Source: Octopus vulgaris | Taxonomy: Eukaryota | DNA: 64,000 bases | Assembly: GCA_951406725.2 (NCBI GenBank) | Contig: OX597826.1 | Coordinates: 27,466,001-27,530,000, forward strand | Reading direction: 5' to 3' | The notes under the pieces: generated by a model | What the model saw: only the letters and a program-made list of their open reading frames with translations | What the model was told of the DNA's origin: nothing | Database searches by the model: none | Translations under genes and position numbers: made by a program | In this document: one piece after another, positions 1 to 64,000 of the stretch | How the letters are laid out: the number at the start of each line of letters is the position of its first letter | Numbering within the stretch: position 1 is the stretch's first letter

Positions 1-101
1 GTGTGATTATTCAATTTTATTTCAAGATAGAGAAAGTGCCAGTTTCTAACGTAGATCCAAGGATCCTTCATTGGAATTTCAACATCAAAAACAGGGTATA
101 T

Positions 102-289
102 TTGTATGTATGTATGAATGTATATATGTATACGTGCTGATTTGTTTGCTTTGTTTTACGTATGTATGTATAGTCATGCATATAGTTGCATATCTAGACA
201 TGCTCATATATACTTAAATGGTGAACTTGCGGAAAGTTTTACAGATTTTTACAGTTGTACGTATGTATATACGTATGTATGTATTAATG

Positions 290-323
<34 letters not shown>

Positions 324-545
324 TGTATGCATGTATGTATGTATGTATGTATGTATGTATGTATGTATGTATGTATGTATGTATGTATGTATGTATGTAT
401 GTATGTATGTATGTATGTATGTATGTATATGTGTGTGTATGTATGTATGTATGTATGTATGTATGTATGTATGTATGTATGTATGTATGTATGTATGTAT
501 GTATGTATGTATGTATGTATGTATGTGTATATGTATGTATGTATA
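102..545. repeat. (TATG)n microsatellite tract
   Basis: Directly visible. Representative of dozens of TA/CA/TATG/GATA tracts in the window. Confidence 0.95.
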
Positions 546-844
546 CAGGCCTGAAATAATCTCAACAAAAAATTCCACATTTACAGGAATGGTGTTAAAA
601 CCATAGTAACTGTGTATTAAGTCTGAAATGAATGCAATCCTTGACGAGCGTTCAAGGATTATAAATGGCTAAACCTGATTCTTATTCGTATATATCAATT
701 ATATAAGTCATTAGCATCAGGAGATCCTGCAACAGGAAACTTAGTGAAGTTTTAGGGCCATTTTGTACGAAGATTCCGTTCGAATACTCTACGCGCAGTA
801 CAAATCTTCAACACACACGTATATAACGTATATATATATACATA

Positions 845-1088
845 CAGTAATCCCGCTACTTTCTCGGGTGTTACGTCCCACCCCTCCAGTGATGGATGAA
901 AATCCGCGAAATAGAAACAGTGCTGTATATATTTTATTTTATTTTTATGATTTGTATTTATTCATTTTATTATAAATTCAAAACAACACCACGGAGGAAT
1001 CGATGTAAGATTAAATAATAAACCGCGATAGGTGAACCGCGATGGGTGAACCGTGATAGGTGAACCGCGATATGGCGTGGGATGACTG
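845..1088. mobile_element. Tc1/mariner-pogo (Tigger-like) MITE, 244 bp
   Basis: TA|cagtaatccc...gggatgactg|TA with imperfect TIRs. Four tandem 14-bp units (gaaccgcgataggt) near the right end. Confidence 0.7.
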
Positions 1089-1214
1089 TATATGTTATGT
1101 TTGTGTGTGTGTGTGTGTGCGTGCGCGCAGGTATGCTACGGAAGTAGTCATACATATATAAATATGTGTGTGTGTGTGTGTGCGTGTATGTGTATGTATA
1201 TATTCTTTTATATT

Positions 1215-1459
1215 TTCATTCTTTTATTTGTTTCAGTCATCTGACTGCGGCCATGCTAGAGCACAACCTTTAGACGAACAAATCGACCCTAGGATTTAGT
1301 CTTCTATGCATAGTACTTATTCTATCGGATTCTTTGGCCGAACTGCTAGATTACGCGAACTTAAACATAGCAACATCGGCTGTCAAACGATGGTGGACGG
1401 ACAAACAGACACATACACACACAAGTATGCCCACACACACACATATGCACAAACTCGTA

Positions 1460-1527
<68 letters not shown>

Positions 1528-1689
1528 GACGGGACTTTTCCATTTTCCGTCTACCGAATCCACACACAAGGCTTTGGTGGGCATGAGGCTATAGCAGAGA
1601 ACACTTGCACAAGGAGCCACACAACGGGACCGAATCCTGAACCCTGTCGTAGGGAAGCAACCTTCTTACCACATAACTACGCTGCACCT
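1215..1689 (-). mobile_element. SINE family A (tRNA-like head, internal microsatellite)
   Basis: Homologous to copies at 4713, 21555, 41375 and 55684. A/B-box-like head, CCTTGGGCAAG-type central motif (degenerate here), tail ...gcatggccgcagtca.atgactgaaac. Confidence 0.85.
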
Positions 1690-1707
1690 ATACATACATA
1701 CAAACAT

Positions 1708-1761
<54 letters not shown>

Positions 1762-2100
1762 GCGTAAGCATGCATGTGTATGTATGTATATATGTATGTA
1801 TGCATGTACATATAAATGCGTTTCATTTTTGGTTAGAGTAATGACAATTTGTAATGAATATCTATGGCAACTGAAGAATCCCCCGTTAAAAATAACATAA
1901 AGCAACAAAATATGTAAATAAACGTCCAGAGAGAGACGAAGAAACGGCAGAAAAACCGAATAATGAAGGAAAGAATCTAATTAAATAAACGAAATCATAT
2001 ACAAAATATTGGCTGTAACATGAATAACGAATAAAACGGAAGAGTCGTGCGCATGTGCGTGAGTGTGACATAGTGTGCGTGTATGTGTATGTATATAAAT

Positions 2101-2173
<73 letters not shown>

Positions 2174-2192
2174 TATATACACATATACATAT

Positions 2193-2245
<53 letters not shown>

Positions 2246-3385
2246 CATATATGTGTGTGAATACATATATATGTGTAAATATATGCATAATTTCATATAA
2301 TGATACATATAAATGCATGCGTTCATATCATACATATAGCTATATGCACAAATATCGACATAGAAGTTTATTTGTATTCATTTTCCATTGACGAATTTAT
2401 CGTATACATTTATGTTTGTGTATATATGTATATATACGTGAGTGAGTGTATGTAATTCAACGCATATATGCATAACAGCATATTTGCACACACAACAGCC
2501 TGATAAACATATATGTGCATATATATATACATATACACTCACAAACACACGCACTCACACTCACACACACACATATATGTATATACGCACGTATTTATAC
2601 ATACATAATTAAGTTTGTCTCTATACATATATACTTATATGTGGATGTATGAGTGTATATAGATATGTATATATATGTTCATGTGGAATATAAATTATAG
2701 ATACATAAATCCGTATATACACATAATTGTATATAAATAATAATAATGATGATAAAAATAATATCTGTGTGTTTGTGTGTGTATATGTAATTATGTATGT
2801 ATGTATATATTATATATGCATTTAGACACACATGTACATATACATATATATGCACACACATATATATACATGTATATATATAATATGCATATAGACGCAC
2901 ACGTTACGGGACATCTCATACGTTCATTCATTCATAAATATTAGGTGGATAAAATAAAGAACTGTTTAATTTGCGGGACAGAGTCCCGAGGATTATTATT
3001 GAACGCGATCGGAAAAAAAATAAACCATTTGGGAAAGCCAATTTAGACGATAGTTCGTTATCGATATCAGATATATAATTGTAGCTGATCGCATGTAATT
3101 ATACGCCCAACTTATTGACGTCAGTTGTACACACAGCAAAATTATTCATAGGTTTCTGCAAGTAAATATTGAAATCTATGCAGCTAAGCGCTGGACTGAT
3201 CGCCGGGACTTCGTGCGCAGGCAGACGGCCATTATTCGGTTGCGCTGGTGGTAGCGGTCGGCGGCGGGTTTATGGGATGTGTGTGTCTATATAATTGCGT
3301 GTGTTCCTTTATGTGTGAGTATTAGTGTGTGTGCGTCTCTGTGTGTATGTATGCGCGCCCATGTGTGTATACTGTATATGCATAC

Positions 3386-3436
<51 letters not shown>

Positions 3437-3586
3437 CATATCGAAATACACAGAAACACAGACACAGACATCCATACACACACGCACACACATAAATGTG
3501 TGTATATGAAAACGGATATATACATATGTAAAATATATATATGCATGTTTATAGATCCACACACATACATGTGGATATACACAGAG

Positions 3587-3625
<39 letters not shown>

Positions 3626-3928
3626 TATATGTGTATACATATACACACACACATATATATTTATTTATTCATCCTTGTATACATATTTTTTCATATATAT
3701 GCATGTATGTATGTATGTATGTAAGTATGTATGTATGTATGTATGTATGTATGTATGTATGTATGTATGAATGTATGTATGTAAGTATGTATGTATGTAT
3801 GTATGAATGTATGTATGCATGTATGTGTATATACATACGGTATTTGATGACATGAAATATGCACTAGCACATTAGATACACTCCGATCCAGGCAGGAATG
3901 TATTCGAGTATGTTACTGCACACGTATA

Positions 3929-4650
3929 ACTGGCACTCATTCGGCTACGACGACGATGATTCCAGTTGATCAGATCAGCGGAACAGCTTGCTCTTGATAT
4001 TGTTCTACTCTGGATACTATGCCCGAAATTTTGGAGGGTGCCAGTCGATTAGATCGATCTCCGTAAAGATGAAAGGTAACGTCGACCCCCGCGGAATTTC
4101 AACTCAGAACATACAGACAGACGAAATAACGCTAAGCCTTTCGCCCGGCGTGCTAACGTTTCTGCTAACTCACCGCCTTAATATTCTTTTCTACTCTAGC
4201 TACAAGGTCCGAAATTTTGGAGGAGGGGGCCAGTCAATTAGATCGACACCAGTACGCAACTGGTACTTGATTTATCGACCCCGAAAGGATGAAAGGCAAA
4301 GTCGACCGCGGCGGAATTTGAACTCAGAACGTAAAGACAAACGAAATACCGCTAAGTATTTCGCCCGGCGTACCAACGTTTTTGCCACCTTAGCCTGCTC
4401 TTGATATTACCGCGCCAATGGCTGAGTACTCCACAGACGTGTAACATTTACGTTGTTCTCAGGGAGATTCAGCGTGACACAGAATGTGACCAGGCTGTCC
4501 TTTTGAGATACAAGTACTACTTCTTTTTTGCAACTGACTGGATTTGCTCATGAAATATAGATACCTTGCAAAATACGCTGCCAGGATTCGCAATCATGAC
4601 CTTACTATCGTGGGCCGAACACCCTATCCATTCAGCCATGCCCTTTCACA
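3929..4650 (-). mobile_element. SINE family C, interrupted by the family B dimer
   Basis: Collinear with 36855-37172 once 4002-4408 is removed. Confidence 0.75.
4002..4391 (-). mobile_element. SINE family B tandem dimer with 17-bp target-site duplication
   Basis: Two units with a gagttcaaattcc B-box-like motif and cctttcatcctttcggggtcgataa core. TSD agc(t/c)tgctcttgatatt at 3985-4001 and 4392-4408. Confidence 0.85.
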
Positions 4651-4712
4651 TGTGCAGATATATGCACACATATATTGCAGTTATATTCTTGCATTCTATT
4701 ATTTTTTGTATT

Positions 4713-4970
4713 TATTTCAGTCATTTGACTGCAGCCATGCTGGAGCACCACCTTTAGTCGAGCAAATCGACCCTAGGACTTATTCTTTGTAAGCCTAGTA
4801 ATTATTCTATCGGTCTCTTTTGCTGAACCGCAAGTGCACAGCGACAGCAACACACCAACCTCACTTGTCAAGCGATAGTGTAGGACAAACACAGCCACGC
4901 AAAAATATACATACATACATACATACATACACCTACACCCACACCCACCCAAAACCCACACACACACACA

Positions 4971-5044
<74 letters not shown>

Positions 5045-5210
5045 TACGACGGGCTTCTTTTAGCTTCCGTTTATCAAATCCACTCACAAGGCTTTGGTTG
5101 GTCTGAGGCTATATTATAAGACATTTGCCCAAGGTGCCATGCAGTGGGACTGAACCCGGAACCATGTGATTGGTAAGCAAGCCAAATACCACACAGCCAC
5201 TCCTGCGCCT
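4713..5210 (-). mobile_element. SINE family A, full length
   Basis: Head aggcgcaggagtggctgtgtggt...gggttcagtcccactgc...caccttgggcaa, with internal (TA)/(CA) tract. Confidence 0.88.
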
Positions 5211-5469
5211 ATATACATTTAATTACCCAGTCATAAATACGCCCACAAACTCACACAAAAACACACACAGATACACACAGCATACATAGAAACACACAGA
5301 TACATTCATACACAAATAAGCATACACACATATATATACATATAATCTCACTAGTCGCACTCTTTTATCTATGTGTAGGTGTGATTGTATGCATGTATGT
5401 GTGTATGTGTATGTGTATGTATGTACATATGTAAGTGTATATATATATATACACACACGCAAACACATA

Positions 5470-6235
5470 TTTGACTGTGGTCATACTGGAGGACCGCTTT
5501 TTAGTCGAAGAAATCGACACCTGGACCTATTCTTTGTAAGCCTGGTACTTATTCTGTAGGTCGCTTCTGGCGAACCGCTACATTACGGGGATGTAAATTC
5601 ACCAACATCGGTTGAGGTGGGGGACAAACACTGACTCAAACGTAAAAATACATATATATATATTATGATGTGTTCAGAATCAGTTCTACCGATGAGCATA
5701 GACGCATTTTTTATGCGGTAAGTGCGAAATCACAGGTGATATAGAACTAAATTCATTATATATATATATATATCTTTTGAAAATAAGCTGTACAAGGTTT
5801 CAGATAAGTGCTTTTATTATGAGAAATGTCTGAAACCTTAAGAAGTATTTAGAGATTCAATTACAGCGATTATATATTAGAGAGTAAAGGCAAGGAAAAA
5901 TTACATTATTAAAATCATAATAGAGATATGTCCATAATATAAATAGTATTGGGTTAATAAATACATATATAAAGTATAATTATGATTCTTAACAAATTTT
6001 AAATATTGTGATTTTTATGAGGTAATTTATGTGTATGTGTGTGTGTGGGGGGGGGGGGTATACAATGAACTTCTTTCGGTTTCCGTCTACCAAATCCACT
6101 CACAAGGCTTTGTTCGACTGGAGATTATAGCAGAAGACATTTGCACAATGTGCCTTAGGTGTTACACGGTGGGACTGAACCCGGAACCACACTGTTGGGA
6201 AGCAAGCTTCGTACCACACAGCCACGCCTGCGCCT
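5470..6235 (-). mobile_element. SINE family A split into a 3' half (5470-5635) and a 5' half (6065-6235) by inserted sequence
   Basis: Both halves are collinear with intact copies. The intervening DNA includes the 5682 hammerhead. Confidence 0.7.
5682..5748 (+). ncRNA. Type-I hammerhead ribozyme-like motif, CCGAUGA core variant
   Basis: Stem I agttcta/tagaact (7 bp). Core CCGATGA at 5689-5695. Stem II gcat...gtgc with an inner cgcat/atgcg helix. GAAA at 5726-5729. Stem III tcac-ag-gtga. UA site at 5740-5741. Confidence 0.75.
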
Positions 6236-6258
6236 ATATATACATACACACACATATA

Positions 6259-6294
<36 letters not shown>

Positions 6295-6372
6295 TATATG
6301 TGTGTGTGTGTGTATGTATGTATGTATAAAATTTAGAGTTTGGGAAAATGTCTTGTACTATTATTATTGCAA

Positions 6373-6431
<59 letters not shown>

Positions 6432-7329
6432 TTGTGTGTGTATAAATATGTATATGTATGTTTAAATATAATACATATGTAAATATATTCGCATATATGT
6501 ACACACAGAGACACACATGCACACACGCATACACATATATATATATACATATACACTTAAAGAGAGAGAGGGAAAGAGAGAGACAAGGAAATGCACATTT
6601 ATGTGCACGTGTGGGTTTTTGTATATGTGTAGTTATATGTACATATACATACACATATCATGCATGAAATCTCTATCTTTCTCTCTCTTTTCTCTCTCTC
6701 TTCCTCTCTCTTTTCCCTCTCTCTCTTTCTCTCTGCTCACGCACACACTCACATACACATGCAAGTGCACACACGCACATATAGTCAGACAAACAGAGAA
6801 ACTTCAATAAATGTAGTTTATTCATGATTATGTAATAAAATTATTCTTCTTACCAGCTACATTCACACACACACACACTCTCTCTCTCTCTCTCTCTGTC
6901 TCCCCCCCTCTCTCTCTCCCTGTCTCTCAATCGAAAGCAAATCGTCTGTCTTTTATGTTTACGGTGCTTTTAATCTCCTTAAGAAAAGCCTGAGAATCTA
7001 TTTATTAGCCACTTCTCAACCGCAACGTGTCGAGATGCAAGAAATAAACATATTTATTCTGTAGTGAAACAGACGAGGAGAAAATATTATGGGATAATTG
7101 AATCAGATGTTGTAAATTTTGTGTCTTTTCCTATTCCCATTAGCAGCCATATGTGAAATGAACTGTCTTATACAAACCTTCATCTTCCCCCCAAAAGCTT
7201 TAATCATTATCTTAGGGATTTAACAATAATTAACAGATAAGCGGCTAGCCTATATAAACGAACCTGCTGCTGTAATATTTGAGAATAATTCTGTCTATCG
7301 TCTTTTGTTATGTCTTTACAACTCTGGAA

Positions 7330-7770
7330 CGGTGAGCTGGTAGATATTGAGCACTCGGACAAAATGCTTAGCGGCATTTCGTATTTCGTCCTTCTTTACG
7401 TTCTCAGTTCAAATTCCGCCCGAGGTCGACTTGGCCCTTCATCCCCTCGGGGGTCGATAAAATAATTACCAGTTGATCGGTACAATCGATTTACACCCTC
7501 CCCGGAAACTGCTGGCCTTGTGCCAAAATTTGATACCAATATGACTTTGCGCCTCTAAAGCAGCGAGTGGGCAGAATCGCTAACTCGCCGGACCAAAGTG
7601 CTTTGCGGTATTTCGTCCGTCCTTACGTTCTGAGTTCTAATTCTGCTCGAGTTCGATCTTTGTCATTTCATCTATTTTCGGAGCCGTTAAAATAAGTATC
7701 AGTGGAGTACAGAAGTCAATGTAATTGACTTACCCATTTCCCACGAGATTGCTGCTCTTCGGCCAAAATT
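7330..7770 (+). mobile_element. SINE family B, two tandem copies
   Basis: Repeated atttcgtcc...tacgttctgagttc.aatt...gtcga core. Confidence 0.8.
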
Positions 7771-8396
7771 CAAAAACGACATAAAATTATTGTCCGTAAC
7801 CAAAGATATCAGTTCATGATCAGCCTCAGTAAATCTTCATTCGTTGTAAAGATCTACAAGAGTTCGTTGAGATCATTTTCCGTATTCCGTTCTTCAGAGA
7901 GTGAGAAAGGCAGAAGTAACTGTACTGTAATGTGGTTGTTAGTGGTGTTAATTTGTCTTTGAGATGCTGGGCAGTGTGAACAAAAGAGTGAATATAAATC
8001 CATTCGATTTTGTCTTTTGTCACCCTTTCGGGGTCGATGAAATAAAGTACCAATCAAGTACTGCGCTCGAGGTATTCGGCGTACCTTTTCCACCAGTGCT
8101 AAGCACGTAATTAGAGCATCAAAGGAAGGGGAGAGCACCACAAAAATGGTAAATGGTTACGCCATAAAAGATATCAATTTAAACTTGCTAAAATAATACT
8201 AGAAGTGGTTTATATGATCGGAAATATAATTTTTTAAATGTTCAGGTTGTTATAGTGAGTATCTGATCAAATATTTTGTGATTTAAAAAAGTAGGAGAAA
8301 ACTTTTCAAATATAAACTGGAAGTATACAAAAATAAGCATTATTTTCCATCTTAATGTTAATTTCGGCTCATTTTGAGAAATGAAAATATATATAA

Positions 8397-8786
8397 TTAG
8401 CAGTATCGCCCGGCGTTGCTCGGGTTTGTTTCAGCCCTTTAGAATTGGAATTTTTGAAAAGTAAAAATTTTGCATTATGTAGCTTGTTATTCTCTTTAAG
8501 TGAACATTTTTCTGGTTGAAATACACCGAAAAATGGTGACACAGCAGTCAAGAAGTTGTAAAAAAATAGGGATTTTCATAGAAAGAAAGCACCTTTTTAA
8601 TGTAAATTACTTTTGGTGTTAACATGGTCCGATTTGAATTTTTTCTGCTACGGAAGGAAGAGTAATTCTTCTATCATACTCTCAATGTTGGTCAAGTTGC
8701 GCCTCAGGGTCTCGGAGGAGATAGTGTTAGTTGAAGGCTACCAAACCTGCCATACACAGACAACTTCAACTTTATATAGGGAGAGA
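8397..8786 (-). mobile_element. Non-autonomous Helitron (390 bp)
   Basis: Minus strand reads A|TCtctccctatataaag...cccgagcaacgccggg (hairpin)-cgatactg-CTAA|T, i.e. 5' TC, 3' hairpin plus CTRR, and an AT target. Confidence 0.75.
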
Positions 8787-8920
8787 TTGTTTATTGTTGT
8801 TTATATTTTGAATTACATAAATCTTTTAAGTGCTTAGGGACTTTACCTGACTAAATTCGGTCCTGCATTCCACGTAAAAATTTAAGCATGGTGCATCTAT
8901 TAAAAACAATTTTAGTAACA

Positions 8921-9277
8921 AACAAGAGAACTCGGAGAGCGCAAACCTCCGCCAAGGCAGCACCACCCTCCTCTCAACTATTAGCCAGAGATGATTTTTA
9001 AAATGAGAATATCTGAGATAAACTCGACTGCTCTCACAAATGAGAATACTAAAAGTAAACCCGACCGCTCTCAAAGATTAGGTAAAAGATCATGAAAAAT
9101 AATCCAGAATCCTTGTCCGCTACCGAATCGATCCCAAAATCTAATCAGTTTGTGACAGTCAGGAGGTCAAACATCCTTGAAAGTTTCATTCGAATCCATC
9201 CAGTGGTTCTTGAGATATCTTGCACTCGGACAAACAACAAACACGACTGAAAAAAATACCCCTGCATCGCTAAGTAT
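8921..9277 (-). mobile_element. Possible Helentron-associated (HINE/DINE-like) non-autonomous element
   Basis: Minus-strand end ccttggcggaggtttgcgctctccgagttctcttgtt resembles the subterminal repeat plus 3' hairpin of this class. The other end is degraded. Confidence 0.45.
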
Positions 9278-9654
9278 AAGAACCGATATTATTTTTTAGT
9301 TGCAACTTTATATGCGAAGTTTCTAGCAATTCGATAGATCAGAATAACGACAGGGTTCAATTTAAGGATTAAGCCCTTGATATCGCTGCTCCAGCGTGGC
9401 CGAAATCTAATGACTGAAGTCAAGAAGACAATAAATTCGTCTTTTTTTTTCATCTTACGGGCTATCTGTCTTTCTATCTTCTCACATTTCATTCTTTATC
9501 GCATTCGAATTGTAATTTGTTTTCTTTCTTCTCATTTATTATTTCGTTCCGCAATTAACCACGATAAGCAATTAAAATATTATTGATTGCTGTTGTTATT
9601 TTGCTTCTCATATTCTTCGTTTTTAATTTTTTAAAGTTTTTGGTATTCCCCTCC

Positions 9655-9944
9655 TTTTCTTCTTCTTCTTCTTCTTCTTCTTCTTCTTCTTCTTCTTCTT
9701 CTTCTTCTTCTTCTTCTTCTCATTCTTCTTCTTCTTGTTTTCTTCATCTTCTTCTTCTTGTTTTTTTTCTTCTTCTTCTTCTTCTTCTTCTTCTGCTTCT
9801 TCTTCTTCTTCTTCTTCTTCCTGTTCTAGTCTTTTTCCTTATTTAATTCCTTCTTATTTTCCTTCTTTTATTTCTATTCTTTGTCTTCAAAATTCTCTTT
9901 TCCATTGTGTGCCCCTTTGGCAAATAATAATATTAATAATACTC

Positions 9945-10029
<85 letters not shown>

Positions 10030-10102
10030 TAATAATAATAATTATAATAATAATAATAATGATAATATTAATAATAATAATAAGAACAACAACAAACATC
10101 AC

Positions 10103-10136
<34 letters not shown>

Positions 10137-10236
10137 GTTATCATCACCTGCATCCACTTCCTTCTCCTCCGCCTCATCATCATCATCATCATCATCATTA
10201 TCATTATTATTATCAGTATCATTATCATTATTATTG

Positions 10237-10300
<64 letters not shown>

Positions 10301-10449
10301 CATTATTATTATTATTATTATTATTAATAACGTTTTTCATTCCCTTCTCTACTTCTCAAAGTACCCCCACCACATTCTCCTTGTCCTACGTATCATTCTG
10401 CTGTCCCACAGTGAGTAACTTTCCGTTGTTTTCCAATTCCCTACATACA

Positions 10450-10485
<36 letters not shown>
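9655..10485. repeat. Compound trinucleotide microsatellites (TCT)n,(AAT)n,(CAT)n,(ATT)n,(ACT)n
   Basis: Directly visible. Confidence 0.95.
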
Positions 10486-10486
<1 letters not shown>

Positions 10487-10919
10487 TCTTTTCGTCTTAT
10501 GAAGTTTTTCTCTTTATTTTAACTATTTTATTTTTCATTATTTTTCCTAATATTTTCTAAGCTTTGTTTTCTACAATAGTTATCGTTTTTGGCTGGTGTT
10601 TTTGTCGTTGTTTTTCTCGCTTCTTAATTTCTTACCAGAAGTTTAAGTGTCTGTGTGTGTAGATATATGATCTTTAAGATTTTAGTATATGTGCATGTTT
10701 ATGTATAGGTATATGTATTTTGTGTGTTTCCAACCAAAATAAATATATCTCAAAAGAGGAAAATAGAGTATTTCTGTAATGGTGGTCGCATTAAATCTAT
10801 CGTCCCATGTTCGTGCCAGACTCAGAATACTGGCAAAGAGTAGTCTCACCATTATACTATCATTTGTGTAGGGATTTATACAGGCACGCACAAGCACGCA
10901 CACACACACACACACACAC

Positions 10920-11002
<83 letters not shown>

Positions 11003-11160
11003 GATACATGCATACATACATATGCAACTATATATGTATGTCTATATATACATATATATATATATATATACATACATAGCTATATATTTACGATGTATAT
11101 ATATATATATATATATATACATATATATATACAAATATATATATATATACATATATAAAT

Positions 11161-11195
<35 letters not shown>

Positions 11196-11231
11196 CACAA
11201 ACATACGTATATGATGTATACAAAGTTATAT

Positions 11232-11292
<61 letters not shown>

Positions 11293-11522
11293 TATTATCA
11301 TTACTACTACTATTATTATTATTGTTGTTGTTGTTATTGTTGCTATTGTTATTTCGTTATAAATATTTGTTGGTGTCGTTGTTGCTTCGTTCTAGATGCC
11401 AGTTCCGACGACGTTGTGCATTATTATAATAAAGTGTGTCGTTTTATAGTTTATGTATTTCTTTATTATTTTATTCATATATTTATTCATTCATTTATTT
11501 ATATATTGATGTATTCTCATAT

Positions 11523-11557
<35 letters not shown>

Positions 11558-11919
11558 TTTCTTAATTTGTTTCTCCCTACACACAATGCAATAACCGTCT
11601 TAGCAATATTATTTTCGTCTAATAACAAAAGATTGTTCATTAAAAGTAATTGCTCTGTCAGAAATTATAAATGATAGTCAAGTTGAAAAATTGCTTTAAA
11701 ATATCTCGTCTCTAGACCCGAAAAATCTTCAACCAACCCCCTTGCCGCTGCCATCATCATCAATGCACCAATCACGAATCATCCCGTTTCGAGATCAGCC
11801 TCCACCTATCACTACACCATCCGCGAGACCATATTTTCCCGGCCTATTGTATTTTCATGAAACATGTCTCACAACGCTACCATACGCTCTAACGCTTTCG
11901 CTATCACAGTTATCACAGC

Positions 11920-12460
11920 TGCAACTACCACCACCACCACCACCACCATCACAAATAACAATATCCTCGCCACCAAATAGGACCACTGCTACTACAACCA
12001 TTACTATCTCAACTGCCATGATTGCCAATTCCACCACCACGACCAACACGACTACTACCATCGCTATTTCCCCTACTACTCTACTATCACCGCCATCGCT
12101 ACCACAGCTAGCACAATAATCACTACTACCACCAACACCACCATTACTACTAACACTTCCACGACTACCAATACCACTACTACCTTTACTACGACCATTC
12201 TTACCACAAATACCACCATTACTACTACCACTTCCAACACGACAATTGCCACCAGCACCACCAACACCACCTCCACCATCGTAACTACCACCACGACCAC
12301 TAAGAGACAGATTATCCTCGTCAGTTCTGTCACCATCGCCACAACTGCCGCCACCACCATCACCATTACTGTCAACTCCACCACCGCCACCGCCTCCGCC
12401 GCCACTGCTTCCGCCGCTTCAGCAACAGCGTCCCCCATTACCCTCACCAACAACAACGTC
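11920..12460. repeat. Degenerate (ACC/ACT)n low-complexity tract
   Basis: Triplet-periodic cryptic repeat. Confidence 0.85.
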
Positions 12461-12770
12461 ATATATATTTCAATCCCACCCGATCACCTAATCCGCCACA
12501 CCCGTGGTCCAGTAGCATCACGATCCATTCTGCTCTGTTGCTTCTCTACACCTACAATACCACCACCACCGCATCACTACACACACACACACACGCACAC
12601 ACACACACACGAGACGGCCACCTTTATTACGTAGAAGCGCATACCGTGCATCGGTTCATCTTCTGGTGTACGCAATGATTTATAGGTGATAATGTTTATG
12701 CAATGATATACATATGACGTTTCTTTCTGTATATAAAGAATGGGTACCCGTATATATGTATGTGTATATG

Positions 12771-12803
<33 letters not shown>

Positions 12804-12844
12804 GGGGGGGGGGTATGTGTGTATGTGTGTGTGTATGTATGTGT

Positions 12845-12909
<65 letters not shown>

Positions 12910-13069
12910 TGTATATATATATAGGTCAAAATCAAAGGACATACTAGATATGTCTACCTACTGGAAATAACAGCTAAACTCTTATTTAAATCAGCGAAAA
13001 AACTGGCGATGTCTACAGAAATCAACTGTCTTCTGGCAAACGAGCTAGGGTAATCTCTATATGTGTGCA

Positions 13070-13100
<31 letters not shown>

Positions 13101-13169
13101 ATATATATATATATACACGTATATATATATTCACACATATATAAATACACATATATACATACATGTATG

Positions 13170-13225
<56 letters not shown>

Positions 13226-13597
13226 CATATATATATATATGCACGCTTCGTGCAAAAGTAAATCCTGGAGGGTCAGTTTATAATTGTGTTCAACATATTC
13301 CCCCGCCACCCTCTCAGAGTCACACACTTATTGCAGCGGTCCTAGCTGTTTTTCTAAGCCCTGCGAAAGAACTCGAAAGATCGGGCCTCAAGCCAGGTCT
13401 TTTGCGATGCCCTTCAAGCCAGCAACATTTTTGTAACCCTCTCATATATTTGTGTGTGTGTGTGCGGGGACGTATGTATGTATGGATGCATGTGCGGGGA
13501 TATATGTACGTATGTATGTATGTATGTATGTATGTATGTGTGAGGCTGGGTGTGAGGGTGTATATGTGTGTGTGGGTCTCTGTCAATGTATACATAC

Positions 13598-14841
13598 AGG
13601 GCGTTTTGGGCTAAGTTTAATAACTTTTGTCGCCATTATTTCAGGAACAACTTGATATATTGGCGAACAGCCCGTGGCGTTAGAGAGCATAAACCATAAA
13701 TTCACAGTTCAGAAAAAGCCCGTTGACGGGATCCCATTTGAATATTGGAAAGGAGTTACCTGTATTACTATGGTTCGCGCTGGCTATCAAAATAACAGAT
13801 AAATTACTCACAAATCGCATCACACCGATAGAATAGGTAACTGTTAAGCACTGGGGTCGTTGTAATCTATTTACGCCCACCACTACGCTGAGATTGTTGG
13901 CCTGGTGTCAAAATTTGAAATCATTATTCTTATCAGCCTTCCGTGATGAGCTGGCAGAATCGTCAGCGCTCGGTGAAAATGCTTAACGTTATTTCGCCAG
14001 TCTACGTTCTGAGTTCAAATACCACTGAAGTCGGCTTCTTTTCAATACCCTGTGAACACTGTAAAAGCTGTAAAATGTGATATCGACAGCTGCAACTAGA
14101 CTACGAAGTTGTGGTCAGCAGAAAGGATAACACTTGACATTCAGACGGTATTTACCTGCCGTAATTCATCTTATACCTACAGGAAGAGGACCTTAGGCTC
14201 AACGCAGACGACCACATGAAGCTGTTGGAGAAGTGCATAAACCATGGCTGGAGAGGAATACTGCCGGAAAGCCATATGTGAGGCAGCAGAATTCGGCACT
14301 TTGCCGTGGAAAGAGTCAGAAGTCGATGTCGGAGAATATCTACTTCACCAACCTCAATGTCTGCCCAGTTGTTTTGTTAAGAAAGACAGTGGGTAATTTA
14401 GATCCTTCAAAGTACAGAAATGGTCAGTCTTCATCACTTTATCACTTTATTATCTCGAAACGATTAATTGCATTCTTCATTCTGTTTTGAACTTTCTTAT
14501 TATAATCTGGCTATGAAGATAGAATTGTAATTTATAGTAAACCTGATGCGGGGTTGAGAAAGAAATCAATCGCTGTGCCTAAAACAGCAAGGCCAAGCTG
14601 ATGGCTATGATCAATGAAGCGCTTGAAGATCTTCGCTGGACCACAGGGAGGCGCGAATGCGCCGGATTCTTGTACCGTCTTGCGGCCGTGGTGGCTGCTG
14701 AGCGCAACGGCTTTGAGTTAACTCTTACTCCCCAGTCAAAATATCGTTCATATTTTTTGATTTCTTAAAACCCTTATATTTTTGAACAGGATATTGTGTT
14801 TACTTTTTCTCCTTTTATGCAAATTTAGCCAGCACAATCTG
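13598..14841 (+). mobile_element. Decayed maT/DD37D-like Tc1/mariner element, interrupted by insertions
   Basis: Degenerate TIR-like ends (tacagggcgttttgggctaagttt / aaatttagccagcacaatctgta). Relic peptide KPWLERNTAGKPYVRQQNSALC..GKSQKSMSEN and C-terminal CAGFLYRLAAVVAAE. Confidence 0.6.
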
Positions 14842-14850
14842 TATGTACGC

Positions 14851-14881
<31 letters not shown>

Positions 14882-14951
14882 TGTATGTATGTATGTATGT
14901 ATGTATGTACGTACGTACGTGATATGCATATATGTATATATATGCTGCATA

Positions 14952-15283
14952 GACCCCCTTCGATCATGACTGACCATGGGATTGCACTTAGAATGTTACC
15001 TTCTTAGGCACAAGTCCGGGTAACGTGGTTTATGGAAGTCCAGCAGTCGCCCATGCATACCGGCCTCCCCTCTCCACGCCACCAGTGTTATCCAAGGGAA
15101 AGGCAGAGGCCGATGCAGCTTGGCATCTGTGACGTCGCAACTCATTTCTACAGCCGAGTGAACTGGAGTAACGTGAAATAAATTGTCTTGCTCAAGAATA
15201 CAACACGCAGACCGGTCCGGGATTCGAACTCTAAATCTCACGATCGTAAGCTCGACGCTCCGACCACTGAGTCATGCACCTTC
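14952..15283 (-). mobile_element. SINE family D (head and centre shared with family C, different tail)
   Basis: tggctcagtggt-like head and ttgagcaagaca motif. Tail ...gcaatcccatggtcagtcatga..gaagggggtc. Confidence 0.75.
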
Positions 15284-15293
15284 ACGTATATGT

Positions 15294-15362
<69 letters not shown>

Positions 15363-16251
15363 GTGAGATAGATAGATAGATAGATAGAAAATGTAATGAA
15401 CGGCATTGTTTCGGCCCATTTTAACACTCGTAATATTATGGTGTTGTGAAATCATTAGCATTCATCCATTGTGTAAAATGCGCCTCCTCAGGTGATTCTT
15501 TAAATAATTCCGTCGTAAGATCTGCTGTCGGTTCACTCACTGTGTGAGGGCGTACCCGACGCAGTCTGTTATTTACAGCAATTTAAAAACAAAACGAATC
15601 CATAGATATAGTGAAAGACAAAATACAATTATAATCGAAATAAAATAATACAGAAATACAAAAATAGGAAAAAGATTTTGCACAAAGGGTGAGGTTTACT
15701 ATAAATTACAGATCTATCTTCATGGTCGGATTATAAAGAAGAAAGTTCAAAACAGAATGAAGAATGCCATTAATCGTTTAGAGATAATAAAGTGATAAAG
15801 TGATGAAGACTGACCATTTCTGTACTTATCAACTGTTTATTTGAAGAATCTAAATTACCCACTGTCTTTCCCAACAAAACAACTGGCTCCATTTACAAGC
15901 AAATCAGCCTCTATTTAAAGTTAATTAATTGCCGTCTAGCTTTTATATCCTGTTTTGAAAAATAAGTTAGTGGGGATATTTATCTCCCTCTGGCATTGCA
16001 TATAGTTTTGTACAGATACGCACACATATATCTATTTATATACGCATACATATACACTTCTTACATATATTCTATTTTTACTGTTTATTCCAATGTTGAA
16101 AGTTTAACCGACATACTAAAGTTTAACCGATATACAAAACAGTGTGTTTAGTTTTGTATATACACACACATACTTCTATTATATATACACATACATACTT
16201 CTATTATATATGCACATGCATATACTACTTACATAATTTTTTAATATTACA

Positions 16252-16557
16252 ACTGGCACTTCACCGGTTACGCCGATGAGCGTTCCAGCTCATCCGATCA
16301 ACGGAACAGCCTACTCTTTAAATTAACGTGCAACTGGCTCAACACGACACGCGTACCATTACCGTAATTCTCAGGGAGATTCAGCATGAAACAATGTGAT
16401 AGGGCTGGCCCCTTTGAACTACAGGTAAAGCTCAATGGACTGGGGCAAAGTGAAATAAAGTATCTTGGTCAAAAGACACAACGCGCTGCCGGAAATTGAA
16501 CTCATGATCTTAAGAGCTTAAGCCGAATACTGTACTCTAAACATTAAGCCACGTGCG
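16252..16557 (-). mobile_element. SINE family C
   Basis: Homologous to 36855-37172. Confidence 0.8.
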
Positions 16558-16624
16558 AGTATAATAGATTGCAATGAATATATATATATATGTATATATA
16601 TACACGAAGTCATATATATATATA

Positions 16625-16825
16625 TGACTTCGTGTGTACCGTTGGCGATTTTTTTCCTCTGTCTTCCCTTCTCTGGATCTTTCCTTCTCCTATGTTTCCG
16701 ACGAAGGGCTCCGCTCGAAACGTTAAACCCTCCTTCCTTTTTTTCCTGAGCGTCCACTAATACTATATTTGTTCCACGTCCTCACGTTGTTGTGTCTTTT
16801 TGTGTTTTCTTGTTTGGATTAACTT
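16625..16825 (+). mobile_element. Short interspersed hammerhead-bearing element (Penelope pLTR-like)
   Basis: Homologous to 54815-55040 on the minus strand. (TA)n on both sides. Palindrome at 16602-16635 at its 5' end. Confidence 0.65.
16694..16728 (+). ncRNA. Minimal type-I hammerhead-like motif (CCGACGA core, palindromic ACGU in place of helix III)
   Basis: gttt-CCGACGA-a-gggc/tcc/gctc-GAAACGTT-aaac, inside a ~200-bp element that recurs at 54815-55040. Confidence 0.6.
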
Positions 16826-16884
<59 letters not shown>

Positions 16885-16887
<3 letters not shown>

Positions 16888-18504
16888 TTGCGACCAAATT
16901 TTCAGAACGGCATTGTTTTCGTCAGAAAAGTAGATATAATTTTTTATCAAAGTTGTTTTATATTCTATAATTTTCACAGACAATAAATACAATAGTATTT
17001 GTTATTGTCCGAGATTTTGGTGTAATTTACGAGGATAATACAAAAGTTATGGATGATTTAGTGATATACTGCAAAACCCATGGCGGCCAAAATGATCAGA
17101 ATGGTTGCTTTTACTCCGTGTTTTAGTATATTTAACCGGCGAACTCTAATGTTTTGAATTTGTTTACGTGACGGTTCGTTAACTAAACATTAGTAAGAAT
17201 ATTTGCAGTGTACTTTGTTAATATAATGCCACTTACTCAGTTACCAATTCGTCAGCAGATTATTAAGCTTCGAAGGAAGGATAATTTAAGTATTGGATCT
17301 ATTGCAAAGATTGTTAAACAAGTCAAAAAGTGTTGTACACAGTATTCTTAAGGTCTACGATGATTGTGTTTCGTGTGAAGCAAGAAAGTTTACAGGTAGG
17401 CCAAGAAAAACGACCAAGAGAGAAGATCGTGCTATGGTAAAGTTGGTTAAAAAGGACAGATTTAAAACTGCTACTGCTGCTGTTTCTCGGATAATGAGCA
17501 TTGTATTGAAGAAAACTTTATCTCGAAAAACTGTGTCTCGTCGTTTAGTTGAACATGACCTACGAACAAGAGCACCTGCAGTGAAGCCACTGATCAGCTC
17601 CAAGAATAAAAAGTTTCGTCTCACCTTTGCAACCGAACATGTGTTGTGGTCTCAAACGGTGCATTTCAGTGATGAATCTAAGTTTATGTTATTTGGCTCA
17701 GATGGGAAAAGGTACGTTCGTAGAAAAGTAGGTGAAAAATTGTCACCTAAATGCCTTAAGACTAGTGTTAAATTCGGTGGAGGAAGTGTCATGGTTTGGG
17801 GGATGATATCTGGAGATGGTGTGGGCCCTTTGCTGCGATTACATGGAAAGGTAAATGCAGGAGTTTATAAACAACTTGTAAAAGAACATGTATTGCCTGT
17901 GCTGAGAAATTCAACTAAGCGACCACACATATTCATGCAGGACAATGCCCCATGTCACAAGGCTCAGGTGGTCGTGAACTTCCTCAAGGCTGAAAAGGTT
18001 ATTGTTATGGATTGGCTTGCTCAAAGCCCAGATCTCAATCCTATTGAAAATGTGTGGAATATTCTAGGAGAACGTTCGAAAGCCAGAAATCCTAAAACAA
18101 CTGAGCAATTATGGAATGCCCTTCAGGAAGAATGGAATAAGATCACCCAGCAAGAAATCGAAAATTTAATTTCCTCATGCAGTCGAAGATGTCAGAGTGT
18201 GATTGAAGCTAAAGGGCTTCACACTAAATATTGAATAATTCCAGTATTCTCTGTCACTTTTGATTATTCTGTTATTTTTTCAACCGTTCTGATCATTTTG
18301 GCCGCCATGGGTTTTGCAGGAAATCACTATATCATCCATACGTTTTGTATTATCCTCTCAAATTACACCAAAATCTCAGACAATACCAATCAATATTGTA
18401 TTTATTGTCTGTGAAAATTATAGAATATAAAACAACTTTGATAAAAACTTATACTTACTTTTCTGACGCAAACAATGCCGTTCTGAACATTTTGGCCGCA
18501 ACAG
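16885..18504 (+). mobile_element. Tc1-family DNA transposon, IR/DR type, near full length (1620 bp)
   Basis: About 223-bp terminal inverted repeats (16885-17107 and 18281-18504, roughly 90% identical by eye). Each has an outer and an inner direct repeat (cagttgcgaccaaattttcagaacgg / catggcggccaaaatgatcagaatgg). TA on both sides within (TA)n. Encloses a transposase ORF. Confidence 0.96.
17226..18234 (+). pseudogene. Tc1 DD34E transposase with one +1 frameshift near the N-terminus (about 335 aa if corrected)
   Basis: ATG at 17226 reads MPLTQLPIRQQIIKLRRKDNLSIGSIAKIV and joins ORF 17293-18234 (NKSKSVVHSILK...) if one A is removed from gttAAAcaag (17316-17318). Motifs: GRPRK, FSDESKF, SVMVWG, FMQDNAPCH, SPDLNPIENVW. 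34 residues lie between the second D and the E. Confidence 0.93.
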
Positions 18505-18550
18505 TATATATATATATAATAATAATAATCATAATAATAATAATAATAAT

Positions 18551-18608
<58 letters not shown>

Positions 18609-18722
18609 GGGAATATGATTCCAAACTTACAGGGAAATACTAAATCAAATTTCACAATATATAATATATGTATATAAATTAGAGAAGGAACACCATGTAG
18701 CAATTCAACAATGATATACTTA

Positions 18723-18785
<63 letters not shown>

Positions 18786-18791
<6 letters not shown>

Positions 18792-18930
18792 TATATAGAA
18801 GGAGCTTCTACAGGACTAGTACTGTTTCATTCAAGAGAAATCTTCAGGAAGCAGGAATCTTCAGCTTCCTGAAGATTTCTCTTGAATGAAACAGTACTAG
18901 TCCTGTAGAAGCTCCTTCTATATAATAAAT
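18786..18930. repeat. Perfect 67-bp inverted repeat with 11-nt loop (fold-back end of a hammerhead element running to ~18999)
   Basis: 18786-18852 is the exact reverse complement of 18864-18930. Bracketed by (TA)n tracts. Confidence 0.95.
18863..18913 (+). ncRNA. Type-I hammerhead ribozyme-like motif (CUGAAGA core); mirror copy on minus strand at 18803-18852
   Basis: Stem I agcttc/gaagct, CTGAAGA, weak stem II ttc-tctt-gaa, GAAA, stem III cag-tactagtc-ctg, GUA site at 18905-18907. Confidence 0.7.
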
Positions 18931-18996
18931 TAATTTTACTCTGCTATGTATTGAGTACCTTACTTACTGTGGTTAACCCCGAATCAACCCGGGACC

Positions 18997-19053
<57 letters not shown>

Positions 19054-19094
19054 ATATGTATGTATTTATGTATGTTTGTATATGTATGTATGTA

Positions 19095-19390
19095 TGGCAC
19101 CTTTGTGGGTGTCTTCTACTATAATCTCGGGTCGACCAAAGTCTTATGAGTGGTTTTTGTACACGGAAACCGAAAGAAGCGTGTCGTATGTGTGTGTGTG
19201 TGTTTCTCACCTCACCATCGCTTGACAGCCGATGGTGGTGTGTTCACGTTCACGTTACGCTAGCGGTTCGGCAAAAAGAGATACAATAGAATAAGTACTA
19301 GGCTTACAAAGAATTATGGGCTGGGGGTGATTTGTTCGAATAAAGGCTGTGCTCCAGCATGGCCGTAGTTCAATGACTGAAACAAAGAGA
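19095..19390 (+). mobile_element. SINE family A, 5'-truncated
   Basis: Homology to the other family A copies. Confidence 0.8.
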
Positions 19391-20991
19391 AGAACAAATC
19401 AATAAAAGAACATACAAACATTTAAAACTACACATCCGGTGTTTTTTCCCCTTGGTTTACGGTGTAATATTTGTTTTGGTTTTCAGAATAGTACAATACG
19501 GAAAAGAATCTTGTAATAGATTAGACTCTAGACTTGCAGTTATATAAAGCGACCCCACAACGGTAGTAAAAAGAAAAAGTAAGTTATAGTAATCACTGCG
19601 GAGATGGTAAAGAACAAAGAGTTATGTGTTGAAAAGATGGAATTGAAGAACGAAAACAATCCGTGCAGTCTATCTAATCTTAGATATATATACGAGGTGT
19701 ATTCCTGAAGTTTTGTGACTTATGGGGGAGAGGCAGTTTTATTGGATCATCACAAAAATAATACGATTTTTTATACTTCTTTTTTTTTCAAAATTAAGAT
19801 AAAGTTCTTTTTTAATCTAAAATATACCCTCCCTCATTTTCTACAATGCCCTTCTATCTATCTGGTGGACTTCGAAGACCCCTCTTTCAAAATTCACTTG
19901 TCCGTGGTGAAAAATACTCCGCCTGTATTGTTCTGACCTCGTCTGCAGAATTCATATTTTTTCCGTCCAAATGATCTCCTTTGTTATCATTTGGTTTGGA
20001 TTTAAAAGTTCAAAGGGGATTGAACCATTCATATCGCACCAAACAGATAACAAAACCTACAGAGGGTGAATACCTTCTTTAGCCTGGGGTGCCGGTCCTT
20101 TTCCTTTCTCTATCCACTGTTTTGGTACTTGACATTTTTATTGAGAACCCATTTCTAGTCACTAATCACTATTCGGTCTGAAAAAGGTTCATTCGTGAGA
20201 CATGACTTCTTCGGCGTTACCCATTTTTGTCTTGTCTTGCAGCCCCAAGGCTTTACGTTGTATAGTATTATCATTATTAAAGGTTGTCTTCGTGTAGCCC
20301 TAAGCCTTTATTCTGTTTATTGTTTTATTCCCCGTCCTCTACTAACGGTTTCGTTTCGAGCCCGTTTCATTTTCGTATGTTTTGGTTTCATTCCTGGCAA
20401 GTTTCCTGTCGGTGCTTCCATAGTGGAAGCAATATTATCAATAATGGCTGAAACTGCATTTGACCCTCTGGCTGATAAGCGATGCAGAATTGGTGACCTT
20501 CTGTGTTATCTGTCCCTCTGTGTATCTAGTATATGGTAGTTTGTTTATTTACCATACGTTTTTATTATATATACAGGTAGGTCATATTTTCCGTTTGTTG
20601 TCTTCTTATTTAATCCTGAATGTATCATTTATGTGACGTACGCACTCCTTAATTTTTTACCCATTTGTAGAAATATTCTTGGAATATTTTTTGTGCCACT
20701 CTATCTATTTCCTCTACATTGCTTCTCTTAATTTTCCCTCTCTTTGTCTTTCTCTGTTAACCTCCTCCCACTATAACGCGACCCGCAATGACCTAAGGCG
20801 GTGCCATTCTTTTTGGCATTCCCTTCTACTCTACTGGACACGATTTTCTGAGCTCCTCGCTCTGCCCCTCCCGTGTATAGTCCTTTCGGACAGTTTTCAC
20901 TTCTCTTTCGCGTTACCCATTTTTGTCTTGTCTTATCTGTCCGTCCTTGTATCTAGTATATGTTAGTTTGTTTATTTACTATACGTTTAAT

Positions 20992-21046
<55 letters not shown>

Positions 21047-21196
21047 TAGGTCATATTTTCCGTTTGTCGTCTTTATTATTTAATCCTGAATATATATATA
21101 TTTATTTATTTAGAGGTAATTAGGATAAAATCATTATTTAATGATTTATCAGTGATCAGCATACCAAAAATACCACAATGGTTAATTCATATTAAA

Positions 21197-21366
21197 ATTA
21201 TAATAAGGGTGTTGAATGTTTACAACAACTTGTCTGCTAGAAATAGACCCCAAAATGGTCTATGAAACACTTGTATAGTGGAATAATAATCTAAGTGGTT
21301 CACAGACCATTTGGGGTCTATTACTAGCAGACTGGTGTTGTAAGCATTCAACACCCTTATTATAAT
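21197..21366. repeat. Imperfect inverted repeat, ~75-bp arms, 20-nt spacer
   Basis: attataataagggtgttgaatg...aaacactt versus aagtggtt...cattcaacacccttattataat. Confidence 0.85.
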
Positions 21367-21554
21367 CTATATACACACACACACAAGCACACACACACAC
21401 AAGCACACACACACACAAGCACACACACACACATATAAATATACACAAATACATTGATATTCATAAAGGTATCCGTTGATTTTACGCAAATGTATACGAG
21501 TAACGTTATAATATTTTGAAGAATATGTTTACCTAGTTATGCTTGTATATATAC

Positions 21555-21959
21555 TCTTTTACTCTTTTAGTTGTTTCAGTCATTTGACTGCGGCCATGCT
21601 GGAGCACCACCTTTAGTCGAGCAAATCGACCCCGGGACTTATTCTTTGTAAGCCCAGTACTTATTCTATCGGTCCCTTTTGCCGAACCGCTAAGTGACGG
21701 GGACGTAAACACACCAGCATCGGTTGTCAAGCAATGCTAGGGGGACAAACACATACACACAAACACATACACACAAACACACACACATACATATATACAC
21801 ATACATATACATATATACGACAGGCTTCTTTCAGTTTCCGTCTATCAAATCCACTCACAAGGCATTGGTCGGCCCGGGGCTATAGCAGAAGACACTTGCC
21901 CAAGATGCCACGCATATGGTTGGTTAGCAAGCTATTTACCACACAGCCACTCCTGCGCT
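21555..21959 (-). mobile_element. SINE family A
   Basis: Well-conserved copy with a small deletion in the head. Confidence 0.88.
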
Positions 21960-22308
21960 TATATGTTGAAGTTAGATTCTAAAGATACATAAGCATTCAT
22001 TAAATACAAAGATCTGCGTAAGACATACATTTCTGTATTTTTGTGTGTTTATTTCCGAATAAAAGTATAGAGATATGTATTCATTAAATAAATCACCCTT
22101 AGGTAGCGTGAATGTGTACGTACCTATGTATGCATCGGGTGTCGAGTAAAGATGTGTATATACGTGTAACTCAGGCGAGTATATGCGAAGAACGATTTGG
22201 TTATGTGTATGCATCTGAGTATTCTCTCGCTTACACTGCGACATGCATTCACATCCTCACGCACATACAAACAAATGCACATGCATATATGATATATGTG
22301 TTTGTGAC

Positions 22309-22389
<81 letters not shown>

Positions 22390-22464
22390 ATGTGTGGAAG
22401 CGAGATAAATCGATACATAGAGAAATAAGTAGATAGATAGATAAATAAATAGATAGATAGATAA

Positions 22465-22561
<97 letters not shown>

Positions 22562-23649
22562 CTCAGGAACGAGGAGAAAAACAGATGGAAAAACGCAGTG
22601 ACAAACTCATATTTAAGTGTGTATGTATATGTCTGAATGTTTGTATGCAATCTATGCATATGTGTATATGTGTATGCATGAATGTATATACGTATGTATG
22701 AAAGAAAGTTTATACGTTTTATAGCTTTAACATGCTTATATATTTATATGAAAGCATGTGAATATGTATGTGTAACTATGAATGTATGCTTGTATGAGTA
22801 TTTATGTGTGTATATATGTACGTATATATGTGCGTATGTATGGATGTGCGCCCGAATGAATGCTAGAGCTAAACCACTGCACATAAATATAGATGGCGTG
22901 CAGCAAGCACATTATGGACGACATTTTCAGCTGTCAGGAATTATCACGTGATCAACAAGCCGTCTATCTTTTCGCCAGCCGAGAATGAACCCTTTATCCG
23001 TAGTGAGCAACGCCAAAAATCTGCATCACTCCTCCTTCTTAGAAACCGCCACCACCTCCACCACCACGACCATCGCCGCCAGCATCATCACCACCACCAC
23101 CAACACAATCACTATCTCCATTACCACCAGCACCACTGCCACCACCACCACCACCTTCACCACAACCACCAACACCACCATCATCGTATCTTTTCAGTAG
23201 AATGTGACGTCGTTATGTGTCCATTTATCATTCTCCTCCGAAAATACCAATGTGCGCTGCTCCGTTAATGTGGCTGTTAATTTTATGGAGTCGTCACCAC
23301 GAAAGAGCTCTGATGTGGTGTAGTGTCGTGCTAGATAAAGTAGCTAAATATAGCTCAAATGACATCCAACCAAAAGCCGGTGAAGATGAGTAAGATAGAT
23401 TAAATGCTACTCGTTGTAAATAATTCAAATTCATGATGCTAACGGCTAGAATACATTTGATGATAGGTCTACCGGACGAGGGGCTAAAATCAACGTTCTC
23501 ATCATCAACAACAGCAGCAACGGATTTATTTAAAATTTAAAATCTCGTTTATCCCGTGTAAATCAGGTAATTTTTAAATGGCTGATCTGCTAGATATAAC
23601 ACCTAAATTTCCCTCCAATTCAGTTAATATCTGTTTGTCTCTGTATCTA

Positions 23650-23700
<51 letters not shown>

Positions 23701-24666
23701 AGGTAGGCCTTTAAGAGGGAATGTACGCCCTTGGAATGTTGGCTTCTTGGAGAACTCCACCTCGTCTGTCTCTATTACGAGGGAGAATGTATAAGTTGTC
23801 AAGTGCTTCAGTTATCGCGGCAACGTGATAACCAGCAATTGCGGTAATTAAAAAATGCTAAAATGATTTAGACGAACTGATGAAGCTGTGGACTAATTGT
23901 TCAAGGGTGTTTGGCTGTGGAGATATCTGTGAGGAAGGACAAAGGTTCGACTCTTTAGGTTTCTGCTTTATAGTTGTGATAGGCTCTTAGGTGTCACTTG
24001 TACTGTTTTGGTGCCAGGACGCTTTGCAGGATACTGTGTTACAATTGGAAAGATACTCCTGACAAAAAATAGGCTGAAAAGAGTGAGTGAGAGAATGGAT
24101 CTTTGGTGATACTCCGTTCAATACAATTTTAGGTTGTAAAAATGTTTTCCTGATATAGTAAGTAGTTTACTAAATGGAATAATAGAGAGTCAAACAGTGA
24201 GGAGTGAGATTAATGTTGAAAGAGCCGAAACCTCATTAAGGCCCCAGAAACATTGCTGATGATTCATCGTGGATCATTTGTATAATGTGTATTGGAACAA
24301 TATATATAAACATATACATAAATACACACACACATATATACAAAGTGAAAGAAAGAGGGAGAGTGAGAGAGAGAGATGGATAGCCAGATACAGAGAAAAT
24401 CAGATATTAACTGAATTTGTCTGGAGTGATTAAAATGGGATGTTCTAAAATTAGACACACAAAGAGAAAATAAGGCAAAATCAGTCCGGTCAGCACTGTG
24501 GAATTGGCAGATTGTGAGAATAATTCCGAAATAGAAATGGTAGAGAAAAAAAACGAAGAATGATTTAGGGAGATAACATTGAGACAGTCAGAAAGACAGT
24601 TAGAGACAGATAGATAGACAAATAAATAGATGGACAGATAGACAGACAGACAGACAGACAGACAGG

Positions 24667-24750
<84 letters not shown>

Positions 24751-24905
24751 GAAAGAAAGAAAGGTGACTACAGAAATAATTGAGAGAAGAATCGTAAGAT
24801 ATGATAATAGAACGAACGAGAACAAGAGTTATATATAAATGTATGCATGCAAACACACACTTACACACACACATATACATATATATATATATGAATATAC
24901 ATGCA

Positions 24906-25020
<115 letters not shown>

Positions 25021-25394
25021 TTATATACATTTATATATATATGTGTATATATATATGTATATATGTTTATGTCAGAGGCAGAGAGATAGAAAAATGATAG
25101 GTAGATAGATAGATAGATAGATAAAAATAGAGAGGGAGATGGAGAAGAGGAAACGTGCGAAAATCGGAGGAAAATAAAAGAGTAAAGAGTTAGGAAAAGA
25201 AGAAGCGAAAGGGAGAGAAGGAAGAGAAGACAAAGAGTGTGGAGTTTTGAGAGGGAGAACAACTGAAAACATTGCCGCCATGATGGATTATAGCAGGACA
25301 TGATCTTCAAATTAATTTTCCCAAAAGTGAAAAAAGTGTTGTGAAATCAACAATAACTACAACAAAAAGATAAACAACAAGAATATCAACACGA

Positions 25395-28300
<2,906 letters not shown>

Positions 28301-29624
28301 TAACAGCAATGACGAAACGCTTATCGACAAAGACGATATTAATGCGGATCATGAGGATGAGTTTGAGGAGCAGAAGATATTACTTAGAGAAAGGGAGGAG
28401 GAGAAGAGGCGAAAAAGAAGAGGACGAAATGGGAGGAGGAAGAGGAGGATGGAATCTAAGGAGAAAATATATTATTTCACGGCAAATGATAAGACTAATA
28501 CCAATTTCACTCTTCAGAATATGTGTGTGTGTCTGTGTGTCTACATACATCAGTATCTTCATATTGTTGTCTTTGCCGCCATATTTCATTTCTCACTCTA
28601 CTTCGCTCACTTCCTTTACTTTTTTCTATTTCCGGTTTGATGCCTTTACAATGAGGATTTTGATGACCATAAAGTTCGTGATGATAATGAAGATGGCGAA
28701 GACGACTTCGATGTCGAGGACAAAAATAACTATTATGTCGATGACGATGGGGGAGGTGGCGTCGAGGATGACAACGATGATGCTGGTGATGATGAGAAGG
28801 AGAGGGGTCAGCTAGGGCCAATATAGTTATGACTATATTGCCATAATACTCGCAGACAGAATACGAGAAATTAAATGTGACCGAGAAAAACCAACTAAAC
28901 ACTAACGGCTATATGAACAGTATTCGGCCAGATGGATCAACAGTTATGTATCTAATAAAGCGACTATATTGGAAGCATAGTTTGTAAATTTTCCCACGAA
29001 ATACTTCTGCCAAAGATTCTAGAAGCTTTGCCTAAATGTCATAAAAGTTGGGATATTGAACTCTCAAACAGAACAACCTATAACAAGTACTATAGAGAAC
29101 TCTGTAAGCGATATTTTCATAATGTGCTCTCACTTTTTCTACTAATTTACTGTCATAACCATGGGCAATTTTCATAGAAATAAATAAAATGTTTTATAGA
29201 ATGAAGACTACTGGTTACTTTCACGATCTCTTGGATTCTGCTTTATTTATTTTTTTTAAAAAGAGGGAACATGTACATATGTAAAGATAAATGTTCTGAG
29301 TAATAAAAAAATCTAAAAGTATGAAAATATTAGTTTGGATATATTCTCCATATGCAACATACGGAACATTGTGTAGTAAGTACTAAAGATGATTTAATAG
29401 CCAGACCCACTATATTTAGAATGGTTCCAATTCTGAGCCTTAGAAAAGCTAGAAGACGTTCTCTAAGGCAGATTATAAATTCGTCGTCCACTGTGCAGTC
29501 ACTGGAAATCATGATGCATACATATTTGAATTAGAATGGTGTGGTTACTTATAGCTGTTCTACATAAACACACAACTGTTCACAGTCGATGCAAAAGCAT
29601 ATCTATACGCGTATATTGTATAGG

Positions 29625-29681
<57 letters not shown>

Positions 29682-29731
29682 CTATGTATATATATATGTA
29701 TGTATATATATATATACATACATACATATAT

Positions 29732-29783
<52 letters not shown>

Positions 29784-30226
29784 GAATGCATACACACACA
29801 CAAATATATATATATATGAATATGTATCATTTGCGTTTCTATATGCATGTTTATTTGTTTACTTATTTATCCATTGGCATGATTGATTTTTATTCCCATG
29901 TTTACATGTATATATATATATATATATATATACCTCTTTGCCTCATCGATCACGGCTGTTTCCACTCGCTTACATCTATCGTAATCCCTCTTCTCTCTGT
30001 AGAAACACGCACACATAAATGCATGTATGCCCACACACACACACACACACACACACACTTTGTTATACACATATATAAATTTTCGTGTACACATATACAT
30101 ATATCATACATACATTACTGTCAGTGAATTTGATAATACAATCTAAGACTATGAGATCGCAGTTTTGCAGCTATACACACACACACATACACAAACAAAC
30201 ATGTATGTATGTTTATTTATATATAT

Positions 30227-30257
<31 letters not shown>

Positions 30258-30276
30258 CATATACACTTATATAAAC

Positions 30277-30307
<31 letters not shown>

Positions 30308-30326
30308 AACATATATACATGTATGC

Positions 30327-30388
<62 letters not shown>

Positions 30389-30922
30389 GTACATGAGTTT
30401 GCGTGTGAGTGTCTCTTTGTGGGAATACTTGTGAATATGTGTCCAACTAGGTGTATATATGCATGGATTATATTCACAAATTCACTGGTAGTAATGTATG
30501 TATAATATACGCATATCTAAATATGAATATATGTATACAAAAATCTATGCTTCCATTGATACGTACATTCATTGATATTTATATATTAAGTATGAGTGTG
30601 TGTATATTGCTTTTATGTATGTATGTATGTATATATATATATGATTGTGTGTACGTACTTATGTATTTGGACATGGCGTTATAAGATAGAAGGAGAGGAT
30701 AACACATTTCTAGTTAGAAAAAAGTGATAGAAGTACACGCACATATGTGTGCAAGTGCGTGCGAATGCAAGCACAGATATACGTACATATTATAAACGTA
30801 TATAATTGCCCACAAGTATTTATCTATCTATCTATCTATACATACGTATATATATATGCATACATGTCTATACAAACATGTATATATATATATATATATA
30901 CATATATGCCTATACAAACATG

Positions 30923-30963
<41 letters not shown>

Positions 30964-31097
30964 ACATAGATTGACAGTTATATAGATATATAGATATATA
31001 AACCGATACATAAATAGATCGATGGCTATATCGATAGAATATATAGATAGATTGGTGGACTTATAGCTCGACTAAAACGCAGATAACCAGGAAGGCT

Positions 31098-31181
<84 letters not shown>

Positions 31182-31717
31182 TATAGATAGATATGGAGAC
31201 AAATGGACAAGTAGAGAGACAGGATGAATGAATGTATAGCGTTTGCATAAAATACAAATGGAGTATATTTGACTGATGAGCAATCAGACAGAGAAACCCA
31301 TAATGATTAAAGCAAATACAGAAATACACAATATAATAAAAACTAACTATGTAACGATTCAGACAAAGAGAGAGAAATATTTTGTATGAAATACATGCGA
31401 AAATCGATGGAGAGCTGAACTAAAATCGAAGACAACCAATACGTCGACAACTAAGCTAGAAACACCATCTTGTCTGCGAAGATTCAGTGGCTATCTGATT
31501 TTATTTATTTTCTATTATTTATTTTTTTGTGTGTGTATGTTTTATGTCTTTTTTGTTGTTTTTGACTTTGTCTTGTTTGTGGCCTTTATTAATCTTGAAT
31601 TATTGATATAATAACTTGTTAAACAAAGTTATTCCCACTAATCATTACACAAATACACATGTATTTGGATATGTATAAATATATGTATACAGATATATAT
31701 ATATATGTATATACATA

Positions 31718-31771
<54 letters not shown>

Positions 31772-31898
31772 AGGGTGTGTGTGTGCGTATTTATATTAAC
31801 GTATATGTACATATATATGTCTATATAAATTCCTATATACGAATATCTATATGTACGTATATATATTCGCATGCGTGCCTACATAGATACACACACAC

Positions 31899-31960
<62 letters not shown>

Positions 31961-32544
31961 GCACACACACACACACACACATATATATATTTATATATAT
32001 CCACACATATATATCCATCGCCATGCGTGCATATTTTTATAGATGCATGCATACGTTCATGTGTCTGTGTTTATGCAGTCAGAGCAACCAATCGGTTGGG
32101 GGTTCTATATGTGTGTATCTGTATCGGTTATTTCATGCTGTTTTCGGAGTGAGTCAACTCCTACGAAAAGAACAATTTAAACAGCTAATATGGAAATATT
32201 CTTATATTGGAATGAATTAAGGCTTTGACGCATAAACCAACATGGAAATATTGGAATGGTTCCAATGTTTCTAAACAACGCTATACTACGCTACACTACA
32301 AGTGACCGCTGGATAATTTCGACTATTAAATTATTCTACAACAGTACAACACAGCAACAGAAGCGGGTAAATTTGGCACTGCTAAGTAATCAGTCGATCT
32401 GCTAGGAATAGCAGCTATATCGTCTGATAATCACCCTATGTTTTGTCTTAAATTAGGAAGGGTTATATTGAACAATATAATTATAGATATTAGATTGACA
32501 CGCACGCTGAATAGACATCGCGCCCGAGAAATTTTTTTAGCCTC

Positions 32545-32925
32545 GCCCGTAAAATTCTTCTGGTTCTTTACGTCCTGATTGAAATAACCAGCGAGATCGA
32601 CTTTACCTTTTATCCTTTAGGGGTCGACAAAATAAGAACCAGTTGAGCACTGGGGTCGGTGTAATCGACTTCCTCTTCCGTCCAAAGCATTGGCTTTATG
32701 TCAAAATTACAAAAAAATAATTATTGATGTTAACTGATTTCAAAGTTTAGCAGAAGACCAGCAGTTTCCGAGGAGGGGGTAAATGGATTACATCGACCCC
32801 AGTGTCCAACTGGTGCTTATTTTATCAACCCCGTAAAGATGAAAAATAAAGTCGACCTTGGCGGAATTTGAACCCTGAACGTAAAGACGGGTAAAACGCA
32901 CCCTGCGTGCTGACCAGCTCTCCGC
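32545..32925. mobile_element. SINE family B, convergent pair (+ 32545-32705, - 32745-32925)
   Basis: Family B core present in both orientations. Confidence 0.75.
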
Positions 32926-33867
32926 TTATTATAGATATTAATCTGCCAGCTCTCCGCTTATTATAGATATTAATTTCCAAGTCGGAAATGGGTTCTTATT
33001 TTGAGCGTATTTGATCTTACGTCTGTAGAAGTTGTGCTGAATCGTGGCTAAGTAATAAATTTTGAATATAGATACGAGGTTAGATATATGGCGAAATGGC
33101 TTAAGTGAAAATATCCCATCAATACTCGAATGGTACTTTATCTTTATTGACACCGAAGAGATGCGAGGCAAAGAGAATCCGGGAGGAATTTGAACGCAGA
33201 AAGTGAATAGCTGGGAAAAATACCTTAATGAATTTTGTCTGACACTCTAAAAATTCAGCCAAACCACCTCCTGGCCTCACAGCTTAATAATTGTTTCCAA
33301 TTGAGGTAAAAAGCAGGCGGTCGGATAGTAGAATCGCATTCACGTCCTCTAAAATGATTATCAACTTTTTTTTGGCTCTTAGGTTCTAAGTTCAAATTCT
33401 ACTGAAGTCAGCATTAACATTGTTGATTCCTGAAACGATAGAGTAACTACAGTCAAGCACTAATCTACTAATCTAACTACTAATCAACTAGCCCTACCGC
33501 CAACGGATAAAAAATCCAGAATTTGTACGTATAGTATATTTAGACGCAAGGGGAACAGTTTTTGTTTTTGTTTCTGGTACTATATTTACAGACTTCGGAA
33601 AAGAGCAAGTTAACTTCGACGAGATATGAACTTAAGGCATAAAGAATCGAAAATACATACCATGCAGCATTTTACCAATGATGTTTCTGTTAATCTGCAA
33701 CACCTATGTGTTTCTAATTCATTCACAGAGTCAGTGTTTTTGAAGAGGCGTTGCTTAGCCAATTTCATCAACCATATTATTTGACTGGTACTTGAATTTA
33801 TCGACTCGAACGAGATTTGATTACATAACTTTATGAGCCGTATATGAAATACCTTAAAGTATTTTGC

Positions 33868-34441
33868 CAGATGTTCTTAACCTTTTAAAATCAATAGACC
33901 CCACTTTAATTCTTATAAATGGTGGACCCCCAAAGCTATTCAATGCTGAAAAAATTCCTATTATAGTTTCATAATTAACAGCATTTCAAAAATTGTTCAA
34001 AAACATTTCGTGCATTGTAGAAGTAGAAGTAATCTATTACGCATAAATTTCAAAATTTGGCACTAGGCCAGCAATTTCGGGGGTGGGGTGTAAGTCGATT
34101 ATGTCGACCACAGTATTCAACTGCTTCTTATTTTATCGACCCCCGAAAGGATGAAAGGTAAAGTCGACTTTGGCGGAATTTGAACTCAGATCGGCGTGCT
34201 GACGATTCTACCAGCTTGCCACTATAATTGATGGTGGTGGTAGTGGTGGGTAGGTAGTGGACTAAGTTGATTATATCGACCCCAGTATTCAACTAGTGCT
34301 TATTTTATCGACCCCTCCCCAACCGAAAGCATGAAAGATAAAGTCAACGTAAGCGGAACTTGAACTCATTTCCTCCTAAATATTAACAAACTATCTTATA
34401 TGGACTCCTAAGGCTATATCGGCCCCAGTTGAGACCAATTG
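33868..34441. mobile_element. Possible hAT-type MITE split by SINE copies
   Basis: Ends cagatgttcttaacc / agttgagaccaattg resemble CAGTGGTTCTCAAC-type TIRs. Subterminal ggaccc-like motifs. Confidence 0.4.
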
Positions 34442-34741
34442 ATTTAGCTAATGCAAAATCCGTTAGAGGAGTTAGATACCAATAACAACAACAAAAACAA
34501 CAGAGATCTCAACAGCAAGAGAGCCATTGCCTTTGGCAGAAATTGTAGCTAAAATTCCCTGAGACCAGGTCTTTCAGTGTTTAATCGAAAAAAAGGAGCA
34601 CCTTAGATTAAACTTTTATATCTAGCTCACCGTATATATATATATATTATTCCAGCGGTCTTTTTTGCCGAACCGTTAAGTCAACAGGGACGTAAAGACA
34701 CCAGCATCGGTTGTCAAGCGGTGTTTGGGGATCAGACACAT

Positions 34742-35119
<378 letters not shown>

Positions 35120-35176
35120 AATATGCTTCAACACCCGAACTCATGTAAAGAATCTTGCAAACCAAATCAAAAAACG

Positions 35177-35298
<122 letters not shown>

Positions 35299-35983
35299 AT
35301 AGATAGATGACATGATCCTTTCAGTTTCCATTTACCAAATTCACTCACAGTGTATGTGTCCCATGTATATGTGTGCCTATGATTTTTCCCAGTGTTTGCC
35401 TATCACCACTGCTTGTCAACCGGCGTTGGTTTGTTTACGTACAGAAGAAGTAAGGAGCAGATTTTAAAATAGCTACGACTATCAGGCTGTTCCAATAAAA
35501 TCCCGGCATTTATGCAGTCCAATCACTGAAATCAATAAAATATGAGAGATAAATCATCAAAGATATAATCTAAAAAATAATCGATTTTTTACATATTCGA
35601 TTAAACCAATCACAATCCTTTACGGGTGCATATTTTCATTGAGCCCTGGGGAATAAAAGGAGAAAATTGACTACGGTATGAAATGAACTCACATTCTAAA
35701 GAGCTGGAAACTAAAAAATCAGACAAACCTCGTATCGAAAATAATTCCGGTATTGTACGCTATATATTTGCATCAGGTATTGGAATATATAATGAGTTAA
35801 TGTCTGAATATTATTTAGACGGTAATTAAAATTTATAATTACTTATCTAATTAATTTGTCAACAGGTGTTCAGCTTTTTTCTTCTTTCATTAGTTTCAGA
35901 TCTTATTATTGAGATTGTTGTTTGTAGAATTAATTGCATATTGTACTTATTAAGTATATGTCTATATATATATATATACATAT

Positions 35984-36047
<64 letters not shown>

Positions 36048-36050
36048 GTA

Positions 36051-36096
<46 letters not shown>

Positions 36097-36097
36097 C

Positions 36098-36145
<48 letters not shown>

Positions 36146-36367
36146 GTATGTACATATGTATGTATGTATGTATGTATGCATGCATGCATGAGCGTATGTC
36201 TGTTTGGTCGTACAAAGAAATGGAATGTTTTACATAAATAAAATTACTTTTCGAAGACATTTACAACACACCTATAAAAAATACATACACAGACACTCAT
36301 ACACTCATACGTAAAGACGTAGCATGATCTATAAATACATACAGATATATATGTGCATATATATATA

Positions 36368-36652
36368 GCCCAGTGGTTAGGATTTCGATTCCCAGACCGG
36401 GCGTTGTAAGTCATGGCGAATCCTGCTGTTTTCTTTCACCACAACTTTCTCTCATTCTTTCTTCCTGTTATACATGTATTTCAAAGGACCAGTCTTGTCA
36501 TAATCTGTGTCACGTTGAATCTTCCAGAGAACTATATTAAGAGAGTACAGGTGTCTGTCGAGTGCTAAGCCACTTGCACGTTAATTTCATTAGCAGGCTG
36601 TACCGTTGAACGGATCAACTGGAACCCTCGTCATCGTAACCGACGGAGTGCC
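36368..36652 (+). mobile_element. SINE family C variant
   Basis: Tail ...gatcaactggaaccctcgtcatcgtaaccgacggagtgcca. Confidence 0.8.
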
Positions 36653-36669
36653 ACGTAGATAAAAATATG

Positions 36670-36710
<41 letters not shown>

Positions 36711-36770
36711 AAATATATACATATATATATTTATATCTATAGTTATATACATGTATATATATATATACAT

Positions 36771-36822
<52 letters not shown>

Positions 36823-36854
36823 TATATACATATAGATATATTCCTTAAAAAAAG

Positions 36855-37172
36855 ACTCCGCCGGTTACGACGACGAGGGTCCCAGCTGATACGATCAACG
36901 GAACAGCTTGTTCGTGAAATTAACGTGCAAATGGCTGAGTATTCCACAGACACGTGTACCCTTAACGTAGTTCTCGGGGATAATCAGCGTGACACATAGA
37001 GTGTCAAGGCTGACCCTTTGAAATACAAGTACAACTCATTTTTGCCAGCTGAGTGGACTGGAGCAACGTGAAATAAAGTGTCTTGCTCAAGGACACAACG
37101 CGTCGCCGGGAATCGAACTCACAGCCTTACGATCATGAGCCGAATGCCCTAACCACTAAGCCACGCGCCCTC
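36855..37172 (-). mobile_element. SINE family C, full length
   Basis: tRNA-like head (tggcttagtggttaggg...gagttcgattccc) followed by tgtgtccttgagcaagacactt. Confidence 0.88.
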
Positions 37173-37225
37173 ACATATAGATATATAGATATATATGTAT
37201 ATATGTATATATATATATGTATATA

Positions 37226-37353
<128 letters not shown>

Positions 37354-37436
37354 TATATATGAATTTCAGCTTCGTGTTCCATTCCCAACACGTGAAATAT
37401 TTAACATTATGCATTGAACGATTGATATTTTTGCAT

Positions 37437-37845
37437 AGGCGCAGGCGTGGCTGTGTCGTACAAATTTTGCTTCCCAAGCACATTGCTCCGCGTTCAGTCA
37501 CACTGCGTGTCACTTCGGCGAATGTATTTCACTATAGCTTCTGGCCGATTAAAGTCTTGTGAAGGGATTTGCAAGACAGATACTGAAAAGAAGCCCTTCT
37601 TTTACACATGTATATAAGTATATGTATGTATTGGATGTGTGTATTTGTCCACATTACAGTTGATAACCGGTGTCAGTATGGTCACATCCATATAAATTAG
37701 ACTTTCAGCAAAAGAGATCAATAGATTAAGTCAAACTTTTAAAAGTGGTCCATTGCGTGTCACCTTGGGCAAGTTTCTCTTCCTATAGCCTCTGACCGAA
37801 CAAAGCTTCGTAAGTAGATATTGTAGACGGAAACTGAATGAATCA
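37437..37845 (+). mobile_element. SINE family A, diverged copy plus fragment
   Basis: Head aggcgcaggcgtggctgtg; second caccttgggcaag fragment at ~37760. Confidence 0.7.
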
Positions 37846-37959
37846 CATCATATATATATATTGTGGCGGTTTATTTAATTTATATTAAAATTTTATGTAT
37901 TGATTAAGTCTTTCCTTGTTTTGTTTTAAAATAGTGGTTTTGTCTCGAATTATATTATA

Positions 37960-37993
<34 letters not shown>

Positions 37994-38436
37994 CATCATA
38001 TATAACTGAACTCTACTTCTGAAATTTTCACCGACTGCAAACATGTATAAATATACCTTGAAGAATTGGAAAATTCCGCTCATACCTGATTAACGTGTTG
38101 ATTTCTTTCCAGCCTTATAATTTAAGGTCTAATGAAGAGAAACCTTTTACCTTTTTTTTTTACTTTTTACTCTTCACTTTATATATTTTAGTTTTTTCAT
38201 TTTTGTTTCCCGGTGTTAGTTTTCCGTTTTATAACCTTGCGTGTGTTGTATATGCTGCCTTCTCAGCCTTTTCACGTTTCTTCGTTATAATATGTGGCTT
38301 GTGCCTCATGAATGTTTGAGATATTGCGCAACATATGAAAACTATTAATACCAGAAACATGTTTTGTGTCCTTTAAATACACACATATACACATATATGT
38401 ATATATATGTCATAGATATTATATGTATTATATATA

Positions 38437-38520
<84 letters not shown>

Positions 38521-38944
38521 ATATATTATATTATATAAATGCGTGTGTGTGTGTGTGTATATAACAAAAGTGGGGGTATAATCTCATGAGGAAAATTATC
38601 GGCAAATTTGTTATTGAAAATGCACCAAAATTTGAAAAACTTGTAATATGTTTTAAAATTAATTTATTTACATATATACCAAACTTGTTTCAACAATATT
38701 ATTTCGTTTATTAATGGTAAAAATTTAGAATTATGAATTATAAAAATATGCTTAAAAGTTTCAATGTTCACAAGTTTATACGTTAATAACAGTCAATAAT
38801 ATATAAATCTATGGATCAACTTTTTTAAATGTAAAAAAATTCAATAGTGTTAGTTGTGGTTGACAAGAAATGAATATCATCAAATTTTCAGTCATACTGA
38901 GTTACGAGGGAGAAAAACAAGGGAGAAATGAAGATAGTAAAAAT

Positions 38945-39173
38945 AGGGGATTTGGTTTACAGTTTCTTTATTCTCTTTCCGTCGTGAGCAGGAACTTTCA
39001 CTTGTAACGGTGTTTTTTTTTTTTTTTTGTAATCCTGTGTGTTTATTTTTTCCGGGAACGGATCTGATTTTTGATTCGTTAAAGTACTGGTGACGTTTGA
39101 TTTTTCTGGTGGTCAAGCTGGTCATACTGCCTGATTAGAAAGAGAATCACAGAAACTGTAAACCAAATCCCCT
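38945..39173. repeat. Inverted repeat with ~35-bp arms
   Basis: aggggatttggtttacagtttct.t.attctctttc (38945-38979) versus gaaagagaatcacagaaactgtaaaccaaatcccct (39138-39173). Confidence 0.8.
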
Positions 39174-39400
39174 TTTTATCTATCTATCTGTCTGTCTCTC
39201 TGTCTATCTATCTGTCTGTCGGTGGGGCGATAGAATGGTTGTATACTGTCAATCTAACAAGAACGTGACAGTAGGGGGTACACCACCGTTGTATAGCCCT
39301 AGGAGGCATCGAACGCCTCCTGACAGCTTCGACACATTTTTCCCTGTGCCCTTATATACATATACGAAGGAGACAAACACCCCCAACCGCCGGAACCGCA

Positions 39401-39446
39401 TCTAGGGACACCGTGTTTCAGGATCATTGTCCTTCATCGGCCTAGA
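39401..39446 (-). ncRNA. Mirror copy of the 39776 hammerhead-like motif
   Basis: Exact reverse complement of 39776-39821, in the left arm of the large inverted repeat. Confidence 0.75.
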
Positions 39447-39775
39447 GTAGCAGACACCGGTCGGCTGGTGATATTTGCCTGGACTTCGTATCTGTATATA
39501 TGTAAACTCAGTGAAGTTTATTCACTGATTATCAAAATAAGAAATATTGAATTTCTAAATCTCTCGTAGAGACATGTACGGTGGTGGGGCGATAGAATGG
39601 TTGTATACTGTCAATCTAACAAGAACATGACAGTACACCACCGTACATGTCTCTACGAGAGATTTAGAAATTCAATATTTCTTATTTTAATAATCAGTGA
39701 ATAAACTTCACTGAGTTTACATATATACAGATACGAAGTCCAGGCAAATATCACCAGCCGACCGGTGTCTGCTAC

Positions 39776-39821
39776 TCTAGGCCGATGAAGGACAATGATC
39801 CTGAAACACGGTGTCCCTAGA
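39776..39821 (+). ncRNA. Type-I hammerhead ribozyme-like motif, CCGAUGA core variant
   Basis: Stem I tctagg/cctaga, CCGATGA at 39782-39788, stem II agga-caatga-tcct, GAAA, stem III ca-cgg-tg, GUC site at 39813-39815. Confidence 0.75.
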
Positions 39822-40241
39822 TGCGGTTCTGGCGGTTGGGGGTGTTTGTCTCCCCTTCGTATATGTATATAAGGGCACAGGGAAAAAATGTGTCGAAGCT
39901 GTCAGGAGGCGTTCGATGCCTCCTATGGCTATACAACGGTGGTGTACCCCCTACTGTTACGTTCTTGTTAGATTGACAGTATACAACATTCTATATATAT
40001 ATATATATATATATCTACAAATATATCTATATGTACACGCAGACATATAAATGTATGCATGTAGGTATGTATGTGTATATGTATGTATATATAATGATAT
40101 AATTATAATGGGCAAAGCCGTGTAAACATCAACTTCTTAATGAATACATAGTGCAGCAGGTTGCATAACGTTATACTTGTCCGTCGAACCGTCTGTTTGT
40201 TTGTCTGTCTGTCTATCTACTGTCTATCTATCTATCTATCA

Positions 40242-40302
<61 letters not shown>

Positions 40303-40697
40303 ACTATCTATCTATCTATCTGTCTGCCTGTCTGTATGTCTGTCTGCCTCTATGTATGTACCTGTTTGTCTCTTTGTCTGACTGTCTGTCTATCTGTCTG
40401 TCTGTCATTTCTGTCATTCTACCGATCTATCTCTCTGTGTATGTACTGTATAAACACATTCATACATATGTATTTGGAGAGAGGGAAAGAGAAAGAGGAA
40501 AGAGAGAGAGACAGACAGACAGACAGACATACGAACGGGCATACAGATAAAATGGTAAATAGATATAAACAGACTGAGTGACAGACAGACAGATAGAAAG
40601 ACAGACTGACAGACAAACTGACGCACAACAGACAGACACATGGACAGACAGACAGACAGACAGACGGACAAACAGATAGACAGTCAGACAGACAGAC

Positions 40698-40789
<92 letters not shown>

Positions 40790-41374
40790 GGATAAACATA
40801 CATATAACGTTATATAAGTTGTACTAATCTATTTTGCTGTGTATATTCATTAACAAGTTTGATGTTTGCGTGCGTGTGTGTATCCATCCCAATCCATTCG
40901 TTTGACAGCCATCAGCTGGAAATATCTATCTAATCAGTAAACTAATTAAGAAATTAATTAATTTAGACCACTTTGATTATGAATTCCGAATAAGATTTTG
41001 TCCAATTCCACAAATATATTCATCTTGTGTCCGTGCTGCCATTTTACCCAATCAGTTACCAAACTATCCACTCTAATTCCAATCTGGACAGAGTTCAAAT
41101 CCATCAGATATATCACGTGTGTGTATGTATGTGTGTGTAGGTGTGTGTGTGCGTGTGCGTGCGCGTGCCTGTGTGTCTGTGCGTGCGTAAATGTATAAAT
41201 ACTTATGGGCCTATATACATCTATGAATGTATATACACATTCACTAACACATACACTTAGATAATATACATGTATGTGTATGTATTTATATTTATGAATG
41301 CAATAATGAATAGGAACATATATGTATACACATACACAGACATATACTGTATATAGGCGATGTGTGCTTACCAA

Positions 41375-41500
41375 CGACATGGGTCCGGGTTCAGCCACTC
41401 TGCTTGGCACCTTGAGAAAGTGTCTTCTACTATAGCCTTGGTCAGACCAAAGCCTTATGACTGGATTTGGTAGATGGAAACTGGAAGAAGCCCGTCGTAT

Positions 41501-41555
<55 letters not shown>

Positions 41556-41730
41556 TATGTTTGTGTGTCTGTGTTTGTCACCCCACCATCGCTTTACAAC
41601 CGATGCTAGTGCATTTACGTCCCCGTCACTTAGCGGTTCCGCAAGGAAGCCCGATAGAATAAGTGCTAGCCTTACAAATGATAAGTCCTGGAGGTCGATT
41701 TGCTTGACTAAAGGCAGTGCTCCAGCATTT
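41375..41730 (+). mobile_element. SINE family A
   Basis: Homology to the other family A copies. Confidence 0.85.
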
Positions 41731-41767
41731 TGAAGTAAAAGAATACACACACATGCACACACAGAAA

Positions 41768-41826
<59 letters not shown>

Positions 41827-42489
41827 TCTTATACAGAAAGACACAGATATATAGCTATTTGTTCATTTATCTATATTACATATGTATGAATATTCATATG
41901 GAGAGAAATAGTGTGTGAGGGAAATAGAATTGACAGCCAGATAGATACACCCATGTTTGTATGTATGTATGAATGTATGTATGTATGTATGTATGTATGT
42001 ATGTATGTATGTATGTATGTATGTATGTATGTAGGTAAGTAGGTAGGTAGTTAGGTAGGTAGGTATTATGTATGTATAAAAACAACCGAAGCTGTCTGTT
42101 TTACAGTGACATAGTTTAAGGGTCCTTGTTACTTTGGGCAACATTCTTCTGCCATAGTGTCTTTGGAAAGGAATTCGTAAATGGAAACTGTGCGGAAATC
42201 TGCTGTACACTTACATATCGCTGAATATGCTTTTGTGCTTTTAGTTTAATTTTGTGACAACGTGCGTTGACCTGTTGATTTGTTACTTATCTAGCTAGCT
42301 AGCTAGCTAGCTATCAATCTATCCATCTGTTTGTATGTCTATCTACCTATCTCTCCTCCACTCTCTCATTATGTTTATATACATGTGCATGCAGATTGTT
42401 TGTTTTTGATTTTGTCGACTACGCAGTATAGTAGGATCAGTTCAGCACCGTCTGTGAGAAAAGTAGCACCATGATGTCATTTACTCTGC

Positions 42490-42965
42490 CAGAAATATGT
42501 GCTTGGAGGAGGTAGGTACTGCCCCGGGTGAAGAGGGTGGCTGCTGAAAGACCCATTCTGGCAACAGGACTCTGCACCATACTACACGAGCAGGGGAACC
42601 TACGCCCACATCACTTCTAACATCTGGCTACCTAGGTTCCTAGACTGCAACCCCTTTGATAAGTGTGTGGTGGGGCATTTAAGCGAGAAACCAACAAAAC
42701 TCCTTGTAACATCAAAGATGAACTGAAAGCAAGGATTATGGCAGTATTCACCAACTTAAACAAGCAGTCCGTCCAGGAGAGTTGTAGGGGATTTCGAAGT
42801 GGTCTGGAGGCCATGGGTGAAGCCAATGGCGAATTTATTCAATAAATTTACTCTTTAGCATTCCAAGATATTTCTATGTAATTTTGGTAAATATATCTGT
42901 TCGAATTGAGATGACAGTGTTATTTTCATTTTTGCGTAATTTAGACGACAATATATTCACCGCAT
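42490..42965 (+). pseudogene. 3' relic of a maT/DD37D-like transposase
   Basis: Fragments WQQDSAPYYTS, IWLP..LDCNPFD and GAFKRETNKTPCNIKDELKARI...CRGFRSGLEAMGEANGEFIQ*, with frameshifts. Confidence 0.7.
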
Positions 42966-42989
42966 CATAAAAGGATAAAAGAAAAAAAC

Positions 42990-43700
42990 CAACCTCGGCG
43001 GGATTTGAACTCAGAACGTTAAGTCAGACGAAATACCTATTTCTTTACACAAGGGGCTAAACACAGAGAGGACAAACAAGGACAGACAAACGGATTTAGT
43101 CGATTATATCGACCCCAGTGCGTAACTGCTCCTTAATTTATCGACCCCGAAAGGATGAAAGGCAAAGTCGACCTCGGCGGAATTTGAACTTAGAACGTAG
43201 CGGCAGACGAAATACCGCTAAGCATTTCGTCCGGCGGCGTGCTAACGTTTCTGCCAGCTCGTCGCCTTTCTTTGACCGATGATAATAATGATTTCAAATT
43301 TGGTACAAGGTCAGTAGATTTAAAGCAGGATAAGTCAATTTCATCGACTCATTACTTAATTGTTAGTTATCTATCGGATCAGAGGATACGAAAAGTGAAG
43401 TTAACCATGGCGGTATTTGAACTCAGAACGTTAATTGCAAAAAGACGCGCTAACGATTTTGACGTCTCCATGCTTTTCACCGCCATTAATAATGATTTCA
43501 AATTTTTGAATAAGGCCAACAACTTGAGAGGAATAATGGAGCCATTTACGTCTGTCATAGTGTTTTCTTTCATCGACACCGAAAAGATGAATGAGAAATT
43601 AGATCTCGGTAAAATTTGATCTCAGATTATAAAAAGCCGGACGAAATGCAGCGCAAAGGTTTCGCCGACGCTCTACCGATTCTGCCAGCTCACTGTTTTT
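42990..43700 (-). mobile_element. SINE family B cluster (best copy ~43040-43268, plus older diverged copies)
   Basis: atcgaccccgaaaggatgaaaggcaaagtcgacctcggcggaatttgaact. Confidence 0.85.
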
Positions 43701-43921
43701 ATTCATACAGATCCAAATTCCGGTTTTTTTCTCTATCCCTCACACAGACACACACACTCTCTTTCTCATCTCTCATTCACTCACACTTTCTCTATCTCTA
43801 TCTTTCCCTCTTGTTCTCTCACTCACTTGATCTATCTCTCTTTATCTCGCTCTACGATTTCAGCGTGTTTGGTGCCCTCTCCCGCATTCCCTCTCTTTCA
43901 CTCCCTTTCACTCTCTCTCAC

Positions 43922-43968
<47 letters not shown>

Positions 43969-44070
43969 CCCTCTATCTCTTCTCTGTCTCACTCGCTGTC
44001 TCTTTTCTCCTGTATTATTCTCTTGTCCAAACCCTGAATCATCCCCTCTCCCTACCTCTCTCACTCTCTC

Positions 44071-44135
<65 letters not shown>

Positions 44136-44519
44136 CTCTTATATATACTTGTTTGAATACGAATAATTTTAATAAATTTCTGCTCCATGTAATACATTTG
44201 GAAAGGGAAAAAATGGAAGATAATGAAGTATGACAAAGACTGTCATACTTCAGCGCAGGAAAATTTGGGCGACAGAGATAGAGGTAAACAAAGAGAGAAG
44301 GAAGCAAGAAGAACGAAAGAAAGAAAAAAAAGGAAGAAAGAAAGAACAAGATAAAGGTACGCTGAAGAAAGAATCGAAGATGGTGTACAAAAATCAGATA
44401 AACAATGGTCGAGATGGGGTGATTCGCCAAAATATGTAAATGAATTTTGGAGAAAGTTATAAAAACAACAATAAATCTAATATGAAGGACTCAATATCTT
44501 ACGCTGCGGTGTAATTCTA

Positions 44520-44964
44520 ATGCATAAGCGTTGACATATTATTATATATATATATAGAGAGAGAGGCACACAAACACACATACACACACATATATATATA
44601 TATATACATATAGTTACATATATACATACATACATATACATACTACATATATCAATGTTTATATATATGTGTGTGTATATATGTATATACTTTTGCATAT
44701 GTATAATATATATATAACGTATTTTATATGTATATGTAACTATATGTGCTTATATATACGCATATGTATGCATACACACACACACACATACATATATATG
44801 TGTGTGTGTTTATATAAATATATATATAATGTGTATATGTATATATATGTATGCAAATGAATGTATATGGGTTCACATATATGTGTATATACAAACACAT
44901 ATATATATATGTATGTATATATATATATATATATATACGTATATATATATACATATATATATAC

Positions 44965-45047
<83 letters not shown>

Positions 45048-45383
45048 CGCACACACAAACACATATATATGTATATATAGGCAAAACGTATAAAATACTT
45101 CACATGAGGACGTGTGCATTGAAATTACATCCAGCCATGGAGAAGGAAAAAAAATGTAGCTGGACGGAGAAAAAAATAATACATGTAAACACGGAAAGAA
45201 AGGGACGAAGAAAAGGAGAGAGGGGAAGAGAGTGGGTGGGGTATTGATAATAAAAAAAACATGAACGCAAATACAAAAGTGATTCTATAAGAAATAAAAA
45301 CCGCGAATGCAGAGGTAGGTAAATCGAAAGCTCTTACGAATGAAATACATACACAAACATATAGTCATAAGTATACGTGTATG

Positions 45384-45428
<45 letters not shown>

Positions 45429-46073
45429 GTATGTATATATATATATAAATTTATATATGTGTGTAAGTATGTATGTATATATGTATACATATATTTTATG
45501 TATGAATATGCATGCATACATATATAAACAGTCCAAAATGGCGGTTGTAAATATGAAATTACATTAATTTCTATCGACAGAGTTTACATTCCCTGGTGAT
45601 GTTAACGCCAAAGTCTTGTTAGGGTGTTCTGATCCGGAATTAGTCGGTCTCGTTATCAAATCAGACACCAACTAACTCAATAAGCATATTTTAACCATAT
45701 TATGCTTCTGAATATATATGAGTGTACAAATATATACATACATACATATACAAATATATACATATACATTTGTATAGATATATGTTACATACTCTTTATA
45801 TGTGTATATATATATATATATATATACCTGTATGCGTATATATGCCTATATATTCATTTATATGTATATATAGTGTTGTGTGGAAACGTGTAGGCATATG
45901 TATGAATAGAAACAACGATATATGATTGTGCTTGGAGCTGGGAGGTAAAGCTATTTGGTGAATATAAACAACCACGCGTTCCCGCACTTACACACGGGCT
46001 GACTCGCACATCCACACACGCATACACACACACATATGCATACGTATAAACTTGTATAACTGAAAGAAACACA

Positions 46074-46147
<74 letters not shown>

Positions 46148-46205
46148 CAGATATATAGATATATGTATGTATATGCAAATGCATTCATACGCTCATTTTC
46201 ATATG

Positions 46206-46251
<46 letters not shown>

Positions 46252-46625
46252 CGTATACATATACTTATATATACATGGATATAAATATTTATATATATTT
46301 GGAGCGCTTTTCTTTGAGCCCTATTTAATTCTTATACGTACATATATATACGAACATTCACACTCACAATTATATAAGCCTATACTATATGTCAATACTG
46401 ACCATGTAGCATCTACCCATAGTCATAGATGCCAATGAATTAATGTGGAAATATATATTTATGGGTAGAATATTATTATTGTACATCATGTGTATTGTTA
46501 TGCATAGATAAGCATGAACATGCATATATATTCAGGTAACTATATGTATGCACGCGTTCATTCCTACACAAGCACGCACACATATATACTCAAATATGTA
46601 TAAATGTATACATACATAATATACA

Positions 46626-46661
<36 letters not shown>

Positions 46662-46797
46662 CATGAATCCATGAATGGATATACTGATCCTTGTATGCAT
46701 ACATCTATACAAGCATGCATATATATATGTAAACACATACACGTTTCGAGATATATGTATATACATATATATTTGCCGATACATATACATACATATC

Positions 46798-46835
<38 letters not shown>

Positions 46836-47140
46836 TATATGTATGTAGGCTTATATATATGTATATGTAAACATATATACATATATATACATATATATAC
46901 ATATATACACATATATAAATATATATGTATATATATACATATGTATGTTGTTTCCAAGCATTACTTATGTATAAATTTTATGTCTCACACACACACACAC
47001 ACATATATATGTATATGTGTGTATACGTTTTTGTGTATGTGTTTGTGTCTATGTATATATACATATGTATATATATATATACGCATATATATATGTATAT
47101 GTATATCTATATCTATATCTATATCTATATCTATACATAT

Positions 47141-47196
<56 letters not shown>

Positions 47197-47666
47197 CAAT
47201 ACTCAAAGATGTACGTCGGATACTTGCGTATACGCACATATACGTACGCGTGTGCGGTTGCCTGCGTTTGCGTACGTATGTATGTTGGTTGCCTGTACAC
47301 AGATCATACACAAGAACGACTGACTATGCCTGTGTTCTATCTGTGTGCGCACGCGTGTGTGTGTATAACTCTATTCATATTCATTATTTTTCTTGGCAAC
47401 TGTATATATTTTCTAGATTTCTCCGACGCTCTGATCAATTTAAGCTAATTTGCTCCATCATTTTCCAAACATCCATTCTGCATAATGCTTCGTTTTGCTT
47501 TCCTTCGCTTGTTGATATATTTTTTGTTGTGTTTCTTCGTTCGGTTGTCTCTTTGATATTTTATTTCGATTTTTATCATTTTTACCTTCTATTTTATCTT
47601 TTGATATTATTTTTTTTTTAGTGGTTCCAATGTAATTTCCCAGGAAAATGTATGTAAATCAGACTA

Positions 47667-47757
<91 letters not shown>

Positions 47758-47829
47758 GTATCTGTCTATCTATCAAACTGTCTGTTTGTCTGTCTGTCTG
47801 TCGATCTATCTTTCTACTTATCTATCTAT

Positions 47830-47887
<58 letters not shown>

Positions 47888-47901
47888 TTATATACATATG
47901 A

Positions 47902-47947
<46 letters not shown>

Positions 47948-48464
47948 ATATATATAGGTGTGTATATAGAGGTATACACGCACATATGTATGCGGGGGGA
48001 CGTGTATGCGTGTGTGAGTATACATTCACTCACATTTGAAACTATATACCTGTATATATACACACACATATATATGTATATATATATATACATACATATA
48101 TATTTATATACGAGTATATAGCGATACACTTATTACACAGACACACACACATAAACACATATGTATATAAGTATATATGTGTGTGTGATTGTGTATATAT
48201 GTATATATACATATGTGTGTGTTTGTGTGTGTATGTTTGCGCTAATATATGTATGTATGTATGAATGTATATATGTATGTATGTATGCATGTATGTATGT
48301 ATGCATGTTCGCATGTATGTATGCATGTATGCATGTATGCATGTATGTATGTATGTGTTAGTGTTTTGCATTTGAGGTTGTAAGTTGGTGTAAATGAGAA
48401 AACGTTTCTGTGAATGATTTGCAAATGCGTTGATCTGTATGTTTGCATGACAGTCTGTTCTGGG

Positions 48465-48538
<74 letters not shown>

Positions 48539-48743
48539 ATAGAAATTCAGGCAGGCCGACAGAGGGATAGATAGAAAGATAGATAGATCGGTTGATAGCT
48601 AGCTAGACAGAGTGATATAATATATAGAAAGAGACAGAGAGACATAGACACGAAGAAAGGCAGATGATTTTACATGCGGACGCGTATTTCTGTTTGTGAG
48701 TACGTGCCCGTGAATAAACACACAGACATACAGTCACATGCAA

Positions 48744-48811
<68 letters not shown>

Positions 48812-48838
48812 TTATATATATATACATATATACACATT

Positions 48839-48869
<31 letters not shown>

Positions 48870-48971
48870 TTATATATAAATATGTATATATATATATATA
48901 TATATACGTACATACATACATATATATATATATATATAATATATATATATAACACATATGTATATGTATAA

Positions 48972-49006
<35 letters not shown>

Positions 49007-49035
49007 TGTATGTATGTATGTATGTATGTATGTAT
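44520..49035. repeat. Extended TA/CA/TATG/TATC microsatellite-rich region
   Basis: Directly visible. Confidence 0.9.
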
Positions 49036-50009
49036 GGGGACCCTGTTGGTGGCTCTTTCTCCTTATCAGGTTTGCCTAGAGTATGTCACCCAATCTACCA
49101 TTTCTGTATATATTTCTGACACTGTTTATATGGTTTCTTTATAATTATGTTCACTTTTTACTTCTTCCCCAAATAACTCCAGAGCAGCCATGTCTCCTTA
49201 CAATTGAATTAAGATAAAATTGTTGCTTTGTATTTTTATCTTATATTTTTATTTCGTTTACACCGTCCTCATCTCCTTAGTGTAGTTCTTATGCATGTCT
49301 TTTTTTTTTGTCGTGTCTCTTCTCCTTTCTTTTCCTTTTTAATCCCCTCCTCCACCTTCTCCTCATCACCTCCATTTTCTTTTTCTTTCTTTCTTTTATC
49401 TTTCCTTCTTCGTTCTTTTTCGTTCTTCTTCGTTATTCTTCGTTCTTCGTTCTTTTCAATTTCTTTCCATTTTTCTTATTGCAGCTTCTGCCGCTGTTGT
49501 TGCTGTTGCTGTTCTCCTCCTCCTCCTCCTCATTCTTCTTCTTTTTCTTCCTCTTCTACATCATCATCATCGTCATCATTACGATCTTTCTGCTCTTCTT
49601 GCTCCTCCTCTTGTTGTACTACTACTACTACTACTACTACTGCTAACTTATTCTTCTACTTCATCATTGTAATCATTTTTATCATCATCATCATCATCAT
49701 CGTCATCGTCGTCGTCGTCGTCATCATCATCATCATCATTGTGATCATCTTTTTTCCTTCTCGTTCATTATCATAATCATGACCCCGTCTTTATCTTTTC
49801 TTCTTTCCTTCATCATTAATGTCTCCACTTGCCTCTTTATTTACTGTCAGTGCTTCATCCAGCCTCCTCCTTTTCCGTCTTTTCAACCACAGACTCTTTT
49901 CTTATTAAAGTTCTTTTCTCTCCTAATCTTCTTCTTAATCTGATGCTTCATCTTCACATATTTTCAATTGGTTTTGCGCCCCTTTTATTCATTTTTCCTT
50001 CATCATAAT

Positions 50010-50550
50010 TTAGAACCTGATAATAATATACGCATCGATATTTTGTAGATCAGCTCTGGGAACCAACAACAACAAAAGGACCTCGGGAAAGTTTGCTCTC
50101 TGCTCCCGAGGAAGGGCAAGCTTTTTCCGAAGTCGCATTGACGCCCATCTTCTATGACTAAGAAATATTTTTAGTTCGTGATCTGTCAAGATCGGGCGCT
50201 GAGGTAGCAGCCCTATTACAGAAATCCTTAGCTCTGAAAGTACGCGCAATCTTTTTGGAACCGGACGCTAAGATTTGTTTTATGAAAGTGAACGGCAGCG
50301 AAGGTAAGCTCCTTAAACTCGTGGACGTTTATGGCCTTATGAGGGCTAGAAATCTAAATTTTCTTTAAAATGTCCAGAAAACACCTTGGATACGACCCAC
50401 TCTTTTGTATTAATGGGAGACTGGAATAGCATTTTGGACACACGGAATGATTCTGTGGGGCTCGTACAGAAAAGGAGAAAATCCTTGTAAACCTTCTTTA
50501 GAACCTAGCAGCAGTGTGACAGGTACCTACTGGTGTTTCTTGAAATCCAG
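50010..50550 (+). pseudogene. L1/Tx1-like LINE APE endonuclease relic, copy 1
   Basis: GAEVAALLQKSLALKVRAIFLEP, LKLVDVYG and LMGDWNSILD (GDxN motif). Confidence 0.65.
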
Positions 50551-51179
50551 CGACAAAGACGACTTAGATAGCACCAGTTTCTACTAAACTTCACCATCTC
50601 CCACCGCAGTTTTGGGGAATGTCACGGGGAGAGAATAAAGAGTCGAAATGAAGTAGTCTTCAAATTAAGAAGGCTATCAAAACACCATTACAACCTATTT
50701 TACAAATACTCTAACAACAATAGCAGCAGCGGTAGTAACATCATTAAGAACAACAGCAAATACAACAGTCACATCATCAACAACAACAGCAACAACAAAA
50801 CGCACACACAAACACAAAAACCAAAACTGGAACTGCAGCAACAATAAAAACACCAAGAGTAACCCTGAGCTACACTGTTGTAAATAAAAACAAGTGAGTT
50901 GATAGAAAACCTAAATTATGGTAAAATAAAATTGAGACAGCAGTGGAAAAAATGTAGGACTTATTTAAAACTCAGAAGTACATAGCTTTAACAATATCGT
51001 CGTCAGATATCTACAAAACAATTCGGGAAAAACTCTTGGTTGCCGTGGAGGTTTTAAAACAGGTGAAATTTAAAGACTTTTCTAAGGGCCTTTTAGAAAT
51101 GGTTTGCCCGAAAACAAGTCCAGACCTTACGGGCTTCTTGAAAGTCAGAGTGAGCTACTTTCACTTTTCTTTCTTCGAC

Positions 51180-52180
51180 AAATATGTTTGTGCTGAGAGT
51201 GGGGTCTCTGAATGTGCATGTCTTGGAGTCAGCTTGAAAACAAGGTCATTTGCCCAACGATGTCAGGTTGCTCGATATAGATGTGCTAGCTATCATCAAG
51301 ACGGGAGTTTCTGCATCGCTCGCACTGACGCCCATCTTCTATGACTATGACACATTTTTAGTTCGTGATCTGTCAGGATAGAGTGCTGGGGTAGCAGTCC
51401 TATTCCAGAAATCCTTAACTCTGATTGTACGTGCAATCTTCTTGAAACCGGACGCTAAGACTTTTGTTCCAGAAGTGAACGGCAGAGAATGTAAGCTCCT
51501 TAAACTCGTGGACGTTTATGGCCTTATGAGAGCTAGAAATCTAAATTCTCTTTAAAATGTCCAGAAAAATTCTTGGATACGATCCACTCTTTAGTATTAC
51601 TGGAATAGCATTTTTGACACACGGAATGATTCTGTGGGGCTCGTACAGAAGAGGGTCAAAATCCTTGTAAATCTGCTCAGAACCTAGCAGCAGTGTGACG
51701 GGTACCTACTGGAGTTCCTTGAAATGCCACTGTCACCCCAGAGCACCCATTGCGGGTCATACAGATCATACCTACAGTATTTGTTAAGTCAGTGGATACG
51801 GATAGCGTAGGATATCGACATTTAAATTAGTCGGCTCTACGGACCACAAATTTGCGATCTGTATAATCAATTTTGGTACGACTCGGAGATAAGGACCCGG
51901 TTAATGGAAGTTGAACATGACCATGCCGGCTTGAAAAGACTACAGGAACTGTATTCGTAAAGTATTTAGGCAGCACTTAAGGGAGGAAATCGTCAACAAC
52001 CAATGGCAGATCTCCCCGAAAATGGTGACTAGAATAGAATCGACAGCGCTTAGTAAAGAGCGAGCAACAGAACGAAATGGAATAGAAACAGAACTAGTTC
52101 GCAAACAACGAGTACGATTAATAAAGGCATTGCAACCGACGTGCTAACAGCGAGAATAGCTCTTGACACAAGGCCAGAAA
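51180..52180 (+). pseudogene. L1/Tx1-like LINE APE endonuclease relic, copy 2 (longer)
   Basis: Direct repeat of ~50130-50545 at ~51318-51725. Continues to VGSTDHKF and GPG*WKLN, motifs typical of Tx1/L1 ORF2. Confidence 0.7.
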
Positions 52181-52564
52181 TTTTGGAGAGGAGCATGTCC
52201 ATGACATCAGCACCAAAAGGATGAAGAGCCAAATGGACTGTGGTGGCATTTCAACTCAGAATGTAAAATCGGAAGAAATGCTGTTAATAATTTTGTTCGG
52301 CATGCTACCGATTCTGCCAGCTCTCTGCTTTGTTAAAGAGCGGGGTGGGATAATCAACCCGACGAAAATTCTAACTGGGGCCCATCTGCAAGGTGTTTAT
52401 CTTGATATCAGATTTACCATGTCACGCACATGTGGTTGTGATGCATGTACCTGGTGTGCCCTTATCATTATGGATATATTGAGCTTTGTATATTTGTACC
52501 CCAGTGTCTCTTTGATGGTATGCTCTGCTCTCTCACTCACTCAATAATGATAATAAAAAATGTC

Positions 52565-52615
<51 letters not shown>

Positions 52616-52624
52616 TAATAATAA

Positions 52625-53340
52625 GCTGATCAGTCCAGGCTAAGAAGGAAAATATCCACAAGCATGACAGAGTTAGGGCCTATATACACCGGAAGCTATG
52701 CAAACACTATGGAATGACAGCAGAAACAAAGATGGTATAGGCACACTCCAGGAAAGGTCTCAGAAAAGGACAAAGCAACCATACACACAGATACAGAAAC
52801 CAAGAAAAATAGACCGGATATATTTGTCAGAGATCATCAAGAAAACAAAATGCCTTGTAATCGCTGTATCGATATCATCAGATGACAATGCAAGAAACGG
52901 AGAAACTCTCATAATACAAAAATGTGGAAGTAGAGGTAACACGAATGTGGAACCTAGAGACAGAAACAATGCTTATAGGTGAATGAGGTATGATTAAGAA
53001 ACGTCCAGACAAATACATAACCCAAACACTAAGATTAAGATATAGATATACAGAAAATAGCACTAGTAGGCACCGCATACATCCTACGTAAAGTACATTC
53101 AATATACTTTTCCACTCTTGGCACAAGGAGCGAAATTTGGGGGGAAGGGGACTTTCGATTATATCGACCCCAGTAAGCAACTGGTACTTAAGTTATCGAC
53201 CCCGAAAGGATGAAAGTCAAAGTCGACCTCGACGGAGTTAAAAGCACATTCGATATAGTCAAAATAACAGCAAAACAAACAACAGCACATAACCAAGGAA
53301 CACAGAACTACGCTCTGTGGTGCAGTGAAAGTACCTGATA
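52625..53340 (+). mobile_element. 5'-truncated RLE-type non-LTR retrotransposon relic (R4/Dong-like), interrupted by a SINE
   Basis: HKHDRVRAYIHRKLCKHYG, KNRPDIFVRD, EVEVTRMWNL and IQKIALVGTAYILRKV. Bounded by (TAA)n-type repeats. Confidence 0.7.
53107..53240 (-). mobile_element. SINE family B, truncated, inserted in the RLE relic
   Basis: Candidate 17-bp TSD aaag(t/c)acattc(a/g)atata at 53090-53106 and 53241-53257. Confidence 0.75.
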
Positions 53341-53547
53341 ATAATAAGACTATTGAATAATAATGATAATAATCGTTTCAAATCTTACCATAGGGCCGAC
53401 AGTTATTGAGGGGAAAGGGAAGCGATGACATTAGCTCTAGTACTTGAACCGGTCCTTATTTTATCGAACTCGATTAGACGGAACGCTAGGTTGCCTTCGG
53501 CGTTATCACTGACTCATTAAAGATTCCAACATTAATGAAAATAAGAA

Positions 53548-53942
53548 TCTTTTCTACTATAGGCACAAGGTCTGAAATTTGGCGGGAGGGGGCTAACCGA
53601 TTACATCGATTCCAGTATATAGCTGGTACTTACTTCATCGACGCCGAAAGGATAAGACGCAAAGTCGACCTCGGCGGAATTTGAACTCAGAACGTAAAGA
53701 CGGACAAAATACCTCTAAGCATTCCGTCCAGCGCGTTAACGATTCTGCCAGTTCGCCGCCTTAAAAATAATTCTTTTCTTCTCTAGGCACAAGGCCCGAA
53801 ATTTGTGGGTTAAAGGGCCAGTCGATTAGATCGACCCCAGTACGCAGATGGTACTTAATTTATCGACCCCGAAAGGATGAAGATAAAGTCGATCTCCGCA
53901 GAATTTGAACCAGCGTTAACGATTCCGCCAGCTCGTCGCCTT
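53548..53942 (-). mobile_element. SINE family B tandem dimer
   Basis: Two units, each ending cgccttaaaaataa on the plus strand. Confidence 0.85.
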
Positions 53943-54814
53943 AAAAATAATGATGATAAAAACAAATAATCGATATAAAAAAAAGAAAAGAACGTAAATA
54001 ATTGTTCTTTGTTAAAGGAATCACGATTTCTTCAAGCTTACAATAGGATGATAATTGACATGTTGTCGATGTCTAATCTTTTCTCAATGTCAATATATAC
54101 ATAAACTTATTTATTTCCAACCCTGAAGAGACTTTATAATCAACGCTATTAATTCGATTCAACTAGCAAAGTGGATGTTTATTCACATCTTGTTGAGCGA
54201 ATTCCATCAGCATTGTCTTTACGTCGTTAGATGTTCGGGTTTCATTGATACTCAAAGCAAACACAACACCGTGACAGCTACGAAGCCGCAATTACACTCA
54301 CAACACATGTTGAATACAGCAAAATAACACTCAGAACGAATGCTGCAATGATGTTCGTGTGTGTGTGTGTATATATATATATGTGTGGTGTGTGCGTATT
54401 ATTTTATTCTTTTAATTCTTTCAGTCATTTGACTGCAGCCATGCTGGAGCATCGCCTTTAGTCGAACATATCGACCCCAGGGCTCACACGCACGCACACA
54501 CACACACACATTCACGCACACACACACGCACTCACTACATACGCACACTTGTATATATATGTATTTTCTTTTATTCTTTTATACGTTTCAGCTCTGAGGA
54601 TGTGGCCATACTATATATATATATATATATATGCGTGTGTGTATGTGTGTGAGTGTGTGCGTGAGCGTGTGTGTCTCTACGAATATCAAACCCCTTCTTT
54701 GATATTAGTACCTCACTCTTTTTGAAATTCCAGATGTCGCTCTTTCCGATATAGGAGAAAAATGTATAACAGTAGAAAGAAATGGAGAAAGCATCCACAG
54801 AATAATATATATAT

Positions 54815-55040
54815 AGTCAATCCAAACATGAAAACACAAAGAGAAAACACAACAACGCGAGGACATGGAACAAGTATAGTGTTATTGGACGCTCAGGAAA
54901 GAAGGAGAGAAGGAGGGTTTAACGTTTCGAGCGGAGCTCTTCGTCAGTAACATAGGAAAAAGAAAGATCCAAAGAAGGGAAGACGGAGGAAAAAAATCGC
55001 CAACGGTACACACGCGGTCACATTTTGAATGACCGGAAGG
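54815..55040 (-). mobile_element. Second copy of the 16625 hammerhead-bearing element
   Basis: Shares gtaccgttggcgattttttcctc...gctcgaaacgttaaaccctcc...cctgagcgtcca with the first copy. Flanked by (TA)n. Confidence 0.65.
54917..54951 (-). ncRNA. Minimal type-I hammerhead-like motif (CUGACGA core), same family as 16694
   Basis: Reverse strand reads gtta-CTGACGA-a-gagc/tcc/gctc-GAAACGTT-aaac. The stem I closing pair is mismatched. Confidence 0.6.
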
Positions 55041-55246
55041 GAATATATATATATAATATACATATATATATAACCTTTGCATTTGATTTTTTAATGTCTT
55101 TACCCCCATACTTTCGTGAGTTGAATTGAGCAAACACTATATGAGAGAGATTTTCTTTAAGTATTAGAAATAGTTTTAAAAAAGTTTTTTTAGCTACTAT
55201 TTCTAATGAGTTCAGTATGTGGCAAAGTAATTTATTTTACTAAGCC

Positions 55247-55319
<73 letters not shown>

Positions 55320-55623
55320 AGCTAAATAATGTTGCCTACACGTGTGTCAGTTTGTTTCTTAGATTCTTATTAATACAATTAAACTGCATTATGAATTTGA
55401 AAAAGCAAATACCTTCGGTTGGGCTAAAATAGACTGATAAGAAGGCAAAATCATGGCTGCTATTTCTTCATATATCTATTTTAACCCTGTCGAATATTCT
55501 TGCTTCTTGAAATTCGTAATGCAACAAAGCGAAACACGTGTAGGCAACATGATTTGAGTATTACAATATATAGATACATACATACATGCTTGCATATATT
55601 TATATATATATATATATACATAC

Positions 55624-55683
<60 letters not shown>

Positions 55684-55684
<1 letters not shown>

Positions 55685-55848
55685 GGCGCAGGAGTGGCTG
55701 TGTGGTAAGTAGCTTGCTTACCAACCATACGGTTCCGGGTTCATTCTCACTGCGTGGCACCTTGGGCAAGTGTCTTCCACTATAGCCTCAGGCCGACCAA
55801 AGCCTTGTGAGTAGATTTGGTAGACGGAAACTGGAAGAAGCCCGTCGT
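55684..55848 (+). mobile_element. SINE family A, 5' half
   Basis: aggcgcaggagtggctgtgtggtaagtagcttgc...gaagcccgtcg. Confidence 0.85.
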
Positions 55849-55879
55849 ATATATGTATATATATATGTATATATATATG

Positions 55880-55911
<32 letters not shown>

Positions 55912-56069
55912 TAGAGGGAGAGAGGTGGGGACGGGTCGTGAAAGAGAGGGAGAATGGGAGAGAGAGAGAGATTTGTATCTTCAATATTTCATGAGGAGGG
56001 GGTTGCTGCTGAATTTCAAACATCCGGAAACCTAGCTGTTCCTTCGAAGCATAAGACAAAGGCGTATGT

Positions 56070-56159
56070 ACTCCAGCATCGGTTGTCAAGCGGTAGGTGG
56101 TGAGAACAGGCACAGACACAAAGACACACACATAAATACATATACACACACACACATAC

Positions 56160-56198
<39 letters not shown>

Positions 56199-56351
56199 TA
56201 TATACGACGGTCTTCTTTCAGTTTCCGTCTGCCAAACCCACTCACAAGACTTTGGTCGGCTCGGGGATATGATAGAAAACACTTGCACAGGGTGCCATTG
56301 ATTGGGACTGAACCCGGAACCATGTGGCTGCAAAGTAATCTTCTTACCACA

Positions 56352-56355
<4 letters not shown>
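56070..56355 (-). mobile_element. SINE family A, partial, inverted relative to 55684
   Basis: Reverse-complement homology to family A. Confidence 0.8.
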
Positions 56356-56428
<73 letters not shown>

Positions 56429-56605
56429 ATACACGTCCCCAGTTTAATAATAAGCCGAGATCGACTCTACCTTTCATCCTTTTGGGATCAATAGATTAAG
56501 TACCAGGTACGCACACGGGCCGATGCAATCAACTGGTCCCAAAAATTCTAGGCGTTGCGTCTTTAATACAAAGGATTCTACTTCTTCTTCTTCTTCTTCT
56601 TCTTC

Positions 56606-56687
<82 letters not shown>

Positions 56688-57782
56688 GCCTGGCAGAGTC
56701 GTTAGCACACCAGGCAAGATAGCTAGCGGCATATCGTCTGTCTTTGAGTTTTGAGTCCAAATTCAGTAACGGTTGACTTTGCATTTCATCAAATTGAAAT
56801 TGATAAAATTAATATCAACCAAGCACTAGTGTCGATGTGATCGACTCCTTCACTCCCTCAAAGCATAATTTGACACCAATATTATTATTAGAGACACCAT
56901 TATAAGTAGTGGTAGTAGTAGTAGTGGTAGCAGTAGTAGTGGTAGTAGTATTAGTGGTAGTAGTAGTAATGGTAGTAGTAGTTGTAGTAGTAGTAGTAAT
57001 AGCAGTAGTAGTAGTAGGCGAGGAGGTTTAGAGATGTCTAGTTTTTTCATATTTCTTTAATTCTTCTTCCTCTCTTACGACCCGTTCTTCCTTTCCTTCT
57101 CCTTTTATTATTATTATTGTTGTTGTTGTTGTTGTTGTTGTTGTTTTTTTTTTTGTTGTTGTTGCTGCTGCTGTTATTTCGTTTCGAAAGCTTTATCATA
57201 TTGTTTTGTACGTTATGTTTATATTCTTTTGTTATATCATGTTTACTTATTACCGTTGCCATTTCAAAATGTAATTTATTTTTATTTTATCTCACTTATT
57301 ATTTTTGTTGTTGTTGTTATTTTTGTTGTTTTTGTTATGATTATTATTATTATTATTATTTATGAATTTATTTTGATGTTGATTTTTTTTTTCTGTGTGT
57401 GTTTTATTATTGTTTTCTGGCTTGCTGGCAAAATTATTCCAGGCAATTCATTTTCTTCTTCCATGTAGCACTGACACACAAAAACGGTGATAAATGAAAC
57501 CCCAAGATGATGGGATTACTCTGGGATCTTTTTTTTTTTTTTGCAGTTTGGAGAGAGGGTGAGAGAATAGAAAATAAAATTATAGTAAAAGAAAATAACA
57601 TAAATAAAACATTTAACAATATAAGAAAACAACATAATGCCTACAACAAAATCACAGGAATAAACAATAACACTGTGAACGAATTGCAATCCCTATCCCT
57701 TCGTATAAAGAGGAAAAAAACAAATAGAAACATGAGGGTTTAACAAAAAGTATAAACAAATTTTAAAAAATAATGATGTTAA

Positions 57783-57849
<67 letters not shown>

Positions 57850-57861
57850 TAATAATAATAA

Positions 57862-57893
<32 letters not shown>

Positions 57894-58092
57894 TTATGGA
57901 TGATACTTTATATTCAAACTTATTCGTCCGATCGCCATTTCTCATTAAATGCCCTTCCTACTACTTCCTGAAACACTCTCTATTGCATTCTTTCTCGCCT
58001 TATCACTGACTGTTTCTCTCTGTCTCCCTCTGTCTCTCACTTACTTTATGTATAAATATATGTGTATGTGTGTGTATATACATATGTGTGTA

Positions 58093-58131
<39 letters not shown>

Positions 58132-58319
58132 TTATACATGTATGTGTGTGCATATGCGTGTAAATATATATATATTTATATAATTTGCTGCCAAGAACAA
58201 ACACACAAATATGTAATATTTGTATATAAAAATATACGTATATACATGTAACATGGATGTATACAATGTATACAACGTTTATATTCATACAAGTATACTT
58301 ATTTACATGTAAACACACA

Positions 58320-58365
<46 letters not shown>

Positions 58366-58603
58366 TACATACACACACAGAGATACAACCCTAAAACTTA
58401 AATATTTTCTTCTTCTAATCTTCATCTTTATAACTTCCCACGATCTTGTGTTATATAGATTACACAAACACACAGACACACATGCACAGACACACTCAAA
58501 ATGGCACAAGCACATACAAATCCATACTGGATCACATATATACAAGAGAAGGATGCACCCAGCAGAAGTATTTGCGAATCTGTTTTACATATTCTTGAGA
58601 GTG

Positions 58604-58644
<41 letters not shown>

Positions 58645-59187
58645 CGATATATGTATATATACATATGCATGCATGCGTACATGTATAGATTTGTGAGATC
58701 CCACATACTTAGTGATATATTTTTAATTCAGGACGACCAGGTTTTTAAAGCCAAACAACGAATATATTTAAATTTATCATACAAACATCTACACAAACAT
58801 TCTGAGACGCATTTCAGAATATACAGAAATACTCTCGAATTTAGCCATCCATACATACATACATTTTTATGGCTGCCCCCTCGTTATCGAGTATGGCCAT
58901 TGCACGAAGCTTAACTGTTACTGGTGCTGTGATCGAATGTGACTTTTTAGCGCAGCTAAAGATCTATAATGTCTTGTACAGAATTGGCAACTAATACCTT
59001 TACCGGTAATAGCCGGCTATAGTTGTAACTGGGCTTCATGTACCTTTGCATATCGTCTAAGTCTTCCTGCCGAATTACTCTCTCTTCCACATGCCCGGCA
59101 GATATGATTAGTATGGTGTGTTACACCACCATACATACATACATACATACATACATACATACATACATACATACATACATACATACA

Positions 59188-59221
<34 letters not shown>

Positions 59222-60118
59222 CATTGACCGGTTGAAAAATATATCTTTCAACTTGTTCTGCAATACATTTCAGCGCTTCAAAACCAAACTTATGTTTGTT
59301 TACATATGACGTAATTGAATTTAAGTTTTACACTAGATATCATTAGATATAATGGAAATAAGAACAAGTAGACTTTTGTTATTGAGAAAATATATAACAA
59401 GGGAACTTCATCTTTTTATAGTATTAAGAACTTAAAATAAATCAAATGTTTCGACTGTTATGTAGTTTTTCAACATAACTATAAAACAGCAAATGGAAAA
59501 ACAATTCGAGAAGTGAAAATATGAAATTTACATAAAATTTTGTACGATTTGTTTTTTTCCTTATTGAGGCCTTTGTAAGGTGTAGTTCCATCTAAACCAA
59601 TGGGATCTGTCTAAGCTAAACACTATAAAGTGAAAATGTGTGGAGAGCACTTGTTTACTCTTATGGATGGTTGATCAGATTTCAGCTGAATCATGGAATT
59701 AGTATGTGAGAGGGCATAGCCTAGTGGCTAGGATGCTATAGTCATGATCGCGAGATCGTGGTTTCGATTTCTACACTTCATCTCAAGATGTGCTCTGTGA
59801 TCACATCGACACATGGCGTTTCATACACCGTACAGGTAATGTGCCGATTTGATGTAGAGAGTGAGATAATGTGCAACACGAACGTTTTGCTCACTATAAA
59901 CAAAACAAATGGTCTGTGATGGTTGTTCGGGAAGACTTTAGAGAACCATCTTTCTCCGCCTCCAGTGACTACCAAACATAGACTATACATGGAATGAATT
60001 AACTGGATACTACACGCGACAAACAATCGGTAGACTAAGAAGCTAACAAAATCAATCGATCCGACATTTTTGGAAAATATTAAGGAAAATATAGTTAATT
60101 AATTATACAACAGAAAAT

Positions 60119-60192
<74 letters not shown>

Positions 60193-60241
60193 CGTTGAAA
60201 AATACCTTAGGGATGAGAACCCAGATTCGAAATTTCTCCAA

Positions 60242-60287
60242 GACACCTGATGAAGGCTGGAGGGTATATCAACCGAAACGTTGTGTT
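60242..60287 (+). ncRNA. Minimal type-I hammerhead ribozyme (canonical CUGAUGA core)
   Basis: Stem I gacac/gtgtt, CTGATGA at 60247-60253, stem II ggctg...caacc (one mismatch), GAAACGTT. Lies in a ~170-bp element (60191-60365) directly after (AAT)n. Confidence 0.75.
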
Positions 60288-60456
60288 GACAACAAACAAG
60301 ATGAGGACAAATATCCGTCAAAAGTAAATAATTTAAATAATGTACATAATTCCTCATCTCTTAAATATGGAACTAAACAGAAAATAATTTAGAATTTACT
60401 ATAAATGTTTAATAACAAAGGCATTAACTTATTCCTATCAGAAATCTCTAGTGATT

Positions 60457-60670
60457 AAGGCGGCGAACTGGCAGACACGTTAGCACGCCGGGCGAAATAC
60501 TTAGCTGTATTTCGTCTGTCTTTACGTTCTGAGTTCAAATTTCGTCGAGGTCGACCTTGCTTTTCATACTTTCGGGGTCGATAAATTAAGTATCAGTTAC
60601 CTACTGGAATTCATCTAATCGACTGGCCCCCTCCCCCAAAATTTCGGGCCTTGTGGCTTGAGTAGAAAAG
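60457..60670 (+). mobile_element. SINE family B, full length
   Basis: aaggcggcgaactggcag...gagttcaaatt...ttcggggtcgataaattaagta...gagtagaaaag. Confidence 0.88.
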
Positions 60671-60829
60671 AAATCGCAAGTGATGAAGGGCATAAAAGAA
60701 GTTGCTAATTCTTACATGTATAAATTAATTTGGCCAATACAAAACCAAACCTATAATGATTGATATGTTGCCTAATCTTTGAGGTTTCAGGATAATAATG
60801 CCAATGGTGATCGGTTAAAAGGCTCAGAC

Positions 60830-61700
60830 AGAAGCGTGGAGTTTTAAAGAAAATTTTCGAAATTGGTTTACACGAATTTGTGCCTATATGTGCACTTAAT
60901 TTCCGTAATATCTGTAATCCTTTAAATACTAAATGTATTTTACACCTTCCTAACTCTCGGGCCCATCTCTATCAATCTTAGTTTCATATTGCGTAAATAG
61001 TTCACCACACAACGTGTCCTTGCTCCTACAACCAATGGATCAAGGAATTATCCAGAATTTCAAACGTCTCTATAGAAATATTTCCATGAAACAAGTAATC
61101 AACAACGTGGTTTCTTTTCCTAACCATAACTCTAATTTATAATTAAGGATGCGCTCCTTGCATCAGTAGTAACGTGGGCGTATTTTAAAGCCGTCACTCT
61201 TCTGAGAGCATGGTGACCACTTGGGGTCATTTTTCTGGTTGATGATTTATAATTTATTACGAGGAAGATGAACAGCATTTTGATGGTTTCAATATTAGGC
61301 ACAGCACAAAAGAAATGACAGTACCGCAAAGCGTACAAACGACAGCCATAGAAAATCCAACGCATAGTTTTTAAGGATAAAGCTATCGATGATTGGATTG
61401 CGGTTGACAACGATTTTGAATTAGAATTAAACCAAAATTTTTCAGATTAGATTATCGATACTGTGATTGATCCCGAAGATCGAGATGAAGCAATGTTTTC
61501 CAATGAAGGTGATAATGGAAACGAAGCAATTTAAAATGAGTTTTGGACTAAAGCTGATTATAAAATTCTCGAACATGATTCGTTCTTTTGAACATAATCT
61601 TAATTTCTCTGCGCAACAAGCATGTGGAAAGCATATCTGCTTCAAACGCGAGTCCTGGTAGCGAACCGACATTAAGAAATACACAACTGAAATAGAATTG
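60830..61700 (+). pseudogene. pogo/Tigger (DDE_1, TIGD/Jerky-like) transposase relic
   Basis: 61005-61079 reads PHNVSLLLQPMDQGIIQNFKRLYRN. Downstream FIIKDALLASVVTW...TLLRAW*. Multiple disruptions. Confidence 0.75.
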
Positions 61701-62439
61701 GAACCACACATCAAATATTGCTATAGAATTTTTTTTAAATGTAAAATAGCTTTTTGAATTTTATTTTATTAAAACATGTTCTTTTAACTTAAACTGTTTG
61801 TCTTGCGTTATTTATTTTCCAATTTCCCCCCCAAAAAAAGAAATAATAATAATGAATAAGCAATTATTTATTGTTTAGCAGTCGTAACGCAGAATGAAAT
61901 TTATATTAAATGCTGCTTTATAAATAATAAAACGAATATTTTTTTTCAATTTGATTGCTGATCCACATTATTTAACAGCTGTAAGGAGGTATTCATCATA
62001 GCAAACACCCACTTGACATCATGTATTGTATCTCCTGAAGATGCGTAATAAATGCTTCGTAAACCTTCTCAGATAAAGATAGATTCGTAATAGCATCATT
62101 TGAAATATCTTACACTGCCATCACTTAGAAAGTTACCAGTTTTCGTTTCATACTATCGTCACAGTTAATGACAAGATGCCAATCGTTTTTCTTATCTCTG
62201 TTTAAAAGTTGTTGATTATTATATGAAAACATTTGGTTCTAGAAAAACGAAAGAATTCATTGAAAAGAATTTTTTTGTCCACCTTCTCCGCGATACGTAC
62301 TTCTTCTTCCAATTCGGTATTAACATATAAAATGAAAATGTATACGCTAAAATAATAACTGAGAAACCTGTTAAAATAAATATCAATTTTGATTTACCTG
62401 ACACACGAGCATTTCGGCTTCGTTTCACTGTATGAAACA

Positions 62440-62988
62440 AATATATTTCGGACGTGTAGTTACGTGTGATGAAAAATGGATTCTTTTCAAAAATAGCAAG
62501 CGTTCTACACGGTAGTTGGACAGAAACGAAGTGCCAAAACAATATCCTAAAAATATTATTCACCAAAAAAGCTAATGGTGTATGTTTGGTGATCCGGCTC
62601 CGGTGTCATCCACTACAGCTTCATGAGACTTGGTATGTCAATTACAGTGGATGTATACATCAACTAACTGGATGAAATGGGGAATGAACTTGCAATTAAA
62701 CAACCGAGATTGCTCAATAGAGACAAGCTAATTCTCTTGCAAGACAATGCTCGACTACATGTTGCCCCAAAACGCTACTCAAGTTACAGGAACTGAACTT
62801 GGAAGTCAACTGACTATCACGTTTTCCTGGCATTAGACAACTTTTTGCAAGGAAAAAACTTCAAATCTGAACAAGATACAAAAACAGCCATTCGGGATTT
62901 CATCACCCCTTGCTATCCAAAATTCTTCGCTACCAACAAAAATAAAATAAACTTTCAGTTCAAAATCGGACATTGCATTTTTAATGAC

Positions 62989-62992
<4 letters not shown>
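62440..62992 (+). pseudogene. mariner (DD34D-type) transposase 3' relic
   Basis: TCDEKWILF at 62462, LMVYVW*SGSGVIHY, ILLQDNARLHVA, TDYHVFLALDNFLQGKNF. Contains stops and lacks the YSPDL region. Ends at (TA)n. Confidence 0.85.
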
Positions 62993-63062
<70 letters not shown>

Positions 63063-63654
63063 TATTCGATGGGTTTCATTCAGTTTCCGTCTTCCAAGTC
63101 GGCTTAGTCCACTCTTGCGCCCGAACGATAGAAGATGAAAAGTATTGAGTATTAATTTTTGTTAAATATCAGACACACAACAACGTACGTCATAATCAAA
63201 TTCTTCGATGTCTTCTTTTGATGTCTTCTTCACTTGCCCTTTTGAAGGTACAGATGTGTAAACAAATTTAGTGGCAGAAAAATGCTTTAAAATAATTTTG
63301 ATACATTTGAAAATATTTTAGATATTTCAAAATATTTTTTAATATATTAGTTTCTGAAGATCTACTTGAATCAGTGAAAGCAGAGATATTGCAACAAGAA
63401 AATAATAGTTCTTTTTAGGAATAATGAATATCGAAGCAGATAAATTTATATATCATTGGGTGCAAACATTGCGTTAAATAAAAGGCCCACTGGAGAGAAA
63501 AAGTGGAAGGCAGCTCGTCAGAAACGAACGATATCTTTTGAAAACATGACACGCGTTCGGTCATTATAGCTTTATATGCTTCGAGATTCACAGCTGAAAG
63601 AAAGAATCACATCACCTTCTCGAAGTTTCTCAATCTTTACGTCGTCAACAATAA

Positions 63655-64000
63655 TCCTTTTTAATATAGGCACAAGGCCTGAAATTTGAGGGCGGGAGAT
63701 AGTCGATTACATCGACCTCGATGTTCAACTGGTACCTAATTTATCGACCCCCGAAAGGGTGAAATATAAAAGTCGACCTGGGCGGAATTTGAACTCACAG
63801 TTTAGCGACAGGCGACATACCTATTTCTTTATTACCCACAAGGGGCTAAACACAGAGGAGACAAACAAGGACAGACAGACGGATTAAGTCGATTATATCG
63901 ACCTCAGTGCGTAACTGGTACTTAATTTATCGACCCCGAAAGGATGAAAGGCAAAGTCGATCTCGGCAGAATTTGAACTCAGAACGTAGCGGCAGACGAA
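63655..64000 (-). mobile_element. SINE family B tandem copies (run off the window)
   Basis: Family B core occurs twice. Tail segment shared with 43040-43100. Confidence 0.85.

What the first reader, a model, noticed from the sequence alone, without database searches (positions are those of the whole stretch)
39221..39994. 362-bp hammerhead monomer (retrozyme-like) frozen as a 1.15-mer plus snap-back inverted copy
Seen: the sequence at 39221 restarts at 39583 (period 362 bp), runs ~53 nt, then turns into a near-identical inverted copy (39636-39994). Each arm holds one type-I hammerhead fold and there is no credible ORF. Known: animal non-LTR retrozymes and Penelope-like (PLE) pLTRs carry type-I hammerheads, occur as partial tandem or inverted repeats, and can yield circular RNAs of a few hundred nt. 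Inference: this is a non-autonomous ribozyme retroelement reverse-transcribed from a circular or multimeric RNA. It may be an undescribed family in this lineage.
Basis: partly seen in the sequence, partly recalled or inferred. Interest (0 to 1): 0.85.

Follow-up and report, generated by a model that had tools for sequence, protein, structure and literature searches.

The report
Hammerhead repeat with Penelope-style mirrored insertion
A 362-base non-coding unit with a variant hammerhead-type RNA fold sits here as 1.15 copies plus a mirrored copy; it belongs to a many-variant repeat family, was likely pasted in by a Penelope-like retrotransposon, and this copy's ribozyme is predicted to be folded shut, so it is a new variety of a known kind of animal repeat (retrozyme-like).

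Summary
Observation confirmed: 362-bp period (52/53 match), a head-to-head inverted arm (7 differences in 357 bp), one type I hammerhead fold per arm, no ORF with a Pfam hit. The unit folds as a rod closing at the predicted cut (z -7.2). It is a repeat family: 1986, 1529, 135 and 29 contigs laid in 4 of 4 runs, each with the end-to-start join. The layout (partial tandem, inverted 5' copy, short tail, ends in an AC-rich loop, microsatellite target) is the published signature of Penelope-like insertions, so the inversion is ordinary for that machinery. With one hammerhead per orientation this locus cannot release a monomer. Cleavage, circles, expression, the partner element and the locus's own junctions are not shown. 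The scan holds no sequence look-alike, but 50 hammerhead/retrozyme notes in at least 25 other genomes. Verdict: retrozyme-like variant; interest 0.45.

The parts
39221..39582 (-). One full 362-nt unit (arm 1); RNA sense is the - strand; 45.6% GC; folds as a rod closed at the predicted cut
   Evidence: end-to-start join in 4 of 4 runs
39583..39635 (-). 53 nt of a second unit in tandem (5'-truncated copy in RNA sense)
   Evidence: 52 of 53 identical to 39221-39273
39636..39994 (+). Inverted arm (arm 2), head-to-head with arm 1, 0.99 unit, ends 9 nt short of arm 1's end
   Evidence: 7 differences from 39230-39586
39401..39446 (-). Type I hammerhead fold, U4C core starting at 39440, predicted cut 39407/39406
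   Evidence: none of 39 listed substitution rows falls here
39776..39821 (+). Second, identical hammerhead fold, core starting at 39782, predicted cut 39815/39816
39636..39644 (.). 9-nt switch point: readable both as the continuation of arm 1 after a 7-nt loss and as the start of arm 2; complementary to 39578-39586
   Evidence: DNA hairpin with paired 3' end, -15.8 kcal/mol for 39560-39644
39221..39243 (-). AC-rich, mostly unpaired stretch holding both 3' ends (unit positions 177 and 186 after the cut); 39221-39229 is a 9-nt tail present on one arm only; likely priming region
39178..39220 (.). TCTA/TCTG microsatellite, left target flank
   Evidence: sequence
39992..40014 (.). (TA)n run, right target flank, 3-nt overlap with the end of arm 2; no target-site duplication of 5 nt or more found

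Best explanation
This is a copy of a 362-nt non-coding, hammerhead-bearing repeat family (retrozyme-like) that was likely inserted in one event by the reverse transcriptase-endonuclease of a Penelope-like element acting in trans. Inferred steps: the enzyme nicked a simple-repeat target, primed inside the unit's AC-rich loop about 180 nt downstream of the hammerhead cut site, and copied 1.15 units from a more-than-unit template (an uncut tandem transcript or a ligated circle; not distinguished). The mirrored arm was then made from the same template molecule, most likely by the cDNA end folding back on its own 9-nt complement (about 55%), otherwise by the second target end priming 9 nt away and the two cDNAs annealing at that 9-mer (about 35%). 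The copy is predicted to be a dead end: one hammerhead per orientation cannot release a monomer, a read-through RNA would form a 357-bp hairpin, and this allele's core is predicted to pair with loop III. A natural one-letter-shorter allele is predicted to work as a double hammerhead in tandem precursors and is the likely cleaving form, if any cleaves.
For: Shown: geometry; hammerhead descriptor beyond chance; circular unit -134.5 kcal/mol, z -7.2, 0 of 100 shuffles as stable, rod closing at the cut, antisense weaker at z -3.8; 1986/1529/135/29 contigs laid and join 39582->39221 in 13/7/2/3 contigs of 4 of 4 runs; no listed substitution in 39398-39468 (P 0.03 for the 46-nt motif under random placement of 25 sites); both arms carry the same letter at all 25 family-variable substitution sites, including two (39349, 39397) where all laid depth in all 4 runs reads otherwise, which points to one template; both 3' ends lie in the unpaired, AC-richest stretch of the unit. 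From papers: partial tandem + inverted 5' copy + one-sided tail + microsatellite bias are PLE hallmarks (PMC8557442; PMC3846280); a purified PLE enzyme nicks AT-rich DNA, extends both strands, starts inside an AC-rich stem-loop and uses uncut RNA (PMC11167929); animal retrozymes are 150-450-bp, <50% GC units proposed to ride on PLEs (PMC7229834; 10.64898/2026.07.22.740005). Predicted: allele folds.
Against: Core is not canonical (U4C, A10.1-U11.1); no Rfam hit; U4C lowers activity in vitro (PMC3088659). No two-sided compensatory change among 27 variant rows; of 14 rows at paired positions 8 keep and 6 break the predicted pair. No PLE RT/GIY-YIG in 129 frames of the window, so the partner is inferred only. 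No array of two full same-strand units was seen (contig pieces are under 160 nt). The tail is 9 nt, against 30-40 bp in described PLEs. No target-site duplication. The arms differ at one family-variable indel (39368). The locus's own junctions and private letters were not in the 4 runs.
Confidence: 0.75

Rival explanations
1. A fully classical, active non-LTR retrozyme: this allele self-cleaves in vivo (helped by tertiary contacts or protein), the 362-nt monomer is ligated to a circle, and the insertion is 1.15 turns round that circle.
For: Rod closes exactly at the cut; helix I 6 bp and helix II 4 bp match the canonical retrozyme-type architecture (PMC4209133); motif invariant in 4 runs; U4C still supports a viroid in vivo (PMC3088659); a PLE hammerhead cleaved only with protein (PMC11167929), which folding programs cannot model; arm 2 is almost exactly one turn long.
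Against: Helix III probability 0.00 in circle and tandem for this allele, core paired to loop III at p 0.99; the end-to-start join exists in DNA-labelled runs, so it does not prove circles; 8 of 9 predicted Xenopus retrozyme dimers did not cleave when tested (10.64898/2026.07.22.740005).
Confidence: 0.3
2. The sequence is only the terminal repeat region of an autonomous Penelope-like element, truncated on insertion, not a unit that moves on its own.
For: PLE-type layout; PLE pLTRs carry type I hammerheads, also as opposite-strand pairs 100-700 bp apart (PMC4209133); in run X13 several contigs share only about 100 nt around the priming region and run on into 134-255 nt of other sequence (table 7).
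Against: The repeat period is 362 nt and the same end-to-start join recurs in 4 of 4 runs, leaving no room for an ORF between repeats; no coding frame; helix sizes are canonical, not the PLE minimal type (helix II 7-8 bp).
Confidence: 0.12
3. The family is real but the inverted arm arose after insertion (DNA repair fold-back, gene conversion) or is an assembly or amplification chimera.
For: The junction and the two private letters were not seen in 4 runs; no reads of the source individual were available.
Against: The mirror stops at the element's end and does not mirror the flank; arms differ at 7 places, unlike a read-level palindrome; a second opposite-strand joint of the family, at another position, stands in X13 (1 contig); head-to-head inversions are typical of PLEs.
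Confidence: 0.08
4. The hammerhead is a chance or vestigial fold in an ordinary SINE/MITE/satellite-type repeat that moves by another route.
For: Two deviations from consensus; no Rfam hit; the isolated 61-nt motif folds no better than shuffles (z -0.6); no covariation.
Against: 0 of 20000 shuffled units meet the descriptor; motif sits at the tip of a z -7 rod; it is the substitution-free part of the family; the one indel variant in it makes helix III palindromic, the known dimer signature; no tRNA, no poly(A), no TSD.
Confidence: 0.07

Closest known systems
Metazoan non-LTR retrozymes (Cervera and de la Pena 2020, PMC7229834; e.g. 350-390-bp Mytilus and 330/350-bp axolotl units; Li, Clavereau and Pollet 2026, 10.64898/2026.07.22.740005)
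   Same: Unit size 362 bp, GC 45.6%, no ORF, head-to-tail join, type I hammerhead with short helix III, highly self-paired circle model, many copies.
   Different: Core has C at position 4 and an A-U pair closing helix II; the main allele here is predicted self-blocked (those circles are mostly predicted free to fold the ribozyme); only one hammerhead per orientation at this locus; head-to-head inverted arm ('inverted' does not occur in the main text of PMC7229834); cleavage and circles untested.
Endonuclease-positive Penelope-like elements and their insertions (Penelope/Poseidon, Neptune, Nematis, Naiad; PMC8557442, PMC3846280, PMC11167929)
   Same: Partial tandem, inverted 5'-truncated copy head to head with a short overlap at the junction, tail on one end, simple-repeat target, 3' ends in an AC-rich loop downstream of the hammerhead cut.
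   Different: No RT or GIY-YIG ORF; the duplicated 53 nt does not include the hammerhead; tail 9 nt rather than 30-40; hammerhead is canonical-sized rather than minimal; no TSD found.
Double (dimeric) hammerheads of newt/axolotl satellite repeats and ASBVd (as described in PMC4209133, PMC7229834, PMC3088659)
   Same: The minority allele has a fully palindromic helix III and folds as a double hammerhead in a tandem precursor while inactive as a monomer circle.
   Different: The allele in the window breaks the palindrome by one letter and is predicted locked in both forms.

Membership tests
Non-LTR retrozyme | Non-coding unit of about 150-450 bp, GC under 50%, no LTR/PBS/PPT | tested here: met
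   362 bp, 45.6% GC, longest frames 52/81 aa, no Pfam hit; PBS/PPT not searched separately
Non-LTR retrozyme | Type I hammerhead topology with helix I 6 bp, helix II 4 bp, short helix III | tested here: met
   architecture as in PMC4209133
Non-LTR retrozyme | Canonical catalytic core (C3 U4 G5 A6 N7 G8 A9, G12 A13 A14 A15, U16 H17) | tested here: not met
   Position 4 is C in both arms and no other letter is listed there in 4 runs; consensus as printed in PMC3088659; no Rfam hit
Non-LTR retrozyme | Multi-copy, units joined head to tail | tested here: met
   1986/1529/135/29 contigs; join 39582->39221 in 4 of 4 runs
Non-LTR retrozyme | At least two consecutive units each with a hammerhead (criterion for an active copy) | tested here: inconclusive
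   Not met at this locus (1.15 units); elsewhere not resolvable, contig pieces under 160 nt and no genome held
Non-LTR retrozyme | Highly self-paired predicted circle | tested here: met
   234 of 362 nt paired, z -7.2
Non-LTR retrozyme | Self-cleavage and circular RNA in vivo | not testable with these tools
   Only contigs were available; they cannot show ends or circles
Autonomous Penelope-like element | ORF with telomerase-like RT and GIY-YIG endonuclease | tested here: not met
   No such hit in 129 of 520 frames of 55 aa or more (the non-low-complexity ones) across the window
Penelope-type insertion | Partial tandem with adjacent inverted 5'-truncated copy, head to head | tested here: met
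   description in PMC8557442, PMC3846280
Penelope-type insertion | Tail on one end (30-40 bp in described families) | tested here: inconclusive
   One-sided extension present but 9 nt
Penelope-type insertion | AT-rich or microsatellite target | tested here: inconclusive
   Both flanks are microsatellites, but the whole window is microsatellite-rich and one locus gives no bias
Penelope-type insertion | Sequence shared with the pLTR/priming region of an autonomous PLE | not testable with these tools
   No host genome or repeat library held

The most novel reading that the evidence does not exclude
A retrozyme lineage caught carrying the full footprint of Penelope-type integration, which would be direct anatomical evidence for the so far hypothetical PLE-retrozyme partnership, and in which the ribozyme has become a switch: a U4C-core hammerhead fixed across several organisms, active only as the palindromic double-hammerhead allele, while the allele that dominates genomic DNA is self-locked and spreads as uncut RNA. 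At the boldest, the two private A-to-G changes (RNA sense, both in A-U stem pairs) shared by both arms are A-to-I edits of the template written back into the genome.
Probability: 0.25. Interest if true: 0.72.

Novelty: new variant of a known kind. Interest (0 to 1): 0.45.

Why it matters
How animal retrozymes move is still a hypothesis (PLE enzymes in trans). This copy shows a retrozyme-sized unit with PLE-type ends and names a candidate priming site, so the hypothesis becomes testable in one family. Two natural alleles one letter apart, predicted open versus locked, give a clean test of whether cleavage matters for spread. A family-wide U4C core is missed by Rfam and by descriptors that demand the canonical core, so such families may be under-counted. 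It is not a new class of element.

Tried and rejected
Rfam: no hammerhead hit on 38000-41500 (E<=1, only miRNA-type hairpin noise), on 39720-39900 (E<=10) or on the window at gathering score. No whole genome held, so the genome-wide BLAST could not be run; no further copy in the window. Hammerhead pattern in JGI metagenomes: 0 matches. Sequencing runs: 20 of 24 listed rows hold part of the stretch (3 hold half the words or more; 10 studies; 4 organism labels), but no RNA holder listed; only 4 rows were laid, the other shares are not used as evidence. X10 and X13 are 'RNA?' guesses, so expression is not claimed. Summed contig depth is highest at 39234-39272 and falls leftward-to-rightward along the unit, as 5' truncation from a fixed priming site would give, but the tool states it is no copy number, so it is not counted. 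No place where many molecules begin or end (table 6; contigs cannot show this). Covariation: none found. TSD: none. tRNA/SINE head: ARAGORN 0 genes. A third loose hammerhead-like hit at 5689 fails the strict descriptor: rejected. Earlier notes: no look-alike by sequence or in this genome. Literature: searches for octopus or cephalopod with hammerhead/ribozyme, hammerhead with U4C (1 paper) and hammerhead with the variant core letters (1 unrelated listing) showed no description of this family; a 2026 Octopus vulgaris repeat annotation has 0 occurrences of ribozyme or hammerhead. These searches cover open-access text only; the supplement of PMC7229834, one supplement file of PMC4209133, the bioRxiv supplements and Lunse et al. 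2017 on PLE hammerhead variants could not be read and may list such a variant; Repbase/Dfam were not searchable.

Full report
1. Observation. The window is AT-rich animal-type DNA full of microsatellites and short interspersed repeats; its host was not identified (my impression of an octopus-like genome is recalled and untested). The finding is real. 39221-39273 recurs at 39583-39635 with 52 of 53 letters identical, period 362. 39636-39994 is the reverse complement of 39230-39586 with 4 substitutions and 3 indel events. There is no other copy in the window. A strict descriptor finds only these two sites in 64 kb, in 0 of 20000 shuffled units and in none of 100 shuffled windows. In RNA sense the arms point away from each other (head to head). 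No frame in the element has a Pfam hit; among 129 of 520 frames of 55 aa or more (low-complexity ones left out) only a Tc1 transposase passes cut-off.

2. The core has C at position 4 and helix II closes with A-U; Rfam does not detect it. The isolated motif folds no better than shuffles (z -0.6), but with its flanking stem it does (z -3.5), and the whole unit closed as a circle gives -134.5 kcal/mol, z -7.2, 0 of 100 shuffles as low, as a rod that closes exactly at the predicted cut; the opposite strand is weaker (z -3.8).

3. It is a family. 20 of 24 listed runs hold part of the stretch; I laid 4 of them on one unit. 1986, 1529, 135 and 29 contigs were laid, most of them 90-99% alike, and the join from the unit's end to its start stands in 13, 7, 2 and 3 contigs, in 4 of 4 runs, two of them DNA-labelled. 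So units are joined head to tail in DNA; the join is not proof of RNA circles. None of the 39 listed substitution rows lies in 39398-39468; for the 46-nt motif the chance is 0.03 under random placement of 25 sites (27 of 39 rows used, 11 X13-specific rows and one rare row dropped; the 0.004 for the 71-nt stretch is post hoc). Hence the U4C core is the family state in these runs, not decay of this copy. Against: no two-sided compensatory change was found, and of 14 variant rows at paired positions 8 keep and 6 break the predicted pair.

4. Two alleles. The only listed change inside the motif is one letter left out at 39411 (share of summed depth under 0.1% in X1, 13% in X4, 28% in X10, 68% in X13; depth is a rough measure and the RNA label of X10 and X13 is a guess). 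It makes helix III a perfect palindrome. Folding predicts: window allele, helix III probability 0.00 as circle and as tandem precursor, core letters 3-5 paired to loop III at p 0.99; shorter allele, inactive as circle (p under 0.01) but a complete double hammerhead in a tandem precursor (cross helix III p 0.84-0.99). That is the dimer mode described for animal type I hammerheads (PMC4209133, parts 1-2 of 4 read). These are secondary-structure predictions without tertiary contacts or protein; U4C lowers activity in vitro yet supports a viroid in vivo (PMC3088659, passages), and one PLE hammerhead cleaved only with its protein (PMC11167929, parts 1-2 of 4).

5. How it was inserted. Partial tandem, an adjacent inverted 5'-truncated copy, a one-sided tail and microsatellite targets are the described marks of endonuclease-positive Penelope-like elements (PMC8557442, passages; PMC3846280, passages, which also notes head-to-head junctions with short overlaps and proposes self-priming). 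Here both 3' ends (unit positions 186 and 177 after the cut) lie in or at the edge of an unpaired stretch that is the AC-richest 23-nt window of the unit, as the purified Anolis PLE enzyme starts inside an AC-rich stem-loop, nicks AT-rich DNA, extends both strands and uses uncut RNA. The flanks are a TCTA/TCTG run and a (TA)n run; no TSD was found. The switch point 39636-39644 is a natural stem of the unit: it reads as arm 1 continued after a 7-nt loss and is complementary to 39578-39586; as DNA the end folds back with its 3' end paired. Both arms carry the same letter at all 25 family-variable substitution sites and share two letters (39349, 39397) that no laid contig showed, so they come from one template (or were homogenised later); they differ at one family-variable indel (39368). 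The template had to span the cut site intact and exceed one unit: circle or uncut tandem RNA, not separable here. No PLE ORF lies in the window, so the partner is inferred.

6. What this copy can do. With one hammerhead per orientation it cannot release a monomer; two consecutive units are the stated criterion for an active copy (10.64898/2026.07.22.740005, parts 1-3 of 5). A read-through RNA would form a hairpin of about 360 pairs. It is best read as a dead-end record of one insertion event. Its own junctions were not seen in the 4 runs, so the assembly at this locus is not independently confirmed; the mirror stopping at the element's end and the 7 arm differences argue against an artefact.

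7. Hints, not findings. In X13, 10 A>G and 1 T>C sites in 39255-39304 are nearly absent from both DNA-labelled runs; the A>G sites come from two contigs of depth about 3.5 and look like hyper-editing of a transcript antisense to the ribozyme, but no DNA of the same animal was laid. The two private letters of this copy are both A-to-G in RNA sense within A-U pairs, compatible with edited template RNA or with chance. X13 also holds one opposite-strand joint at another position (39448/39505) and contigs sharing only the priming region.

8. Comparison and novelty. It works like an animal non-LTR retrozyme (PMC7229834, passages and parts 2-4 of 6; PMC7761336, passages) and meets the size, GC, non-coding, head-to-tail and fold criteria, but fails the canonical-core test and is untested for cleavage and circles, so I file it as a retrozyme-like variant with a Penelope-type insertion rather than a plain member. 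PLE mobilisation of retrozymes is proposed in those papers from co-occurrence and pLTR similarity; a unit showing the insertion anatomy itself is useful but expected. My searches (passages of PMC13282606) showed no description of this family or of a U4C retrozyme family, but key supplements, one key paper and repeat libraries could not be read. The scan's notes hold no sequence look-alike, 50 hammerhead/retrozyme notes in at least 25 other genomes and one similar inverted-head layout without ribozyme; these are unchecked and were not used as support.

9. Verdict.

Noticed in passing
window 38932-38980 and 39135-39185: A pair of about 48-bp inverted repeats (about 85% alike) enclosing about 155 bp, immediately left of the element; its right end runs into the TCTA microsatellite. 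Possibly a MITE or another head-to-head insertion.
   Followed up: partly
window 17290-18234 (+), with 16887-17107 / 18281-18502: Open 314-aa Tc1/mariner transposase frame (PF01498, PF13358) flanked by 222-bp inverted repeats 91% alike: a fairly young DNA transposon.
   Followed up: partly
window 40220-40373 and 40630-40800: Long TCTA/TCTG and AGAT/AGAC runs in opposite orientation about 270 bp apart, forming an inverted microsatellite pair right of the element.
   Followed up: no
window, e.g. 1235-1395, 1527-1673, 4053-4390, 4392-4675: At least four families of 150-300-bp interspersed repeats, 70-88% alike, many copies each (149 self-hits); likely SINEs, not classified.
   Followed up: no
run X13 laid on window 39255-39304: Cluster of 10 A>G changes on the + strand in two low-depth contigs, nearly absent from DNA-labelled runs: possible A-to-I hyper-editing of an antisense or hairpin transcript.
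   Followed up: partly
run X13 laid on window 39252-39253 and 39535-39537: Contigs that share only the roughly 100 nt around the priming region and continue for 134-255 nt into other sequence: related families or the autonomous partner (table 7).
   Followed up: no
window 5689-5741 (+): Loose hammerhead-like match with the same C at core position 4; fails the strict descriptor, probably chance.
   Followed up: partly
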